Shown: positions 1-64,000 of the stretch, piece after piece | Layout: each line of letters opens with the position of its first letter | Position numbering within the stretch: the first letter of the stretch is position 1 | Assembly: GCA_963833095.1 (NCBI GenBank) | Contig: CAWHWQ010000001.1 | Location: 32,001-96,000, forward strand | Length of the DNA stretch: 64,000 nucleotides | Origin: Vulcanimicrobiota bacterium | GTDB taxonomy: Bacteria; Vulcanimicrobiota; Vulcanimicrobiia; Vulcanimicrobiales; Vulcanimicrobiaceae | Direction of reading: 5' to 3' | The notes under the pieces: generated by a model | Told to the model about the DNA's origin: nothing | Databases searched by the model: none | What the model saw: the letters and a program-made list of their open reading frames with translations, nothing else | Translations under genes and position numbers: made by a program

Positions 1-414
1 GAGCGTCCGCTTGGTATCCGCCTCTCGATTCGGCGGTTTGCAGTGAGCGCACTCGTGGCTCCGAACGGACCGCTCTACGGCGGCCACTACGACATCGCGC
101 TGTTTCCGTTCATCGCGGGCTTCGACCCAGACGTGCGCGACCAATTTTCATGCAAGCGCATTCCGCCGAACGGCTTCAACAAGGCTCGCTACTGCAATCC
201 CGCACTAACTCGGGTTATGAACGAGGCTGTGCGGCCCTACGATCGCGCGGCACGGATTCCGTATTACCGCGAGGTGCAGCGAGTTCTGGCGGCCGATCTG
301 CCGATGGTCGCAATGTACCAGGCTGTTTCCATTGACACATTTCCGTCGTGGCTCCGAAACGAACACGCGGCCGTCAACACGCCCTTTTGGAACGTCGCGG
401 ACTGGACCTACTAA
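1..414 (+). CDS. Peptide/nickel ABC transporter substrate-binding protein, C-terminal part (5' truncated by window)
   Basis: Frame open from base 1; GFNKARYCNPALT...RIPYYREVQRVLAADLPMV and terminal FWNVADW match the family-5 SBP C-terminus. Confidence 0.8.
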   Translation, partial: ERPLGIRLSIRRFAVSALVAPNGPLYGGHYDIALFPFIAGFDPDVRDQFSCKRIPPNGFNKARYCNPALTRVMNEAVRPYDRAARIPYYREVQRVLAADLPMVAMYQAVSIDTFPSWLRNEHAAVNTPFWNVADWTY

Positions 415-467
415 CCTTTATCGCTCGAAGCTGAAGCCTTGACGTTTGAAGTCGGGTTCAAAGCCAC

Positions 468-1340
468 ATGACTACGCAAATTTCGGCCGCCGCATCGGGA
501 CAATTCGCCATCGGCGGCGACCTGACAGTCAACCGGCTCGGCTTCGGAGCCATGCGGATTACCGGCGCAGGCGTTTGGGGCGATCCGAAGGATCTTGCGG
601 GCGCTCGCGCGACTTTGCGTCGCAGCGTCGAGCTCGGCGTGAATTTTATCGACACGGCCGACAGCTACGGACCCGAAGTCAGCGAGAATCTCATTCACGA
701 GGTGCTGCATCCGTATCGCGGTGTCGTGATCGCAACCAAGGGCGGCCTCACCCGCCAAGGTCCGGGTGAGTGGTATCCCGTGGGTCGGGGAGCCTACCTG
801 CAACAATGCGTGCAGATGAGTCTGCGCCGTCTGGGCGTCGAACGTATCGACCTCTGGCAGTTGCACCGCATCGATCCGCAGACCCCGCGCAAAGAGCAGT
901 TTCAGACCATCGCTGCGATGCAACGCGACGGATACATCCGCCACGTTGGCCTTTCCGAAGTGAGCGTCGGCGACATCGAGGAGGCGCAACAGTACTTCCC
1001 GGTCGTCACGGTGCAAAACCAATATAACCTGATCGACCGCAAGAGCGAAGCGGTGCTCGATTACTGCGAGGCGCACAACATCGGCTTCATACCGTGGTTC
1101 CCGCTTGCCGCGGGAGATCTCGCGCAGCCGGGTTCGGTCCTCTCGCAGATCGCGAAGCGTCTGGGCGCAACGACGTCGCAAGTCGCGCTTGCGTGGACGC
1201 TCAAGCGCTCACCGGTGATGCTTCCGATTCCGGGAACCTCGCGCGTCGATCATCTCGAAGAGAACCTTGCAGCGGCGAATCTGGTGCTGCGCGACGAGGA
1301 CTTCGAGGAGCTCGACCGCCAGGCGCGCGCCCTTACGTAA
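468..1340 (+). CDS. Aldo/keto reductase
   Basis: [36 protein letters not shown] motifs. Confidence 0.93.
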
Positions 1341-2517
1341 AGGCGGCGAGTCCGGTGATCTGCTGACCGAGGATAAGCATGTGGACCTCGCTCGTGCCTT
1401 CGTACGTGAGTACCGATTCGAGGTTGTTCATGTGGCGGATCACCGGATACTCGAGCGTCACGCCGTTCCCGCCTAAGATCGTGCGCGACTCGCGCGCAAT
1501 AGCGAGCGCCTCGCGCACGTTATTGAGTTTGCCAAAGCTCACCTGCGAAGGATGCAGCCGGCCTTCGTCTTTCATGCGTCCCAAATGCAGTGCGAGCAAC
1601 GAACCTTTCCCCAGTTCAATCAACATGTTCGCGAGCTTTTCTTGCGTCAGCTGAAAACCACCAATGGGCCGGTCGAATTGAACTCGCGTCTTGGCGTAGT
1701 CGAGTGCGGTTTCGTAACAGGCGCGCGCCGCGCCCATCGAACCCCAAATGATTCCGAAGCGAGCCTCGTTCAAACACGCGAGCGGGCCGGCAAGGCCCTT
1801 GGCGAGCGGCAATTGCGCGTCGGTAGGAAGGCGAACGTCCTGCAGCACGAGTTCGCTCGTAATGCTCGCGCGCAGTGAGAGCTTGCGATGGATGTTGTGC
1901 GCCGAAAAGCCCGGCGTCGCTGTCGGAACGACGAAGCCGCGAATCCCGTCGTCGGTATTAGCCCATACGATGGCGACGTCGGCGATCGAGCCGTTGGTGA
2001 TCCACATCTTCGTTCCGTTGAGAATCCAATCGTCGCCGTCGCGCCGCGCAAAGGTGCGCATGCCGGCCGGATTGCTTCCGAAGTCGGGTTCGGTGAGCCC
2101 GAAGCAGCCGATTTTCTGACCGCGCGCCATCTGCGGCAGCCATTCGCGTTTCTGCTCGTCGCTACCCCAATGATGAATGGCAAACATCGCGAGCGACCCT
2201 TGAACCGAGGCGAAGCTACGTACGCCCGAATCACCCGCCTCGAGTTCCATACACGCAAGGCCGTACGCGACCGCGCTTGCGCCGGGACAGTCGAAGCCTT
2301 CGAGATGCATGCCGAGGACGCCGAGCTTGCCCAACTCAGCCCCGAGTTGTTGGGGAAGTACTCCCTCTTCGAACCATTCGGCGACGTTGGGCAGAACGCG
2401 ATCGCGTACGAACGAGCGCACGGTGTCGCGCACCAGCCGCTCCTCGTGCGAGAGCAGCGCATCGAGGCCGAGAAAATCCACCGCATCGGGTGGCGCGAGT
2501 TTGGTTTTAGTGGTCAC
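1333..2517 (-). CDS. Acyl-CoA dehydrogenase (glutaryl-CoA dehydrogenase-like)
   Basis: [40 protein letters not shown] motifs. Confidence 0.9.
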
Positions 2518-3500
2518 CGGTTGACGAAGCTCATGTCAGCGTAACGTGCTCCGCTGGCTGCGCCGGCGGGGAATACCGACTCGATCTCGTGCAACTCGGC
2601 GCCGGTGAGCTTCACCTTGAGCGCGCCGACGTTTTCTTCGAGATATTTCACGCGCTTGGTGCCTGGAATCGGAATGACGTCGGGGCCACGCGCGAGCAGC
2701 CACGCCAAGGCAAGTTGCGACGCCGTGCAGCCCTTGCGCTGCGCAAGCTGTTCGACGTGCCGAACCAGATCTAAATTTCGCTGGAAGTTCTCACCCATGA
2801 AGCGTGGACTCGACCGGCGGAAATCGTCCGAAGCGAAGTCATCGGGGCTCGTAATGGCACCGGTGAGAAAGCCGCGCCCAAGCGGCGAGTAGGCGACGAT
2901 CGTGACACCCAATTCGCGCGCCGCGGCGAGCTGGCCGTTTTCTTCCAGGTCGCGCGACCACAGCGACCATTCGTTCTGCAACGCCGCGATCGGATGCACG
3001 GCGTAGGCGCGACGCACGCTGGCCCCACTGGCTTCAGAGAGCCCGAGGTGGCGCACCTTGCCCGCCTTGATCAAATCGGCCATCGCCCCAACGGTCTCTT
3101 CGATCGGCGTCGACGTGTCGACGCGATGCTGGTAATAGAGGTCGATGTGATCGACACCCAGCCGCTTGAGCGAACCATCGCAGGCTGCACGCACGTAGTC
3201 GGCTTTGCCGCTGATACCGCGCCGCGTTGGATCGTTTGGATCGCGTACGATCCCGAACTTGGTGGCCACAAACACCTGGTCGCGGTGGTCCTTGATCGCC
3301 TTGCCGACCAGCTGTTCGTTGGTGAAAGGCCCATACATATCGGCCGTGTCGAGCATCGTGACGCCCAGCTCGAGCGCGCGGTGGATCGTGCGAATCGATT
3401 CAGCCTCGTCACCTGCGCCGTAAAATTCGGACATCCCCATGCAACCGAGGCCGAGCGCTCCTACCTTGGGTCCATTCTTTCCAATCGTACGCTGTTCCAT
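2514..3500 (-). CDS. Aldo/keto reductase
   Basis: [46 protein letters not shown]. Confidence 0.93.
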
Positions 3501-3507
3501 GGCTCCT

Positions 3508-3933
3508 CTACCGTTTTAGGACGCGCGTAATTTTGTCGAAGAGCGCTTCGATCGAACGCTCGAATGAATCTTCGAGACGACGCCACAATAGACGCCCGTC
3601 GGTGTCGGTCAGCGTACCCTCGATGCGATACTCGAGCACGGTCTGCTTGCCGTCGGCACTCAGATAGAAACCGTGGGTACCGTTGACGCCGTCATTGAGG
3701 ATCCGCCACACGATGCGCTCTTCGGGTACAACCTCGGCGAGCATGGCATGGATGCCCAGGTGCCACTCCTCGGTCCGATCCGGAACGAGCGGACCCGGGG
3801 ACCGCATGAACGGTTGCGAAGCGAAGGGCCAGATCTGGTCCCCCGACGTCCCCATCTCTTCGAGCAGATGGAAGATCCGGCGTTTCGTACCGTGGAACGT
3901 CCGGGCGCGCGATTCTCGAAGGTCGATTGGCAT
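3508..3933 (-). CDS. Hypothetical protein, possible SRPBCC/START-like fold
   Basis: 141 aa, co-oriented with neighbours; [17 protein letters not shown] pattern resembles SRPBCC. Confidence 0.55.
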
Positions 3934-3958
3934 GGCGCCTGGTTCGAGGCGCCGCAGG

Positions 3959-4696
3959 CTAGCTCATCTGTCGTTCGGCGAGGTGTACGCTGGTCAACAA
4001 AACGAATCGCGCGCCACCCAACTCGCCGGCTCGATCGTAGAGTGCGCGCAATTCCGCCGTCATCGACTCGTATGCGGGGCCCTCGCGGGGTAGGTACGAG
4101 GCTGAGCGCGTGCGCCCGATAAGCCCTTCCCAGTCCACGGTCTTTTCATGCCGAAAATCGAGCACGCGTACCCGCGTCCACCCGTGTTTGCGCAGGTCGT
4201 CATCGACTGCGGTTTTACGTCGACGGGTCTCCGTGTCGTCCGTCATGTACCGGCGGATGATGTCGCTATATGCGAGCATGAACTGATCGGACTCGTCGCG
4301 CTCGTTCCAAACGGCGGCGAATCGTGCACGCGGACTGCCTATGCGCTCGGCTTCGCCCAGCACACGATCTGGATCGAACCAGTGGTAGGCCTGGAACGCC
4401 GTGATGATGTCCACGCTGCGATCAGGAAGCGTTGTCCCCTCCGCCGTTCCGTCAACCACGACGACGTCGGCCCGAGACGGAATCGACGAACGCATGGCGC
4501 CGTTCGGTTCGATTGCAAAAACGTGCGCGCCCGCATCGGCGAGCAAGACCGACGAAATCCCGGTACCGGCTCCAAGATCGGCAATGCGGGGCTTTGTGAA
4601 TCCGTCGAGTATCGCTGCGATCGCCTCGACCGGATAACTGGGCCGATAACGCGCATAGTCTTCCGCGCGCTTGCTGAACCTCGTCGTCGGATCCAT
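3959..4696 (-). CDS. Class I SAM-dependent methyltransferase
   Basis: YARYRPSYP, IADLGAGTG, AIEPN, AFQAYHWFD. Confidence 0.9.
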   Translation of the reverse strand: MDPTTRFSKRAEDYARYRPSYPVEAIAAILDGFTKPRIADLGAGTGISSVLLADAGAHVFAIEPNGAMRSSIPSRADVVVVDGTAEGTTLPDRSVDIITAFQAYHWFDPDRVLGEAERIGSPRARFAAVWNERDESDQFMLAYSDIIRRYMTDDTETRRRKTAVDDDLRKHGWTRVRVLDFRHEKTVDWEGLIGRTRSASYLPREGPAYESMTAELRALYDRAGELGGARFVLLTSVHLAERQMS

Positions 4697-4707
4697 AACG
4701 CGTGATA

Positions 4708-4944
4708 CTACGGCTTCGGCTCGCTCCCTCGCTCCGCGAGTTTGCCGAGATGCTGGACGACGAGGATCGCAATAATCGTCACGATGACCGCGTAGATAAG
4801 CTCAGCGATCACGCCGTTGCCCGGCTTAAGGAATAAGGCAATGAAATCTGAGATGAACTTATTCCACGCCCCAGCTGCAATCAGGCCGAAAGCCACCGTC
4901 GCGAGCGAGAGCATCGTACCGAAATAGGTCGGTTTGAGTTCCAT
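4708..4944 (-). CDS. Small membrane protein, DUF5654-like
   Basis: Two hydrophobic helices; AFGLIAAGAWN motif; GGAG RBS. Confidence 0.7.
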   Translation of the reverse strand: MELKPTYFGTMLSLATVAFGLIAAGAWNKFISDFIALFLKPGNGVIAELIYAVIVTIIAILVVQHLGKLAERGSEPKP

Positions 4945-4965
4945 GAGAGTCTCCTTATCGTTCGT

Positions 4966-5361
4966 CTACTTAAGGCGGAACCGCACGCACGGATAGCCGA
5001 CGGCGCACGGGTTGTTGACGACGGTCGCTCGGATGTTCCCGTTGGAATCCGCGTTCCTGCCTTGGGTGCTCACGAGCGGATGCGCGCAATTCTTCTGCGC
5101 CGTCATTTCGAAAAGCGCTTCTTCGGGACGTTCGGAGAAGTCGGCGCGGTGGCTATTGCTGTGCGGTCCGACGCAGTACCACGCGATATTCTCAATCCGG
5201 GTGCCGATGATCTTTTCCACCGAGGCGCGCACCGTCACCCAGACCCATCCGTCGCTTTCATTCGCGACGTCGACGGTCCAGTTGCCCGCGGACGCAGGCA
5301 ACGAACTGAGCATGATCGCGCCGGCAATGAGGGTCGCAACGCAGAGTGTCTTGAGTCGCAT
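4966..5361 (-). CDS. Secreted hypothetical protein
   Basis: Signal peptide ending ASA; four Cys in mature part; GAGGTGA RBS. Confidence 0.7.
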   Translation of the reverse strand: MRLKTLCVATLIAGAIMLSSLPASAGNWTVDVANESDGWVWVTVRASVEKIIGTRIENIAWYCVGPHSNSHRADFSERPEEALFEMTAQKNCAHPLVSTQGRNADSNGNIRATVVNNPCAVGYPCVRFRLK

Positions 5362-5379
5362 GGGTCACCTCAAGGAAAG

Positions 5380-5409
5380 AAAAAAGCCCGAAGCAATGCT
5401 TCGAGCTTT
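5380..5409 (-). terminator. Intrinsic terminator of the str-rpsJ operon
   Basis: Minus strand AAAGCTCGAAGCA-T-TGCTTCGGGCTTT hairpin running into a U-tract. Confidence 0.8.
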
Positions 5410-5422
5410 GATGTTTCCGCTG

Positions 5423-5465
5423 CCCTTCGAGGCCCGCCTGCGGCGCGCACCTCAGGGTGACAAAT
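5423..5465. repeat. REP-like palindromic repeat, copy A
   Basis: cccttcgagg...ctcagggtgacaaat; last 15 bp are the exact reverse complement of 5839-5853. Confidence 0.6.
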
Positions 5466-5468
5466 GCA

Positions 5469-5777
5469 CTACGCCTTGAGTTCGATGTCGACGCCGGCTG
5501 GGAGATCGAGGTGCATGAGTGCATCCATCGTCTTGGGCGAGGCTTGAAGGATGTCGATGAGCCGCTTGTGCGTGCGCATCTCGAAGTGCTCGCGCGACTT
5601 CTTGTCGTTATTCGTCGAGCGTTGGACGCAAAAACGGTTGATCTCGGTTGGCAACGGCACCGGACCGCTCACGAACGCACCGGTGCGTTTGGCAGTATCG
5701 ACGATACGCTCGGCCGACTGGTCGAGAACTTTGTGATCGTACGCTTTCAGACGAATGCGAATCTTCTGCTTTGACAT
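5469..5777 (-). CDS. rpsJ: 30S ribosomal protein S10
   Basis: [34 protein letters not shown]. Confidence 0.99.
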
Positions 5778-5818
5778 CTCTATCCTATATTTTCAATGAA
5801 CTCAAGGGGCCAGGGGCT

Positions 5819-5847
5819 ACTCTACCACGGAGTCAGGTATTTGTCAC
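5819..5847 (-). promoter_or_regulatory. Putative internal sigma70 promoter for rpsJ
   Basis: GTGACA (5847-5842), 17 bp spacer, extended -10 TGgTAGAGT (-10 at 5824-5819). Confidence 0.55.
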
Positions 5848-5933
5848 CCTGAGCGTTAGCGCGTAAGCGCGAAGTCGTGTATGGCAGTCTACGGTCGGCT
5901 ACGGCGCTTCGCGCCTACGCTCGGGATGACAAG
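5839..5933. repeat. REP/REPIN-like hairpin element, copy B (tuf-rpsJ spacer)
   Basis: ttgtcaccctgagcgt pairs with acgctcgggatgacaa; ctacgctcgggatgacaag is shared with copies C and D. Confidence 0.75.
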
Positions 5934-5937
5934 GGGA

Positions 5938-7136
<1,199 letters not shown>

Positions 7137-7175
7137 GATTCTATCGTTCTTCCTTATTTATCCGTCGATGAGTTA

Positions 7176-9278
7176 TTAAGCGGGTGCGCCTTTTTTGCCG
7201 GCCGACTTCGCGATGATCTCTTCAGTGACGGACTTCGGCGCTTTCTCGTAGCGAGAGAACTCCATCGTGTACGTCGCCCGGCCTTGCGTCGCTGAACGCA
7301 TGTCGGTGGCGTACCCGAACATTTCCGAGAGTGGGACGTTGGCGGTGATGATCTGCGCGCCGCCCGGAGCTTCTTCCGTCGCTTGGATCATGCCGCGGCG
7401 GCGGTTGAGGTCGCCGGTGATCGCGCCCATGTAATCCTTGGGCGTGGTCACTTCGACTTTCATGATCGGTTCGAGCAGAATCGGCCCGGCCGCGCGATTG
7501 GCTTCTTTCCAGCCCATCGATGCGGCGATCTTGAACGCCATTTCCGACGAGTCGACGTCGTGGTACGAACCGTCGAACGCGGTCACCTTGAAGTCGAGCA
7601 CCGGGAATCCCGCGAGCACGCCGCTCTGCGACGACTCTTGGATACCCTGCTGCACGGCCTTGGAGTATTCTTTGGGAACCGCGCCGCCGACGATCTTCCA
7701 CTCGAACTGGAATCCAGAGCCAGGCTCGAGCGGTTCGACGCGCAGCCACACGTCGCCGTATTGACCCTTACCACCGGACTGCCGGACGAACTTGCCCTGC
7801 TTCTCAACGGTCTTGGTGATCGCTTCTTTGTATGCGACCTGCGGTTTGCCGACGTTGGCTTCGACCTTGAACTCGCGACGCAGGCGGTCGAGGATGATTT
7901 CGAGATGCAGTTCGCCCATGCCGGCGATGATCGTTTGTTGCGTCTCTTCGTCGGTCCACATCCGGAACGTGGGATCCTCTTGCGCAAGGCGCGTGAGCCC
8001 CTTGCCGAGTTGATCCTGGTCGGCCTTCGACTTCGGTTCGATAGCCTGCGAGATGACCGGTTCGGGGAACGTGATCGATTCGAGCAAGATCGTATGCTTC
8101 TCGTCGCACAGCGTATCGCCGGTGCGCGTGTCGGAAAGTCCGACCGCGGCTGCGATGTCGCCCGCGCCGATAGCATCGATGTCCTCGCGATGGTTCGCGT
8201 GCATCCGCAGAATGCGGCCGATGCGCTCTTTGCGGCCCGAACGCGCGTTGTAGACGTACGAGCCCTTCTCGAGCGTGCCCGAGTAGACGCGGAAGTACGT
8301 CAAGTTGCCGTACGGATCGGTCGCGATCTTGAACGCGAGCGCCGCGAACGGCTCATTGTCATCCGGTTTGCGCGTGATCTCGTCGCCGTTCTTATCCTTG
8401 CCGACGATGGCTTTGGCTTCCAGCGGTGAGGGCAAATAGTCGACCACGGCGTCGAGCAGCGGCTGCACACCCTTGTTCTTGAATGCCGAACCGCACAGCA
8501 TCGGCAATACCGACCCTGCGATCGTCGCTTTGCGCAGCGCGGTCTTCATACGATCGACCGGCAATTCTTTGCCGTCGAAGAACATCTCGAGCAACTCGTC
8601 GTCTTGCTCGGCGATCGCCTCGATCAATTCTTGGCGCCACTTCTCGGCGGTTGCCTTGAGCTCGCCGTCCGCATCGGTCAGCGGCTCGTCACCCATCGTG
8701 TTGCCCAGGTCGTCGGTGTAGATGACCTTGTGCATCGTGAACAGGTCAACCACGCCGAGGAACTTATCCTCGGCGCCGATCGGCACTTGGATCGGGACGG
8801 CGCGCGCACCCAGGCGTTCGCGAATCTTCGCGACCACATTGAAGAAGTCGGCGCCCATGCGGTCCATCTTGTTGACGAAGATGATCCGGGGCACTTTGTA
8901 CTTATTGGCTTGGCGCCAGACCGTCTCGGACTGGGGCTGGACAGCCGCAACCGAATCGAAGAGCGCGACGAGGCCGTCGAGCACGCGCAAAGAGCGCTCG
9001 ACCTCGACCGTGAAGTCCACGTGCCCAGGCGTATCAATGATGTTGATGCGGTTCTCGCGCCACGTGCATGCCGTCGCCGCCGACGTGATCGTGATGCCAC
9101 GCTCCTGCTCCTGGACCATCCAGTCCATGGTTGCAGCGCCGTCATGCACCTCACCGATCTTGTGCACCCGTCCGGTGTAGAACAGAATGCGCTCGGTGCA
9201 GGTGGTCTTGCCGGCGTCGATGTGCGCCGCGATACCGATATTGCGAGTCCGCTCGAGCGGAAAATCTCTGGTTGCCAC
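7176..9278 (-). CDS. fusA: Elongation factor G
   Basis: [29 protein letters not shown]; str operon position. Confidence 0.99.
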
Positions 9279-9299
9279 GTTCCTAAATGTTCTGGTGAA

Positions 9300-9770
9300 T
9301 TACCAACGGTAGTGGGCGAAGGCTTTGTTGGCCTCGGCCATCTTGTGCGTGTCTTCGCGCTTCTTAATCGTCGCGCCGGTGTTGTTGGATGCGTCGAGCA
9401 GTTCGCCCGCCAGCTTCTCCTCAAACGAACGTCCGCCGCGTGCACGGGCGTAACCGATCAGCCAGCGCATCGCCATCGCCTGACGGCGGTCCGGGCGGAC
9501 CTCCATCGGCACCTGGTAGGTCGCACCGCCAACGCGCCGCGGACGCACTTCGACCAGCGGCATCGCGTTCGAAAGCGCCTGCTGGAAAATCTCATACGGA
9601 TCGCGACCCGTCTTCTCGGCAATGATGTTGAGCGCGCCGTAGGTGACCTGTTCGGCGGTCGACTTCTTCCCGCTGAGCATCACCTTGTTGATGAAGCGCG
9701 CGAGTATCTTCGAGTTGAACTTCGGGTCGGGCAGAATCTGCCGCTTGGGAGCCGGTCCTTTACGTGGCAT
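9300..9770 (-). CDS. rpsG: 30S ribosomal protein S7
   Basis: [26 protein letters not shown]. Confidence 0.99.
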
Positions 9771-9778
9771 CTATTTCC

Positions 9779-10219
9779 TTACTTCTTCACGGTGCGCTTG
9801 GCGCCGTATTTCGAGCGGCCTTGCTTGCGGTTGGCGGTGCCGGCAGTGTCCAGCGTACCGCGGATGATGTGATAGCGAACGCCCGGAAGATCTTTCACAC
9901 GACCGCCGCGCACCAGCACGACCGAGTGCTCTTGCAAGTTATGGCCGATGCCGGGGATGTACGCCGTCACTTCCTCGCCGTTGGTCAAGCGCACACGCGC
10001 AACTTTGCGCAGCGCCGAATTCGGCTTCTTGGGGGTTACGGTCTTCACTTGAGTGCAGACGCCGCGACGCTGCGGGTTGCCCGTCACTTCAAACTGACGC
10101 GTCGGAAGATCCGGATGACCCGGCTTCGGCCCGGTGAGGATCACACGGAACGCGCGGGTTTTGACCTTCTTTTCCGTCTTCGCCCGGCCCTTACGGACGA
10201 GCTGATTAATCGTGGGCAA
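9779..10219 (-). CDS. rpsL: 30S ribosomal protein S12 (TTG start)
   Basis: [36 protein letters not shown] before TTG at 10219. Confidence 0.98.
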
Positions 10220-10281
10220 CAGCGTCTCCCTAGCAACACACACAAAGTGGGCCGCACCTGCCGGTGGGCCTGAACTACGGC

Positions 10282-10310
10282 AGTATATCAGGGGGAAAGG
10301 GAGGCGTCAA
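10282..10310 (-). promoter_or_regulatory. sigma70 promoter of the str operon
   Basis: TTGACG, 17 bp spacer, TGaTATACT. Confidence 0.8.
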
Positions 10311-10372
10311 ATGGTGAGGACGGATCAACCGGAGGCCGGGCGCCACAGCTTGCGGCCGCAGCCTTGAGCCGG

Positions 10373-11164
10373 TTAATACCAGCCGAGCAAGCGGACTTCC
10401 CCGCTTACCGCGGCAGCCGCGGCTTTGGCTGCTTCCTCGGCCTCACACTCGAGTTCGGCATAAAAGATGTACTCGAACGGACGACCGGGCAGTGGGCGCG
10501 CCACTAGGGCCCGCAGGTTCAGGCCGCGCTCGGCGAAGACGCCGAGCGCCGAATGCAGGCTGCCCGGCTGGTGCGGGAGGACGAACGCCAGCACGGCCCG
10601 CCCGAGGCGTCTCCGGGCGACGCCCTCGCAAGCGATTACAAAGAAGCGCGTGAAGTTTTCCGCCTCGTCTTGGATCGCGTCGGCTAGAACCCGGCCGCCA
10701 TAACGCTGGGCACTTGCCGCCGGACCGATGGCGGCGTGCGCGCGGTCACCTTGGCGAACGATATCTTTGACCGCGCCCGCAGTGTCGGCAACCGCGACGA
10801 CTTCGACGCCGGGGAGCGAGGCAAGAAAGCGCCGGCATTGCTCGAGTGCGACCGGATGCGATTCGACGCGCCGAACACCGTCGAGGCTCGCGCCCTCGAT
10901 CCCGATGAGCGTTTGCACGATCCGATGCACGGTTTCGTCGACAATCGCAACGCGCGGATGCATATAAAGTAGATCGTAGGCGCGCGTCACCGGGCCGTGG
11001 ATGCTGTTCTCGCAGGGAAGCAGACCCACGGGTATCTCGCCGGTGTCGACCGCTTCGACAAGCGCATCGAACGTCGGATAGCCGCGCGATTCGATTGCGC
11101 CGAACAGACGTGCCGCCGCCTCCTCGCTGAAGGCCCCAGGCTCACCTTGAAATCCGACGAGCAT
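10373..11164 (-). CDS. pheA: Prephenate dehydratase
   Basis: FQGEPGAFSE, PCENS, SHPVALEQC, NFTRF, C-terminal ACT domain; start reassigned to MLVGFQG. Confidence 0.92.
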   Translation of the reverse strand: MLVGFQGEPGAFSEEAAARLFGAIESRGYPTFDALVEAVDTGEIPVGLLPCENSIHGPVTRAYDLLYMHPRVAIVDETVHRIVQTLIGIEGASLDGVRRVESHPVALEQCRRFLASLPGVEVVAVADTAGAVKDIVRQGDRAHAAIGPAASAQRYGGRVLADAIQDEAENFTRFFVIACEGVARRRLGRAVLAFVLPHQPGSLHSALGVFAERGLNLRALVARPLPGRPFEYIFYAELECEAEEAAKAAAAAVSGEVRLLGWY

Positions 11165-11903
11165 CGAGAGCCTTTCTAAAACCCTGGAGTTCGCTTTGCA
11201 GTGCATCGCGGTTGGCGGCAAAAATTTCGTCCCACATTTGCGGCGACGACCGGCCCAGGCGCAGCAGCTCGCGCGCCGCCGGTCCGCAGAGCGCATCCAC
11301 CAGCGCAGGATCGCTCGATGCTCGCTCGCTCACGCATTGTGTGAATGCGTAGGCGATAAACTGCGGCAGGTGCGAGGTCAGCGCGACGATTGCATCGTGA
11401 TCGGCTGCATCCACGGCGAGTGACGTCGCGCCGAGCGCCTCGACGAAGACGCGTGCTTGCGCGCTGCGTAGTTCATCTGAGGTCGGCACGAAACACCAGA
11501 TGCGGCCTTCGAACAGATCGCTACGCGCCGCGTCGGGGCCGCGCCGCTCCGCACCGGCCATCGGGTGTGTCGACACGAAGGTCGCAATTCCATCGGCTGC
11601 TCGTACGATTGGCGCTTTCACCGACGCCACATCAATGATGAGCTGATCGTCGCGCAGCGCACGCCACCGCAGTGATGCAACCTCTTCGAGCGTGCCGCTA
11701 ACATGCGCCGCGATGACGACGACATCGGCGCCACCATAGATTTCATCGCGCTCGGCAATGCGATCGATCGCGCCCTTTCGCAATGCGCCGCTTGCGGCAG
11801 CCGGGTCGCGGTCGTATCCCAGCGCCTCCCAGCCGCGTTCGCGCGCGGCAAGCCCGATCGATGCGCCGATCAATCCGGTGCCGATAATGCCAACGCACGG
11901 CAT
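11142..11903 (-). CDS. tyrA: Prephenate dehydrogenase
   Basis: GTGLIGAS, DVASVK, HPMAGAE, HD..ALTSHLP. Confidence 0.92.
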   Translation of the reverse strand: MPCVGIIGTGLIGASIGLAARERGWEALGYDRDPAAASGALRKGAIDRIAERDEIYGGADVVVIAAHVSGTLEEVASLRWRALRDDQLIIDVASVKAPIVRAADGIATFVSTHPMAGAERRGPDAARSDLFEGRIWCFVPTSDELRSAQARVFVEALGATSLAVDAADHDAIVALTSHLPQFIAYAFTQCVSERASSDPALVDALCGPAARELLRLGRSSPQMWDEIFAANRDALQSELQGFRKALDARRISR

Positions 11904-11906
11904 CGG

Positions 11907-12305
11907 CTAGGTCGTCGTCGTACGAGCGAGGTCGGGACGCAACACGACCGCTCCGTCGAGATAGACGTGTTCGATTGCATCGATCGTTCGCGTGGTATTG
12001 ACGTGCATCAGCACGCGAATGACGCGCTCGAGCGACCCGGGAACGTCGATTTCGCAGAAATGCAACATTGGCACGTTCGTCCAGCCCATCTCACGTGCGC
12101 CCAGCGCAGGGAAGACCGCGCGCAGGTCCGGCGTGAGACTGAAAAGCACGGAAGCGATATCATCGATCTCGACCTCATTCCGCTCGATCATTGCAGTCAG
12201 GAGGCGTTTGGTGGCGTCGACGATCGCCGCGCCCTCATCACGCTCGACGGTGATGGCGCCGCGAATACCGCGTACTTTGCAGCCGCGCCACTCCGCTTCT
12301 TTCAT
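11907..12305 (-). CDS. aroH: Chorismate mutase, AroH type
   Basis: VRGIRGAITV, FPALGAR, HVYLDGAVVLRPDL. Confidence 0.93.
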   Translation of the reverse strand: MKEAEWRGCKVRGIRGAITVERDEGAAIVDATKRLLTAMIERNEVEIDDIASVLFSLTPDLRAVFPALGAREMGWTNVPMLHFCEIDVPGSLERVIRVLMHVNTTRTIDAIEHVYLDGAVVLRPDLARTTTT

Positions 12306-14067
12306 ACGCGGACCTGCGGTTGCGACCAGATGTCGATCTGCTCGAGGTCGCGCATGATCGTGCCAAAGTCGTCGAAGGTGAGCGCCTGTTCCTTATCACT
12401 CTTGGCTTCGGGCGGATTGGGATGCACCTCGATGAGCAACCCGTGCGCGCCGACGGCTTTGGCCGCGCGGCACAGCGGGCGCACCCAGCGGCGCACGCCG
12501 ACCCCGTGGCTCGGATCGACCCACACCGGCAGATGCGAGCGCTCCCGTAACACGGGTACCGCCGAGAGATCGAGCGTGTTGCGCGTGGCCTGTTCGAACG
12601 TACGAATGCCGCGTTCGCACAGAATCACGTTGGGATTGCCTTCGGAGAGAATGTACTCGGCTGCGGCAAGTAGCTCGTCGACCGTTGCGGCTAGGCCGCG
12701 CTTGAGCAACACCGGACGCCCGCAGCGCCCGACGGCTTTGAGCAGATCGAAGTTCTGCATGTTGCGCGCGCCGATTTGCAAAACGTCGATTTGCGCGGCC
12801 ATGCGCTCGACCTGATCGATCGTCATCACCTCGCTCACCGTCGGAAGGCCGCTCGCACGCCCCGCTTCAGCGAGCAGCGACACGCCTTCCCAGCCCAGGC
12901 CTTGAAAGGCATACGGGCTGGTGCGCGGTTTGAACGCACCGCCGCGCAACATCACCGCGCCGTGCGCCGCGACCGAACGCGCCGTGTCGAGAATCTGTTC
13001 GCGCGATTCGACCGAACACGGGCCTGCCACGATCGTGAACTCGCCGTCGCCGACGCGCACGCCGCCGATCTGCAGCGTGGTCCCCGGCGGATTTGCCGCG
13101 CGCGAAACACGTGGAAAGGGCGAATCGGCAATCGCGGGCGGCGGAGCGATTTCACGCACCAGTTCGACCAGCGCTTTAGGCGGATCGTCGTTGCGCCCGA
13201 TCGGCTCGCCGACATGCGCGTCGTAGCTCCCTAGCACGGTCAGCGTCTTGCAGGCCTTCTTCAGCTCAGCGAGCGCGTCCGCGACATTCGCATCGTCGAG
13301 ATCACCGTCGAAGTCGACATAAAAGACGCGCTCGGTTCCGTAACCCAGGTGCGGCTTGGACTCGAGCTTGTCGCCGTTGATATTGCGGCTGGCGAGAATG
13401 GCCAGCGCGCCCGCGAGCGACCCCGTGCGCTCCTCGACGGAAAAGATCAGCGACGTCTTGCGCCGCGCAGCTCTTTCGCTAGCGCAAGCACCGGGTTCGA
13501 TGCGCCGCTGTGGCGCGGCCGTACGATGAGGAAGCGCGAGTAGGTACGCGGGTCGTCGCTGCAGTGCGTGGCCAGTTCAATCAAGTCGTAGATCGAGGCG
13601 GCGGCGGGTGAAGCAAGGGCGGCGATCGCCGGATTGCCGCCCCGCGCGACCTCGCGCGCAGCGACGCCGGTGTCTTCGCATGGAATCGCGCGCGCATGAT
13701 CGAGTCCGGCAAGAAACGCGCCGCACTCCGCGAGCACCAGCGGATGGGCGAGAACTTCGCGCACGTCGCGCAGTTCCGCACCACGCACGCCGAGCAGACG
13801 GTGGTCGGTGCGCCACTGAATCTCAGAGACCGGCACGAGATCGAACTCGGCAAGCAGGTCGTAGCCTTCGCGTACCGTCCCGACGATCGCATTCTCGATC
13901 GGGATGACCCCGATCGCGGCACGCGCACCGGCCACGGCGGTTGCCATCTCGCGAAAGCTGGGAAGGCCCACGGTCGGCATTTCGATGCCGTGTTCGCGCA
14001 AAAAGTGCCCGAGCACGAGCTGCGAGTAGGCTCCATCGACTCCTTGGTAGACCGCTGTCATTGCCAT
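12302..14067 (-). CDS. Prephenate-dehydratase-like + ACT + type I-beta DAHP synthase fusion (1-nt frameshift near 13467)
   Basis: PDT fold in 13447-14067; after a shift the frame reads RKTSLIFSVEERTGSLAGAL...LESKP...FYVDFDG...VLGSY straight into DAHP synthase (AGPCSVES, GGAFKPRTS, IGARNMQN, LKRG, CERG, DPSH). Confidence 0.85.
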
Positions 14068-14079
14068 TGCCCCTGATTG

Positions 14080-14116
14080 AAAAAGAACGAGTCCCCACTT
14101 CGGCGGGGACTCGTTC
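14080..14116 (-). terminator. Attenuator terminator of the aromatic amino-acid operon
   Basis: GAACGAGTCCCCGC-CGAA-GTGGGGACTCGTTC followed by TTTTT, just upstream of the first start codon. Confidence 0.85.
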
Positions 14117-14157
14117 GTGCATTTTACGCGTGTTCTGCGGCTTCTTGCCGGCCAGCC

Positions 14158-14238
14158 TTATGCGTGCGCGAATCCCCTTGGGCCACCCAGGCCAAAGTAG
14201 TAATACCAAAACGCGTAGCTAAAGCTGTGGACAGTCAC
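14158..14238 (-). CDS. Leader peptide MTVHSFSYAFWYYYFGLGGPRGFAHA (26 aa)
   Basis: GTG..TAA read directly; six consecutive aromatic codons FWYYYF; TTGACA at 14277-14272 upstream. Confidence 0.85.
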   Translation of the reverse strand: MTVHSFSYAFWYYYFGLGGPRGFAHA

Positions 14239-14285
14239 GTTGCGGCTATGCAATCACATCCCGGCGGCGCCTGTCAAGCCGCGAG

Positions 14286-14669
14286 CTAGGAATTGAGCAC
14301 CTTTCGGAGCTCTGCGGCGATCTCGGTATGGCTGTAGCCGCGGTGGCGCAGCGAATCCACAAAGCGTAGCGCCGCGTCGGCAAGGGCGTTCGATCGCGCG
14401 CGCCGGTCGGTCGCGGGCGTCTTACTCGCCACGCGGGTCCCACGCCTCCCCTCGCTGACCAACCACCCCGCATCCTGGAGATCCGCGTAGGCTCGCGCCA
14501 CGGTGTTGGGCGCAACGCCTAAATCCCCCGCGAGTTGGCGCACCGTCGGCAAGGGCGCATCGGGCGCGAGCGTACCGCGCTCGACCGCCGCACGAATCTG
14601 CTCGAAGATCTGTTGATAGGGCGGCGTTTCGATTTGCGGATCAACCGCGATGAGCGCGTCGTCGGACAT
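14286..14669 (-). CDS. GntR-family (YtrA-like) transcriptional regulator
   Basis: PYQQIFEQI, LPTVRQLA, NTVARAY, GRRGTRV; short C-terminal domain. Confidence 0.92.
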   Translation of the reverse strand: MSDDALIAVDPQIETPPYQQIFEQIRAAVERGTLAPDAPLPTVRQLAGDLGVAPNTVARAYADLQDAGWLVSEGRRGTRVASKTPATDRRARSNALADAALRFVDSLRHRGYSHTEIAAELRKVLNS

Positions 14670-14673
14670 TTGC

Positions 14674-15441
14674 CTAACGAAAAACCACGATCGCGCGACG
14701 CACGAGCAAAGGGACGACGAATCCGCACCACGCGCCGAAAACTAGGACATAGGCTATCCTATGGAGCAGCGTGCCCGGCGTATGCACCGAGACCATTGCA
14801 ACGAAAACCAGCGGGACGCCCATGCCGACGGCAAACAATCCGAGCACGCGACAACGGCGGATTCGATTATCGACATAAAGTTCGGTTTCTGGATCGCTGC
14901 CCGACATAATCGACGCCATTGAGTTTGACGCGACGGCAAAGCCAAACGTCGCGAGCGCGGCGAGCGTGACGCAGATCGATGCAATCGCGGATTGCGGCGC
15001 GTCGAGAAAGGCCAGTGGCGCGACGGATACTATCGCCGCGGCTGGATACCAAGGCAGCGGAACGACGGAGGTCAGGGTGCGTGGCGCGAGCGCTGCGGCG
15101 CGCGTCGCTCCGCGATTGCGAAGTCGCAGATACGACGTTCCCAAACTTGTCACGAAGGCGCACGTGCCGAATCCGTAGCCGATGATCCCGCTAAGTGCGC
15201 CTCCGAGTACCGCGGCGCCGAGCAGAACGTTGATGATTCCCGGGATATACCAGGCGGCGAGCGGAAGCGCTTCGAGCTCTTGACGGCGCGCGACGGTTTC
15301 ATAGAGTCCTGGCAAGCAATCGTCGCGGAAGTACCGGCGCAGATCGTTCAACGCGCGGGCGCGTACGACCAAGTACATACCGAATCCGACGAGGAAGAGC
15401 CCAAGATACCAACGTTCGAACGCCATGTTCCAAATCATCAT
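14674..15441 (-). CDS. Multi-pass membrane protein
   Basis: About 6-7 hydrophobic segments; immediately upstream of the GntR gene. Confidence 0.7.
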   Translation of the reverse strand: MMIWNMAFERWYLGLFLVGFGMYLVVRARALNDLRRYFRDDCLPGLYETVARRQELEALPLAAWYIPGIINVLLGAAVLGGALSGIIGYGFGTCAFVTSLGTSYLRLRNRGATRAAALAPRTLTSVVPLPWYPAAAIVSVAPLAFLDAPQSAIASICVTLAALATFGFAVASNSMASIMSGSDPETELYVDNRIRRCRVLGLFAVGMGVPLVFVAMVSVHTPGTLLHRIAYVLVFGAWCGFVVPLLVRRAIVVFR

Positions 15442-15480
15442 TGTATCTATATACTAATACAAACCTAGGTTTTGTGTCAA
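15441..15480 (-). promoter_or_regulatory. Promoter with overlapping YtrA-type GntR operator
   Basis: TTGACA (15480-15475), 18 bp spacer, TAGTAT; inverted repeat TTGTAT-N10-ATACAA at 15441-15462. Confidence 0.65.
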
Positions 15481-15559
15481 TCCCTTAGAACAATGGCTCA
15501 ACGCTGCGCGTTGACCTTTAGCGTTCGGCCTTTGGCCGATCCGCCCACGGAATGAGACG

Positions 15560-16699
15560 TTGAAAGATAGACTAGGCGTACTTGATGGGATGCGCGGTAT
15601 CGCCGTGCTGCTCGTGCTGTGGTACCACATTTGGGAGATCTCGTGGCTGCCTGCGCCGGAACCGTGGCTGCAATGGATTCCCGAAACGGGCTTCATCGGC
15701 GTCCATCTCTTCTTCTTTCTGAGCGGCTTCGTCATTACGTTTCCGTTCGTGCGCGCGCAGTTCGCGGGCGAGCCGCAGCCGGCGTGGGGCCACTTTGCGT
15801 GGCGGCGCTTCATCAAGATCGTCCCATCCTACGTGCTCTCGATCGTGGTCGCATACGCGATTGGCTATGATGTGCTGTGCCGCGCGGGCGCGGCGCCTTG
15901 GCAAGAGATCGTCACCCACCTGCTCTTCATCCATACCTGGTTTCAATCAACGTACGGGTCGATCAACGGCGTGCTCTGGACGCTCGCGGTCGAAGTCGAG
16001 TTCTATCTGATCTTTCCGTTGGTGTGGTGGTGCTTTTCGCGGCGCCCATTGCTGACCGTCGTCGTCATGATCGCGATTTCCGAGCTGTGGCGTATGCACG
16101 CGGCGCAGTGCTGCTTTGCCGATCAGATGCCGCTGCTGGTTGAAAACCTCCCCGGCTATCTCGACATCTTCGCCTGCGGAATGCTCTCCGCATGGCTGTT
16201 CGCACGCTTTGGCCACCAGCTGCGTGCGCCGGGCATATCGCTCGTTATGCCGATGCTCGCCATCGCGGGCGCCTGGCTCCTGTGCACGCTCCTGATTCAC
16301 ATGTTCGACCATCGCATGGATCCGCAGTGGCAAACGGCGCTGCAGATTTATACGCGCCCGCTGTATGGCGTGAGCTTCGCCGCGATCGCGATCGGCTCGC
16401 TGGCGGCCCCGCGCGCATGGCAAGCGCTGCTCGCGAATCCGCCGCTGCGCTTTCTCGCCATCATCTCATACAATCTCTACCTGTATCACCAACTAGTCGC
16501 TCGCGAGATGGTCAACAACCACATCCCGGCATATTTCGGCGATCCGCACTACGATCCGGTATGGCGGGTCCGCTACACGATCCTCGCCTTCATCGTGACC
16601 GTCGTGCAGGCGGCAATCGTGACCTATCTGGTGGAGCGCCCGCTCCTGCGCTTGCCGCAACCGCGTCTTCTTTCACGTATACGGGGGCACTCACCGTGA
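15560..16699 (+). CDS. Membrane O-acyltransferase (acyltransferase 3 / OafA family)
   Basis: LDGMRGIAV, VHLFFFLSGFVI, WTLAVEVEFY, ISYNLYLYH. Confidence 0.92.
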   Translation: MKDRLGVLDGMRGIAVLLVLWYHIWEISWLPAPEPWLQWIPETGFIGVHLFFFLSGFVITFPFVRAQFAGEPQPAWGHFAWRRFIKIVPSYVLSIVVAYAIGYDVLCRAGAAPWQEIVTHLLFIHTWFQSTYGSINGVLWTLAVEVEFYLIFPLVWWCFSRRPLLTVVVMIAISELWRMHAAQCCFADQMPLLVENLPGYLDIFACGMLSAWLFARFGHQLRAPGISLVMPMLAIAGAWLLCTLLIHMFDHRMDPQWQTALQIYTRPLYGVSFAAIAIGSLAAPRAWQALLANPPLRFLAIISYNLYLYHQLVAREMVNNHIPAYFGDPHYDPVWRVRYTILAFIVTVVQAAIVTYLVERPLLRLPQPRLLSRIRGHSP

Positions 16700-16700
16700 T

Positions 16701-17138
16701 GTGCGCCACATCGAACGCGGTGACAGCCTGGTCGAAGTCGTTGTAGCGGTCGCGATTATCGCGGTGGCCGCCGGCACGCTCGGCGCCGCTACGATTGCCG
16801 CAGTCCACCGCTTCGGTCCGGATCCACTCCAAAGTGCGCTCGAAGCAGCGGTGACCCGCGAGATGCGAATCGCCGTCGACATCATGAAATATCAAGGCGC
16901 GAGACTGCCAACGACGACGGTCGCGACCGCAGTCCCATTACCGAGCGGCTCGCCGCTGCCGGTGCACCTGTCGCTCTCGACCACGACGGCCGCAAGCGGC
17001 GCGGTGACGATCGTGCTTTCGGCAAGCGACGATAACGACACCACGAAAAGCGCGACGCTGAGTCAAACGATCGCGGCGCCCGCGCCGCTCCCCGGCGCAC
17101 GTCTTCCGGCAAGCAGCAACGGCGCGGCGCCACAGTGA
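16701..17138 (+). CDS. Prepilin/pseudopilin-like protein
   Basis: RG|DSLVEVVVAVAIIAV, class III signal-like with E at +5. Confidence 0.65.
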   Translation: MRHIERGDSLVEVVVAVAIIAVAAGTLGAATIAAVHRFGPDPLQSALEAAVTREMRIAVDIMKYQGARLPTTTVATAVPLPSGSPLPVHLSLSTTTAASGAVTIVLSASDDNDTTKSATLSQTIAAPAPLPGARLPASSNGAAPQ

Positions 17139-17803
17139 TGCTGCTGCGCACCCTATTTTTGCTCGCGCTCCTCGCCGTGCTTGGAGAAACGATCGTGCAC
17201 GGCGCTGCTTCACTCGCCCAAGCTGCGCTCCGGCAGCGCGCCCTCGACGCCGCTCGCCTGGCTTTCGTCAGCGGCGTGCGGGCTGCGCAGGCCTCGGTTG
17301 CGCAGAGCGTTGCGGCGAATCCGCAGGCGTCGAGCTTCGCCGCGCCCGCGCCGATCGAAACCTGCGCCTACGCCGACGCGAACGGCTGCGAGCTCAACGT
17401 ACAAACGCATTTTGTAGCGCAGTCTGCCGCGCCGGCGCCTTCCTCGTGCCCCGGGACCGCCTGCACCATCGTGTTGCAGAACAATAGCGCGGTGAGCGAA
17501 ACGCGCGCCTCGTTTGTCATCGCAAGTGTCGTTAGTGCCACGAGCGGTGCCACGGTCGCTTCACGCAGCGGAATCGTCGCGTTTCGCACCTTTGCTGCAG
17601 CGCCCTACGCATCGATCGTCGGCGGAGCCGACGCGACGCTCGATGCGCTCTTCAACGGCGGAGCCGGCGACGACGCCGGTGCCCCTAATACCCTCATCAA
17701 CGTTGAATATGATCCCAACGCCGGCGGCGCGAGCACCGCGGGAAACGTATGGCAGCCGGCAATCGAGAGCCCCGCCTCGGCCGCGCCCGCCTGGGATCAT
17801 TAG
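17135..17803 (+). CDS. Hypothetical protein with N-terminal hydrophobic anchor (minor pilin-like)
   Basis: Overlaps the stop of the prepilin gene; Cys pairs. Confidence 0.55.
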   Translation: MMLLRTLFLLALLAVLGETIVHGAASLAQAALRQRALDAARLAFVSGVRAAQASVAQSVAANPQASSFAAPAPIETCAYADANGCELNVQTHFVAQSAAPAPSSCPGTACTIVLQNNSAVSETRASFVIASVVSATSGATVASRSGIVAFRTFAAAPYASIVGGADATLDALFNGGAGDDAGAPNTLINVEYDPNAGGASTAGNVWQPAIESPASAAPAWDH

Positions 17804-18588
17804 CCGGCGAATCGCCGAATCGCCTCGGCAACGTCGTCAGGCGCTTCGATCGGAAGGTTGTGTCCGGTATCGCGTAATTGAACGAAGAGCGCGCCGCCGA
17901 TTGCGCCCGTCACGTCGCGCTTTATTTGCGAAGCCGACACGAGTGGATCGTTGCTCCCCGCAATCGCCAAGACCGGCACGCTAATCGAGGCAAGGCGTTC
18001 GGTGAACTCACTCACCCGACCGGTATCATACCAGCCTGTCCAGTGCTCGTACGAGGCGACGAGCGCGTCATCGACGATCCGCTCCATGACTGCGGCAGCA
18101 ACTTCACGCTGCATCGCCGAGCGCTGGAACCGTTCGATTCGCGCGCGCGACCCGTAGGTCTCGAGCGTCAGCGCGCGGTGGCGCGGCGACGGGCGCGCCG
18201 GACGCGCTGTTCCTGGTGCAACCAAAATCATGCGCTCGAGATTGGGCGGCTGCTCGGAGGCGACGTATTGTGCCAGCTTTCCGCCCATCGAATGGCCGAC
18301 GAGTGTCACCGACGTCGCGATCGACACCAGCGCCGCGCGCAAATCGCTCGCATAACCCTCGAGGTCGTGTCCCTCGCGCGGGCGATCCGAGCGCCCACAT
18401 CCGCGGAAATCCAGCATATGGAGCGTGAAGGCGGTAAGGTCGAGACGTTCGGCGACGTCATACCACATGCGACGCGACGAGATCCAACCATGAGCGAAGA
18501 GCACGTGCCTTGGCCCGGATCCGCGACGCTCACAGCACAATCGGAGCGAACCGTTTTCAAGAAAGGGCATGAACTGACTCATCGTCAC
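17800..18588 (-). CDS. Alpha/beta hydrolase
   Basis: HGW, DFRGCGRS, GHSMGG, GSNDP, GHNLP. Confidence 0.92.
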   Translation of the reverse strand: MTMSQFMPFLENGSLRLCCERRGSGPRHVLFAHGWISSRRMWYDVAERLDLTAFTLHMLDFRGCGRSDRPREGHDLEGYASDLRAALVSIATSVTLVGHSMGGKLAQYVASEQPPNLERMILVAPGTARPARPSPRHRALTLETYGSRARIERFQRSAMQREVAAAVMERIVDDALVASYEHWTGWYDTGRVSEFTERLASISVPVLAIAGSNDPLVSASQIKRDVTGAIGGALFVQLRDTGHNLPIEAPDDVAEAIRRFAG

Positions 18589-18595
18589 ACGAAGC

Positions 18596-19519
18596 TTGCG
18601 CGTAATCGTGCCGCGCCGCCTGCTTATCTACGGTGCATTGCTCTACGTTGTACTCGCTTGGGCGATCAATATGATCGTCGCAAAGCAGGCCATCGAGCAG
18701 ATGAACCCGCTCGCCTTCACCTTTGTGCGTTTTCTGATCATGACGCCCCTTGCGTTTATACTTGTATGGGTTACGGGCGGTCGCATCCATATCGAGCGCC
18801 GCGACATTCCCGCATTCCTGCTCTGTGGCGCGTGCGGTTTCGGTCTGTACCAATACTTTTGGATACTCGGTCTTGCGCACACCACGCCTTTTGCGACCGC
18901 GCTCCTGGGCGCAACCTCACCAATCTTCACGCTAGCGATCGTAGCTCTCGCCGGGCACGAGCATGTGCGGCCCGGGCGATGGCTTGGCGTGGGGATCGCG
19001 CTGTTCGGCGTCGCGATCTTCGAAGGCGCGTTTTCCGGCAACGCAGCGATGCGTATCGGCGATCTACTGGTCCTTGCCTCTGCTGCCGTCTTTGCAGGCT
19101 ATAACGTGGTTGGTTCCCGGCTCATGGCGCGCTACCAGCCGCTGGAGTTGCTCGCGATCGGCCTGACGATCGGCGCTATCATGCTCGTTCCCGGCGGCGT
19201 ACCGGCACTGTTGCACACAAATCTTCCGGCGCTCGGATGGGACGTATGGTGGCGCGTCCTGTACGCTACGCTCTTTCCCATCCTCCTCACCTATCCGGTC
19301 TGGATCTGGGGAATCAACAAACTCGGCGCCGGAAAAGGATCGATCGTTCAATTCCTCATGCCCGTTTTCACCGGCATCCTGAGCGTCCCGATCTTGCACG
19401 CCGAGTTTCTTCCTTACGAATTGATCGGCGCGATCGTCTGCCTGGGTGGTATGTTCTTTGCCTTCGCGCTCGGCCGTTCGGGACGACCGGATCCTACGTT
19501 GGAAGGTGAGTTAGCCTAA
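18596..19519 (+). CDS. DMT/EamA transporter
   Basis: About 10 TM helices in two repeats; TSPIFT, GDLLVL. Confidence 0.88.
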   Translation: MRVIVPRRLLIYGALLYVVLAWAINMIVAKQAIEQMNPLAFTFVRFLIMTPLAFILVWVTGGRIHIERRDIPAFLLCGACGFGLYQYFWILGLAHTTPFATALLGATSPIFTLAIVALAGHEHVRPGRWLGVGIALFGVAIFEGAFSGNAAMRIGDLLVLASAAVFAGYNVVGSRLMARYQPLELLAIGLTIGAIMLVPGGVPALLHTNLPALGWDVWWRVLYATLFPILLTYPVWIWGINKLGAGKGSIVQFLMPVFTGILSVPILHAEFLPYELIGAIVCLGGMFFAFALGRSGRPDPTLEGELA

Positions 19520-20266
19520 ACGGTCGCCGAATTCGAGCAGCATCGGCGCGTTCGCAACACGATCCAGAAAAGCGACTGGAACGGCTTGCGCGGAGTCGAC
19601 TTGGCTGGGCTGGTTCTGTGCATGCACGTGAAGGTGCGCGCGGCTTGTGGTTCCCGAATTTCCGCAGCGTCCAATCTCATCGCCCGCGTGGACGCCTTCC
19701 CCGACGCGAACGATCACCGACCCTTGACGCAAGTGCGCGAGGATCACGAAGCCGCCCGGCGTTTCGATCGAGACGTAGTTGCCGAACGGGCGCGCGCGAT
19801 CGTGCTGGCGCTGCGCCGGCGATGCATCGGGCCGACGATCCTCCATGTGCACGATCATTCCGTCGCACGGTGCGAGAATCGGCTGATCCCACGATTCGCC
19901 ATCTTCGCGCTCAAAGTCGTACGCGAAGTACTGATCGCCGCGACCGAGATGATGGTTGTGACGCGGATCAGGTCCACCGGATGTGACGAGCCAGCGATCG
20001 GCAAACGGCGGCTGGAGCACGAGGGGCCGATCCGATGCGCGAGCGAGCCAGCGCTTCGAGGCAGCTTGCGTGTTGAAGCGCTTCCAAAGCAAAAACGCGA
20101 CGATCGCGGCGACGGCGATCCAGAAACCCGGCACGCCGATCTGGGAATCCCAGAATACGACGAATCCGAAGCCTGCCGCGACCAAGACGAGAATCGTCAG
20201 ACTATTGGGAAAACGCACGTCGTGTCCACCTGCACATCGCCGCAAGGGTCGGCCCAGGAGGCGCAT
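19511..20266 (-). CDS. M23-family peptidase with membrane anchor (start probably nearer 20218)
   Basis: AYDF, FGNYV, AHLRQGS, GNSG..HLHVH. Confidence 0.85.
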   Translation of the reverse strand: MRLLGRPLRRCAGGHDVRFPNSLTILVLVAAGFGFVVFWDSQIGVPGFWIAVAAIVAFLLWKRFNTQAASKRWLARASDRPLVLQPPFADRWLVTSGGPDPRHNHHLGRGDQYFAYDFEREDGESWDQPILAPCDGMIVHMEDRRPDASPAQRQHDRARPFGNYVSIETPGGFVILAHLRQGSVIVRVGEGVHAGDEIGRCGNSGTTSRAHLHVHAQNQPSQVDSAQAVPVAFLDRVANAPMLLEFGDRLG

Positions 20267-20295
20267 AATTCCTGCCGCATGACGGTTCGAGACCG

Positions 20296-21822
20296 GTGAC
20301 TAGCATCGCATTAGCGTTTGCCACGTTCATACTGCATCTTTGCACCGCGTGGCGTTACGGCTATTTTCGTGACGAACTGTATTTTATCGCGTGCGGGCGT
20401 CATCTCGCGTGGGGCTACGTCGACCAACCGCCGCTCGTTGCGCTCGTCGCATGGCTCGCGCAGCCCGCAAACGATGGATTGATCGCGCTGCGGTTTTTGC
20501 CGTGCCTCGCTGCCGGCCTGACCACGTACGTTGCGATCCAGATCGCGCGCGACCTTGGCGGTGGACGCTTCGCACAGTGGCTGGCCGGTATCGCGGTGGC
20601 GTTGACTCCCGCCTATCTTCTGCTCGGCAATATCCTGACCACCACGTCGTTCGAACCGCTTTCGTGGACCCTGCTCATTTGGCTTGTCATCCCGAGCGTA
20701 GCGAAGCATAGTCGAGGGACCGACTCAAAAACATGGCTCGCACTCGCGGCCGCTGCGAGCTTTGGCCTGTACGGAAAGTATTCGATGGCGCTGCTGCTCG
20801 TCGCACTGCTCATCGGTTTGCTGGTTACCAAGGAGCGGCGCACCTTAGCAACAGCGTGGTTCCCCATTGCCGCGGCGATCGTTGCGATCGTTACGCTGCC
20901 GAACCTATTCTGGCAAGCCGCACACGGCTGGCCATTCTTCGCGGTGCTTCAAGGCGACACCGCGCATCGCCACGCCTTCAACAACGGCTGGCTGCTCGAA
21001 TCACAAAACCTCGCCGGCAACGCGCTCTCGTTCGCAACCGAACAGCTGGTATACACCAACCCGCTTGCTGCTCCCGTCTGGCTCGCCGGATTGATCGCAC
21101 CGTTTACTTGGACACGCATGCGCGAACTCCGATTTATCTCCGTAGCGTACATCGTGCTCTTCGTAGCCGCGGTAACGCTCGAGGCCAAGGGTTACTATAT
21201 CATCGGAGTCTACGGCACACTCCTCGCGATTGGTGCCGTGGTCTTCGAGCGCGCGTCTTTCTGGCTTCGCTCGGCACTATTTGTTGCCCTGACCGCGACG
21301 GCTGTTGCAACGATGCCGCTTTCGATTCCGGTTCTGTCAATCGACGGATTCATCGCCTATTCGCGCGTGCTCGGACTCACTGGGCGCAACGAGCCCGCTC
21401 ATCTCATTCAACCGGTCTATGCCGAAGAGTTCGGTTGGGAACGGCTCGCGCGCGACGTCGCCTCCGTGTACGACACGTTGCCGGTCGCGACACGCGGCGC
21501 AACGGCGATCTACGCCGACACCTACGCCGACGCGGGCGCAATCGATTTCTTCGGTCCAGCCGCCGCCCTTCCGAGCGCAATCGGCAGCCAAAATTCGTAT
21601 TGGCTCTGGGGAACGCATGGCTACGACGGAAAGAGCATGATTGCGATCGGCGCCACGCGCATCGACGTGTTGCGTCGATACTATCGTACATGCCGCCTCG
21701 TGCGAACCTCAGACGAACCACTCAAATGGGTGGTCGAAGGGCCCGCGCCGATCTACCTCTGCACCAGCCCGACCATGCCGCTGGAACAAATCTGGCCGCA
21801 CCTGCGCTGGTACGGCGCGTAG
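20296..21822 (+). CDS. GT-C fold glycosyltransferase (family 39 / ArnT-like)
   Basis: YFRDELYF, GYVDQPPL, multiple TMs, PNLFWQ. Confidence 0.88.
   Translation: MTSIALAFATFILHLCTAWRYGYFRDELYFIACGRHLAWGYVDQPPLVALVAWLAQPANDGLIALRFLPCLAAGLTTYVAIQIARDLGGGRFAQWLAGIAVALTPAYLLLGNILTTTSFEPLSWTLLIWLVIPSVAKHSRGTDSKTWLALAAAASFGLYGKYSMALLLVALLIGLLVTKERRTLATAWFPIAAAIVAIVTLPNLFWQAAHGWPFFAVLQGDTAHRHAFNNGWLLESQNLAGNALSFATEQLVYTNPLAAPVWLAGLIAPFTWTRMRELRFISVAYIVLFVAAVTLEAKGYYIIGVYGTLLAIGAVVFERASFWLRSALFVALTATAVATMPLSIPVLSIDGFIAYSRVLGLTGRNEPAHLIQPVYAEEFGWERLARDVASVYDTLPVATRGATAIYADTYADAGAIDFFGPAAALPSAIGSQNSYWLWGTHGYDGKSMIAIGATRIDVLRRYYRTCRLVRTSDEPLKWVVEGPAPIYLCTSPTMPLEQIWPHLRWYGA
20683..20724. repeat. REP-like repeat copy C, in frame within the glycosyltransferase
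   Basis: cttgtcatcccgagcgtagcgaagcatagtcgagggaccgac is the reverse complement of copy D without its central hairpin. Confidence 0.8.
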
Positions 21823-21825
21823 CCG

Positions 21826-22362
21826 CTATTGTTTGATCGCTTCTACGTCGATTTCGAGGTCGATGCTGTTGCTTACCACGGGATAGTACAGATTCATACC
21901 CCATTGCGTGCGATCCACCGTCGTCTTGCAGGTATACGCGATGCGAAGTTCGCCTGGACGCAGGCCTGGGCCGCGGCCGAGGTATTCACAGGCCAGCGTC
22001 ACCGGGTGCGTTTGCCCGTGCATCGTGAGATCGCCCGCTGCGGTGAAATGCGTCGCGTCGCTTGCACTGATCTTGGTGCTGGTGAACTCCATCTTTGGAT
22101 AGGTCGCGATGTCGAAGAAATGAGCCGACTTGAGGTCGTCGTCTCGATGGGAGTTGCGCGTGTCGATACCGCTGGGATCAAGCGATGCGCGAGCTCCAGT
22201 CGGGATGTTGGTCGCGTCCGGAACGACGATGGTTGCGTTCACGATCGGAATGATCCCGTTCACGTGCGAAATCATCAGGTGCGTCGCGGTGAAGTTCGCC
22301 GAGGAATGAACGGGATCGGCCGCCCAAAGAGCGGCGAGCAGTAGTCCGACAAGCAGGTGCAT
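21826..22362 (-). CDS. YceI-family protein
   Basis: DPVHSSANF, IDTRNSHRDDDLKSAHFFD..YP, GDLTMHGQT. Confidence 0.9.
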   Translation of the reverse strand: MHLLVGLLLAALWAADPVHSSANFTATHLMISHVNGIIPIVNATIVVPDATNIPTGARASLDPSGIDTRNSHRDDDLKSAHFFDIATYPKMEFTSTKISASDATHFTAAGDLTMHGQTHPVTLACEYLGRGPGLRPGELRIAYTCKTTVDRTQWGMNLYYPVVSNSIDLEIDVEAIKQ

Positions 22363-23114
22363 TAGGCTTCCGCACCTCCGGGAACGACCAGCGAAATTCC
22401 GCTTCGCTCACCGCAGATCAAATCAAGTGAGGCCTGCGCGACCTCGTTGACGCTAGCAAGACGTCCTTCCGGATTCATGTCGGCAAGCGACTGCCGCGCT
22501 GATTCATTTGAGGCGCCGGTGAACTTCATGATCTTGTCGATCGCCTGTTGCATCATGTCGGTCTCGGTGTAGCCCGGGCAAATTGCATTCGCCGTCACGC
22601 CCGTGCCGGCAAACTCCGCCGCGATCGCCCTTGTAAAACCGATCACGCCGTGTTTGCTTGCGCAATAGGCTGAGACGTACGGCGCACCGTGGAGTCCCGC
22701 CATGCTCGCGACGTTGAGGATGCGTCCCCATCGCGCGATCAGCATATCTTGCGCCACCTCACGCGTGCACAGGAACGTGCCGGTAAGATTCGTCGCCACG
22801 ATGCGTTCGAAGAGTTCGAGTGAGGTTCGGGTCACGGGCGCAGAGTCCGCGATGCCCGAGTTGTTTACCAGCACCTCGATCGGTCCGTTGACCTTCCGGC
22901 ACTGCTCGAACGCCGACCGTACTTGGTCTTCGTCGGTCACGTCGGCCTGCGCCGTGGTAAATTCGGCGGCGACTGCGGCCGGTTGGCGACTGATGACGGA
23001 GATGCGCGCGCCGTGTTTGGCTAGCGCCCTTGCGATAGCTTCGCCAATGCCTCGCGCACCGCCGGTCACGAGCGCGTGCTTCCCCGCGAGGATCGCGGTG
23101 TAGTCAGATGACAT
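22362..23114 (-). CDS. Short-chain dehydrogenase/reductase
   Basis: TGGARGIG, NNSG, YCASK, ICPGYTET; start reassigned to MSSDY. Confidence 0.92.
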   Translation of the reverse strand: MSSDYTAILAGKHALVTGGARGIGEAIARALAKHGARISVISRQPAAVAAEFTTAQADVTDEDQVRSAFEQCRKVNGPIEVLVNNSGIADSAPVTRTSLELFERIVATNLTGTFLCTREVAQDMLIARWGRILNVASMAGLHGAPYVSAYCASKHGVIGFTRAIAAEFAGTGVTANAICPGYTETDMMQQAIDKIMKFTGASNESARQSLADMNPEGRLASVNEVAQASLDLICGERSGISLVVPGGAEA

Positions 23115-23340
23115 GTCCGGGAAATATTGCACCGGCGCAAGATCGCCTTCATTGCGGAGGCGAGAGGCCGTCGACCGCGTTGTGCATATCCATGGGAGAT
23201 ACGACAACGCGGTTGCGCAAGTATACCTCACGCAAACGGAAACGGGCGCAAGATCGGCGGGTCCGGAGTCCCCGCTCCGAGCCATGACTCGAACCGCTCG
23301 ACATAGGTCTATCGAGCAGCCGGAGGTTTTCGTGACCGGC
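23115..23340 (-). pseudogene. Relic of bifunctional salicylyl-CoA 5-hydroxylase / 2-aminobenzoyl-CoA monooxygenase-reductase
   Basis: With two frameshifts reads HENLRLLDR/YVERFESWLG..PPILRPF/RLREVYLRNRVVVSPMDMHNAVDG, then PVQYFP; recognised from memory of the family. Confidence 0.6.
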
Positions 23341-23357
23341 GCCGGAAGGCTCAAGCA

Positions 23358-23546
23358 ATGCAGCGACAGCTTCGCTTCCTGCTCGCGGCGATACCCTTCG
23401 GCGCGCTCTCGGTGGCTGTGCCGTTCGTTAATCACGTCGAGCCACGTATTTTGGGCCTGCCGTTTCTCCTTGCTTGGATCGCGTTTTGGGTGATCGTGAC
23501 ACCCGCGTTTCTGTGGATGGTCGGCCGCATCGAGGGACACTGGTGA
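23358..23546 (+). CDS. DUF3311-like small membrane protein
   Basis: PFVNHVEPRILGLPFLLAW; typical partner upstream of SSS symporters. Confidence 0.85.
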   Translation: MQRQLRFLLAAIPFGALSVAVPFVNHVEPRILGLPFLLAWIAFWVIVTPAFLWMVGRIEGHW

Positions 23547-24994
23547 ACTCCGGCGTCGCACTCGGCGTTATCGCCGTGATCGTCTTAGGAACGGTCTTCT
23601 TCGCCGTCGCAAGCGTCCGGCGTTTCACGATGACGCCACAAGAATACATTGTTGGCGGACGCGGCTTCGGTGCGGTGTTTCTTTGGGTGCTGCTTGCGGG
23701 CGAAATCTATACCAGCTTTACGTTCTTGGGCGCAGCCGGATGGACGTACACCTTCGGCGCCCCGGCCTTTTACATCATGGCCTACGGCACGTGCGGCTAC
23801 ATCTTCTACTATTTCCTTTTCCCATGGATTTGGCGCATGGGCAAGCAGCACAACCTGCTCACGCTCCCCGACCTTATCCAAGTTCGCTATCAGAGCCGCG
23901 CGCTTTCGACGATCGTCGCGATCATTGCGGTGTTGGCGCTCATCCCCTACGTCACGCTCCAACTTTCAGCGCTGCAAATTTTCTTGACCGTCGCGGGACA
24001 CGGGGTGATCGACCCGGTACTCGGCGCATGCGTTGCATTTTTGTTGATCATCGCGTTTGTCTTCGTGACAGGCTTACGCGGAACGGCATGGGCCAGTATC
24101 ATTAAAGACGCGCTGGTGATCGGAGCGCTGCTCTTCGTCGGTCTGGCCATTCCGCTGCACTTTTTCGGCTCGCCGGCAAAATTGTTCGATCAAGTGTTGC
24201 TCGCCCATCCCGAACGGCTGGTGCTCGGCGGCCTTACCGCACCCAAAGGCTCACTGTGGTATGTCTCCACCGTGTTGCTGACCGGATTAGGCTTCTTTTC
24301 GGGGCCGCAGTCGATCGCCGCGATCTTCAGCGCCAAAGATGAGAACGTGCTGCGGCGCAACGCCATGTTTTTGCCGGTCTACCAGCTCATCATGTTGCTG
24401 ATTTTCTTCGCCGGATTTTCCGCGCTATTGATCGTGCCAGGGCTCAAGGGCCCCGCGGCCGATCAATCGTTCCTCGCCGTCGTTTCACGGTTCTACCCGC
24501 CGTGGGTGCTTGGATTCGTCACCGGGACCGGCGCGCTTTGCGCGCTCGTGCCGTCGACTGCATTGTTGCTCAGTTCTGCGAGCGTTGTCGCCAAGAACAT
24601 CGCGGGCGATCTTTTCGGCATCGGTTTGGACGAAGCCGGACGCCTGCGCGTCACGCGCTTGATGGTCGTGGTCATGGGCCTGCTTTCGCTTGGCCTATGG
24701 CTCGCCTATCGCACCACGCTGGTCGATCTATTGCTGCTCACCTACAACGGAATCTCGCAGTTTATGCCCGCATACCTGTTCGGAGCCTTTTGGAAACGCG
24801 TGACCACCGCCGGCGTTGCGTGCGGCATCGTGGTCGGCATCGTCCTCGCGGTAACACTGGCCGCAACCGGCCGAGCGCCGTTTGGTCTGAACCCGGGGTT
24901 CATCGGTCTCGCCGTTAACATCGCGGTAGTCGTCGGCGTATCCTTACTAACGCAACCGGCCCGAGGATTGACACCCCAGCCGGCGCGCGATTAG
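23543..24994 (+). CDS. Sodium:solute symporter
   Basis: EYIVGGRGFG, GEIYTSFTFLG, about 13 TMs; GTGA overlap with DUF3311 gene. Confidence 0.92.
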   Translation: MNSGVALGVIAVIVLGTVFFAVASVRRFTMTPQEYIVGGRGFGAVFLWVLLAGEIYTSFTFLGAAGWTYTFGAPAFYIMAYGTCGYIFYYFLFPWIWRMGKQHNLLTLPDLIQVRYQSRALSTIVAIIAVLALIPYVTLQLSALQIFLTVAGHGVIDPVLGACVAFLLIIAFVFVTGLRGTAWASIIKDALVIGALLFVGLAIPLHFFGSPAKLFDQVLLAHPERLVLGGLTAPKGSLWYVSTVLLTGLGFFSGPQSIAAIFSAKDENVLRRNAMFLPVYQLIMLLIFFAGFSALLIVPGLKGPAADQSFLAVVSRFYPPWVLGFVTGTGALCALVPSTALLLSSASVVAKNIAGDLFGIGLDEAGRLRVTRLMVVVMGLLSLGLWLAYRTTLVDLLLLTYNGISQFMPAYLFGAFWKRVTTAGVACGIVVGIVLAVTLAATGRAPFGLNPGFIGLAVNIAVVVGVSLLTQPARGLTPQPARD

Positions 24995-25423
24995 TCAGCC
25001 GGCTCGCAGAACTGAATCGAAGATTTCTTCAAAAAAATACAGTGGCCCGATCAGCAGATAAACCAGATTCTCCATGAACTTCGGTTTAGTTCCCTCGAAC
25101 CGGTGGCCGACTAATTGAAAGACCCACCCGACGACGAGTGCGCCAAGAGCGATCTGCCACGGTAATCGGATCGCGATCTCATAGATGACCGCGAAGAGCA
25201 CGGTGGAGATCAGCGCGCCACGAGGATCGATGAAGGCGTAGTAGAGCAGTGTTGCTAGGCCGGCCACGATCGCAAGGTCGATCGGCCCGAGCGTTGCGAG
25301 ATGCAACATTCCCATCGTGCCCAGCAGGATCAGCGGAATCCCCACCGCGTGACACGCGCGATTGCGGCCATCGGCATGATACGAGCCATACTCGGTAAAG
25401 AGCTCGGTCTTAGTCATTGACAT
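24995..25423 (-). CDS. DUF962/Mpo1-like membrane protein
   Basis: YH...NRACHAVGIP, WVFQLVGHRFEGTKP. Confidence 0.85.
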   Translation of the reverse strand: MSMTKTELFTEYGSYHADGRNRACHAVGIPLILLGTMGMLHLATLGPIDLAIVAGLATLLYYAFIDPRGALISTVLFAVIYEIAIRLPWQIALGALVVGWVFQLVGHRFEGTKPKFMENLVYLLIGPLYFFEEIFDSVLRAG

Positions 25424-25512
25424 CGCGCCCCCTTGTGCGTGCGGCGTTCTGCGACCCCTGCCGCCGGAGTCCCTGCCGGGGATGGGTGCGCGTGCGCAGA
25501 ACTCACGCTGGC

Positions 25513-26691
25513 ATGACAGCGACGATAACCGTTCCGCAGCGACTTGCCGATGACGTCGTCTTGATCCGCCGCGACCTCCACATGCATCCCGAACTGGGTT
25601 TCTGCGAGCATCGCACGGCCGGCATCGTCGCGGATCGTCTGCGCTCGCTAGGCTACGAGGTCCACGAACGTATAGGCACAACCGGCGTGGTGGGTCTCCT
25701 GCGGGGCGGGCGCCCCGGCCGGACCATCATGCTCCGTGCCGACATGGATGCGCTGCCGATTCTCGAGGAGCTCGATCACGCGTACCGCTCGCAGGCGGAC
25801 GGGACGATGCATGCCTGCGGACACGATGGGCACGTCGCAATTCTACTCGGCGCCGCGGCGCTGATCGCTGACCGCCGCGACGAACTCGCCGGGACGGTCG
25901 CATTGGTGTTTCAACCCGCGGAGGAAGGCCTCGGCGGGGCTAAAGCAATGATCGAGGACGGGTTGATCGAGCGTTTCGGCATCGAGCGCGCGTACGGCTT
26001 GCATCTCAACACGCTCTACCCGACCGGCGTTCTCGGCTTTCGCGAAGGTCCTATGTACGCATCGAGCGACTCGATCGAAATCGAGGTGATCGGCGTCGGC
26101 GGTCATGGCGCGGCGCCGCACTATGCGGTCGATCCGATCCTCACCGCCGCGAGCTTTATCACCAGCGTGCAGCAGGTCGTGTCGCGAATGGTCGATCCGC
26201 TCGAACCGGCGGTGGTGACGATCGGCGCGATCCATGCCGGCACAACCCATAACGTCATACCGCGGACTGCCAAGATGCTCGGCACGGTTCGCGCGTTTGC
26301 CGACGACGTGCGCAGCGAGATGCCCGAGCGGATCGAGCGCGTGCTGCGCGCCTGTTGTGACGCCTCCGGTGCGACCTACGACTACGACTACATCTGGCGC
26401 TACCCGGTCACGGCAAACGACCCCGCGCAAACCCAGTATGCGCGCGCGCTGGCGGCCGCAACGGTCGGCGAAACATCGGTGGTCGACGTCGCGCAATTGA
26501 TGGGCGCAGAGGATTTCTCATTTTTTGCCCAACGCGTTCCTTCGTGTTTTTATACGCTGGGATGCAGCGGTGGGCCGCAGACCAGCCACCCGCATCACTC
26601 GAGCCTTTTCGATATCGATGAACGGGCGCTGCCCAACGGTGTCGCGATGATGACCGCGCTCGCGTTCGACGCTCCGCGCAACGCGCCGTGA
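25513..26691 (+). CDS. M20D amidohydrolase
   Basis: RRDLHMHPEL, RADMDALP, MHACGHDGH, FQPAEE, AEDFS. Confidence 0.93.
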   Translation: MTATITVPQRLADDVVLIRRDLHMHPELGFCEHRTAGIVADRLRSLGYEVHERIGTTGVVGLLRGGRPGRTIMLRADMDALPILEELDHAYRSQADGTMHACGHDGHVAILLGAAALIADRRDELAGTVALVFQPAEEGLGGAKAMIEDGLIERFGIERAYGLHLNTLYPTGVLGFREGPMYASSDSIEIEVIGVGGHGAAPHYAVDPILTAASFITSVQQVVSRMVDPLEPAVVTIGAIHAGTTHNVIPRTAKMLGTVRAFADDVRSEMPERIERVLRACCDASGATYDYDYIWRYPVTANDPAQTQYARALAAATVGETSVVDVAQLMGAEDFSFFAQRVPSCFYTLGCSGGPQTSHPHHSSLFDIDERALPNGVAMMTALAFDAPRNAP

Positions 26692-26718
26692 GATGGCTCC
26701 GCCGTTTCGCGGGCGCGC

Positions 26719-27225
26719 GTGATTCCTGAAGTTATCGAGCATCCCACGCCTGCGCAGGTGCTCGAGATCGTCACGCGCGCAGTGTTTCAGGCCGGCGTAA
26801 AATGGTCGCAGATCGCGCAGCACTGGGATGCGTACCGCGCGGCCTTTGCGAATTTCGATCCCGCGCAAGTTTCCGTCTTCGATAGCATCGACACGCAGCG
26901 CATACTCGCGCAGGAGGGCGTCTTGCGCGTGCCGCGCAAGGTCCAGGCGACGATCGCTAACGCGGGAGCGCTGATCGCCATCGAGCGCGAGTTCGGGAGC
27001 TTTCGCGCCTACGTCGCATCGTTTTCTGACTATGCAGCGCTCGCCCGGGATATGAAAAAGCGCTTCGCCTTTCTCGGCGATATGAATGTGTGGTACGTAC
27101 TGTTTCGCTGCGGCGAACCGGTGCCGCGCTTCGAACCGTGGGTGAAAACGATCAAGGGCGAGCACCCGCGCATGCGCGAGATGGTCGAGCTCGCGCGCGG
27201 GCGGGGTATTTCGCCGGAAGCCTAG
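26719..27225 (+). CDS. DNA-3-methyladenine glycosylase I-like protein
   Basis: FQAGVKW, AFANFDP, RKVQATIANA, DMKKRFAFLG. Confidence 0.8.
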   Translation: MIPEVIEHPTPAQVLEIVTRAVFQAGVKWSQIAQHWDAYRAAFANFDPAQVSVFDSIDTQRILAQEGVLRVPRKVQATIANAGALIAIEREFGSFRAYVASFSDYAALARDMKKRFAFLGDMNVWYVLFRCGEPVPRFEPWVKTIKGEHPRMREMVELARGRGISPEA

Positions 27226-30200
27226 TTCGGAGGTCGGCTCGGCGACGGGCGCGGCTGACGAACCAGATACAGCCCGTACGCCGCATTGTAGTTCAGATCG
27301 GGTTGCATCGCGCCGTCCCAGCCTTTGGGCACTAGTTCCTGCGGCGTCGTTGCGGCGACGCGTCCGCAGAAGAGCAGCGAGAACACCAGCGTCGGATCGC
27401 CCGGCACAAGGCTATACCACGTGCCGTTCTTTGCGGTGTGCGCGGCGATCGTCCAAAGATGCGGCGCCGCTGCGCTCGCGAAGTAGGCGCGCAGTTCGGT
27501 CAACGCTTCCGTCGCCGTGTTCTTCAAATCCGCCGTGCATTCGGTGGCAGCGCGCACTTCGAAGGGATCCTTCGGCGGCGTCGAGGGCAGGGTGTAGACG
27601 CGGAAGCTCTCCTGACCCGCCTGCGGCTGGCGCGCCACCGCATAGAGCCCGACTGACGGCATGAAGGTGAGCTGCGGCGCTCCGAACAGCGACGAAATCG
27701 GCGTATAGAGTTTGCGCGCCGTCACTTCGTCGGGCTGCGCAATATGCAGTGTGAGGCATCCGAAGAACACACGGAATTGACCGCCGCGATTGCCGCCACC
27801 ACGCTGCCCGCCTTGTCCGGGAGCCGGACTCGGGCTCGCGCCTGCGGCAAGCTCTTCTGAGGCAAGGCGCAACGCCGGCGTCTGGTTCTGGAAATGCGGC
27901 TGGATCGAGAGCGCATACGTGCTGTCCATGCCGTGATAGGTGACCGTTGCATCGGCAATCTGCGGCGGCGGCATCGTCGCGGGATATCCCGCCGACGTTT
28001 TTGCCGCCTCGATCTCCGCAACGTAAGCTTTGAGTTCGTTCGAAAGCTGCAGCGCCGTCACATGCGCGTCGGCCGGGCACCGCGTATCGTCCGACGAAAC
28101 GTCCAACGGATCTGCCGGAGCCGCGCTCGGTAGCGGCTGCGGACGGAATCCACCTCCGCGACCGGGACCGCCCTCGCCGCGGCCACCACCCCCGGGCGCA
28201 GGCAGCGACTGCGCGACGTGCGTGTTGCCCAGCGTTCCTGGGCCGTATCGTAGCGTATACGTGACGGTGTACGTACGCGGCGTGAGCGGACGCGCGACGG
28301 TCGGCACGATCTGCCCACTCTGCGTGTAAAATGGGACCGCGTTCGCGTAGCTCGAGAAGATGCCCGCGTAGGTGCCGAAGATGTTCGACGCGGCGACCGT
28401 TAAATTTCCCTTGTTGAACGCTGCGTTGACGGCGGCATCGAACTGTGTGTACGCGGGCAGATTGTTCGAATTGTTTCGCCCGTTGTATTCCGCATCGGCG
28501 TAATATTCAAGCGCCGAATGGCGCGCCTTATAATCGAAGATCACGCCGGCGCGCTGAAGCGGCACGTTGGGCAACTGCTGCCCGGACTGCGTGATCGAAT
28601 AGGGGTTGTCGATCAATGGCGAATTCGAGATTGCTTGCGACACGGTGGTATTCCAGAACGGCTGTACGATGAGATTACCGAACGTGCCGTAACCGGTGAT
28701 CTGGATGCCCTGATACACACGATCGACGCCGGCGACCGGGGTGCTGAAATAGAGTTGGCTTGGGCTGAACGGTACGCTCCCGCAACCCGCGTCGCTTTGG
28801 AATATCTGTTGCACTGCTGCAATGTATGAAGGCGTCAACGTGCCGTTTGCCAGCAGAATCGTGCCGTTTACGTCGGTCGGCAACAGCGTATTCTTCTGCA
28901 ACTGACGGTACAAGCGCACCGAGAGGTCGCCGCCGATCCACGTGTGCGTGTACGTGACATTCGTGGACGTCGAAGAACTCGCTTCGGGTGCCGCGCCCGG
29001 TGCGTTGCCGTAGGCGACGCTATTCGCGCCATCGCAGGTGTAGCGAAGCGCTGCGGGGTCGCTGAGAATCGTCGAACGCGTCTGCTGCCCGGGCGAGCCC
29101 TGCATCGTGTACGAAGCCGAGTAGGTATCATATTTCGTCGGGTGCCACGTCGTCCCCAGCGATTCGAGCACGCCGCCGAAGCCGCCGGTCCCTTGCGTCA
29201 CACCGAGGGATTCGGAAAACGAGAGATGCTCGTTCGAATGAATCGAATCGGTCACTTCGGCGGCGGCATAGCTGCTATGCTGCAGGTTCGTGTAGTACGG
29301 CGTCGCCGGTTCGTTGAGCGGAAATGTCTGCGACGTGCCCCACGAGCCGTAGGCGGTAAGCGAGATCGTGTGTCGCTGCGCCGCCGGAAGGATAGCATTG
29401 AGTGTAAAACCCCGGCTATCGTTTAGCCCCGTGGAGCCGATCGGCGACGCGACACCATCGATATAGCGATCGAGTTCGTCGCCGAGCGAGGTTGAGTTAT
29501 TCTGATAGATCGTCGCTTGGATCGAGGTCGCGCCAAGCAGTAGATCGTCGCTGAGCGAGAACAGACTCACGCTTCCGGCCGAATAATTGTTCGGGCCGTA
29601 GCCGCAGGGGGTTCCGTCGTATTGTATTCGCGCGCAGACGACGTTCGTGATGCGATTCGACGTCAGAGATCGTACCGGTGATCGTCTGCGAATCCCCGAC
29701 CTCGTAGCGGAATCTTCCCGATGAACCGAAGCTGTTCGCATCGCCGTTGTGGACGTAGTTCAGACCGCTCGCATCGGTGTAGCGCAAACCGTCGAGCCAG
29801 CTGGTCGCGAGACCGCCGCAGAGGTTGAGCGCAACGCCGAGCTTACCGTTTGAACCGGTCTCGGCGCTTTGCCAACTGTTGCGAGCATTCGACCCGAGCA
29901 TCAGCGAATCGTAAGACTCCCATGACAGCGTCGGCTGCAGCGTGGTGAAATTCACACCGCCGGCGAGGCCGCCGAGTTGCGGTCCGTTGCGAACGCCCGC
30001 GCCGGTAAACAAGCAGGTAGCATAGTTGCGAAGATTGCCGGCCGAGCCCGGAGCATTGAGCGGAATACCGTCGAGCGTCAGCGCCGTTTGACCGGCATCT
30101 TGACCGTCGAGCGAGATGGTCTGCTCGGCGTCGCTATCATCACTGCTGGTTTGCACCGAGACGCCCGAGAGCTTATTGAGTGCGTCGGCCAAATCGCTCG

Positions 30201-30627
30201 AAAGCCGGCGCACCGCGGAATCGGGACCGAATGAGCTTGACGAGATCGCCGCCGACGAGTGCGCCTCAACGGTACCGATCACTTTTAACTGAGTCGAAAG
30301 CGCGAGCGAAACGCTCACCGTGACGTAGTTGCCGTTGATGATCTCGAACGACGGCGAGGTAACCGTCTGGTAATCGCGCCGGACGACGCGCGCGCGATAG
30401 ATACCGTCCGGCACATCGGTGAAGACGATCAAGCCTTTCTTATCGGTGAACCCACTCGTCACGACTGGGCCGTCGAGGACGACGCGCGCGAGTTCGACTG
30501 ATGCCTTGCTGCTCTGGTCGGTGACGACGATCCGTATCTCGCCGTTATCCGCCTGTTGCGCTGATGCGGCGATCGGCGAAAAGGGCATAAAGAGAGCGGC
30601 AAGCACGGCCGCGAGGAGGCGCTTCAT
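27222..30627 (-). CDS. TonB-dependent receptor-like outer-membrane protein with C-terminal extension (frameshift near 29668)
   Basis: Signal peptide, carboxypeptidase-regulatory-like domain, plug (LDGIPL, GGVNFTT), barrel with LPNVP, NLPAYTQFDA, ASNIFG, PRTYTVTYTLRY. Confidence 0.75.
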
Positions 30628-30650
30628 GATGTGCAGGTGATTCTTCTTCG

Positions 30651-32138
30651 TTAGAGGCGGATGGTCACCGTGGTGCCCCGTGCGGGCGCGCTATCGATAC
30701 CTATCGAGCCTCCGGCGCGTTCCACCGCGCGTTTGGCGATCGCTAGTCCGAGTCCACTTCCCGTTATTTCGCCGCGCTGATCGCCGCGGTAGAAACGCTC
30801 GAAGGCGTGCAGTCGCTCCGATTCGGTCATACCCGGACCCTCGTCGCGCACCGTAATCGTTGTGTGTCCGTTCGTCTTCACCGCGCGTAAATGAATCGGC
30901 GCCTCGGGCGCGTACTTCAGCGCATTTTCCACAACGTTCCATAATGCTTCGCCAAGCTCGGTGCGATCGCCGACTAATCCTTTGGTGCCATCAACGCTAT
31001 AGTCGATCTCTCGCGTCTCGTCCAAACGCCGCGCGGCATCACATTGACTGCGCAGCAGTTCAGCGAGATCGATTGATTCTGCTCGCGGTGGCGTTTCCGC
31101 GTCCAGTCGCGCAAGTCGCATCAACCGATCGATCAGGTTGCGCATATGCTCTTTCTCGAGCGACATCGTCCCGAGAATCTGGCGCGCGATCGTGGGCTCC
31201 GCGACGGCTCCGCGGCGGAGCACATCGATGTATCCGCCGATCACCGTCAGCGGCGTGCGCAGCTCGTGCCCCGCGTCGGCGACGAATTGCCGCATCCGCT
31301 CCTCGGTTTCGCGACGCTCGCTCATGGCATTCGCGACGCTTGCAGCGGCGTCGTTGTAGGCGGCGGTCAGCGTGCCGATCTCGTCGCCGCCCGGCGCGAT
31401 GAAACGGCGTTGCGTGAAATCACCGCCGGCAAGCGCATTGAGTGATTCGGTTAGGTCGTTGATCGGGCGCAGCGCCTGCTGCGCGAAGAAGCGGCCCACG
31501 AGCCACGAGAGCAGCATCGCAACGACGGCGACCACGATCACGACGCGCCAGTACGGAATCAGCGCCACGAGCACGAGCGGCATCGACGGCTCGAAGGCAA
31601 CATATCCGCCGTCGACAATGGCTACTTGCGACGGCTCGGGCAAGGGCCCGGAACCCGATGCGCCATTCGTCCGGAAAAGAAACGAGCCACGCGTCGAAGG
31701 GGGCGGCGAGCCGTAGGGCGGCGGGAAGAAAAACGCTCCAGGCGCAAAACGACCGCCCGTATTTGCCGGTCCGGGCGGCTGGCGAAAATGGGCGGCGACC
31801 ATGCGCCCGAGTAGGCGTGGGTGCACGCTCTTATCACCGCCCAAGAAGTTACCGTGGCTGTCGAATACCGCGACGCTGAGGCCGATGCTGCTTAGCGTGC
31901 TCGCAATCTGCGGGGCGGCGGCCTTGAGCGAGGTGCCGTCGGCGCGATATTGATCGACGAGCACGCGCGCCTCTTCGTGTTTGGCCACCACGATGCTCCG
32001 GCTGAAGCTGTCGAGATCGACGACCAGCGCGATGCTCGATGCGACGATCACCACGACGACGGTAATGCCCAGCAACACGGCGTAGAGCAGTGAGAGCCGC
32101 GAGACGATCGAAAGCTTCATTGCCGCCGTCTTCTTCAA
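30651..32138 (-). CDS. Sensor histidine kinase (HAMP, HisKA, HATPase)
   Basis: DAGHELRTPL, ENALKY, DEGPG, FERFYRG, GSGLGLAI. Confidence 0.95.
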   Translation of the reverse strand: MKKTAAMKLSIVSRLSLLYAVLLGITVVVVIVASSIALVVDLDSFSRSIVVAKHEEARVLVDQYRADGTSLKAAAPQIASTLSSIGLSVAVFDSHGNFLGGDKSVHPRLLGRMVAAHFRQPPGPANTGGRFAPGAFFFPPPYGSPPPSTRGSFLFRTNGASGSGPLPEPSQVAIVDGGYVAFEPSMPLVLVALIPYWRVVIVVAVVAMLLSWLVGRFFAQQALRPINDLTESLNALAGGDFTQRRFIAPGGDEIGTLTAAYNDAAASVANAMSERRETEERMRQFVADAGHELRTPLTVIGGYIDVLRRGAVAEPTIARQILGTMSLEKEHMRNLIDRLMRLARLDAETPPRAESIDLAELLRSQCDAARRLDETREIDYSVDGTKGLVGDRTELGEALWNVVENALKYAPEAPIHLRAVKTNGHTTITVRDEGPGMTESERLHAFERFYRGDQRGEITGSGLGLAIAKRAVERAGGSIGIDSAPARGTTVTIRL

Positions 32139-32144
32139 CTGGGC

Positions 32145-32843
32145 CTAATTATGCTGCGAGAGCCCGTACCCGACACCCCGCACCGTGCGAATGAACGAGC
32201 CACGCTCGCCGGGGCGATCGATCTTCGCACGGAGATACGAGATGTAGGTCTCGACGATGTTCGGTCCACCCTCGAAGTCATGTCCCCACACGATCTCGAG
32301 CAAGTGGTCTTTGCTGAAGACACGTCGCGGCTCACGCATGAAAACCGAAAGAAGGTCGAACTCGCGCTGCGTGAGCTCGATGCCGTCCTTCCCCCGCATG
32401 AGTTCGCGGGTTTGGGGATTGAGCGCGAGATCGCGCCAGCGGAGCACGTTCTCTTCGATCAATTGCGGCCGGCGCAACTTGGCTTGCAAGCGCGCGATCA
32501 ACTCTTCGAACACGAACGGCTTGACCAAGTAATCATCCGCACCCGCGGTGAGGCTCTGAACCTTGTCGTCGGTTCCGCCCTTTGCGGTGAGCATCACGAT
32601 CGGCGCTTGGGAAATCTCTCGCAGCTTGGGAAGGAGCGAGATACCGTCGATCTTGGGCATCATGATGTCGAGGACGATCACTTCGGGGTCGAAGCGCCGC
32701 ACCAACTCTAGTGCGGCAAAACCGTCGGCGGCGGATTGCACGTCGTAACCTTCGCGCGAGAGTCCGAGCTCGAGCATTTCACGAATCATCCGGTCGTCGT
32801 CAACCACGACCACCCGAGCATGAAGTAACGCAGTAGTAGCCAT
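32145..32843 (-). CDS. OmpR-family response regulator (MprA-like)
   Basis: VVDDD, LDIMMP, MLTAK, ADDYLVKPF, IRTVRGVGY. Confidence 0.95.
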   Translation of the reverse strand: MATTALLHARVVVVDDDRMIREMLELGLSREGYDVQSAADGFAALELVRRFDPEVIVLDIMMPKIDGISLLPKLREISQAPIVMLTAKGGTDDKVQSLTAGADDYLVKPFVFEELIARLQAKLRRPQLIEENVLRWRDLALNPQTRELMRGKDGIELTQREFDLLSVFMREPRRVFSKDHLLEIVWGHDFEGGPNIVETYISYLRAKIDRPGERGSFIRTVRGVGYGLSQHN

Positions 32844-32870
32844 TTCTAGGCCTTAGACTGCCTTCTCGCC

Positions 32871-32887
32871 CTGAGAAGGCCCTGAAC
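32871..32887 (-). promoter_or_regulatory. Possible OmpR/MprA-type direct-repeat box
   Basis: GTTCAG-N5-TCTCAG on the minus strand, 11-bp period, upstream of the response regulator. Confidence 0.35.
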
Positions 32888-32991
32888 CGATGCCTTCATC
32901 GGACTCTCGCGTCGTCATCTCGTCCCTCGATTACCGTAGGAAACTTCGGGACTCGATTCCTCGATACAGCTTAAATCAGGGCCTCGGTTGC

Positions 32992-33447
32992 TTAGGCAGC
33001 ACGCAAGGGTGATGGCCAGCGAGAATAGCGTTGGCCGCAGATCAGAGCGGCCTGCCGGATAGCCTCGAGCGGGTGGACCACCAGCGTCACGCCGTCCCGA
33101 CGGAGCGCCGCCGTCATCACGTCGTCCGGTAACCAGTGGGCAAAGAGATGCACTTCGGAGGTCTGGGCCGCGTGGGCAAGTTGGGCCAGCACCTCGGCAA
33201 GCGTGCAGCATCCCCGCTCGAGGAGCGGAGCGACCAAATCGGATTTGACCCGAGCCGCATTCCAGCCGGTGGCCAAGACCACGACCTTGGTGAGCTCGTT
33301 GCTGCTGCTGGATTCGAAGTCAACCAACGCAGCCCGAACGCTCGCGGCCAGGGCGCTGTCGGTCTGCGCGTGGAGGGTCGCGCCGGCGATGCTTGCACTC
33401 GGACCCGCGGTAAGGACCGCCCCCGAACCGATAACGTAGTCGTTCAT
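32992..33447 (-). CDS. Hypothetical protein
   Basis: 151 aa from MNDYVIG; co-oriented with neighbours; no motif recognised. Confidence 0.6.
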   Translation of the reverse strand: MNDYVIGSGAVLTAGPSASIAGATLHAQTDSALAASVRAALVDFESSSSNELTKVVVLATGWNAARVKSDLVAPLLERGCCTLAEVLAQLAHAAQTSEVHLFAHWLPDDVMTAALRRDGVTLVVHPLEAIRQAALICGQRYSRWPSPLRAA

Positions 33448-33574
33448 ACTCCGAGCTTCGCAGGGCGGAGTGCCATCTGTATGGCGCTTGCGAACTCGAC
33501 GGGAACTAAAGAGGCGCCGCATATAGCGACGCCTCTAGCCCACCACCCGGTAAGCATTTCCCCCCGCGCGGACA

Positions 33575-34561
33575 CTACGCAGAGGAAAGGTGTGTATGCG
33601 CGTGCGAGACGATCGTTACGCGTCGCGAGAACATCCCGAGCATCGCATCGATGACATCGGGATCCCACTGCGATCCGCGGCCGTCTTGCAGAACCTTGAG
33701 CGCCTGGCGAGGAGCGATCGGCTGACGATACGGCCGCTCGCTGATCATCGCGTGAAACGCATCGGCGACGGCCACGACCCGCGCTTCGAACGGAATGCTC
33801 GAACCGAAGATGCCGTCGGGATAGCCGGCGCCGTCGTACCGTTCGTGGTGCGCACGCACGATAATGGCGCAACGCTGTAACGACGGTATCTGACTAAGAA
33901 TACGCGCTCCGGCCGCCGCGTGATCGCGCATGATATCCCACTCGTCGAGTTCGAGCGGGGCAGGCTTGAGCAGCACGTGATCGGGCGTCGAAATCTTTCC
34001 AATATCGTGAAGCAGCGCGCACAGCGAGATGAATTCGCTGGCTTCGGCGTTGCAATCCATCGCGGTGGCCAAGCGGCGCGCCCATTCGGCCGTGGCCTTG
34101 GAGTGGCAGCACGTTCCGTAGTCGCGCTCGGCCAACATCGCGAGCAGTGCAGTGGTGCCCTCCATGCCGGGGCTGTCGGGGGTCTCCTCGCCATCACTGC
34201 CGAGCGCGCTACGCTCGATTTCGTTGGCGAGGACATCGAGAAAGGCCAAGAGCCGGCGCTGATCGGTTTCGTAGGCCCCCGCGGCAAGCGCGATCGTATG
34301 GGTCGCGGCGCCGGTCAAATCAACGACAGCCGCTCTGCCGAGGCGAGGGGTTTCGCGTTGCGCCCAGGTTGACAAACCGACCGGCTTGGCCAGCGTCAAC
34401 GACAAGCAGAGGCGATCCAGCAGCACCTCTAGCGCAGGCTCGATCTGGGTGCTCCCCATGAGCGAAGGCATCGTCACGTGATCGGTGGCGGAACGCGCCA
34501 ATTCCGGAATGCTCTGGCCCAATGCCGCCCCCAGGGCGGTCAACGTTCGTACGGCAGACAT
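33575..34561 (-). CDS. HD-GYP cyclic-dinucleotide phosphodiesterase with helical N-terminal domain
   Basis: LLHDIGK, HHERYDGAGYPDG, VADAFHAM..RPYR, QWDP. Confidence 0.92.
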   Translation of the reverse strand: MSAVRTLTALGAALGQSIPELARSATDHVTMPSLMGSTQIEPALEVLLDRLCLSLTLAKPVGLSTWAQRETPRLGRAAVVDLTGAATHTIALAAGAYETDQRRLLAFLDVLANEIERSALGSDGEETPDSPGMEGTTALLAMLAERDYGTCCHSKATAEWARRLATAMDCNAEASEFISLCALLHDIGKISTPDHVLLKPAPLELDEWDIMRDHAAAGARILSQIPSLQRCAIIVRAHHERYDGAGYPDGIFGSSIPFEARVVAVADAFHAMISERPYRQPIAPRQALKVLQDGRGSQWDPDVIDAMLGMFSRRVTIVSHAHTHLSSA

Positions 34562-34592
34562 GGCAAAAAAGTCCGAGCCAGTTTCGGCTGGG

Positions 34593-34658
34593 CTAATTCC
34601 CCATCGGGGGGGCGTCCGCCGCAACGATGAGGGTCGCAAGGATGAGAAGGGTCAGCAT
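34593..34658 (-). CDS. Small secreted-type peptide MLTLLILATLIVAADAPPMGN
   Basis: ATG..TAG read directly; GGAGG 13 nt upstream; hydrophobic core, VAA, polar 7-mer tail; alternative in-frame GTG at 34700. Confidence 0.55.
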   Translation of the reverse strand: MLTLLILATLIVAADAPPMGN

Positions 34659-34724
34659 GGGTGAGAACAAGCCTCCAAGCAGGTGCAGCGCTGCTATCAC
34701 GATAGCCGCTGGCCCAGGCCAAAA

Positions 34725-34748
34725 GCCCTACTGAAATTTAAGTAGGGC
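34725..34748. promoter_or_regulatory. Palindromic putative LuxR/NarL-type operator
   Basis: GCCCTACT-gaaattta-AGTAGGGC with core TACTGAA-AT-TTAAGTA (7-2-7); candidate -10 TATCGT at 34704-34699. Confidence 0.55.
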
Positions 34749-34753
34749 CGTTC

Positions 34754-37399
34754 CTACCCCTCGTTCAGGAGCCCAATTCGTCGGGCTGCGGCGATCGCTT
34801 CCGCCCTCCCATGGCACCCGAATTTATCGATGACGTTCTGGATGTGGGTCTGGACCGTATAAACCGACCGGCCCATCTCAGCGGCGATCTGCTTCGGCGT
34901 CAGTCCAGCTGCCAAGTCGCGCACAACGCGTAATTCCTGCGGAGTAAGCACGATGGCCGTCCCCGGTTCCTGTTCGCGCTGCAAGTGCGCGGCGACGTTT
35001 TCCACATAACGCGCGTATCCGCCGAAGCCGAATTGACGAATCGCCTCGATCGTTTCGTCGATTCCGTCGGGCGCATAGGACGGGCTCTTGGCAGCCCGCG
35101 CCAGCTCCTCGACGGCTTTGCGCATGCACGGCCCCGCCTCGTGTTGGCCGTGGTTTCTTCGCTTGAGCAAACGCGCAGCAGAGGTATGGCGTCCTGCGAC
35201 GATTTCGGCAAGCACGAGAATGGCCAAGGCAAAATCCAAAATCACGGCACCGGAGTACTGCTCCGGCGCAGCGATGTCGTCCACGAGACTCAAGGTCGTG
35301 GTGACCAAGGCGCCGCTTTCCTTGAAACGGCCGTCGAGCGCCAGAGCCAGCGCGCAGCTCGCCCGTACGATCGCACGGTCGGGGATGTGAGCTTGGCGAT
35401 CGATCACGCTTCCGAAGAGCCGGTGCGCATCCGCATAGTTGCCCACCCACGCATGCCGGTGCGCCTGACTGGATGCAAGGTATGTGCTCAGAGCCAGCGC
35501 GTCGCGAGGCGTAAGCTCCGCGAGCTGCTTCTCAATCTGGACAGCACGATCGGCATTTCCGCGGCGCGTTTCGAGACTGAGCATGAGCACCAGGGCGTTT
35601 TGAAGGTCCACGTAATCGCCGGCTCGCGTCGCGGCGGTCGCCGCCTGCTGCGCAAACCAGAGGCTCTGCGCCGAATCGCTTTCGCCAAACAGTGTCAGGA
35701 GTGACAGATTCCGGAATGAACGCGACGCGATGCTCCACAACGCGATCCTCGATCCGAGTTCGGCTGCCTCGGACAGCCGTTGACGCCCTCTTTCGATCTC
35801 GCCGACGTTGACGTGCGCTACGCCAATACGAAAGGCGATGCGCGCGAGCCATTCATCATTCTCAACGAGCGCGCTTTGAGCTTCGGCGGAATCGATGAGT
35901 CTGCGCGCCTCGGCCATATCCCCGGATCTGGCACGCCATTGCGCTAAGAGCGCTTCACCCTCCGCCCGGATCGGTCTGGGCAACGCCGGCTCTGAGAGCA
36001 AGTCCGACAAGAGATCCATGGCGTTCGCTTCAATGTTCGTGCGGTGTACTGCGAGACGAAGCATCAACTGCCCGCGCAATTCGGTCGATTCGATTGAGCG
36101 CGTGGAACGCGCAATCTTGCGCTCGCCTTCGTCGTATCTGCCGCGCGCGAGATCCAGAAGCCCGCGCAGCCCGGTGACGACGGCGTTTTTCTCGAACGCA
36201 TTCCCCAGCGACGCCGCGGTCAGCGACTCGAGCTCGTCGGCAAATCCGCTATCTAGTAATCGAATGCCGTGGGCGGCGAGCAGCCTCAGGGCGTCGTTCG
36301 GCGAATGCGAATCGACGTACAAGCGCAGCGCTTGCGTGACGTTGCCCCGCTGTTCAAGAATTTGGCCGAGCGTCGAGAGCCGGTCGCGCTGCACGCCACT
36401 GCCGCGCAATTCAATTTGGTGGCGTACGAAATCGCGGAAGAGGTCGTGCAGCCGATAGCGTCCCGGTTCGTACTCGTGAATGAACGCGACACGGGCGCGT
36501 AGATCCTCAATCAATGCCGCCGCGCGATCGAATCCGGCAGCGACCATCACGTCGAGATCGATCTCCGGAAGCAAAGCAGCGGTCTCGATAAAGTTCTGTT
36601 CCTCGCCGCTGAGCGTTTGGTACACTTGCTCGGCGAGATAGCGATAGATCATCTCGCGCGTCATCGACGAGATGTTGCGCAGATCGACTGAGCGTGTCGA
36701 CGAGCGCAGCGCGAAGGTCATCGCCGTCGCCCATCCATCGGTGAGCTGCAGGAGCTCGACTAATTCCTCATCGCGCACGCCCAAGCGGAAGGTGCGCGCG
36801 GCCTCTTTAGCTTCTTCGACCGAGAACTTCAGATCGTGTTCGTCGATCGCGAGGTCGCTTTCGCCGTAGGCGAGCCACGTGCCGATCGGTAAGCCGCTGG
36901 TTGCACGCGAGGCGATGATCCACTGCACCCGACCCTTGGTGCGTTCGATTAGCGACGTGACAAATCGCGCGACTTCGCGATCGCCCTGCGCGACGTGCAA
37001 ATCGTCGATCGCGATCACGCCGCGATACGAGCGCAAATGCGAATGCATCCACAGCGCCAGATCCGCGCCCGGCGACTGCGCTCCGGCATTCTTTTCGTAC
37101 GCGCCGGCCAGCGTTCCGCGCGCGTCGGGGGCGATCTCTACGACCGCGTCGGCGAACCCGCGAAGAAATCCGAGTAGCCCGGCGTTTTCAGACAATACGT
37201 CGTAACGAACGTGGGGCTCAGCGAGCGTATCGAGATAATGACGCAGGGCTACGGATTTTCCGTACCCCGCGGGAGCCACGATCAACACGACGCGCTGCAT
37301 CGCAGCAGAGGCGATCCGCTCGATGATGCGCCGCCGGATGATCGGAACGAAAACCCCGCCGGTCTCGATTTTTCCGTCGGGGCGAACGGGTCGAATCAT
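34754..37399 (-). CDS. MalT-like STAND ATPase with helical sensor region and C-terminal LuxR HTH
   Basis: APAGYGKS, IAIDDLH, GW motif, YRLHDLFRDF, LTPQE..GLTPKQIAAEMGRSVYTVQTH. Confidence 0.92.
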   Translation of the reverse strand: MIRPVRPDGKIETGGVFVPIIRRRIIERIASAAMQRVVLIVAPAGYGKSVALRHYLDTLAEPHVRYDVLSENAGLLGFLRGFADAVVEIAPDARGTLAGAYEKNAGAQSPGADLALWMHSHLRSYRGVIAIDDLHVAQGDREVARFVTSLIERTKGRVQWIIASRATSGLPIGTWLAYGESDLAIDEHDLKFSVEEAKEAARTFRLGVRDEELVELLQLTDGWATAMTFALRSSTRSVDLRNISSMTREMIYRYLAEQVYQTLSGEEQNFIETAALLPEIDLDVMVAAGFDRAAALIEDLRARVAFIHEYEPGRYRLHDLFRDFVRHQIELRGSGVQRDRLSTLGQILEQRGNVTQALRLYVDSHSPNDALRLLAAHGIRLLDSGFADELESLTAASLGNAFEKNAVVTGLRGLLDLARGRYDEGERKIARSTRSIESTELRGQLMLRLAVHRTNIEANAMDLLSDLLSEPALPRPIRAEGEALLAQWRARSGDMAEARRLIDSAEAQSALVENDEWLARIAFRIGVAHVNVGEIERGRQRLSEAAELGSRIALWSIASRSFRNLSLLTLFGESDSAQSLWFAQQAATAATRAGDYVDLQNALVLMLSLETRRGNADRAVQIEKQLAELTPRDALALSTYLASSQAHRHAWVGNYADAHRLFGSVIDRQAHIPDRAIVRASCALALALDGRFKESGALVTTTLSLVDDIAAPEQYSGAVILDFALAILVLAEIVAGRHTSAARLLKRRNHGQHEAGPCMRKAVEELARAAKSPSYAPDGIDETIEAIRQFGFGGYARYVENVAAHLQREQEPGTAIVLTPQELRVVRDLAAGLTPKQIAAEMGRSVYTVQTHIQNVIDKFGCHGRAEAIAAARRIGLLNEG

Positions 37400-37415
37400 G
37401 TGCTCCTAGGCGCCT

Positions 37416-37739
37416 TCAGCCAGGGGAAGCTCGGTACTCTTCCTGTCCCTCATAATACCCCAACAGCAGCTCTTCGACATAGAGCAGATGCAGATCGCGG
37501 TCAAGCTTCGAATAAGCCGCTGCGTTTTCGGCACGAAACCCGTCCCAATCAGCCTTGGAATTCCAAACATCCATGCAGAGATAGACTCCCGTCTCCGCCC
37601 GATGCCGAAACAGCCGCGTCCGCCGGTAACCGGGATGGCTTGAAAAAAGGGCGACCCAGGGGCCTGCGGGGCCATAGGCATGCTCGAACGCGCGAACCTG
37701 CGCGGGATGAACCCGGTAGCGGTAGAGCACTTCGATCAT
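37416..37739 (-). CDS. Antibiotic biosynthesis monooxygenase-like (ABM) protein
   Basis: FEHAYG..W..LF..HPGY, YLCMDVWNS pattern. Confidence 0.65.
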   Translation of the reverse strand: MIEVLYRYRVHPAQVRAFEHAYGPAGPWVALFSSHPGYRRTRLFRHRAETGVYLCMDVWNSKADWDGFRAENAAAYSKLDRDLHLLYVEELLLGYYEGQEEYRASPG

Positions 37740-38335
37740 CGTCGAAGGTCGAACTTTGCGGGCAACGGCACGTCCCCTTTGCCGATGGTCCGGCTGACAT
37801 CATACGCAATGAGATCACCCAGCGCGTCGAGCCGTGCCGCCAGCCACGTGTGTTGAGCCGGACACGTGATTTCCCCGAGCTCGAGCACCAGGGCTCCATC
37901 CTGCGCATCGACCTGCCGGAAGGCATAATAGTCGTGCAATCCCACCGTGAAATTGTCCGGCATGAAACGAAACGGAAAGAGCGGTGCGTAAAGCGCGCGC
38001 CAGAGCTCCGCGGCGTTGCGATCGGCGAGGCGATGATAGCCGATCGATGCGCCGCTGGTGCACGCCGGAACGGCGCCGTCAAAATGAATGAAGATGGCCA
38101 TTCCGACTGCATAGCGACCGTCGAAATCGGCCGGCTCACGAATCACGTGAAGTCCGTGCGCGCGCAGGACGCGCGTTGCTTCGTCGGCGACCACCGGGGT
38201 CCAATCACGCTCGCCGGACGCGCCTAGGTTGCATGCACGCGTTGGAAAACTCGCGCAAGACGCCGGACGCCCTTCATGGCCTGCCGAGATCAAGACATCG
38301 GCATGGACGAGCGCCGCGAAAACCAGCTCCAGCAT
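37736..38335 (-). CDS. N-acetylmuramoyl-L-alanine amidase-like (Amidase_3 fold) protein
   Basis: ISAGHEG, GERDW, FIHFDG, VLELG correspond to the Zn ligands and catalytic Glu. Confidence 0.7.
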   Translation of the reverse strand: MLELVFAALVHADVLISAGHEGRPASCASFPTRACNLGASGERDWTPVVADEATRVLRAHGLHVIREPADFDGRYAVGMAIFIHFDGAVPACTSGASIGYHRLADRNAAELWRALYAPLFPFRFMPDNFTVGLHDYYAFRQVDAQDGALVLELGEITCPAQHTWLAARLDALGDLIAYDVSRTIGKGDVPLPAKFDLRR

Positions 38336-41175
38336 TATGAGCCCGCGACCAGCGCGGAGAGCGTCGCCGAGGGTTCGACCTGCAGTTCGCTCCTGAGCAC
38401 TTCGCGATATTGCCGATAGGTGCGCAGCGCTGCCGCGCGATCACCGACCGCGAGATGCGCACGAATTGCGACTTCGCGTGCCGGCTCGTCACACGGATCG
38501 CAAGCGATCACATCGCCGGCAAAGGCAAGGGCGGCATCAGGATCGCCGCGCTCAAGTGCGTCCGCCGCCAATCGGTGCGCAATCCCCGTGCGCAGGTCAT
38601 CCATGCGCTGCGCTACCGGAGCGAACCACTCCCAGCGTTCGAGCGCACCTGCGCGTTCTTCACGCAAACGTTCCCAGGCGCGTCCAAGAGCTGCGCGGTC
38701 GCCTTCGCGTAGCCGGTCGCGCGAACGTAGCGCCAAGGCGGCGCGATCGATCTCCCATACGTCGACGAACGCGTCGGCATGCAGCCGATATCCGTCGGCT
38801 TCGCGTTCCACTGCGTCCTCGCGCCCAAGATGCCCGCGTAAACGGTGCAGACAAACGCTCAGCGCATTGCGCGCGGCAAAATCGTCGAGATCCGGCCAAA
38901 GCATTGCCGCCAGGCGCCCACGCAGTGTCGGCTCGCGGCGCTGCGCGATCGCTGCGAGCAGTTCGAGTTCGCGCCCCGACACACGCGCTAGCGTGCCGTC
39001 CACACGCACGCGCCCACCGAGAATCTCAAGTGCGAGCGGCGCCGCTTCGCTGCGGTCGCGCGTGATCTGCGCGACGAAATTCGAGAGCATTCCAACGTTC
39101 TCGTGCTGGTTGGCAAACGCGCCCACCGCGTGAACGAACGCTGGTGCGTCACAGTGCGCAGCGGCCTCTTTCGCGCGCGCGGATGCCGCATCGAACGCGG
39201 TGGGATCGCACAGCGCCAGGGCTATACCCGCCAACGCTTCAACAAACGGCATATGCACCTGGCCGGCCAACTCGAGCGCCGAGTTCGCAAGCGCGGTGCG
39301 TTCCTCGTCGTCGCGCGAGCGCGAGAGAGCGATCAGCCGGCCAAACACGACGAATTTCGGGATGTCGGCGGCGCAGGGTTGTACGCTGTGCCCGCGCGCC
39401 GCTGCGGCGAGATAGGCAAAGCCGGCAACGCCGCCGCGCGTCACGAGGCCTTCGAGCTCCGCGGCGATCGCGTTAAACGCCGGCCGGTCACCCGAAAACC
39501 ACGCGGCGATGAGCGATTCGGCAGTATCGAACGCCATGAAATTGGGCAACCCTGACTGTATTGCGCGCTCGTGCGCGCGGGCCAAGAACTGACGCTCGAG
39601 CGACCATTCCCCACGCACGCGCGCGATGTCGGCACCTAACGCCAGATACGTCCCCGACGCGACGACGTGCATTTGATCGATCAGCGGAAGCGCAGCATTG
39701 AGGTCCCTCTCACCGAGATCGAAATGACCGCTACGCGCGCGCAAGATTCCGCGTAGATACAAGACATGGCCATCAAGCATGGTCGCGGGCGGATCGGAAA
39801 ATCCGATCTGCCCTTCAAAATCCGCAATTGCGACGAGCGCTTCGTCGAGCTTGCCCACGTAGCTCATCAGCAAGATGCGAAAAACGAAGACGTAGTAACG
39901 CTCCATCGGCGTTGCGTTACGGGCGAGAGTCCTCCACACCGTTTCGGCCTCGTCGAGCAGCGCTGAGCTATCGACGCAGAAGATGCGCATCAACGCGGTG
40001 ACGCCCCACAAACGTGGATACCGCGCAACGATCGCCCGGTCTAGACCTGAGAGAACCTGCGCGTAGCGCATCGACGGAGCCGGCTCGCGCACCACTTCAA
40101 GCGAGCCAAGCGCACGCGCCGCAGCGTGTTGATCGCCGCGGGCGATATGCAGCTCTGCCGCGCGTTGAAAATTACCGCGACCTTCTTGCGTTTGCGCCAG
40201 CCGCAAAAGCAACGCATCACGCCGGTCCTGCGCATGCTCGAGCAAAAGTGCGCAAAGTAGCGGGTGCAGTGAAAATGAACCGTTCTCCCCGCGCTCGATG
40301 AAGGCGGCGTCCCGGGCAAATTCGCTCACATCGTCAACGATCGATGGATCGTCGAGGGCGGCGCGCAAGTCGTCCGCAGTCGCCTGCGGAATTGCAGCGC
40401 AAGCGAAGAGCGCGTCGAGCATGCGGCGATTCAACCCGGCGAGCACCTCGTCGGCGAGATAGTCGTGCAATTCGTCAAAAGCAACGTCGTCGAGTCGCTC
40501 CAGCAGTTGGTCGATCCGCCCTTCGCTTGCGAATCGCCTCAAAAGGAATACGGCGACCGGCCATCCTTGCGAGACCCTAAAGATGCGCTCGATCGAGCTG
40601 TCCTCGATCGTAAGCGGCGCAAAAATTTCGCGAATGTCGGCTGGGTTGAATGCAAGGTCGCCGGCACGTAACGTGACGATTTCGTGGGGCACCGCGTATT
40701 TCGTCAGGTGCCCGCGCAGTGGCTCGCGCGAGCAAATGACCACGGTTCGTCCGGCAGGCCGAGCCACGAGGAGCCGTGCGAAAAGTTCGCGGGCGCCCGG
40801 AGCGTCCGCCAGACGCTCGACGCCTTCGAAGACGATGCAGCCTTGGGCGGGTTCGCGCCAAACGTCGAGCGCCAGCGACACGCGCTCTGCGACGCTGGTG
40901 CCGCCATCGCCAAGCATCAACTCGCGTTGCGTCAGGTCGCGTTCGCGACCCGGATTTTCGCCGGCGAGAGCCGGGATGAGGCAGCGCGCCAAATCGAGCT
41001 CGTCTCGGACGTTCGCGCAATCGCAAACCGCGCCGCTCCCGCGCTCGGCGAGAAATTGCTGCACCAGCGTCGATTTGCCAAAGCCCGCCGGGGCGACGAT
41101 CGCAACCAGCCGGGCATCCACCTTGCGCAGCCGTTCAAGAAGCCGGTCGCGCCGGAGCGAGCCGCCCACCACCAT
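38335..41175 (-). CDS. MalT-like STAND ATPase with C-terminal wHTH-BTAD (SARP-type) output
   Basis: APAGFGKS, QGWP, MLWPD..ARNALSVCLHRLR, DPCDE, ELQVEPS. Confidence 0.9.
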   Translation of the reverse strand: MVVGGSLRRDRLLERLRKVDARLVAIVAPAGFGKSTLVQQFLAERGSGAVCDCANVRDELDLARCLIPALAGENPGRERDLTQRELMLGDGGTSVAERVSLALDVWREPAQGCIVFEGVERLADAPGARELFARLLVARPAGRTVVICSREPLRGHLTKYAVPHEIVTLRAGDLAFNPADIREIFAPLTIEDSSIERIFRVSQGWPVAVFLLRRFASEGRIDQLLERLDDVAFDELHDYLADEVLAGLNRRMLDALFACAAIPQATADDLRAALDDPSIVDDVSEFARDAAFIERGENGSFSLHPLLCALLLEHAQDRRDALLLRLAQTQEGRGNFQRAAELHIARGDQHAAARALGSLEVVREPAPSMRYAQVLSGLDRAIVARYPRLWGVTALMRIFCVDSSALLDEAETVWRTLARNATPMERYYVFVFRILLMSYVGKLDEALVAIADFEGQIGFSDPPATMLDGHVLYLRGILRARSGHFDLGERDLNAALPLIDQMHVVASGTYLALGADIARVRGEWSLERQFLARAHERAIQSGLPNFMAFDTAESLIAAWFSGDRPAFNAIAAELEGLVTRGGVAGFAYLAAAARGHSVQPCAADIPKFVVFGRLIALSRSRDDEERTALANSALELAGQVHMPFVEALAGIALALCDPTAFDAASARAKEAAAHCDAPAFVHAVGAFANQHENVGMLSNFVAQITRDRSEAAPLALEILGGRVRVDGTLARVSGRELELLAAIAQRREPTLRGRLAAMLWPDLDDFAARNALSVCLHRLRGHLGREDAVEREADGYRLHADAFVDVWEIDRAALALRSRDRLREGDRAALGRAWERLREERAGALERWEWFAPVAQRMDDLRTGIAHRLAADALERGDPDAALAFAGDVIACDPCDEPAREVAIRAHLAVGDRAAALRTYRQYREVLRSELQVEPSATLSALVAGS

Positions 41176-41180
41176 CTTCC

Positions 41181-41220
41181 TGTAATCGGTTTGTAATCAC
41201 CGTGTAATTAGTCCGTAAGT
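41181..41220. promoter_or_regulatory. Direct repeats at 11-bp period (putative SARP/wHTH site)
   Basis: TGTAAT at 41181, 41192, 41203 and CGTAAG at 41214; TACGAT -10 candidate at 41241. Confidence 0.65.
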
Positions 41221-41280
41221 CCCGGGAAAGCACGCACGGCTACGATGGCGGGGCCAGCCGAGCCAACGGAAAGGCAACCA

Positions 41281-41772
41281 ATGACCGTCGTTACTCAGCC
41301 CACAAGCGTTCTCGTGGTTGGTCCAGAAGCGTCGGTTCGCACCGCCATCGCGCGCCTGCTCTCTTTAGAGAGTAGCGTTCGCGTCGCCGGGACTGCGCCG
41401 AGCATGGCGCAAGCCACCGGTATCGATGCCGATGTGATCATCGACGAGACCCTCTTACACGAGCTCAAGGACGTTTCGATCGCCGACTTCATCACCATGG
41501 TGAAGGCCCTGCCACCGGCCGCCCCGTCTTTTGCGCCCCCTCGCCACCTTCACCCCCTTACCGGTAGCCGGGACATGCGCGCGGCCCTTTCGGACCGCGA
41601 ACTCCAGGTCGTGCGGCTGGTGGCCGAAGGGCTCTCGAACAAGCAAATCAGCATCCGGCTGGAGCTCTCGGATAAGACCGTCAAGAACCACATCTCGCAT
41701 ATCCTCGCCAAGCTGAACCTTTCAGCTCGCACGCAAGTAGCGGTGCACGCGTTGCGTGCCGGCTTGGTCTAA
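41281..41772 (+). CDS. LuxR-family regulator with truncated receiver domain
   Basis: LSDRELQVVRLVAEGLSNKQI..LSDKTVKNH; GAAAGG RBS. Confidence 0.88.
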   Translation: MTVVTQPTSVLVVGPEASVRTAIARLLSLESSVRVAGTAPSMAQATGIDADVIIDETLLHELKDVSIADFITMVKALPPAAPSFAPPRHLHPLTGSRDMRAALSDRELQVVRLVAEGLSNKQISIRLELSDKTVKNHISHILAKLNLSARTQVAVHALRAGLV

Positions 41773-42252
41773 ACGTAGCGCGGCTCCGCGCGAGAAGTCG
41801 TAAACGAGGACGCCGTCGACCGGCGTCTTCGCTGCTGTTTGCACCGCCGAATGAATCCGCTGTAAGAGCGAAAGCCTCCGCCCGTCGCGCGGCAGCCGCC
41901 GAAACACAACGCCATACAGGCGGCCCCGCCGGTTGCGAACCACGATGTCGAAGGGCGCTGCGCGCAAACCGGCGGCAACGAGATCGACGCGGCGCAACGC
42001 GCGTAGCCGGGCCGCGAGTCGCCCGTCAACAAATGCACGCAACTCCCGCGCGATCCGATCGCGCTCGGAGAAAAGCAGCGCACGACGCACATTCCCGAGC
42101 CGGCTTGTAACCGCCGACTCGAAAACGACCAACGCCCGATCGACCAGCGTACGCGGTGTCATGCGCTGCTCGGCAAGGCAAGTCAGAATCGCGGCGCGCA
42201 TCGCGCGCTCAGCAAGGCGAGGAAGGCGTTCGGCGGCGAGCAGTGCGTCCAT
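41722..42252 (-). CDS. Hypothetical protein (possible degenerate PD-(D/E)XK fold)
   Basis: AAGGA RBS; PFDIVVR..YGVVFR..GVLVYDF pattern; overlaps the LuxR 3' end. Confidence 0.5.
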   Translation of the reverse strand: MDALLAAERLPRLAERAMRAAILTCLAEQRMTPRTLVDRALVVFESAVTSRLGNVRRALLFSERDRIARELRAFVDGRLAARLRALRRVDLVAAGLRAAPFDIVVRNRRGRLYGVVFRRLPRDGRRLSLLQRIHSAVQTAAKTPVDGVLVYDFSRGAALRLDQAGTQRVHRYLRAS

Positions 42253-42317
42253 GTCCTTGGCATCGTGGGCTACCGCGATGCCAGGCGCATGGCACGATCG
42301 TGTCGGAACATGGCCTC

Positions 42318-45300
42318 ATGCAGCGAATCGACGGACGCTTCATCTACTCCGCGAGCGATCTGAATAATGCGCTCGAGTGCGAACATCTCACCGAGCTCGA
42401 AGCAATGGCAGCGCGGCACGAGCTCGAACGCCCGCAGGCGGGCGACACCGCGGCACTGCTCTCGCGCAAAGGCGACGAACACGAGGAACGCCAGCTCGAG
42501 CGATATCGCAAACAGTACGGCGACGCACTGGTCTCGTTTCCATCCCAGAGCGGACATACGCTGGCCGAGCTGGTTGCGGCACAAGGACGGACGGTTGAGG
42601 CGATGGATGCCGGAGCGCCGTTCATTTACCAGGCAGCATTCTTTGACGGCACCTTTCTCGGACGCACCGATTTCTTGCGGCGGGTCGAACGTCCGTGCGC
42701 CCGGTGGGCCTGGAGCTACGAGGTCATCGACGCAAAGCTTGCGCTCACGCCAAAGCCTTATTATCTCGTGCAGCTTGCTCACTACAGCGCGCACCTTACC
42801 GCCATCCAAGGCACCGCTCCGCAATCGATGCACGTCCTGCTCGGGAGCGGTGCGGAGCGCGCCTTTCGCGTCGACGATTTTGCCGCCTACGAACGCCACT
42901 TGCGGGCGCGGTTCCTTGCCAAGATGGCCGGCGGTTCGAACGTGACGTATCCGCTCGAGGTCGCGCACTGCGACATCTGCCGTTGGCACGATCGCTGCGC
43001 GCAGCAACGGCTCGCCGACGATCACTTGAGCCTCGTCGCGCGAATCCGGCGCGATCAGATCCGGCGGCTCGAGGGAGCCGGCACTACAAGCATGACGCAG
43101 CTCGCAAGCGGCGAGCGCCCCTTCGGCATGGACGAGCGAACGTTTGCGAATCTGCAGGGACAAGCGGCGTTGCAGGTCATCGGGCGTCGCGAACGTCGTA
43201 ACGCCTACGAATTGCTCGACGCCGAGGAGGGCACCGGCTTCGAATTGCTGCCGCCGCTCGATCCGGGCGACCTTTTCTTCGACATCGAAGGCGACCCGCT
43301 CTACGCTCCTGAGCGCGGGCTCGAGTACCTGTTCGGATTTTATTGTCCGAGTGACGAACGATATGTATCATTTTGGGCGCGTTCCGCCGCGGAGGAACGC
43401 ACCGCATTCGAGGCCGCAGTTGACTTTATGTTCGCGCGTCGCGAGCGCTATCCGCGGATGCACGTGTACCACTACGCCTCATACGAGACGAACGTGCTGC
43501 GCCGCCTGATGGGATTTTACGGAACTCGCGAGCGCGAACTCGATGATCTTCTGCGTGGCCAGACCTTTGTCGATCTTTTCGCCGTGGTACGGCAGACATT
43601 GCGCATCTCGCAGCCGAGCTATTCGCTCAAAAAGCTCGAGCCGTACTACGGTATGCAACGCGAAACCGGCGTGCGCCGCGGCGACGACTCTATCGTGATG
43701 TTCGAAACGTGGCTCGCCGACGGCGGCCAAGAGATTCTGGATGACATCGAGCGCTACAACGCCGATGACTGTCGTTCGACGCATCTCCTTCGCGAGTGGC
43801 TGCTCGAGCGACGTGCCGAGTATCAAGCGCGATGCCAGCGAACGTTGGCATGGCGCCAGACCGAACCCGCGCCGGCTCCGCAAGACCCCTCGCGCAGTGA
43901 GCTGGCCGCGCAGCTGCTCGATGCGATCGTCGCACCAAGTTCGCTACGCGAACTGCGCGCGAGTGACGAATCAACGCGCGCGCGGTGGCTGCTCGGGCAT
44001 TTGCTCGACTATCATGCGCGCGAAGCCAAGCCCATCTATTGGAAATATTACGATCGCCTCGAGAACGTCGATCGCTTGCTGGAATTCGACCACGAAGCCC
44101 TGGGTGGTCTCCGACTGCGCGATGACGTTCCACCGTACAAGGTTTCGCCTCGCGATCGAAACTTGGTGTATACGTACACGTTTCCCGACCAAATGCACAA
44201 CCTTGGCACGGACAAGCCGTACTGCCCGCATACGCAAGGCCCGGCGGGAAGCATCGTGTGGCTCGACGACGACCGGAACGAAGTACGGGTAAAGCTTCAC
44301 GGGTCGATTCGTCCCGACCGCCTACGCGCGCTTATCCCGGGCAAGCCGATTCAGACCAACGAGCAACGCGAGGCGCTCGCGCGCATCGCTCAAGCCTATC
44401 TGGAGGGCACGCTCGAGGGCGCGCACCCTGCAACGGTCTCGTTGCTCTTAGGCCGTCGGCCGCGCACACGAACGCCGCGCGAACGGATGCAACCCGAGGT
44501 CGTCGATGCTCGATCGATCGGTGCGCTGATCGCCGACCTCGACGACAGTCACCTCGCTGTTCAAGGACCGCCGGGCAGCGGGAAGAGCACGCTCGCCGCG
44601 GCCGTGATCGCCGAGTTGCTCGCGACGGGTAAGCGGGTCGGTATCGTCGCAGGCGGCCACAAAGCGATCCACAACCTCTTGCACAAAATCGAAGCCCATA
44701 CCGCGCAGATGGGACGCCGCTTTCGCGGACTGCAGAAGTATTCGAGCACAACCGAGGGGTCACAATATGCTTCCGAGGAGGCGGCGAGCTGGATCGAGGC
44801 AACGCCCGACAACGCTGCGTTTGACGGCGTCCACGACTTAGCAGCGGGCACGTCGTGGCTCTTCACCCGACCAGCGATGGCGGGGCGTTACGATTACCTG
44901 TTCATCGACGAGGCGGGACAAATGAGTCTTGCCGACGCCCTTGCGTGTTCGGTCGCGGCGCGAAACGTCGTCCTGCTGGGCGACCCTCTCCAACTCAAGA
45001 GCGTCTCGCAGGGTTCGCATCCGCCCGGAACCGATCTCTCGGTTCTGCAGCACCTCCTGGGTGCGCGCGAAACGATCGATCCGCGTGACGGCATCTTCCT
45101 CGATCGCTCGTACCGGATGGCGCCATCCATCTGCAGCTTCATCTCGCACGCGGTCTACGAAGATCGCTTACTCGCAGCTCCCTCCTGCGCGCGTAACCGC
45201 GTCGATGCGCCCGGATGGCTAGGCAGCGGCCTGCGCTTTCTTCGCATTACGCACGACGGCAATACGCGCTCGTCCGACCAAGAAGCGCGCGCGGTGGCCG

Positions 45301-45728
45301 AAGCGGCTCGCGAGCTGCTGCAGGGGACGGTTACGATCGGCGAGCGGGCGCCGCGTGCTTTAGAGGAGAGCGACCTGATCGTCGTTTCGCCGTACAATGC
45401 GCAGCGCAAGTTGATTCGCAAACGCCTCGAGGAGCAAGGGCTTTCCGAAATCCGCGTCGGCACGGTCGATAAGTTCCAGGGTCAAGAAGCGGCCGTCGTG
45501 CTGTATTCGATGGCGACCTCGAACGACGGCACGCTGCCGCGCGACCTAGAATTTCTCTTCGAGCGAAATCGCCTTAATGTGGCAATCTCGCGAGCCCAGT
45601 GCCTGAGCATCCTGGTGTGCTCGCCTGATCTGCTCTCGGTCCGCTGCTCGACGCCCGAGCAGATGGCCCTGGTAAACCTTTTGTGCGCCTTTGTTGAAGA
45701 AGCCTCGACCGCAGCCGCGGCCGCCTAG
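42318..45728 (+). CDS. TM0106-family RecB-like nuclease / RNase H-like / SF1 helicase fusion
   Basis: GRTDFL..EVIDAKL, FFDIEGDP, YSLKKLE, YNADDC, QGPPGSGKS, IDEAGQ, GDPLQL, GTVDKFQGQE, NRLNVAISRA. Confidence 0.92.
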   Translation: MQRIDGRFIYSASDLNNALECEHLTELEAMAARHELERPQAGDTAALLSRKGDEHEERQLERYRKQYGDALVSFPSQSGHTLAELVAAQGRTVEAMDAGAPFIYQAAFFDGTFLGRTDFLRRVERPCARWAWSYEVIDAKLALTPKPYYLVQLAHYSAHLTAIQGTAPQSMHVLLGSGAERAFRVDDFAAYERHLRARFLAKMAGGSNVTYPLEVAHCDICRWHDRCAQQRLADDHLSLVARIRRDQIRRLEGAGTTSMTQLASGERPFGMDERTFANLQGQAALQVIGRRERRNAYELLDAEEGTGFELLPPLDPGDLFFDIEGDPLYAPERGLEYLFGFYCPSDERYVSFWARSAAEERTAFEAAVDFMFARRERYPRMHVYHYASYETNVLRRLMGFYGTRERELDDLLRGQTFVDLFAVVRQTLRISQPSYSLKKLEPYYGMQRETGVRRGDDSIVMFETWLADGGQEILDDIERYNADDCRSTHLLREWLLERRAEYQARCQRTLAWRQTEPAPAPQDPSRSELAAQLLDAIVAPSSLRELRASDESTRARWLLGHLLDYHAREAKPIYWKYYDRLENVDRLLEFDHEALGGLRLRDDVPPYKVSPRDRNLVYTYTFPDQMHNLGTDKPYCPHTQGPAGSIVWLDDDRNEVRVKLHGSIRPDRLRALIPGKPIQTNEQREALARIAQAYLEGTLEGAHPATVSLLLGRRPRTRTPRERMQPEVVDARSIGALIADLDDSHLAVQGPPGSGKSTLAAAVIAELLATGKRVGIVAGGHKAIHNLLHKIEAHTAQMGRRFRGLQKYSSTTEGSQYASEEAASWIEATPDNAAFDGVHDLAAGTSWLFTRPAMAGRYDYLFIDEAGQMSLADALACSVAARNVVLLGDPLQLKSVSQGSHPPGTDLSVLQHLLGARETIDPRDGIFLDRSYRMAPSICSFISHAVYEDRLLAAPSCARNRVDAPGWLGSGLRFLRITHDGNTRSSDQEARAVAEAARELLQGTVTIGERAPRALEESDLIVVSPYNAQRKLIRKRLEEQGLSEIRVGTVDKFQGQEAAVVLYSMATSNDGTLPRDLEFLFERNRLNVAISRAQCLSILVCSPDLLSVRCSTPEQMALVNLLCAFVEEASTAAAAA

Positions 45729-45763
45729 AGGAGAACCTCGCCCCGGCCTTGGAACTCGCAGGT

Positions 45764-46639
45764 ATGCAACACCGGCCCAATTGGATCACCGGCATCGCGT
45801 TACTCGCGATTCACGTCGGCGCTCTCCTCGCGTTCTTTCCCGCGTTCTTTTCGTGGTCGGGGCTTATCGTCGCGATCGTCATTTCGAATCTCACCGGCGC
45901 CTTCGGCATCACGCTGTGCTACCATCGCACGCTGACGCACCGCGCGCTGCGAATGGTGCGGCCGCTCGAGTACGCGACGGCAATCATGGGTGCACTCGCC
46001 TTTCAGGGCGATCCGATCAACTGGGTTGCGACACATCGCATTCACCACGCGCACGCCGATCGTCGCGGCGACCCGCATAGCATCCGCCGCGGGCTGACCT
46101 GGGCCCACGTTACGTGGCTCTTCCGCACCAACGAAAATTTGCCCAGCGACGCGCAAGCTAAACGCTACACGCCCGACCTCTGGCCGGATCCGGTCTATCA
46201 AGCGTTGCGCTATCTCTATGTGCCGATGCAGATCGGCCTGGCGGTGCTCCTCTTCGTCCTCGGCGGCTGGTCGTGGGTTGTGTGGGGCATTTTCGTGCGC
46301 TTAGTGTTTACCTATCATGCCACCTGGCTCGTGAACTCAGCCGCGCACGCCTTCGGCTATCGCACCTATCGCACGCCGGATCGATCGGTCAACTCCTGGT
46401 TTGTCGCATTGGTTTCTTGGGGCGAAGGTTGGCACAACAACCACCACGCCTTCCCGTTCTCTGCGCGCCACGGTTTGAAGTGGTTTGAGATCGATTGCAC
46501 CTGGTGGGCGATCAAAGTAATGGCCGCGATGAAGCTGGTAGATAAAGTCCGTGTTCCGACGCGCGACATGCGTGAGCGTCTGGCCGGCGCCCAGAAAGAT
46601 CTGCAACGGCGCTACTTCCGCCGCATGACCCTGGAGTAA
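45764..46639 (+). CDS. Delta-9-type fatty acid desaturase
   Basis: His boxes HRTLTH, HRIHH, HNNHH; GEGW. Confidence 0.93.
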   Translation: MQHRPNWITGIALLAIHVGALLAFFPAFFSWSGLIVAIVISNLTGAFGITLCYHRTLTHRALRMVRPLEYATAIMGALAFQGDPINWVATHRIHHAHADRRGDPHSIRRGLTWAHVTWLFRTNENLPSDAQAKRYTPDLWPDPVYQALRYLYVPMQIGLAVLLFVLGGWSWVVWGIFVRLVFTYHATWLVNSAAHAFGYRTYRTPDRSVNSWFVALVSWGEGWHNNHHAFPFSARHGLKWFEIDCTWWAIKVMAAMKLVDKVRVPTRDMRERLAGAQKDLQRRYFRRMTLE

Positions 46640-47433
46640 TGACCGACGACGATCTCCGGCGTTACCAAACGCAAGGATTCATCGTTTTCCCGAACTTCAA
46701 ATCACCGCAAGAGGTCGTTGCGCTGCGCGAACGCGCCGCCGCAATCGTTGACGCGTTCGAACCCACCAGGGCCGCCTCGATCTTCTCGACAAAAAACGAT
46801 TCCGCGCGCAGCGACGCCTACTTCATGGAATCAGGCGAAGCAATTCGCGCCTTTTTCGAAGAGGACGGGCGCACGATCAATAAGATCGGCCACGCGATGC
46901 ACGATCTCGATCCTGTGTTTGACGCGTTTTCCCGCGGCGCGCGCTTAGCGCAGATCGCCGCGCGAGTCGGCTTGCGCGAACCGCTGATCTACCAGTCGAT
47001 GTACATTTTCAAGCAGCCGCACGTCGGCGGCGAAGTTGACTGGCATCAAGACGCCGCTTTCTTCGACACGGATCCACCCAGCGTTACCGCGTTTTGGTTT
47101 GCGCTGGAAGATGCGACGCGTGATAACGGCTGTATGTGGGTGCAGCCGGGCGGACATCGTTCGCCGCTACGTGCGCGCTTTGTGGCGAACGGCGCCGGCG
47201 CGCGTTTGCATTCGGTCGACCCGGCCCCGTGGCCGACCCTGAGCGAAGCGATTCCACTCGAGGTGCAGGCCGGCGCGCTCATCGTCTTCGACGGCCTTCT
47301 CCCGCACTACAGCGCGCCCAATCGTTCCGCGCATTCGCGCCACGCGTACACCCTGCATGCGGTCGACGGCGCGTCTGCCTACTCACCGGCCAACTGGCTG
47401 CAGCGTACGACGATTCCACCGCGCGGGTTCTAA
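46639..47433 (+). CDS. Phytanoyl-CoA dioxygenase family (PHYHD1-like) 2OG-Fe(II) oxygenase
   Basis: NKIGHAMH, QSMYIFKQP, WHQD, HYSAPNRS..R. Confidence 0.9.
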   Translation: MTDDDLRRYQTQGFIVFPNFKSPQEVVALRERAAAIVDAFEPTRAASIFSTKNDSARSDAYFMESGEAIRAFFEEDGRTINKIGHAMHDLDPVFDAFSRGARLAQIAARVGLREPLIYQSMYIFKQPHVGGEVDWHQDAAFFDTDPPSVTAFWFALEDATRDNGCMWVQPGGHRSPLRARFVANGAGARLHSVDPAPWPTLSEAIPLEVQAGALIVFDGLLPHYSAPNRSAHSRHAYTLHAVDGASAYSPANWLQRTTIPPRGF

Positions 47434-47474
47434 CCGATGGAATAGCCGGGGGAATCCGCCGATTATATAGGGGT

Positions 47475-47894
47475 ATGGCCGACATTATGCATCTGGTCAA
47501 AATTGCCGTTCCCCCCGAACGGGTCTACGAGGCGCTTACGACGCCCGAAGGGGTCCGCAGCTGGTGGACCCGTGACGCCGATCTCGATGCCGTCGCGGGC
47601 GGTACCGGCACGTTCCGGTTCCACGGCGGAAGCGACGTAACCGCGGTTACGGTGAAAGAACTCGAACCGCCGCTGCACGTGCTCTGGAAAACGGAATCAT
47701 CGTTTCGCCCCGAATGGGAAGGCACAACGATCGTCTTCGACTTGCGCGTGGACGGCGGGGGAACGGTGCTTTCGTTTGCCCACCGCGGATTTGAAACGGC
47801 CGACGAGCGGTATGCGATGACGACCACCGGCTGGGGCGTGTATCTGTCCAGCTTGCAACAATATCTCGAAACCGGCAGAGGGAACCCAGGATAA
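47475..47894 (+). CDS. SRPBCC (AHSA1-like) domain protein
   Basis: PERVYEALTT.EG..SWW, EWEGT, LSFAHRG, GWGVYLSSL. Confidence 0.85.
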   Translation: MADIMHLVKIAVPPERVYEALTTPEGVRSWWTRDADLDAVAGGTGTFRFHGGSDVTAVTVKELEPPLHVLWKTESSFRPEWEGTTIVFDLRVDGGGTVLSFAHRGFETADERYAMTTTGWGVYLSSLQQYLETGRGNPG

Positions 47895-47923
47895 AAAAGA
47901 GACCCGATGATCACGCATCGGGC
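47893..47923 (-). terminator. Intrinsic terminator downstream of rpoC
   Basis: Minus strand CCCGATG-cgtgat-CATCGGG followed by TCTCTTTTTT. Confidence 0.7.
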
Positions 47924-47933
47924 CTGTTGTTTC

Positions 47934-47996
47934 GTCGGTCCCTCGACTACGCTTATGAACGCTACGCGTTCAATTGCTACGCTCGGGATGACAAGC
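47934..47996. repeat. REP-like repeat copy D
   Basis: gtcggtccctcgacta...gctacgctcgggatgacaagc with inner hairpin tgaacgc/gcgttca. Confidence 0.8.
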
Positions 47997-47999
47997 GTA

Positions 48000-51800
<3,801 letters not shown>

Positions 51801-51950
51801 GTTGAGGAGAGCTCCTGGTACGAGTGCTATCCGGGTCGCCTACGCAGGGTACCGCATCTCACGTTGTCGTAAGGGGTCCCACCGTCGCTCCACCGGACCA
51901 ACCGAGCAGCCACCCTCGTCAGAGCGGTACCGGTCCAGGCACAGGCAGAT

Positions 51951-51979
51951 AGTATACCACTGCCAGGAACCCGACTCAA
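51951..51979 (-). promoter_or_regulatory. sigma70 promoter of rpoC
   Basis: TTGAGT, 17 bp spacer, TGgTATACT. Confidence 0.8.
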
Positions 51980-52001
51980 GGGTGGGGTAGTTGCGCTCGC
52001 G

Positions 52002-53267
52002 ATGCCGCCCGACGACACCCAAATGCGCGCCGCGCTACGGTCAATTTTCGACGCCGCGGTTGCCAGCGCCGACCCGCGAAAGGTCTTGGCTGCCCACCTC
52101 CCGCAGCCGCCCTCCGGCCGCGTTATCGTGGTGGGCGCGGGCAAGTCGGCGGCCCTCATGGCTGCAGCGCTCGAGGCTGCCTGGCCGCAGGTTCCGCTCG
52201 AGGGACTCGTTGTAACGCGCTACGGCCACGCGGTTCCGACCCATTCTATAGAAGTACTGGAAGCGGCCCACCCCGTTCCGGACGCTAACAGCGAGCGAGC
52301 GGCCGATCGCATCCTCGAGTGCGTGCGAGGACTGGGACCCGGCGATACCGTCATCGCCTTGATCTCCGGTGGCGGTTCGGCGCTGATGGCCAAGCCGGCC
52401 CCGGGTCTGACCTTGGCCGATAAGCAAGCAGTCTCGGAAGCGCTGCTTACCTCCGGCGCTACCATTACCGAAATGAACGCCGTCCGCAAGCACCTCTCGG
52501 CGATTAAGGGCGGCCGGCTTGCCCAGGCGGCAGCGCCTGCGCGGGTCATAACCCTCGCGATCAGCGACGTTCCCGGTGACGACCCCGCGACGATCGCGAG
52601 CGGGCCGACGCTCGCCGACCCGACGACCCTCCCCGAGGTGCGCGCAATCATCGAGCGCTACGGCATCAGCCTTCCGCAGGCCGTCCCGCCGTATCTCGAC
52701 CGCGCCGCGGAAACGCCAAAGCCAGGGCAGATCGCGCAGGACGTGCGCTTGATCGCAACGCCGGCCATGGCCCTGCGCGCGGCAGCCGCGAAGGCAAGCG
52801 AGCTCGGCTTCGCGCCCTTGGTTCTCGGCGAGCTCGAAGGCGAAAGCCGGGATCTGGGGATCGTGATGGCCGGCATTGCACGCAGCGTGCGCGCGCACTC
52901 GGTCCCGATCGCGCCGCCTGCGGTGCTCATTTCGGGCGGTGAAACCGTCGTGACCATCGGCAGTGGCCCGGCCGGCCGCGGTGGGCGCAACATGGAATTT
53001 CTTTTGAGTCTCGCGCTCTCGCTCGAAGGTGCGCCCGGAATGTGGGCTGTCGCCGCTGATACCGATGGGCGCGACGGTAGCGAAGATGCCGCGGGCGCAT
53101 TTGTCACGCCCAACACACTGCTTCGCGCGCGAAGCGCGCACGTCGACGCGAGCGACTTACTCAATCGACACGACAGTTATAGCTTTTTCGAAGCGATCGG
53201 GGATATCTTGGTCACCGGCCCGACACTCACCAACGTCAACGCGTTGCGCGCCGTCATTATCGCGTAA
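52002..53267 (+). CDS. Glycerate 2-kinase (MOFRL/TtuD family)
   Basis: GAGKSA, AAHPVPD, LISGGGSAL, RKHLSAIKGG, ISDVPGD, GGET, GGRN, TGPTLTNVN. Confidence 0.93.
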   Translation: MPPDDTQMRAALRSIFDAAVASADPRKVLAAHLPQPPSGRVIVVGAGKSAALMAAALEAAWPQVPLEGLVVTRYGHAVPTHSIEVLEAAHPVPDANSERAADRILECVRGLGPGDTVIALISGGGSALMAKPAPGLTLADKQAVSEALLTSGATITEMNAVRKHLSAIKGGRLAQAAAPARVITLAISDVPGDDPATIASGPTLADPTTLPEVRAIIERYGISLPQAVPPYLDRAAETPKPGQIAQDVRLIATPAMALRAAAAKASELGFAPLVLGELEGESRDLGIVMAGIARSVRAHSVPIAPPAVLISGGETVVTIGSGPAGRGGRNMEFLLSLALSLEGAPGMWAVAADTDGRDGSEDAAGAFVTPNTLLRARSAHVDASDLLNRHDSYSFFEAIGDILVTGPTLTNVNALRAVIIA

Positions 53268-53315
53268 CGTTGGCCGAGGAGGCGCCTCCTGCGGTGGCTA
53301 ACCCACCAAACATAA

Positions 53316-54377
53316 ATGCCCGCGAAACGATCGACACCGGCCTCCGGGTCGGGTCTGGCCGCGGTAGCTGAACGCGCTGGTGTTTCACTCGCGACGGCTT
53401 CGCGCGTCCTGACCGGGAGCAGTCATCGTGTCTCGCGCGATTTGCGTGAGCGGGTCCTTCACGCTGCAGAAACCTTGGACTACGTCCCCAACGCTAGCGC
53501 CCGCAGTTTGAGTACCGGCATGCGCAAGATCGTCGGTGTGCTGCTCCACGACATGCTCGATTCGCAGAACTACGAGTACATTCGAGCACTCGAAGAGTCC
53601 GCCGACCGCGCCGGCTGGCTAATCATGCTCGCAAACGCGAGTCGCAACGTCGAAAAAGAGTTCCGCTACCTTCGCGAGTTTCGTGCCGAGCGCGTCGGCG
53701 CCATTGTCCTCGGTGGTTCGGGAATCGATGATGACGAGTACCGCGCGCGTCTGAACCGCGAGCTGGAAAGTTATGTCAAACATGGCGGACGCGTGGTTGT
53801 GGGCGCGCGGCACGGCTTGCCGTTCACGGAGTTCGTTCCGGACAACGTGGGTGGTGCGAAGGCCGCGATCGAACATTTGCTCGAGCGCGGACATCGCCGC
53901 ATTGGAATCATCACCGGACCCCGTGCGACTACCGGCACGACGGATCGGCTCCTCGGCGCAAAGAAGGCGTTAGAGGAACAGCGGCTCGCGTGGGATGAGT
54001 CGCTCGTCGTGGAAGGCGACTCACGACGCGCGAGCGGTGTTGCAGGATGCGAGCGCCTCCTCTCGCGTGCTCCCGACATCACTGCCATTTTCGCGATGAG
54101 CGACGATATGGCGTTTGGCGTTTACGAGGCGGCAAGCGCCCACGGCCTGCGGATTCCGATGGACCTTTCCGTTATCGGATACAACGATGTTGCGATGGCG
54201 CGCGTGCTCTCGCCGCCGCTAACGACTGTGAGCTATCCGACCGCCGAACTCGCCCGTGGAGCTGTCGAGGCCTGCGTCGGAGAGGTCGCGCTCGAGCGGA
54301 TGCACGTCGTTGTTCCAAGCGAGTTGATCGTTCGCAAGAGCGTCGGCGCTCCCCGCGTGATGTCCGGCGGCACCTAG
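53316..54377 (+). CDS. LacI-family transcriptional regulator
   Basis: VAERAGVSLATASRVL, YVPNASARSL, DLSVIGYND, PPLTTV. Confidence 0.93.
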   Translation: MPAKRSTPASGSGLAAVAERAGVSLATASRVLTGSSHRVSRDLRERVLHAAETLDYVPNASARSLSTGMRKIVGVLLHDMLDSQNYEYIRALEESADRAGWLIMLANASRNVEKEFRYLREFRAERVGAIVLGGSGIDDDEYRARLNRELESYVKHGGRVVVGARHGLPFTEFVPDNVGGAKAAIEHLLERGHRRIGIITGPRATTGTTDRLLGAKKALEEQRLAWDESLVVEGDSRRASGVAGCERLLSRAPDITAIFAMSDDMAFGVYEAASAHGLRIPMDLSVIGYNDVAMARVLSPPLTTVSYPTAELARGAVEACVGEVALERMHVVVPSELIVRKSVGAPRVMSGGT

Positions 54378-54416
54378 CGTTCGAACGACCATCGGCACGG
54401 GTATAAGGTCCCCGTT

Positions 54417-54950
54417 ATGGCTATCATCGGAATTATCGGCGCAGACGATCGAGCGGTCGCTATCGGCAAAATGCTGAAGCATGGCGGCAACGTCGTCTGC
54501 TTCAGCGACCTTGACGACGACCGCACATCACAATCAGCAGCAGAGGTCCTCGGCGAGGGAACGTTTGCTACTACACCACATCAACAAGCAGTAACTTGCG
54601 ACACGCTGTTCCTAACCATTCACTGGCAAGACCTCGAGCGAGCGCTCGTCGAACTGGGCACGTATAAAGACGGCATCGTGGTTGATGCCACGCGGCCTCC
54701 GGATCTCGGGCAGCTCAGCGGTGCAGAGCTGCTCGCGCACAAGCTCGACAACCCGCACGTCGTCAAGGGCTTCGTCGAGCCGCTTGACGGCGACGAAAGC
54801 GAGTTCATTCGCATTGCCTCGGATGATCCGGCGGCGCGCGCCGAGGTCGGGGAACTTATCGCGCACTGCGGACGCAGCGCACTCGACGTGGGACCGCTTG
54901 CGAACGCCCGCACAATCGAACGCGCGGTCGCCGAACACCTTTCACGGTAA
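54417..54950 (+). CDS. Shortened F420-dependent NADP reductase-like Rossmann protein
   Basis: IGIIGA, IVVDAT, SGAE, VVKGF, ASDD, DVGPL..AR.IE; glycine-rich loop degenerate. Confidence 0.65.
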   Translation: MAIIGIIGADDRAVAIGKMLKHGGNVVCFSDLDDDRTSQSAAEVLGEGTFATTPHQQAVTCDTLFLTIHWQDLERALVELGTYKDGIVVDATRPPDLGQLSGAELLAHKLDNPHVVKGFVEPLDGDESEFIRIASDDPAARAEVGELIAHCGRSALDVGPLANARTIERAVAEHLSR

Positions 54951-57900
54951 GCGAACCCGCAGACTAAGCTGCGCGGTACGTGCCATGGGGTAACTCATCG
55001 GCACGTACCCGCCGCGCCCGTAGCTCCACGGCAGCGCCGGCGTGATCCCGTTATTGGTCGGCACCCCGTTGCCCACGTAGCCAGGTGGTCCGATCAAATA
55101 CGGATTGCCCTGGAGCTGCGTCGGCGTCGTCACGTTGAGGACGTTGGACCAATCGAAGGCAATGGTCAGCCGGGAGGTTGCGTCGTCCTCGACGTGGAGC
55201 GAGAGCAGCAATTGGGGCGGTGTGCGCAACGTGTTGGGGTCGCTTCCTTCGGCCGTTCCAAGCGAGCCGACGTACGGATTGCTCTGCGCATTGTATGGTT
55301 GCGCCGGATTTTCCAGGAAGTAATAGTTGTAGCCTGGGTTGTAGTAGTTGTCATTGGGAATTTGCTCGGGTTTATCCGTGACGGGATTGAAGATCCAGAT
55401 CATCGTTCCATTGCCGTACGGATATCCCGATTCGTACGAGAGTGACGGCGTGATGCGTAGGCGCCGGTTATTCAAATCGAGCTCGTAGGACAGCATGGCC
55501 GTCAGATCAGGCACGTAGCCGGCGGGGAAAAGATGCCCGGCCGCAACCGCAGCCGCGTTGAGATCGTTGAATGCGAATTGCGACGCACTTGAGGAATAGG
55601 CACGAACGGTGTTCGCGGTGAGTTCGAAACCGCCACGCTTGACGTACAATTCGAATCCGTGCGCCCGCAAGTCGCCCGCATTGGTCGGGACGCCAACGCC
55701 GTTTGGGCTTTCGCCTGACGCGATTGCAGAGCGAAAATTGTAGGGCAGGACGTCGATGCGATTGGTCTCGTCGCTCGCGTAGTAGGTCACGCGTACTTGA
55801 GTCCGGCCGCCGCTCTCGAACGAGTACGTCTGGTTGCGGCCGACCTCGGGCGCAAGCGGTGCGAACGGCGCGGGCGAACCTGATGGGCTCACGTTGGTCG
55901 AATCGACGCGATCGGTTTCGAGCGGGGCCGGCGCGACCGTGTTGTGATCGTAGGTGACGCGTACCGAATATTGGTTGCCGATGCGGTAGGATGCCGCAAC
56001 GTGCGGATCGAGGGCCGCCTCGTTATAAGCGGACCCGCTACTGGGAACGACGTGCGTGCCCGTCAGGCGCAGCGCGCCGGTCAGATCGAAGCGACGCGAG
56101 AGCGACCACGTGTCACCCGTGTAGACGAGATAGGATTGCAGCGTTGGGTTTGAGGTGATGTATTCATCCGCCGTTGGTACCACCTGATCGAGAAACGAGG
56201 TGTTGACCCGGTAGTCGGCGCCGTACTTAATGTCGTGCCGATCGCTTGCTGCATCATCGACGTCGTACGACAGACCGGTTTCGCGAGCGCCCTGCTGCGC
56301 CGACAGCGAGATGACTCCGTCAGGATAGGAGAGATCGTCCCAAAACGGGCCGCCCGCCGACGACCCGTACTGCGAACGATAGACCTGAATGCGCGAGAGC
56401 GCGTGCGCGCTCGTGTGCGCCCACGCGATCTTGGCTAACGCAAAACTCCCGCGGAGCCCCGAAGCATAGGTGACCGGCGTGTTTGGATTCACCTCCCCCG
56501 GAAACGTCGTGGAGGTACCGTCGAAGGCACCGACGGTTTCGCCCGGATAGGGCGTACCGTACTGATTGTAAGCGGCCTGTCCAGTGAGCATCACGAGCGA
56601 AAGATCGTCGCGCGCATCCAAGGCGAAATGAACGTTTCCCGCGAGCGTCGCCGTGCCGCGTGACTGCAATGCGAGTCCGTACGTGCCGGCTTCCGATGGG
56701 TAAAACGTGTAGCCGTCGCCGTAGGTGAAGTACTCGCTCGAGAGCGTCGTTGCGAACGCGTAGCGCCAACGCAAGTCCGGCGTCGCCCACAACGCTTCCA
56801 GCGAGAGGCCCTGAAGCTGCGTGCCGAAGCCGCTGCTAAGCGTCGCAATCGTGCGACCGGGATAGATGCCGGTTGCCGGGATCTCGTCGATGATTCCGCC
56901 CAGTGCGTTCTCGCCTTGCGCCTCGTAACCGGCCAGCGTCACCGTCGTCGATCCGATACCGGTCGTTGGGAGCTGCGCACCGGCGATATTGCCGCCGGGC
57001 TCCGCCACGATGCCCTGCGGAACAGGAACGGAGTCGTAGTCGAAGATCGCGTCCGAAATCTTTCCACCGCGCAAGATCGCATTAGCGAACGAATCCTGGT
57101 CCACGCCCGGCACGCCGGCGATCGCACCCTGCACGCTACCGCTTAAATAATTCCCGAGCCCGGACGCCGACGCGACCGGCGCGAGCGCTTGAGCACGTGA
57201 TCCATTCACGGTGAAGGCGTCGCTAGTCGAACCTACCTCAAAACTCGACGAGCGCGCGCGCACGCTCCCGATCGTCTTGAGTACCGGCGCGAGCGCAAAT
57301 TCGAGGTGCGCTCTCCCGCCGGGAAGCACACCGATACCGCTCTCTGATGCATCAGCGTATCCGCTTGCGCGTACCGAGACGAGGTACGTTCCTGCAGCGA
57401 CACCAAGGAGCGTAAACGATCCGCGCGCGTCGGTGCGCACCGCGTACCGTCCCGCATTCGAAACCGCCGACACGCCCGCATTGGCGATGGGCAATCCGCT
57501 TGCCGAACGAACGATTCCAAGGATCGTACCAGTCGTTGATTCCGCTGCGCGCGCAGCGGCGCAAGAGGCGATTGTCGCCACAACTGCGAGCGTGACCAGC
57601 GCCGCCGTGCGCAGCGCCGCTGCAAGCATGCACTCAACGCACAGCGCGATTATGGCGTATGACAGCAGCACCGGCCCCGCGTGCGCCACGAGCACCGAGC
57701 GTGGATCGAACACGCCGACGCCACCGAATCGGACCTCGTAGCCCTCCATGGCGATTACGAGCCCAAGCGAGAGCGTGAGCGCGCACGCATTCCACCAAAA
57801 GCGTTGCGCAACTCCGGAAGGACGTAATCCAACCAACTCGTCGGGGGCAAACCAGCGCACGGCGGCCGCGTACCATGCCAGCATGACGCTCAAGAGCAAG

Positions 57901-58061
57901 GCCACGGCCGCGGCGGGCCGCAACGCCTCCTGGTGAAAATCCGAAGGGCCGATGCCCCATAAGCCATTGTTCGAAAGCCATTCGGTGATCCCGTCACCGA
58001 AGATCGCGGCCCAGAGGGCAACCGCGACCAGCATCCCGAGAATGAGCAGCGTTCGACGCAT
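54942..58061 (-). CDS. TonB-dependent receptor with in-frame N-terminal membrane domain
   Basis: About 4 TM segments, signal-like MLAAALR..ARA, carboxypeptidase-regulatory domain, plug, barrel ending ARTAQLSLRVRLP. Confidence 0.75.
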   Translation of the reverse strand: MRRTLLILGMLVAVALWAAIFGDGITEWLSNNGLWGIGPSDFHQEALRPAAAVALLLSVMLAWYAAAVRWFAPDELVGLRPSGVAQRFWWNACALTLSLGLVIAMEGYEVRFGGVGVFDPRSVLVAHAGPVLLSYAIIALCVECMLAAALRTAALVTLAVVATIASCAAARAAESTTGTILGIVRSASGLPIANAGVSAVSNAGRYAVRTDARGSFTLLGVAAGTYLVSVRASGYADASESGIGVLPGGRAHLEFALAPVLKTIGSVRARSSSFEVGSTSDAFTVNGSRAQALAPVASASGLGNYLSGSVQGAIAGVPGVDQDSFANAILRGGKISDAIFDYDSVPVPQGIVAEPGGNIAGAQLPTTGIGSTTVTLAGYEAQGENALGGIIDEIPATGIYPGRTIATLSSGFGTQLQGLSLEALWATPDLRWRYAFATTLSSEYFTYGDGYTFYPSEAGTYGLALQSRGTATLAGNVHFALDARDDLSLVMLTGQAAYNQYGTPYPGETVGAFDGTSTTFPGEVNPNTPVTYASGLRGSFALAKIAWAHTSAHALSRIQVYRSQYGSSAGGPFWDDLSYPDGVISLSAQQGARETGLSYDVDDAASDRHDIKYGADYRVNTSFLDQVVPTADEYITSNPTLQSYLVYTGDTWSLSRRFDLTGALRLTGTHVVPSSGSAYNEAALDPHVAASYRIGNQYSVRVTYDHNTVAPAPLETDRVDSTNVSPSGSPAPFAPLAPEVGRNQTYSFESGGRTQVRVTYYASDETNRIDVLPYNFRSAIASGESPNGVGVPTNAGDLRAHGFELYVKRGGFELTANTVRAYSSSASQFAFNDLNAAAVAAGHLFPAGYVPDLTAMLSYELDLNNRRLRITPSLSYESGYPYGNGTMIWIFNPVTDKPEQIPNDNYYNPGYNYYFLENPAQPYNAQSNPYVGSLGTAEGSDPNTLRTPPQLLLSLHVEDDATSRLTIAFDWSNVLNVTTPTQLQGNPYLIGPPGYVGNGVPTNNGITPALPWSYGRGGYVPMSYPMARTAQLSLRVRLP

Positions 58062-58077
58062 GGGCTGCTGCTTCGGG

Positions 58078-58470
58078 CTACTGCTTGACGATTGCTGCCG
58101 TCGATGCGCTGGCTTGACCGAATGTAAGTGCCGAAGATCCCGCATGATAGCCGTTCTTGCTCAGGATAAAGGCCAGAATATCGACGTACTGGGTATGCGA
58201 AAGGCTCGCCGGCGCGTTCATCGGCATGTTGGTCGTCATATAAGTAAAGATGTCGCTGACATCCGCCTTGACCTTGGTACTCAGCGTCTTAAAGTTTGGA
58301 CCGCTTAAAGCCGGACCGGCTCCGCCCTCGAGCTGCGTCCCATGACAGAGTGCGCATTTGGCTGCGAAAGCGGAAGCACCAGCGGAGACCTGCGCTGAGG
58401 TGAACGATATCGGAGTCGCGGCAGCAGCAACTAGCACGGCTGCTGCCGTGAAAAGGGAGAGAACCTGCAT
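58078..58470 (-). CDS. Periplasmic c-type cytochrome (probable XoxG-equivalent electron acceptor)
   Basis: Signal peptide, CALCH, distal MP; in the xoxF operon. Confidence 0.88.
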   Translation of the reverse strand: MQVLSLFTAAAVLVAAAATPISFTSAQVSAGASAFAAKCALCHGTQLEGGAGPALSGPNFKTLSTKVKADVSDIFTYMTTNMPMNAPASLSHTQYVDILAFILSKNGYHAGSSALTFGQASASTAAIVKQ

Positions 58471-58476
58471 CCGCGA

Positions 58477-58932
58477 TCAGCGTCGAGCGACTTGCGCGTG
58501 GACGTCGTCGAGATCTTCGATCGTATTGAGCGTCACGGCGTCTTTGATCGCCCCACTCTTAATGCCCGACGACGCGCGCATCTTTCCGGCCAGTTCGTCA
58601 GAATGTTTGTAGCCGCGCACCGCATCGTTGTGCTTCTTGATCCTCTCGGGCGAGATCGATCCGCCATTCTGCGCGAGGACCCATTCCTCGAACTCAATGT
58701 ATTTCGGATGATTCCTCTTGATGAACTCCACCGTCTTCTGCCGATCGAGTCCCAGCGCGTCCAGCGTCATTTGGTCGAAACCTTTCCCGCACTCGTCATA
58801 GCTATCCGGAAGCACCCCGGCGGCAGCTAACGTCAGCTTCGTCCAAAGACGCGGCAAGTGGATCGCGCCGAGCGGTCCGGCCGTGTCCGAGCTGATGAGG
58901 GGAACGACATGTTCGAGCGTTACGGTTGGCAT
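58477..58932 (-). CDS. DUF5069-like protein
   Basis: LGAIHLPRLWTK...FDQMTLDALGLD pattern; GGAG RBS. Confidence 0.65.
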   Translation of the reverse strand: MPTVTLEHVVPLISSDTAGPLGAIHLPRLWTKLTLAAAGVLPDSYDECGKGFDQMTLDALGLDRQKTVEFIKRNHPKYIEFEEWVLAQNGGSISPERIKKHNDAVRGYKHSDELAGKMRASSGIKSGAIKDAVTLNTIEDLDDVHAQVARR

Positions 58933-58941
58933 TGATGTCTC

Positions 58942-59862
58942 CTAAGCGTTAGTTGGTTGTTTGAGAGTGTGCTGTCCGTGGCGATCGAGAAAGGTCAACT
59001 CAGAAACGCCGGACTTGTCGAGCTGCCCAAGTCGTAGGGCTTTCATGCGCTCGAACTGATCGAAGGTTGCTTGGGCCACCGGTAGTGAGAGGTCGTGATC
59101 GCGGGCAAGACCCAGCGCGATCCCCGAATCCTTCGCCGCGTGTTCGGCAGAAAAGTAGACATCGTGTTCGCGATTCTGCATGTCCTCGCCATCGGTCTCG
59201 AGGACGCGCGAGTTTGCTCCAGTTTGCGAAAACACTTCTCGCAGCATCGTCAGATCGAGTCCAAGCGCATCGCCCAGGCCCAAACCCTCAGCAAGGCCCG
59301 CAGTGTTGATGTTCATAACCATGTTGACTAGGGCTTTGACTTGCGCGGCGCGGCCGGCTTGGCCAACATAGCGAAGCGACGCGCTCATCTTGGCAAGCAT
59401 TGGTTCGACGCGATCGAAGATCTCACGACGACCGCCGACCATCAAGTACAACGTGCCGTTGCGCGCTTGCGGAATCGAACTTGCCATGCACGCTTCCAGC
59501 GAGTGCGCACCGCGGGCTTCCGCGCGCCGCTGCACCTCCACGTGAATCGCCGGCGTCACCGTCGCGCAGTTGACGAAGATCTTTCCTTTTGCGCCCTCGA
59601 GCAGACTGTCACCGCGTTCCGCGAAGATGCGTTCCATCGCGGCGTCGTCGGTGACCACCGTGATAATGATGTCCGCATGTGCGGTGACGTCCGCAAGCCT
59701 GGTGTAGGCGGTACCCTTGGTCTGTGCGGCTGCGTCCTGCGCCGCTTCGCTGCGAATATCGTAGTAGGCGACCACTGGGTAGCCGACCTCCGCCAAGCGT
59801 TGACCGATGTTCGCGCCCATGCGACCAGCGCCGACGATCCCGATAGTAGGAAGCTTGCTCAT
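58942..59862 (-). CDS. NAD(P)-dependent beta-hydroxyacid dehydrogenase family protein
   Basis: GAGRMG, LYLMVGG, catalytic VKALVN, KD motif. Confidence 0.88.
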   Translation of the reverse strand: MSKLPTIGIVGAGRMGANIGQRLAEVGYPVVAYYDIRSEAAQDAAAQTKGTAYTRLADVTAHADIIITVVTDDAAMERIFAERGDSLLEGAKGKIFVNCATVTPAIHVEVQRRAEARGAHSLEACMASSIPQARNGTLYLMVGGRREIFDRVEPMLAKMSASLRYVGQAGRAAQVKALVNMVMNINTAGLAEGLGLGDALGLDLTMLREVFSQTGANSRVLETDGEDMQNREHDVYFSAEHAAKDSGIALGLARDHDLSLPVAQATFDQFERMKALRLGQLDKSGVSELTFLDRHGQHTLKQPTNA

Positions 59863-60689
59863 CCGTTTCCATTCGGTTTGAAGTAGGTGATGTGATACGC
59901 ATTCAAGATCTGGTCGATCTTCGACTGCTGCTGCACGAGGACGCGATTGAGTTGGATAACGAGCGCGTCATTCCCCGAGCGAGTAGCCATCGCCATCGGA
60001 AACGTGTATTGCTCGGGCGAGCCTTGGCTGCGCGCGTTGGGGATGATCACGGCGGTCAGGTCGGGATGCTGCCCGACGAAGTAGCCGACCGCGGGGTCCC
60101 AGGTCAGGCCTACGTTGATCGTGCCGGCCTGCACGGCGTCGACGATTGCTTGCGGTGATGCATCTTCTTCGTCTGCCGTCATGAATGGCTTGGCACCGAT
60201 CGTGAGGGCCCGAAGTTTGAGACCGATCTCCACCGGCGTATCGACCTCGTAGCCGATCTTGACCTGGTGGAGCTCGGGCGAATCGAGCGACGTGATCCCG
60301 TCAGCGCGCGATCCTTTCTTATAGACGAACACATAGGACGAAATGTAGTACGGGCGCGTGGTTTGGAGATCGGCAATAGTATAGGGTACGTCAACGACCA
60401 GATCGCATCGGCCCTTGTTGACATACAGATGCACCATCTCAGTGAACCCGTCCTCACCTCGGATCGACTTCCATACATAAACCACTGGCCTCCCCAAGCT
60501 CGCGCCGATCAACTGTGCAATGTGATTTTCAAATCCGTTGCCTGCACGATTCGAGTAGGGCATGTAGTCTGGGTCGGCGCAGACGCGCAACGGCACGACC
60601 GCCGGGGCCGGCGGCGCTGCCGCCGCCGTACCCCATAGCAGGAGTGCTCCGATAATCGCGCCGCCGAGTTGCAATCGGCGCATCATCAC
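59859..60689 (-). CDS. xoxJ: XoxJ/MxaJ-family periplasmic binding protein
   Basis: LRVCADPDYMPYSN..G.GFEN, TRPYYISSYVFV. Confidence 0.88.
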   Translation of the reverse strand: MMMRRLQLGGAIIGALLLWGTAAAAPPAPAVVPLRVCADPDYMPYSNRAGNGFENHIAQLIGASLGRPVVYVWKSIRGEDGFTEMVHLYVNKGRCDLVVDVPYTIADLQTTRPYYISSYVFVYKKGSRADGITSLDSPELHQVKIGYEVDTPVEIGLKLRALTIGAKPFMTADEEDASPQAIVDAVQAGTINVGLTWDPAVGYFVGQHPDLTAVIIPNARSQGSPEQYTFPMAMATRSGNDALVIQLNRVLVQQQSKIDQILNAYHITYFKPNGNG

Positions 60690-62473
60690 TCGATCGTGAA
60701 GACGACGAGGTCACCGCCGAGCGTCGTGTATTTCGCCAAGTCCGCAGCTGCACCAACGGCACCGAGGCCCGCCGTGGGGTTGGTGAGTCCCGCCGCAAGG
60801 CCGATACCGGCCCAGCCGCCGACGCCCGCAAGAATTGCGACGTACTCTTTTCCGCCGTAGGAATAGACGATCGGTGAACCGATCATGCCCGACGGCATCT
60901 TTTGCTTGAAGAGCAAACCGCCGGTCTTGGTGTCGACGGCCTTGAACCATCCATCCATCGTTCCGTAGAACGCGATCCCATTGGCGGTTGCGACGCCGCT
61001 CCAGGCCGGAAAGTGCTCGTGATCGCTCCACACGATCTTGCCGGCATTGGGATCCCATGCAATCACTGCGCCGCCATAATTACCCGGCCCGCGGTACATC
61101 TTCACAATGGCGCCGACGAACGGGAATCCGGCTTTATATTTGACTGCAAAGGGTTGATAGTCTTCGCACCAGTGGTTGGTTGGGACGATGAAGTACCCAG
61201 TCGACGGATCGAATGCCGCCGGCTGCTGATCCTTGCTTCCGATCGACGCAGGGCAGATGCCCTTGGTGTTGTAGCCCTGCCGCGTCGAGTAGGCCGTGTT
61301 CTGGTTCGGTTTTCCGGCCGCGACGTTATAGTCGTATGCCCAGTTGACCGATGGATCGAACTTGTTGGCAAGGAGCAATTTGCCCGTTTCGCGATTTAGC
61401 TCGAACGCAAAACCGTCGCGATCGAAGTGCACGAGCGCCGGCACGTCTTGGTTCTGGACTTTGATGTCGGCAAGAATCATCTCGTTGACGCCGTCGTAGT
61501 CCCATTCATCGTGCGGCGTCATTTGAAACGCCCACACGGCCTGGCCGGTTCCAGGATGACGGGCGAAGATCGTCATCGACCACTTATTCTCACCCGGCCG
61601 CTGCGACGGATTCCACGTCCCTGGGTTGCCCGTTCCGTAGTAGAAGAGATCGAGCTTGGGATCGTAGGAGTACCAGCCCCAGGTCGTTCCGCCGCCGACT
61701 TTCCATTCGTCGCCGCGCCACGTCGCGGTGCCTTGGTTGCGCGGACCGTGGAAGCCGCTGCCGATGAGAATATCGGAATCCGGCCCCTCGCTGTATGCGC
61801 GCCAAACCTGATGTCCGCTGTGCAAATCGAGGCCCGTAACGTATCCGCGGACGCCGAATTCACCCCCGGAAACACCGACGATGACGCGGTTCTTTTCCGG
61901 GATGACGAGTGGCGCCGAAGTCAGCGTTTGACCCAGTTCGGGATCGGCTTCCTTATATTTCCAATCGACTTTCCCGGTAGCCGCGTCGAGCGCGTAGACG
62001 TTCCCGTCGAGCGCGTCGGCGATGATCATGCCGTTCCCGTAGCCGACGCCACGATTGACCAGGTCGCAGCATGCGACCGACGTTGCAAAGGTGTCTTGCG
62101 TCGGCGTGTATTCCCATTTGATGTGATAATCGTCCAGCGACACCGCGTAGACGTGATTGGGATAGGCGCTTTCAAAATACAGCGTGTCGCCGATCACGAG
62201 GGGCTGCCCTTCATGGCCGCGCGTGGCTCCGGTCGACATCATCCAGGCGACGTGCATATTCTTGGCATTATCGGTCGTGATCTGTGTGAGGTCACTGTGC
62301 CGCAGGTTTGCAAAATCGCCCGCGGGCATCACCCATTGATTCGGATTCTGGCTCATGTCGTTTAGCGAGACCTGCTGTTGAGCTCCCGCCGTCTGACTGT
62401 GAAGAAGGTACGCGCTGAGCAATCCAATAGCAAGCAGCGGCACGAGGACCACTGCAAAAAGACGTGTCTTCAT
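60686..62473 (-). CDS. xoxF: Lanthanide-dependent PQQ methanol dehydrogenase
   Basis: RGHEG, ACCDLVNRG, GGEFGVRG, GGTTWGW, DEWDYDGVNE (extra Asp), KDQQP. Confidence 0.92.
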   Translation of the reverse strand: MKTRLFAVVLVPLLAIGLLSAYLLHSQTAGAQQQVSLNDMSQNPNQWVMPAGDFANLRHSDLTQITTDNAKNMHVAWMMSTGATRGHEGQPLVIGDTLYFESAYPNHVYAVSLDDYHIKWEYTPTQDTFATSVACCDLVNRGVGYGNGMIIADALDGNVYALDAATGKVDWKYKEADPELGQTLTSAPLVIPEKNRVIVGVSGGEFGVRGYVTGLDLHSGHQVWRAYSEGPDSDILIGSGFHGPRNQGTATWRGDEWKVGGGTTWGWYSYDPKLDLFYYGTGNPGTWNPSQRPGENKWSMTIFARHPGTGQAVWAFQMTPHDEWDYDGVNEMILADIKVQNQDVPALVHFDRDGFAFELNRETGKLLLANKFDPSVNWAYDYNVAAGKPNQNTAYSTRQGYNTKGICPASIGSKDQQPAAFDPSTGYFIVPTNHWCEDYQPFAVKYKAGFPFVGAIVKMYRGPGNYGGAVIAWDPNAGKIVWSDHEHFPAWSGVATANGIAFYGTMDGWFKAVDTKTGGLLFKQKMPSGMIGSPIVYSYGGKEYVAILAGVGGWAGIGLAAGLTNPTAGLGAVGAAADLAKYTTLGGDLVVFTIE

Positions 62474-62547
62474 TCGTTTACTCCTGGCACCCGGTGTGCG
62501 TCGCCCTCAAGCGTAGGTTCGCGGGATTGTGCTTGGCAATCGACCGC

Positions 62548-62611
62548 CCTGATGATCATCAAACCTGATGATGCCGTCCAACAGGGACCCGCGCTTACGG
62601 CTGATAATCAG
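62548..62611. promoter_or_regulatory. Putative operator repeats between xoxF and the divergent regulator
   Basis: TGATGATCATCA palindrome (62550-62561), ATCATCA-aacc-TGATGAT (62555-62572), CTGATAATCAG (62601-62611). Confidence 0.45.
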
Positions 62612-62617
62612 TCCCTT

Positions 62618-63325
62618 ATGGACGTTGACGCGGTGTACCATCGTCCCACCACCATACCCCCGCTTGCGGGTCGGGTCGGCGTCGCAATTGTCGCGAACCG
62701 GCACACGACTGCCGCTGCTCTCGCGGAGCTTTTGAGTGCCGATCCGGAACTTGCGCTACTCGGCATCTCCGACGCCGCGGGTGGAGCAGCGTTGCTTACC
62801 GATCACTCGCTTCGCGTACTTATCGTGAATCTCAGCCTTACCGACGATGACGGTGATTCGGGGACCTCAGAGGGCGTGCGCTTTATCCGCTATGCAAAGC
62901 AGATAAGGCCCGACGTCGGAGTTCTCTCGCTCAAGCGCAAGGTCGACGAACATCAGCTTCGCGCCGCGCTTGATGCAGGTGCCGATGCGTGTTGTCTCGC
63001 GGTCACACCCGGCGCACGGCTGCGCAAGGCGATCAAAGTTGTCGCCGACGGCGCGACCTGGCTCGATCCCGAGGTCGCGCACGCGCTGTTTCACAGCGAG
63101 CCGCGCGACGCGCACGACGCACCGGTTCCGACGCCGCACCTGTCCCCACGCGAGCAACAGATCTTGCGCCTCGTTGTGGAAGGGTATTCAAACGAGGAAA
63201 TCGCGCAACACTTACAGTGCGCGTATCCTACGGTGCGGACGCATCTGGCGCACATGTATCGCAAACTCGAAGTTGACGATCGCGTTTCGGCGGCAGTCTA
63301 CGCGCTGCGCCACGGCCTCACGTGA
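62618..63325 (+). CDS. NarL/LuxR-family response regulator with atypical receiver
   Basis: LSPREQQILRLVVEGYSNEEIA..TVRTH; expected phospho-Asp position reads N (LIVNL). Confidence 0.88.
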   Translation: MDVDAVYHRPTTIPPLAGRVGVAIVANRHTTAAALAELLSADPELALLGISDAAGGAALLTDHSLRVLIVNLSLTDDDGDSGTSEGVRFIRYAKQIRPDVGVLSLKRKVDEHQLRAALDAGADACCLAVTPGARLRKAIKVVADGATWLDPEVAHALFHSEPRDAHDAPVPTPHLSPREQQILRLVVEGYSNEEIAQHLQCAYPTVRTHLAHMYRKLEVDDRVSAAVYALRHGLT

Positions 63326-64000
63326 TTGTGGCGTTTGCCGCGCTTCTCGCAATCGCAACGCCGACGCCAACGCCAACACCCTCCCCGCTTCCGGTCATCG
63401 GCACGGTTCGTGTCGTCACCGGCTCGCAAGAGTCGATGCATAATCTTCCTGTACCGGCGTCACTGTTGGATCAGCAAGCGATCCTCAACCTCCCCGCCGT
63501 TACAGGCGACCAGCTGCTGCGCTATTTGCCCGGCTTCGACCGCAATCGCAGCAATAGCATGTTCACCAACTACGGACAGCTACGTGTTTCATTTGCAGGG
63601 TTGGGCAACGATCGCGGACTCGTCCTTGCCGACGGCATTCCGGCGCAGGACGGCTTCGGTGGACAAGTTGATTGGGCCCAATTTCCCGCGCCGGATCTGA
63701 TTCGCGCCGAACTTCTGCGTGGACCGGGATCGGCGCTCTACGGCGGGGGCGCGGTCGGTGGCGTTCTCGCGCTCCAAACCTACGGCCCAACTCCGGAACT
63801 CGCCGGCCCCGCGGAGGGAACTGTCAGTTTCTCCGGCGGCACGCACGCGTTTGCGCAAACCTACGCGCAATCCACCGCGCCGCTCGGCGGCAAACTCTCG
63901 GCGTCGGTTTCGGCGCTCGCGCAACAGTTGCAATACAACGATCTGGCGCCGGGGTACCAGACCGCGCGCGATAACGAGGCGCAATCGCAAAGCAGCATGG
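63322..64000 (+). CDS. TonB-dependent receptor (3' truncated by window; absent from ORF track)
   Basis: GTG overlapping upstream stop; MIVAFAALLAIATPTPTPTPSP.., LADGIP, ELLRGPGSALYGGGAVGGV plug motif. Confidence 0.88.
   Translation, partial: MIVAFAALLAIATPTPTPTPSPLPVIGTVRVVTGSQESMHNLPVPASLLDQQAILNLPAVTGDQLLRYLPGFDRNRSNSMFTNYGQLRVSFAGLGNDRGLVLADGIPAQDGFGGQVDWAQFPAPDLIRAELLRGPGSALYGGGAVGGVLALQTYGPTPELAGPAEGTVSFSGGTHAFAQTYAQSTAPLGGKLSASVSALAQQLQYNDLAPGYQTARDNEAQSQSSM

Follow-up and report, generated by a model that had tools for sequence, protein, structure and literature searches.

Some leader peptides in E. coli are read by more than one amino acid: that of ilvGMEDA by Ile, Leu and Val, and that of thr by Thr and Ile. 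Among aromatic leaders, that of E. coli pheL is confined to Phe codons, and its start is led by a Shine-Dalgarno sequence.

Comparable leaders are described in actinobacteria. In Corynebacterium glutamicum, the aroF operon, which encodes DAHP synthase, is preceded by the Phe-Tyr-Phe leader aroR, which is reported to respond to Phe and not to Tyr (Neshat et al. 2014, as reviewed in PMC11802643). Leaderless leader peptides are reported for Streptomyces lividans trpL1, leuL and ilvL (PMC8079986) and for ilvB of C. diphtheriae (PMC5784534). A 2010 survey placed leader-peptide attenuation only in Proteobacteria, Actinobacteria and, newly, Firmicutes (PMC2965389). A literature search combining Eremiobacterota with attenuators found no paper, and no phylum name appeared among the matches listed for Eremiobacter- or Vulcanimicrobi- names with leader peptides, attenuation or riboswitches.

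We found a short aromatic leader ORF and a terminator ahead of an aromatic operon in a stretch of Vulcanimicrobiota DNA (64,000 nucleotides in all, the window). In all likelihood, this element is a classical ribosome-mediated leader-peptide transcription attenuator of a five-function aromatic operon. Its features, and the operon, lie on the minus strand. The leader ORF (14238..14158) starts with GTG, has 26 sense codons and ends with TAA at 14160-14158; its peptide is MTVHSFSYAFWYYYFGLGGPRGFAHA. Codons 6-15 (14223..14194) read F-S-Y-A-F-W-Y-Y-Y-F, with three Phe, four Tyr and one Trp codon. The leader's fourth Phe, codon 23, is outside this run. A preliminary description had pointed out this unannotated ORF and its aromatic run, and both were confirmed on the minus-strand sequence. 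With 8 aromatic residues in 10, the run is the most aromatic of the 104,956 stop-free 10-mers in the six frames of the 64-kb window; 10-mers with 7 occur at a single unrelated site. The ORF is on the operon strand, 90 nt upstream of the first gene. A scan of the whole window, with 6 strong terminators, found no other pairing of a terminator with a biased short ORF.

The operon's first gene (14067..12302, ATG at 14067) encodes a fusion of prephenate dehydratase (PDT), an ACT domain and a type I-beta DAHP synthase (DAHPS), and is interrupted by a frameshift near 13450-13460. Pfam places PDT at 13447-14067 and DAHP_synth_1 at 12302-13237; the ACT domain runs on into DAHPS without a break, in a frame other than that of PDT. 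Intact fusion ORFs of 588 aa (locus L003) and 624 aa (L037), with PDT, ACT and DAHP_synth_1, are present in relatives, and relative to L003 and L001 the window gene carries 2 additional bases. The frameshift may mean that the operon is damaged in the window or that the assembly contains indel errors; a split tuf gene was also seen. The operon had been described as beginning with DAHP synthase; in fact the gene begins with the PDT domain and has DAHPS at its C-terminal end. No PDT-DAHP synthase fusion was apparent among the papers listed in our literature search, and PMC2700814 describes none. The fusion gene is followed by an AroH-type chorismate mutase (12305..11907; Pfam CM_1, E = 1.3e-44), a prephenate dehydrogenase (tyrA, 11903..11142; PDH_N and PDH_C), and a second, stand-alone prephenate dehydratase with ACT (pheA, 11164..10373; PDT and a sub-threshold ACT on ORF 10373-11296). 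The pheA start at 11164, at MLVGFQGEPG, was inferred from reading the translation. The operon encodes enzymes of the Phe and Tyr branches together with DAHPS and chorismate mutase, and no Trp-branch enzyme. This gene content agrees with the leader's codons. Upstream of the leader is a GntR-family gene (14286-14669), which ends 8 nt ahead of the leader's TTGACA box.

The leader is conserved in related loci from many Eremiobacterota. We compared the best 80 of 139 confirmed relatives (genome_contigs), 79 of which have upstream sequence. In 52 of these 79 loci the orthologous gene is directly preceded by an equivalent leader and terminator, giving 53 leaders with the window's own. The preliminary description had staked its proposal on conservation of the leader and had called for an alignment of orthologous upstream regions; the leader is kept in 52/79 loci, and the terminator covaries (below). 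The 52 leader-bearing loci span 22 sequence clades, and the leader is absent from 13 Vulcanimicrobiota-like relatives among the same best 80. If these leaders are one attenuator family, it would be old enough to have split into 22 or more sequence clades, with three or more losses (judged on a quick IQ-TREE tree with SH-aLRT support only). A scan of the best 80 relatives' loci found no leader-like aromatic runs elsewhere.

The 53 leaders encode 50 distinct peptides of 17-30 aa, whose sequences differ widely between clades. Every one of the 50 contains Tyr, 44 contain Phe and 42 contain Trp. Leader composition is 9.9% Phe, 15.7% Tyr and 3.7% Trp, compared to 3.9%, 2.4% and 1.7% in 11 window ORFs. 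In a set of 14 close relatives the 30-nt run varies at 9 columns, and each of these shows only Phe-Tyr or Ser-Tyr exchanges or synonymous changes.

Based on this codon usage, Tyr and Phe are likely sensed by the leader, and sensing of Trp is plausible but unproven. The preliminary description had proposed that Phe, Tyr and Trp are read together, a reading drawn from codon content only. Trp is usually a single codon per leader, often inside an RNA stem. DAHP synthase also supplies the Trp branch. We offer tentatively the possibility of a true three-input attenuator, in which the charging states of tRNA-Tyr, tRNA-Phe and tRNA-Trp would be combined by one leaderless leader of 26 codons. Such a leader would gate the PDT-ACT-DAHP synthase fusion together with both terminal branches, and through its conserved single Trp codon the common entry step would gain a Trp input, undescribed in aromatic leaders.

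Our results might also indicate that the attenuator senses Tyr and/or Phe only, with the Trp codon kept for RNA pairing or by chance; we regard this as a serious, if somewhat doubtful, candidate. Trp is missing from 8 of the 50 distinct peptides and is mostly one codon where present, and Tyr averages about four codons per leader. The window's UGG is part of UUUUGG, a segment whose predicted partner is CCAAGG, and in L037-type leaders the UGG codon begins a UGGCCG stem arm. The absence of Trp-branch genes from the operon is also consistent with this explanation, as is the precedent of C. glutamicum aroR, which has a Tyr codon and yet is reported to be unaffected by Tyr availability (PMC11802643). 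In contrast, the occurrence of Trp in 42/50 leaders exceeds the ~34% expected for 24-aa peptides at the 1.7% Trp of the window genes. Furthermore, the Trp codon is always in or at the edge of the aromatic run while its position varies by clade, which looks like selection for the codon itself.

The strong terminator noted at 14116..14080 in the preliminary description was borne out. It consists of a 14-bp stem (14116-14085) and TTTTT (14084-14080). The 5' arm is at 14116-14103, the loop is CGAA, and the 3' arm is at 14098-14085. Nine of the 14 pairs are G-C, and the hairpin alone has a predicted energy of -27.6 kcal/mol. A scan for perfect stems found the terminator in 51/53 leaders, as G+C-rich stems of 8-16 bp with T-rich tails. 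Covariation in the terminator is strong: 89.4% of cells are paired in alignment A2, 12 of 14 pairs have changed on both sides, and none of 500 shuffles matched these pairing and covariation values. A Shine-Dalgarno-like AGGGG is located at 14074-14070, approximately 5-10 nt past the end of the hairpin.

A predicted antiterminator 5' strand, GGGGAUUCG (14177..14169, codons 21-24), is complementary to CGAGUCCCC (14113-14105) in the 5' arm of the terminator, with 9 pairs, one of them G-U. The complementarity of codons 21-24 to the terminator arm had been pointed out in the preliminary description and was confirmed at these positions. In single sequences, the statistics are weak. The antiterminator duplex has an energy of -19.7 kcal/mol compared to -15.0 +/- 2.5 kcal/mol for shuffles (z = -1.9, not significant by itself), and the fold of the whole region of the window leader is unremarkable (z = -1.84). 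We therefore did not rely on these values and looked to conservation in relatives for support.

The relatives gave moderate support for the putative antiterminator. With RNAalifold on the MAFFT alignment, whether at full length or truncated ahead of the 3' arm, the terminator core was the sole element recovered and the antiterminator was missing, so we used duplex energies and hand-mapped columns instead. Among 36 representatives, cognate duplexes of strand and arm averaged -21.0 kcal/mol and non-cognate ones -18.2 kcal/mol, a difference reached in 0 of 10,000 permutations. At the level of the 22 clades, the values were -20.5 and -18.3 kcal/mol (p ~0.001), and the cognate arm was the best partner in just 3/22 rows and 5/22 columns of the clade matrix. 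In a fixed-column alignment, 66.9% of antiterminator cells were paired, compared to 36.6-45.5% after sliding by 1-3 columns. Four of five antiterminator measures in this alignment were within the range of shuffles. The observed value was reached by 42/500 shuffles for percent paired, 193/500 for pairs changed on both sides, 455/500 for further pair types, and 83/500 for the covariation score.

The position of the antiterminator strand fits control by a ribosome. The preliminary description had claimed that a stalled ribosome frees this strand and that a ribosome at the stop codon masks it, and had suggested folding the alternative structures. Folds of the nascent transcript behaved as claimed: the antiterminator formed in free RNA or with the ribosome stalled at F15, and was absent once the ribosome had reached the stop codon. 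Equilibrium folds of the full leader did not: the terminator was in the minimum free energy (MFE) structure whatever the ribosome mask. A thermodynamic switch was rejected on this ground, since ribosome-masked equilibrium folds kept the terminator every time, and a switch at this site must be kinetic. Consistent with the predicted masking, the antiterminator strand overlaps the footprint of a terminating ribosome by at least 6 nt in 49/51 leaders.

Two other RNA motifs lie between the start of the codon run and the antiterminator strand. For a candidate region 1, CGCGUUUUGG (14215..14206), folding of ribosome-free RNA predicts pairing with 14181-14176 and 14170-14167, a putative anti-antiterminator or pause helix that overlaps the codon run. 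The GCG codon (in a GCGUA segment) and its yGCGC partner are conserved across relatives, with invariant pairs, and the covariation test of relatives found no covariation or compensatory change in this proposed 1:2 pairing. Directly after the codon run, a small hairpin, GGCC-UGGGU-GGCC (14193..14181), is present in the MFE and centroid folds. A G+C-rich hairpin is visible at its position in alignments of relatives; it is possibly a pause or spacer hairpin.

We suggest the following mechanism. Transcription would start at GTG 14238 or within ~3 nt of it, and the leader would be translated from leaderless mRNA. When charged tRNA-Tyr or tRNA-Phe (possibly also tRNA-Trp) is scarce, a ribosome would stall in codons 6-15, covering region 1 and leaving GGGGAUUCG free. 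The free strand would pair with 14113-14105 once that arm is made, so that no terminator forms and polymerase enters the operon. When the aromatic tRNAs are charged, the ribosome would reach the TAA and cover the antiterminator strand; the 14-bp terminator would then form and transcription would stop at 14084-14080. A 9-bp antiterminator could beat the 14-bp terminator only kinetically.

Stalling of the ribosome might also act through something beyond intrinsic termination, such as polarity that depends on Rho, the stability of the mRNA or how the first gene is translated. We think this improbable. The T-runs after the hairpin are weak in some relatives, for example in the tails of L017 and L032, and the closeness of the hairpin end to AGGGG would be compatible with an effect on translation. 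However, the Shine-Dalgarno sequence and start codon of the first gene lie outside the terminator hairpin, and G+C-rich stems with T-rich tails prevail, in 51 of 53 leaders.

We found that promoter geometry at the leader is conserved. A -35 box, TTGACA (14277..14272), is followed after 18 nt by an extended -10-like element, TG-a-TTGCAT (14256..14248), which ends 9 nt before the GTG. TTGAC is kept in 53/53 leaders, at 29-34 nt (mode 33) from the start codon, and tgTGgTTnnAT is conserved position by position in 51 distinct promoter regions. The -10-like element is non-canonical, with T at hexamer position 2, and a consensus promoter scan of the window did not call the leader promoter. The 9 nt ahead of GTG 14238 (agccgcaac) contain no Shine-Dalgarno-like sequence, and across the 53 leaders the -10-like element takes the position where one would be. 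With no room for a Shine-Dalgarno sequence between the TTGAC-anchored promoter and the start, the mRNA is probably leaderless or nearly so. This start is judged from the promoter geometry only (TTGACA-18-TTGCAT-9-GTG), and the fixed spacing favors the suggestion in the preliminary description that TTGACA without a Shine-Dalgarno sequence might mean a leaderless start. Of the 53 leaders, 34 begin with ATG, 18 with GTG and 1 with ATC; a GTG start on leaderless mRNA may be weak. A neighboring gene, with its ATG at 15441, has the same 18/9 promoter-to-start geometry.

It is very unlikely that the ORF is untranslated and the element an RNA-only or protein-dependent antiterminator (riboswitch-like, T-box-like, or the target of an RNA-binding regulator). 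In favor of this reading, the window's ORF starts with GTG and has no Shine-Dalgarno sequence, and there are conserved RNA motifs, such as GUUUGCGC and the GCG codon, that exceed what the peptide needs. However, the reading frame is open in 53/53 leaders and starts at a fixed distance from the promoter, and substitutions keep the frame and the aromatic residues despite divergence of the peptides between clades. No Rfam family, T-box included, fits the element. The window region had no match to the leader families (Phe_leader, Trp_leader and others) or T-box at E <= 10, the whole window had none at gathering score, and five relatives had no relevant family at E <= 1. A sub-threshold rnk_pseudo match (27.9 compared to 55 bits) overlaps the leader region of L016.

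The notion that the hairpin is the terminator of the upstream GntR-family gene, with an aromatic ORF by chance, has a negligible probability: that gene ends close to TTGACA and lacks a separate terminator ahead of the leader, but the PDT gene keeps the whole set of leader, promoter and terminator upstream of it where the sequence further upstream differs (for example L009, L013, L066, L014-L064), the aromatic run is 1 in 104,956 window 10-mers, and the element is present in 52 loci among the best 80 of 139 relatives.

The computational tests able to refute a ribosome-mediated attenuator, as the preliminary description had called the element, all came out in its favor. It is very probably an attenuator new for its phylum and of a kind already known. 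If so, no family of leader-peptide attenuators would have been described before it for Eremiobacterota/Vulcanimicrobiota, and leader-peptide attenuation from leaderless mRNA would reach a phylum known almost solely from metagenomes. The approximately 50 natural variants of one switch could seed an RNA family model, and annotation of Eremiobacterota, in whose genomes these leader ORFs are unannotated, could improve. Interleaved Tyr, Phe and Trp codons precede a DAHP synthase that is joined in one fusion with an ACT domain and an enzyme of the Phe branch, a testable case of one combined aromatic operon balancing three end products.

The nearest precedent appears to be C. glutamicum aroR-aroF, which this leader resembles in function only. 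Like aroR (PMC11802643), it is an apparent attenuator before a DAHP synthase operon, with codons for more than one aromatic amino acid, outside the Proteobacteria. In contrast, aroR has three aromatic codons and no Trp, and in the window leader 8 of the 10 codons in the run are aromatic, one of them Trp; aroR is from Actinomycetota, and here the host is Eremiobacterota/Vulcanimicrobiota and the first gene a PDT-ACT-DAHPS fusion. The arrangement also recalls E. coli pheL-pheA, which has a short leader ORF with a run of Phe codons, a terminator and an antiterminator before a prephenate dehydratase gene (PMC3082878). Unlike pheL, which Rfam models as Phe_leader, the leader has no Rfam match and hence no detectable homology. 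With the actinobacterial leaderless leaders it shares a short peptide with regulatory codons followed by a hairpin and U-run; those leaders belong to another phylum and sense other amino acids, and their leaderless starts rest on mapped 5' ends, whereas promoter geometry alone indicates the start here (PMC8079986, PMC5784534). As in E. coli ilvGMEDA and thr, codons for more than one end product of a branched pathway stand in the same leader; here the pathway is a different one, and codons for three amino acids are interleaved in a single 10-codon run.

We found that the minus strand carries every sequence element named in the preliminary description, a model's reading of 14080..14277, from sequence alone, as an attenuator sensing Phe, Tyr and Trp (direct reading and terminator scan). 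A -35 box, TTGACA (14277-14272), and a -10-like element, TG-a-TTGCAT (14256-14248), precede a 26-codon leader ORF with a GTG start at 14238 and a TAA stop (14160-14158), which encodes MTVHSFSYAFWYYYFGLGGPRGFAHA. Codons 6-15 (14223-14194) encode the run F-S-Y-A-F-W-Y-Y-Y-F, the most aromatic of 104,956 stop-free 10-mers in the six frames of the whole window. The terminator hairpin (14116-14085) has 14 bp and a CGAA loop, folds in isolation at -27.6 kcal/mol, and is directly followed by TTTTT (14084-14080). The putative antiterminator 5' strand, GGGGAUUCG (14177-14169), is complementary to CGAGUCCCC (14113-14105) within the 5' arm of the hairpin. Taken on their own, neither the fold of the leader region (z = -1.84) nor this 9-bp complementarity (z = -1.9) was significant.

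The leader is conserved in relatives. Protein hits and locus titles assign the window to Eremiobacterota/Vulcanimicrobiota. An alignment of the prephenate dehydratase (PDT) domain and 13 close homologues served as the query against one genome per GTDB species. It matched 172 stretches, of which 139 could be confirmed as relatives, and we analyzed the best 80 of the 139. One locus (L010) was without upstream sequence, leaving 79. A short ORF with an aromatic run lay 60-150 nt before the gene in 52 of these 79 loci, and a check of upstream regions for conserved F/Y/W runs was positive. No leader-like aromatic ORF was found elsewhere in any of the loci, all of which were scanned.

The 53 leaders (window plus 52 loci) encode 50 distinct peptides of 17-30 aa, of which 50 contain Tyr, 44 Phe and 42 Trp. 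Their composition (F 9.9%, Y 15.7%, W 3.7%) compares with 3.9%, 2.4% and 1.7% in 11 window ORFs. Peptides differ widely between clades (YAYWYY, WYAYSY, FAYYYYF, FSYAYYYFW, FYAYYFYW, FGFYFFYFF), and the aromatic run is the constant feature. Among the 14 closest sequences, nine columns of the 30-nt run vary, and every change is Phe<->Tyr, Ser<->Tyr or synonymous. This pattern marks the in-frame aromatic codons as being under selection. Trp, mostly a single codon per leader, may be partly retained for RNA pairing. Codon choice differed from that of window genes: Phe TTT:TTC was 80:41 in leaders vs 36:87 in genes, and Tyr TAT:TAC was 94:97 vs 24:51. U-ending codons are thus favored in leaders and C-ending ones in genes; possible effects of the U-ending codons are slower decoding or a run kept free of structure.

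The promoter lies at a nearly fixed distance from the leader. A TTGAC box was found 29-34 nt before the start codon in 53/53 leaders (33 nt in 27), and a conserved element, tgTGgTTnnAT, stops 7-10 nt short of the start codon, occupying the Shine-Dalgarno space. In the window, the 9 bases between the -10-like element and the GTG contain no Shine-Dalgarno-like sequence, confirming the earlier remark that TTGACA lies upstream without an evident Shine-Dalgarno. The upstream gene for a 255-aa membrane protein (14674-15441, minus strand; ATG at 15441) has the identical layout, TTGACA-18-TAGTAT-9-ATG (15439-15480). The fixed geometry and its recurrence at 15441 support a leaderless or near-leaderless (0-3 nt) leader mRNA, as the preliminary description had tentatively proposed, and the recurrence suggests that this genome uses leaderless genes. 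The -10 element is non-canonical (T instead of A at position 2), and a consensus promoter scan did not call it. Starts are in frame (34 ATG, 18 GTG, 1 ATC); the ATC, at about 2692 of locus L046, could be explained by rare start-codon use, an error or decay of the leader.

We found strong covariation in the terminator. In 51/53 leaders there is a perfectly paired, G+C-rich stem, 8-16 bp long and followed by a T-rich tail; the other two (L043, L079) have imperfect hairpins followed by T-runs, seen by eye. In a MAFFT alignment of 51 distinct leader regions, 89.4% of terminator cells were paired (43-55% in slid controls) and 12 of 14 pairs had changed on both sides, values matched by 0/500 shuffles.

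The antiterminator pairing is moderately supported. For every leader we took the best duplex between the segment after the run and the terminator 5' arm; its 5' strand lies immediately ahead of the stop codon or spans it. With an assumed footprint of -16 to +13 for a terminating ribosome, the overlap is at least 6 nt in 49/51 leaders. On fixed columns, 66.9% of cells were paired, compared with 36.6-45.5% when slid, and 31 cells had changed on both sides (reached by 2/500 shuffles). The other four fixed-column measures fell inside the shuffle range, in part owing to bulges that put the strands out of register. In a test independent of register, on 36 representatives, cognate duplexes averaged -21.0 vs -18.2 kcal/mol for non-cognate ones (0/10,000 permutations as low). 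When each of 22 clades contributed a single representative, the values were -20.5 vs -18.3 (p about 0.001), and the cognate arm was the single best partner in only 3/22 rows.

An alanine codon, mostly GCG, sits mid-run (Y-A-Y; alignment columns 25-33, window 14212-14217). Its conservation exceeds what the peptide would call for, and a conserved yGCGC near the stop codon may be its pairing partner. In the window, CGCGUUUUGG (14215-14206) is predicted to pair with CCAAGG/CGCG (14181-14167) as region 1:2, which would explain the conserved GCG. This pairing is unproven, because its pairs are invariant and no covariation was found in the leader alignment.

Folding of alternative structures agreed with the proposed switch. 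Folded as a transcript ending at 14099, before the 3' arm, the RNA contained the GGGGAUUCG:CGAGUCCCC helix both when unbound (-42.1 kcal/mol) and when carrying a stalled ribosome whose A site held F15 (-28.7), and lacked it with a ribosome at the stop codon (-2.3). Wherever it occurred in codons 6-15, a stall would cover region 1 and keep 14177-14169 accessible; once at the TAA, the ribosome would cover that strand. Because every full-length equilibrium fold contains the terminator, the decision would have to be kinetic, as in classical attenuators. We consider the mechanism of the preliminary description very probably the best explanation; three-way sensing of Phe, Tyr and Trp is plausible but unproven.

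The leader is absent from 27/79 loci, 13 Vulcanimicrobiota-like (L020, L023-L028, L030, L031, L033, L044, L049, L057) and 14 mostly titled Myxococcota or 'delta proteobacterium'. In a PDT-domain tree from a quick maximum-likelihood search (81 rows, SH-aLRT support only), the leader-less Vulcanimicrobiota loci form three nested groups inside leader-bearing lineages, and 10 of the 13 make up one well-supported clade. Presence and absence require at least 5 changes vs 22.9 with shuffled labels. These results fit an old element secondarily lost in some lineages, and the 13 loci look like such losses. L024 retains a truncated ORF, FAFSYWDGFAHA*, without a terminator. Nine loci with a leader and a Vulcanimicrobiota-type PDT gene (L002, L007, L011, L013, L017, L029, L036, L058, L061) are titled Alphaproteobacteria, Acidiferrales, Verrucomicrobiia, Acidimicrobiaceae or Binatia, and are probably mislabelled or mis-binned MAG contigs.

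The operon was said to begin with DAHP synthase. That domain is in the first gene, but the gene is a PDT-ACT-DAHP synthase fusion with PDT first (Pfam and a three-frame translation), frameshifted in the window. PDT (13447-14067, minus strand, as are the genes below) is a 206-aa ORF; ACT shares its frame with type I DAHP synthase (12302-13237), a frame different from that of PDT and without its own start. The fusion is a single ORF in L003 (97% identical to the window; 588 aa, 4001-5767) and L037 (624 aa, 3977-5851), both with PDT, ACT and DAHP_synth_1, and the window linker has 2 extra bases (about 13450-13460) relative to L003 and L001. Either an assembly indel or a genuine disruption could account for the extra bases. 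The str ribosomal operon lies downstream. The tuf gene (EF-Tu; 5938-7136) reads as two ORFs that overlap (6489-7136 and 5938-6549), an indication of a second frameshift; together the splits suggest assembly indels. AroH-type chorismate mutase (11907-12305), prephenate dehydrogenase (11142-11903) and a stand-alone PDT with its own ACT domain (10373-11296) follow the fusion (12302-14067), giving the operon two prephenate dehydratases. A GntR-family gene (127 aa, HTH domain only; 14286-14669) ends 8 nt before the leader -35 box and adjoins the leader in the closest relatives only. We know of no described DAHP synthase carrying a whole N-terminal PDT-ACT module, and a literature search showed no PDT-DAHP synthase fusion in the titles or abstract beginnings of the papers listed.

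No Rfam family matched the window region (E <= 10), the whole window (gathering score) or five relatives (E <= 1), a sub-threshold rnk_pseudo hit in one relative aside, and a literature search found no paper combining Eremiobacterota and 'attenuator'. Multivalent leaders are known for ilv and thr, and are among the closest described systems. Portions of two surveys report that Phe and Tyr genes of Actinobacteria yielded no RNA elements (2005; PMC1262725) and that the known leader peptides came from Proteobacteria and Actinobacteria alone, with Firmicutes newly added (2010; PMC2965389). Also close are E. coli pheL-pheA (excerpts of PMC3082878) and C. glutamicum aroR-aroF, in which the aroR leader (Phe-Tyr-Phe) precedes the aroF DAHP synthase operon and reportedly responds to Phe, not Tyr (excerpts of PMC11802643). 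Streptomyces and Corynebacterium offer a further parallel in their documented leaderless leader peptides (excerpts of PMC8079986, PMC5784534), the window's leaderless start being deduced from geometry. Set beside these systems, the window would hold a leader-peptide attenuator in a phylum without any described so far, with an unusual abundance and mixture of aromatic codons in the leader and an unusual fused gene directly after it.

Follow-up and report, generated by a model that had tools for sequence, protein, structure and literature searches.

A candidate operon encoding a small peptide and an HD-GYP enzyme under a MalT-like LAL regulator in the Baltobacteraceae

The window analysed here, a stretch of 64,000 nucleotides from an uncultured soil bacterium of the Baltobacteraceae (Candidatus Eremiobacterota) close to Ca. 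Aquilonibacter, contains a cassette in which the gene for a MalT-like STAND/LuxR regulator is followed by a 16-bp 7-2-7 inverted repeat, a -10-like hexamer, a Shine-Dalgarno site, a small ORF and an HD-GYP gene, in that order. The original prediction had described these features from the sequence, and every one of them is present on the minus strand of the window. The parts of the region are:

34754..37399, minus strand: LAL regulator, 881 aa, with MalT-like STAND NTPase, TPR-like sensor and GerE/LuxR HTH
34725..34748, no strand assigned: 24-nt inverted repeat whose 8-bp arms match perfectly across a spacer of 8 nt; putative binding site of the LAL regulator
34729..34744, no strand assigned: 16-bp 7-2-7 core of the repeat, with the inferred transcription start about 44 bp downstream of its centre
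34704..34699, minus strand: -10-like hexamer TATCGT, read in the sequence
34676..34672, minus strand: Shine-Dalgarno site GGAGG, 13 nt before the small-ORF ATG
34593..34658, minus strand: small ORF, with ATG at 34658, last codon ending at 34596 and stop codon at 34595..34593
34565..34589, minus strand: terminator-like site in the gap that separates small ORF and HD-GYP gene, a short hairpin with a T-run behind it
33575..34561, minus strand: HD-GYP protein, 328 aa, ATG at 34561
32992..33447, minus strand: g176, encoding a conserved protein some 150 aa long, 3' of the cassette

The assignment of the regulator as a MalT-like STAND/LuxR protein was borne out by Pfam, PDB profile and NCBIfam matches. 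Pfam places AAA_22/AAA_16 in the N-terminal domain and a GerE domain at residues 817-870 (E 1.1e-12), and in PDB profile searches MalT (8bob) matches residues 19-407 (E 3.1e-24), the TPR sensor PH0952 (6mfv) residues 125-624 (E 1.2e-12) and GerE/NarL-type domains residues 803-876. The Walker A motif lies at about residues 42-49, the TPR-like sensor spans about 411-800, and the NCBIfam MalT model PRK04841 matches at E 3.2e-34, which is under its equivalog cut-off. The HD-GYP protein carries HD_5 (Pfam, E 5.6e-38) and a NosR-family c-di-GMP phosphodiesterase domain (NCBIfam, E 1e-37), and the HHE..DG.GYP motif is seen in its translation; no family was found for its N-terminal domain of about 140 aa. 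g176, present by tblastn in 62 of 80 fetched loci, has no match in Pfam, NCBIfam, PDB sequences or Atlas, and its AF2 model (pLDDT 86.7) gave no clear fold match.

Regulator orthologues occur in 17/17 genomes of the window's genus, and the HD-GYP gene lies downstream of the regulator in loci L001-L019. Usable loci number 73, the window itself and 72 from the 80 best relatives of its regulator (36-83% identical). Of these, 64 have the repeat together with a -10-like hexamer at 30-33 nt from the repeat centre, 68 have an intact and typical small ORF (64 of the 68 picked by rule plus those of L088, L090, L100 and L096), and 70 have an HD-GYP gene starting at most 330 nt downstream, in agreement with the proposal that this gene is the downstream operon partner. 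The check that had been suggested, a search beside homologous regulators for the TAC..GTA palindrome and for a short ORF that is hydrophobic and ends in a Pro/Gly-rich tail, was likewise positive. L110 and L113 lack the HD-GYP gene and have g176 directly behind the small ORF, and thus the enzyme is not an obligatory output. In one genome (G023), the regulator contains 4 stop codons, the small ORF is reduced to two codons and the HD-GYP gene matches in part only (query residues 123-320 of 328), a decay that we read as a possible linked fate of the three genes. As the best explanation of the whole, to which we assign a probability of roughly 0.55, we suggest that the cassette is an operon of the Baltobacteraceae (Candidatus Eremiobacterota) that encodes a small peptide plus an HD-GYP enzyme and is controlled by the LAL regulator.

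The repeat lies 5 nt past the regulator stop codon and not, as had been given, 6 bp. Its 7-2-7 format of inverted TAC heptamers is as described; the heptamers, however, are not identical and differ at one position (TACTTAA vs TACTGAA). Allowing at most 3 mismatches, the 16-mer occurs in the window at the repeat site only (0 expected from 100 shuffles) and the 18-mer has a single site in the assembly (2.8 Mb, 80.7% complete). The reported lack of a consensus -35 was confirmed: at 17-bp spacing the hexamer agrees with TTGACA at 0/6 positions, and a consensus scan of 33300..38500 found no sigma-70-like promoter. Within the genus, the 16-bp core including its spacer is nearly invariant and the -10-like hexamer is kept as TATCGT or TATGGT; the outer arms and the T-run vary. 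In the 52 loci that a strict rule picked out, 31-32 nt separate the hexamer from the centre of the repeat; the small-ORF start codon lies 70-84 nt from the repeat, and the offset between the repeat and the regulator stop codon ranges from -17 to +44 nt across loci. Symmetric changes such as TACC..GGTA and TACCCAA..TTGGGTA preserve the palindrome. Loci with TACT/TACT half-sites encode Gln-Thr-His in the recognition helix (32/33), and those with TAGT, TAAC, TAAT or TCGT half-sites mostly have Ala at the Thr position (17/23), an association that is confounded by the common ancestry of the loci.

Alternatively, the palindrome, which in the window forms a 9-bp stem with TTTT behind it, could be an intrinsic terminator of the regulator gene and nothing more. 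The fold is, however, no better than that of shuffled sequences (z -1.0; 33 of 200 fold as well or better), relatives keep the loop but neither the T-run nor the outer stem, and the repeat overlaps the coding end in several loci (-17, -7) and lies up to 44 nt off elsewhere, whereas its distance to the -10-like hexamer is constant throughout; we regard this explanation as almost certainly wrong. Because the loop is conserved and the T-run is not, because the distance to the promoter is fixed and that to the stop codon variable, and because the half-sites co-vary with the recognition helix, the repeat behaves as a candidate operator rather than a terminator. In line with the original prediction, the palindrome is built and placed relative to the promoter like an activating NarL-type 7-2-7 site. 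What relatives conserve is its sequence and not a hairpin.

The product of the small ORF, MLTLLILATLIVAADAPPMGN, is a hydrophobic peptide of 21 aa without Lys or Arg and with a Pro-rich C-terminal tail. This exact product is absent among about 15 billion predicted proteins, consistent with the remark that the ORF was missing from the track. The small ORF is intact in 18/19 of loci L001-L019, and in the 13 genus copies compared its frame is open in all (0 in-frame stops), whereas the two other frames are interrupted in 7 and 4 copies. Its pN/pS is 0.62 versus 0.92 and 1.69 in the other frames, which indicates weak purifying selection. A Shine-Dalgarno-like motif precedes the small ORF family-wide, and the spacing of 13 nt, correctly stated before, is long throughout the genus. 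Because it is conserved, the small ORF is, to judge from these comparisons, a real gene, and it looks translated, as had been proposed.

Across the family the peptides are 20-45 aa long and share the Pro-rich C-terminal tail: among the 68 rule picks, Pro occurs within the last 8 residues in 64 and Gly within the last 3 in 55, and any Lys or Arg in 2. A basic N-region is lacking (Lys or Arg in 0/48 peptides), so that the peptide has neither a Sec signal nor a lipoprotein signal of the classical type. A lipobox-like Cys lies at the boundary between hydrophobic part and tail in 15/48 peptides; the window peptide has Ala in its place. Cleavage after V-A-A, as originally suggested, is not supported: the tripeptide is unconserved even within the genus, and relatives have A-C, C-C or L-D there, many with the lipobox-like Cys. 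In some clades the N-parts are acidic, amphipathic or non-hydrophobic (L086, L092, L095, L068, L077), and this variety makes a single export route doubtful. In the same slot, a sister family encodes a true small lipoprotein, about 50 aa long; its N-terminus is basic, its lipobox reads L-A-A-C and a PPN motif lies at the C-terminus. L033 and L077 have variants with a 7-9-residue unit in three tandem copies. We suggest, at about even odds, that the peptide is a pro-peptide in which the conserved Pro-rich last 6-8 residues (here DAPPMGN) would function outside the cytoplasm and the hydrophobic N-part, which varies, would be the remnant of a lipoprotein-type export signal.

The peptide could instead be retained in the cell as a small membrane or amphipathic protein that works with the co-expressed HD-GYP protein or g176, for instance by tethering or modulating it via the Pro-rich tail. 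The small ORF is tightly linked to one or the other gene, from which 4-16 nt separate it in several genera, the N-terminal domain of the HD-GYP protein belongs to no known family and g176 follows the cassette; against this, the hydrophobic stretch of the genus peptides (about 13 residues) is rather short to cross a membrane, the N-parts of some clades are acidic or non-hydrophobic as described above, the genus hairpin and T-run suggest that the peptide message far exceeds the enzyme message, and the sister-family lipoprotein places the tail outside the cytoplasm. We consider such a role unlikely.

A hairpin of at least -7.4 kcal/mol, unrelated in sequence and followed by a T-rich stretch, lies at the same place as that of the window in 11/15 genus relatives, and in other genera the gap between small ORF and HD-GYP gene is often just 4-16 nt, without a hairpin. 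The hairpin at 34565..34589 is a genus-level feature and probably a leaky terminator or attenuator. This arrangement raises the question of whether the small ORF is a cis-acting leader peptide, in which ribosome pausing at Pro-Pro or the stop codon would mask the hairpin and set read-through into the HD-GYP gene. The genus hairpin and T-run begin 3-10 nt past the stop codon, the HD-GYP gene lacks its own Shine-Dalgarno site and 43/68 peptides have Pro-Pro within the last 8 residues, but 25/68 lack Pro-Pro, most other genera have a weak hairpin or none, and the hydrophobicity, the lipobox-like Cys, the lipoprotein homologue and the tandem cores have no part in attenuation, making a leader function very unlikely.

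Pathway-specific activation of secondary-metabolite clusters is a typical role of LAL regulators, and the small ORF could encode the precursor of a ribosomally made modified peptide, with the LAL regulator as cluster activator and g176 or the HD-domain protein as tailoring enzyme; the leader-plus-core layout, the tandem-core variants and the conserved g176, whose fold has no clear match, would fit. The conserved block, however, holds no recognisable maturase, protease or exporter, and the HD-GYP protein bears a canonical c-di-GMP phosphodiesterase motif, which leaves this scenario highly improbable.

Combining these data, we return to the operon under LAL control and propose the following mechanism: (i) the 881-aa MalT-like STAND/LuxR protein, switched on by some ligand and ATP, would bind the 7-2-7 repeat via a GerE pair, (ii) this binding would activate the -10-only promoter, which has no -35, in a class-II-like manner, as suggested by geometry, conservation and co-variation, (iii) the resulting short transcript would carry the gene for the 21-aa peptide, and in the genus most transcripts would probably end at the hairpin and T-run right after it, and (iv) read-through would yield the HD-GYP phosphodiesterase, and probably g176 too, and would lower c-di-GMP.

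Does the peptide return to the regulator? In a closed loop, the exported C-terminal peptide would be re-imported and bind the TPR-like sensor, and the regulator would activate the small ORF and the HD-GYP gene, giving an autoinducer circuit that resembles the RRNPP systems and has a MalT-type protein as its receptor. Adjacency, a small propeptide and a TPR-bearing transcription factor match the RRNPP signature as outlined in an excerpt of PMC10075063. The candidate operator lies within the peptide's own promoter and is the sole such site in the assembly (80.7% complete); the C-terminal core is conserved and the pro-region variable, and multi-copy variants exist. The OppA-type family SBP_bac_5 has 12 matches in the genome, 11 of them above the family cut-off, but OppA-like proteins are common, being above cut-off in 11/14 control genomes. 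Compared with the two closest relatives, regulator codons 1-300 and the HD-GYP gene show a synonymous difference of 0.33-0.36 and regulator codons 361-881 one of 0.68-0.71, and the small ORF, with a nucleotide identity of 0.68-0.71, goes with the divergent block. One mosaic recombination block covers sensor domain, HTH, operator and small ORF; it resembles a swapped specificity module and fits weakly with a coupling of regulator and peptide, but is a single event and explicable by adjacency alone. Moreover, no diversifying selection is seen in the sensor domain, because dN/dS there is <0.15, and an 881-aa receptor with a GerE HTH falls outside the RRNPP definition. Sensing of the peptide by the regulator is conceivable but rather unlikely, and the same holds for the closed loop. 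At the level of genes, the cassette appears to be new and well supported, and the quorum-sensing reading is offered as a hypothesis; the cassette may represent a novel type of device for peptide signalling.

Each part of the cassette has known counterparts. MalT operators are arrays of MalT boxes. The window regulator shares with MalT a homologous N-terminal P-loop NOD, a TPR-like sensor region and a C-terminal GerE/LuxR HTH, and probably also activates an adjacent promoter; it differs in its target, a tiny peptide gene and an HD-GYP gene, and in its putative operator, a single NarL-like 7-2-7 palindrome at about -44 instead of an array. The HD-GYP protein resembles c-di-GMP phosphodiesterases of its class in its HD_5 domain and its HD and HHE..DG.GYP motifs, and differs from them in having no receiver domain, in its N-terminal domain without a family and in the putative co-transcription of its gene with the small ORF. 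The repeat consists, like NarL/GerE 7-2-7 sites, of two inverted TAC-starting heptamers 2 bp apart, 16 bp in total. NarL output domains bind such sites as dimers, and NarL activates from sites at -40..-49 and -38..-47, according to the excerpted text of PMC4549865; the repeat is placed like the activating sites at napF and yeaR in that text, but its putative binder is a STAND regulator and not a response regulator. RRNPP receptors are 250-500 aa long and carry, according to bioRxiv 10.1101/2024.03.06.583649, a Cro/C1-type HTH, whereas the candidate receptor of the window has 881 aa, a STAND NTPase and a GerE HTH; the RRNPP pairs belong to the Firmicutes, whereas the window with its putative circuit belongs to the Eremiobacterota. 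What the RRNPP pairs (Rap, Rgg, NprR, PlcR, PrgX, AimR, ComR) and the window have in common is a small propeptide gene directly beside that of a cytoplasmic repeat-bearing transcription factor and a peptide whose conserved part is C-terminal, and the window peptide resembles in its lack of a Sec signal the propeptides SHP and PrgQ, which are described in the excerpt of PMC10075063 as having no such signal and using PptAB.

The comparative data indicate that a MalT-like STAND/LuxR (LAL) regulator, a 7-2-7 inverted repeat, a small ORF and an HD-GYP gene form a conserved cassette, in which the repeat would serve as the operator of the adjacent regulator. All parts of the cassette lie on the minus strand and, apart from trivial details, the original prediction described the sequence correctly. 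The features of the cassette and its neighbourhood are as follows.

41245..41772, plus strand: stand-alone GerE/LuxR protein, 175 aa (GerE E 1.1e-19), divergent and upstream of the STAND cluster
38335..41175, minus strand: second STAND protein, 946 aa, N-terminal AAA_16, C-terminal Trans_reg_C and BTAD
37736..38335 and 37406..37681, between the 946-aa STAND gene and the LAL gene: two small ORFs of 199 and 91 aa, no family
34754..37399, minus strand: regulator ORF, 881 aa
34725..34748, minus strand, 5 bases past the regulator stop codon: palindrome of 24 nt, perfect 8-bp arms, 8-nt spacer
34729..34744, minus strand: 16-bp core of two inverted heptamers with a 2-bp gap, symmetric at 6/7 positions
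Beginning 32 nt from the repeat centre, minus strand: -10-like hexamer TATCGT
ATG at 34658, minus strand, 13 nt on from a GGAGG: small ORF, 21 codons, product MLTLLILATLIVAADAPPMGN
3' of the small-ORF stop codon, minus strand: short hairpin and T-run
ATG at 34561, minus strand: HD-GYP gene, 328 aa
30651..32843, minus strand, after g176 (the gene of a ~150-aa protein that follows HD-GYP): OmpR-type response regulator (232 aa) and HAMP/HisKA kinase (495 aa)

The small ORF starts 95 nt past the regulator stop codon. As for a -35 element, the hexamer at 17-bp spacing matches TTGACA at 0/6 positions, and a consensus scan of 33300..38500 found no sigma-70-type promoter. With up to three mismatches allowed, no second copy of the core occurs in the window (0 expected) or in the 2.8-Mb assembly (80.7% complete), and the best Rfam match in 34400-34900 is at chance level (E 0.73). 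Upstream, the LAL gene begins 6 nt past the 91-aa ORF, and the 946-aa STAND gene, the two small ORFs and the LAL gene look like an operon, a synteny that is kept mainly inside the genus. The 946-aa protein has its domains in the opposite order to that usual in SARP/AfsR.

Relatives of the regulator belong to Candidatus Eremiobacterota (also Vulcanimicrobiota), Baltobacteraceae, with Ca. Aquilonibacter nearest. An orthologue is present in 17/17 genomes of the same genus (62-83% identity); the regulator was found in 28 of the 41 relatives searched and in 0/11 from the class's other family. A scan of the collection gave 362 regulator relatives, the best 80 of which were retrieved; the window and these 80, minus four loci without the regulator C-terminus and four with <330 nt downstream, left 73 usable loci. 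The HD-GYP gene follows the regulator in loci L001-L019 and starts at most 330 nt away in 70/73 usable loci; in L110 and L113 it is absent and g176 comes directly after the small ORF. In 64/73 there is a TA-started 7-2-7 repeat that is symmetric at no fewer than five of seven positions and whose centre lies 30-33 nt from a TAnnnT hexamer. A rule-based search picked a small ORF in 68/73. The five misses are L088, L090 and L100, where a small ORF is present and fails the Shine-Dalgarno rule, L096 with a GTG start, and L047 with a 1-nt deletion; among the picks, a frameshift affects L078, two (L068 and L077) are atypical and one (L107) is doubtful. After sorting of the misses and atypical picks, an intact typical small ORF likewise stands in 68/73. 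Comparison across loci thus shows the cassette and its anatomy to be conserved, and the short ORF and palindrome that were expected beside homologous regulators are there. The locus L028 (G023:C1:2123400-2129700, in a relative genome) carries a decayed cassette with four stop codons in the regulator (2 TGA, 2 TAG), a retained repeat, a small ORF cut to Met-Thr-stop and an HD-GYP gene that matches in part only.

By its domain matches, the regulator is a LAL, i.e. MalT-like STAND, regulator. (i) Its N-terminal part is a MalT-related P-loop NTPase (NOD): Pfam reports AAA_22/AAA_16, with AAA_22 above its cut-off, the MalT nucleotide-binding module 8bob (8bob_C) matches the regulator-family profile in a PDB profile search (E 3.1e-24, residues 19-407), the NCBIfam model for MalT, PRK04841, matches at E 3.2e-34, under its equivalog cut-off, and the Walker A motif G-x-G-K-S is close to invariant among the relatives. 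(ii) Between NOD and the DNA-binding domain lies a TPR-like repeat sensor, which in PDB profile searches is matched by the TPR sensor PH0952 (6mfv_A; E 1.2e-12, 125-624) and by designed PPR/TPR proteins (338-634); Pfam TPR matches are under their cut-offs. (iii) The C-terminal LuxR/GerE HTH covers residues 817-870 (Pfam, E 1.1e-12), and GerE/NarL-type DNA-binding domains match residues 803-876 in the PDB profile search. Because four LAL paralogues (L021-L024, ~30% identical) have no repeat, small ORF or HD-GYP gene downstream, the cassette belongs to a single LAL lineage; the gene that comes next in these paralogues encodes a larger lipoprotein with A-L-P-G repeats.

The palindrome could be read either as an operator or as an intrinsic (Rho-independent) terminator of the regulator gene, and the original prediction had allowed for the latter. 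A terminator would have a stable GC-rich stem and a conserved U-tract, with the stem kept by compensatory change and the loop free to vary. The palindrome has perfect arms in the window and a T-run is present there; in the genus alignment, the outer arms lose complementarity, the T-run is limited to the window, and the core including its spacer, the would-be loop, is almost invariant. The palindrome also folds no better than shuffled sequences (z -1.0), and across the family its position ranges from 17 nt inside the regulator coding end to 44 nt past the stop codon. On these grounds we reject the terminator, and as judged from its pattern of conservation the repeat is probably an operator.

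The distance of the repeat to the elements that follow it is well kept: the hexamer lies 31-32 nt from the repeat centre in 52/52 strict-rule loci and the small-ORF start codon 70-84 nt from it in 43 loci. The hexamer spacing places the repeat centre near -44, and NarL uses 7-2-7 sites so placed to activate napF and yeaR (PMC4549865). As in NarL-type sites, the repeat consists of two inverted TAC-heptamers with a 2-bp gap, and the symmetry reaches 7/7 in some relatives. The half-sites vary symmetrically among clades (TACT, TACC, TACCCAA, TAGT/TAAC, TAAT), and the recognition helix differs too: TACT/TACT loci have Gln-Thr-His in 32/33 cases, loci with TAGT, TAAC, TAAT or TCGT half-sites have Ala at the Thr position in 17/23, and TACC/TACC loci have Lys-His two residues beyond that position in 6/7. 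Half-site and helix change together; as the clades are kin, this is an association rather than proof. From this co-variation a pair of GerE-type domains is predicted to sit on the repeat, and we infer with good support that the promoter is activated by the neighbouring regulator through binding to the repeat.

The small ORF is very probably a real gene. Across 13 genus copies, no stop interrupts its frame, as against stops in 7 and 4 copies for the other two frames, and the pooled pN/pS is 0.62 vs 0.92 and 1.69; by these measures, selection on the small ORF is real and weak. The concern that homologous regulators might lack a conserved small ORF is met by its presence in 68/73 loci. The original prediction noted that the ORF is missing from the annotation track, and this extends to the family: its 20-25-aa peptides are absent from ~15 billion predicted proteins, in which the 39-45-aa peptides are present and unnamed. 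No Pfam or NCBIfam family matches the peptide.

Family-wide, the peptide has 20-45 aa. In the usual layout, M-(L/V/I)-T opens it, a hydrophobic stretch of 10-17 residues comes next and a Pro-rich tail closes it. The last eight residues include Pro in 64/68 picks and Pro-Pro in 43/68, and Gly is among the last three in 55/68. Lys or Arg occurs in 2/68 picks, both atypical, and in none of 48 aligned peptides, and there is accordingly no basic N-region. A Cys stands where the hydrophobic part gives way to the tail in 21/48 aligned peptides (15/48 in a lipobox-like context), and the window has Ala there. Hallmarks of bacterial lipoprotein precursors are a basic N-region, a hydrophobic core and a lipobox whose last residue is Cys; the window peptide, which is without Lys, Arg and Cys, is not assigned to them. 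In a clade formed by L083, L087, L097, L112, L115 and L116 the small ORF has 36-45 aa, with an extra conserved G-x-x-A-L-P-G between the hydrophobic part and a PP(A/G)(G/S)VG tail.

Three lines of evidence bear on the fate of the peptide. First, in a sister family (regulators ~26-29% identical; L029-L032, L117-L120) the slot of the small ORF, preceded by a TACC-type repeat, a -10-like hexamer and GGAGG and followed by HD-GYP, is filled by a ~50-aa lipoprotein with a basic N-terminus, a hydrophobic core, an L-A-A-C lipobox and a C-terminal PD(S/G)GG(L/M)PPN(H/L); because this is a textbook small lipoprotein, its tail is predicted to be exported. Second, the small ORFs of two loci contain three tandem units, DAPSPGF in L033 and VVPVGGA in L077, a layout typical of processed peptides. 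The unit has 7-9 residues; the variants lie at L033:1749-1952 (-) and ~130 nt past the regulator stop in L077, where the hydrophobic N-part is lacking. Third, the N-parts of one clade are acidic and amphipathic, which argues against a simple membrane anchor. We suggest that the peptide may be an exported pro-peptide with the tail as its active part, a proposal on which we see the odds as even.

The gene after the small ORF encodes a protein with HD_5 (Pfam, E 5.6e-38) and with the HD and HHE..DG.GYP motifs of a phosphodiesterase readable in its translation. Its N-terminal ~140 aa match no family, and the gene is without a Shine-Dalgarno site. In this genus, the gap between the small ORF and HD-GYP contains a T-rich stretch and a hairpin, the sequence of which varies and the energy of which is -7.4 kcal/mol or stronger in 11/15 relatives; outside the genus, the gap is often 4-16 nt and the hairpin is absent. 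As the hairpin is largely limited to this genus, a universal attenuator is rejected. We read it as a leaky terminator that would give more message for the peptide than for the enzyme and that is not part of the core mechanism.

On the same strand beyond HD-GYP, g176 is found in 62/80 loci, the OmpR-type response regulator in 66 (77-98% identity) and the HAMP histidine kinase in 61. Neither g176 nor the HD-GYP N-domain has a Pfam or NCBIfam family or a match under E 0.03 among PDB profiles; in the Atlas, g176 has no usable match and the HD-GYP N-domain scores 0.76-0.77 only. The predicted model of g176 has no Foldseek match at E <= 0.001, and the best VIA score (Z 5.5) and those of several Xaa-Pro peptidase N-domains (Z 3.3-4.1) are within the tool's stated noise level. 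A conserved stretch 5' of the g176 start (~33448..33490, minus strand), which reads H-T-G-G-T-like before Met in many loci, may be a ribosome-binding or regulatory element.

A comparison of the window with its two closest relatives, L037 and L039, using the proportion of synonymous differences, revealed a mosaic. The proportion is 0.33-0.34 for regulator codons 1-300 and 0.34-0.36 for HD-GYP, and it is saturated (0.68-0.71) for regulator codons 361-881; in 35000..36400 the divergence switches near regulator codon 300-360. Similarly, sliding nucleotide identity is 0.62-0.78 from the regulator arm to the small ORF and returns to 0.84-0.94 in HD-GYP. The small ORF itself is 0.68-0.71 identical, as in saturated pairs, vs 0.86-0.90 in uniformly low-divergence pairs, and dN/dS is <0.15 throughout. 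The pattern therefore points to one recombination event in which the sensor, the HTH, the operator and the small ORF were replaced as a unit. The joint swap would suit a specificity module with co-adapted parts. It happened once, however, and the parts could have moved together simply because they are neighbours. In L045, divergence from L048 and L050 is greater in the HD-GYP gene than in the rest; this suggests that breakpoints recur close to where the small ORF and HD-GYP meet.

The central idea of the original prediction is that the regulator's sensor domain senses the peptide tail, an idea that we consider doubtful. Alternatively, the membrane kinase encoded downstream, the N-terminal part of which is merely ~40-84% identical even inside the genus, is a candidate receptor for an exported peptide. 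Taking the regulator as receptor, the joint reading is a peptide quorum-sensing circuit of new architecture: a 20-45-aa propeptide, signal-less or of lipobox type, would release a 6-9-residue Pro-rich C-terminal peptide, which would act on the TPR-like sensor of the MalT-type STAND/LuxR ATPase, leading to auto-induction of the peptide gene and to lowering of c-di-GMP by the co-transcribed HD-GYP protein. What passes from lineage to lineage would be a single specificity block made up of sensor, HTH, operator and peptide. We give this circuit a probability of about 0.2.

Peat and soil harbour abundant Candidatus Eremiobacterota, the behavioural regulation of which is almost wholly uncharted. The cassette offers a concrete pairing of regulator and operator for testing, links this pair to c-di-GMP turnover, and provides a new, unannotated small-protein family, the 20-25-aa members of which gene callers miss. 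If the regulator's ligand is the peptide, STAND ATPases would join the RRNPP receptors of Firmicutes (250-500 aa) as cytoplasmic peptide sensors, and LAL regulators without known ligand would have to be considered as candidate peptide sensors in many phyla. The circuit, if true, would be the first such system beyond RRNPP receptors, and in an uncultured phylum.

In the CC-licensed PMC and bioRxiv literature we found no description of a STAND- or LAL-based peptide quorum system, in agreement with the original prediction. Peptide sensing by LAL regulators is so far a matter of speculation: for mycobacterial TPR-bearing LAL (LuxR) proteins a parallel to RRNPP receptors has been drawn, with no peptide named in the portion available of bioRxiv 10.1101/2024.03.06.583649. 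As in RRNPP systems, a propeptide gene, here of 21 aa in an RRNPP range of 10-100 aa, directly adjoins the gene of the presumed receptor; this receptor, however, is 881 aa long and combines a STAND NTPase with a GerE HTH, whereas RRNPP receptors have 250-500 aa (both ranges from PMC10075063), and we reject membership in RRNPP on this basis. Tools of the RRNPP_detector type accept only receptors of 250-500 aa, according to the same source, and would for this reason not report the cassette. RRNPP receptors bind the mature peptide through their repeats. RRNPP propeptides carry a Sec signal or are of the SHP/PrgQ type that uses PptAB. The 48 aligned peptides have neither Lys nor Arg and a lipobox-like Cys in 15, the window peptide not among them. 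The cassette may still work like an RRNPP system.
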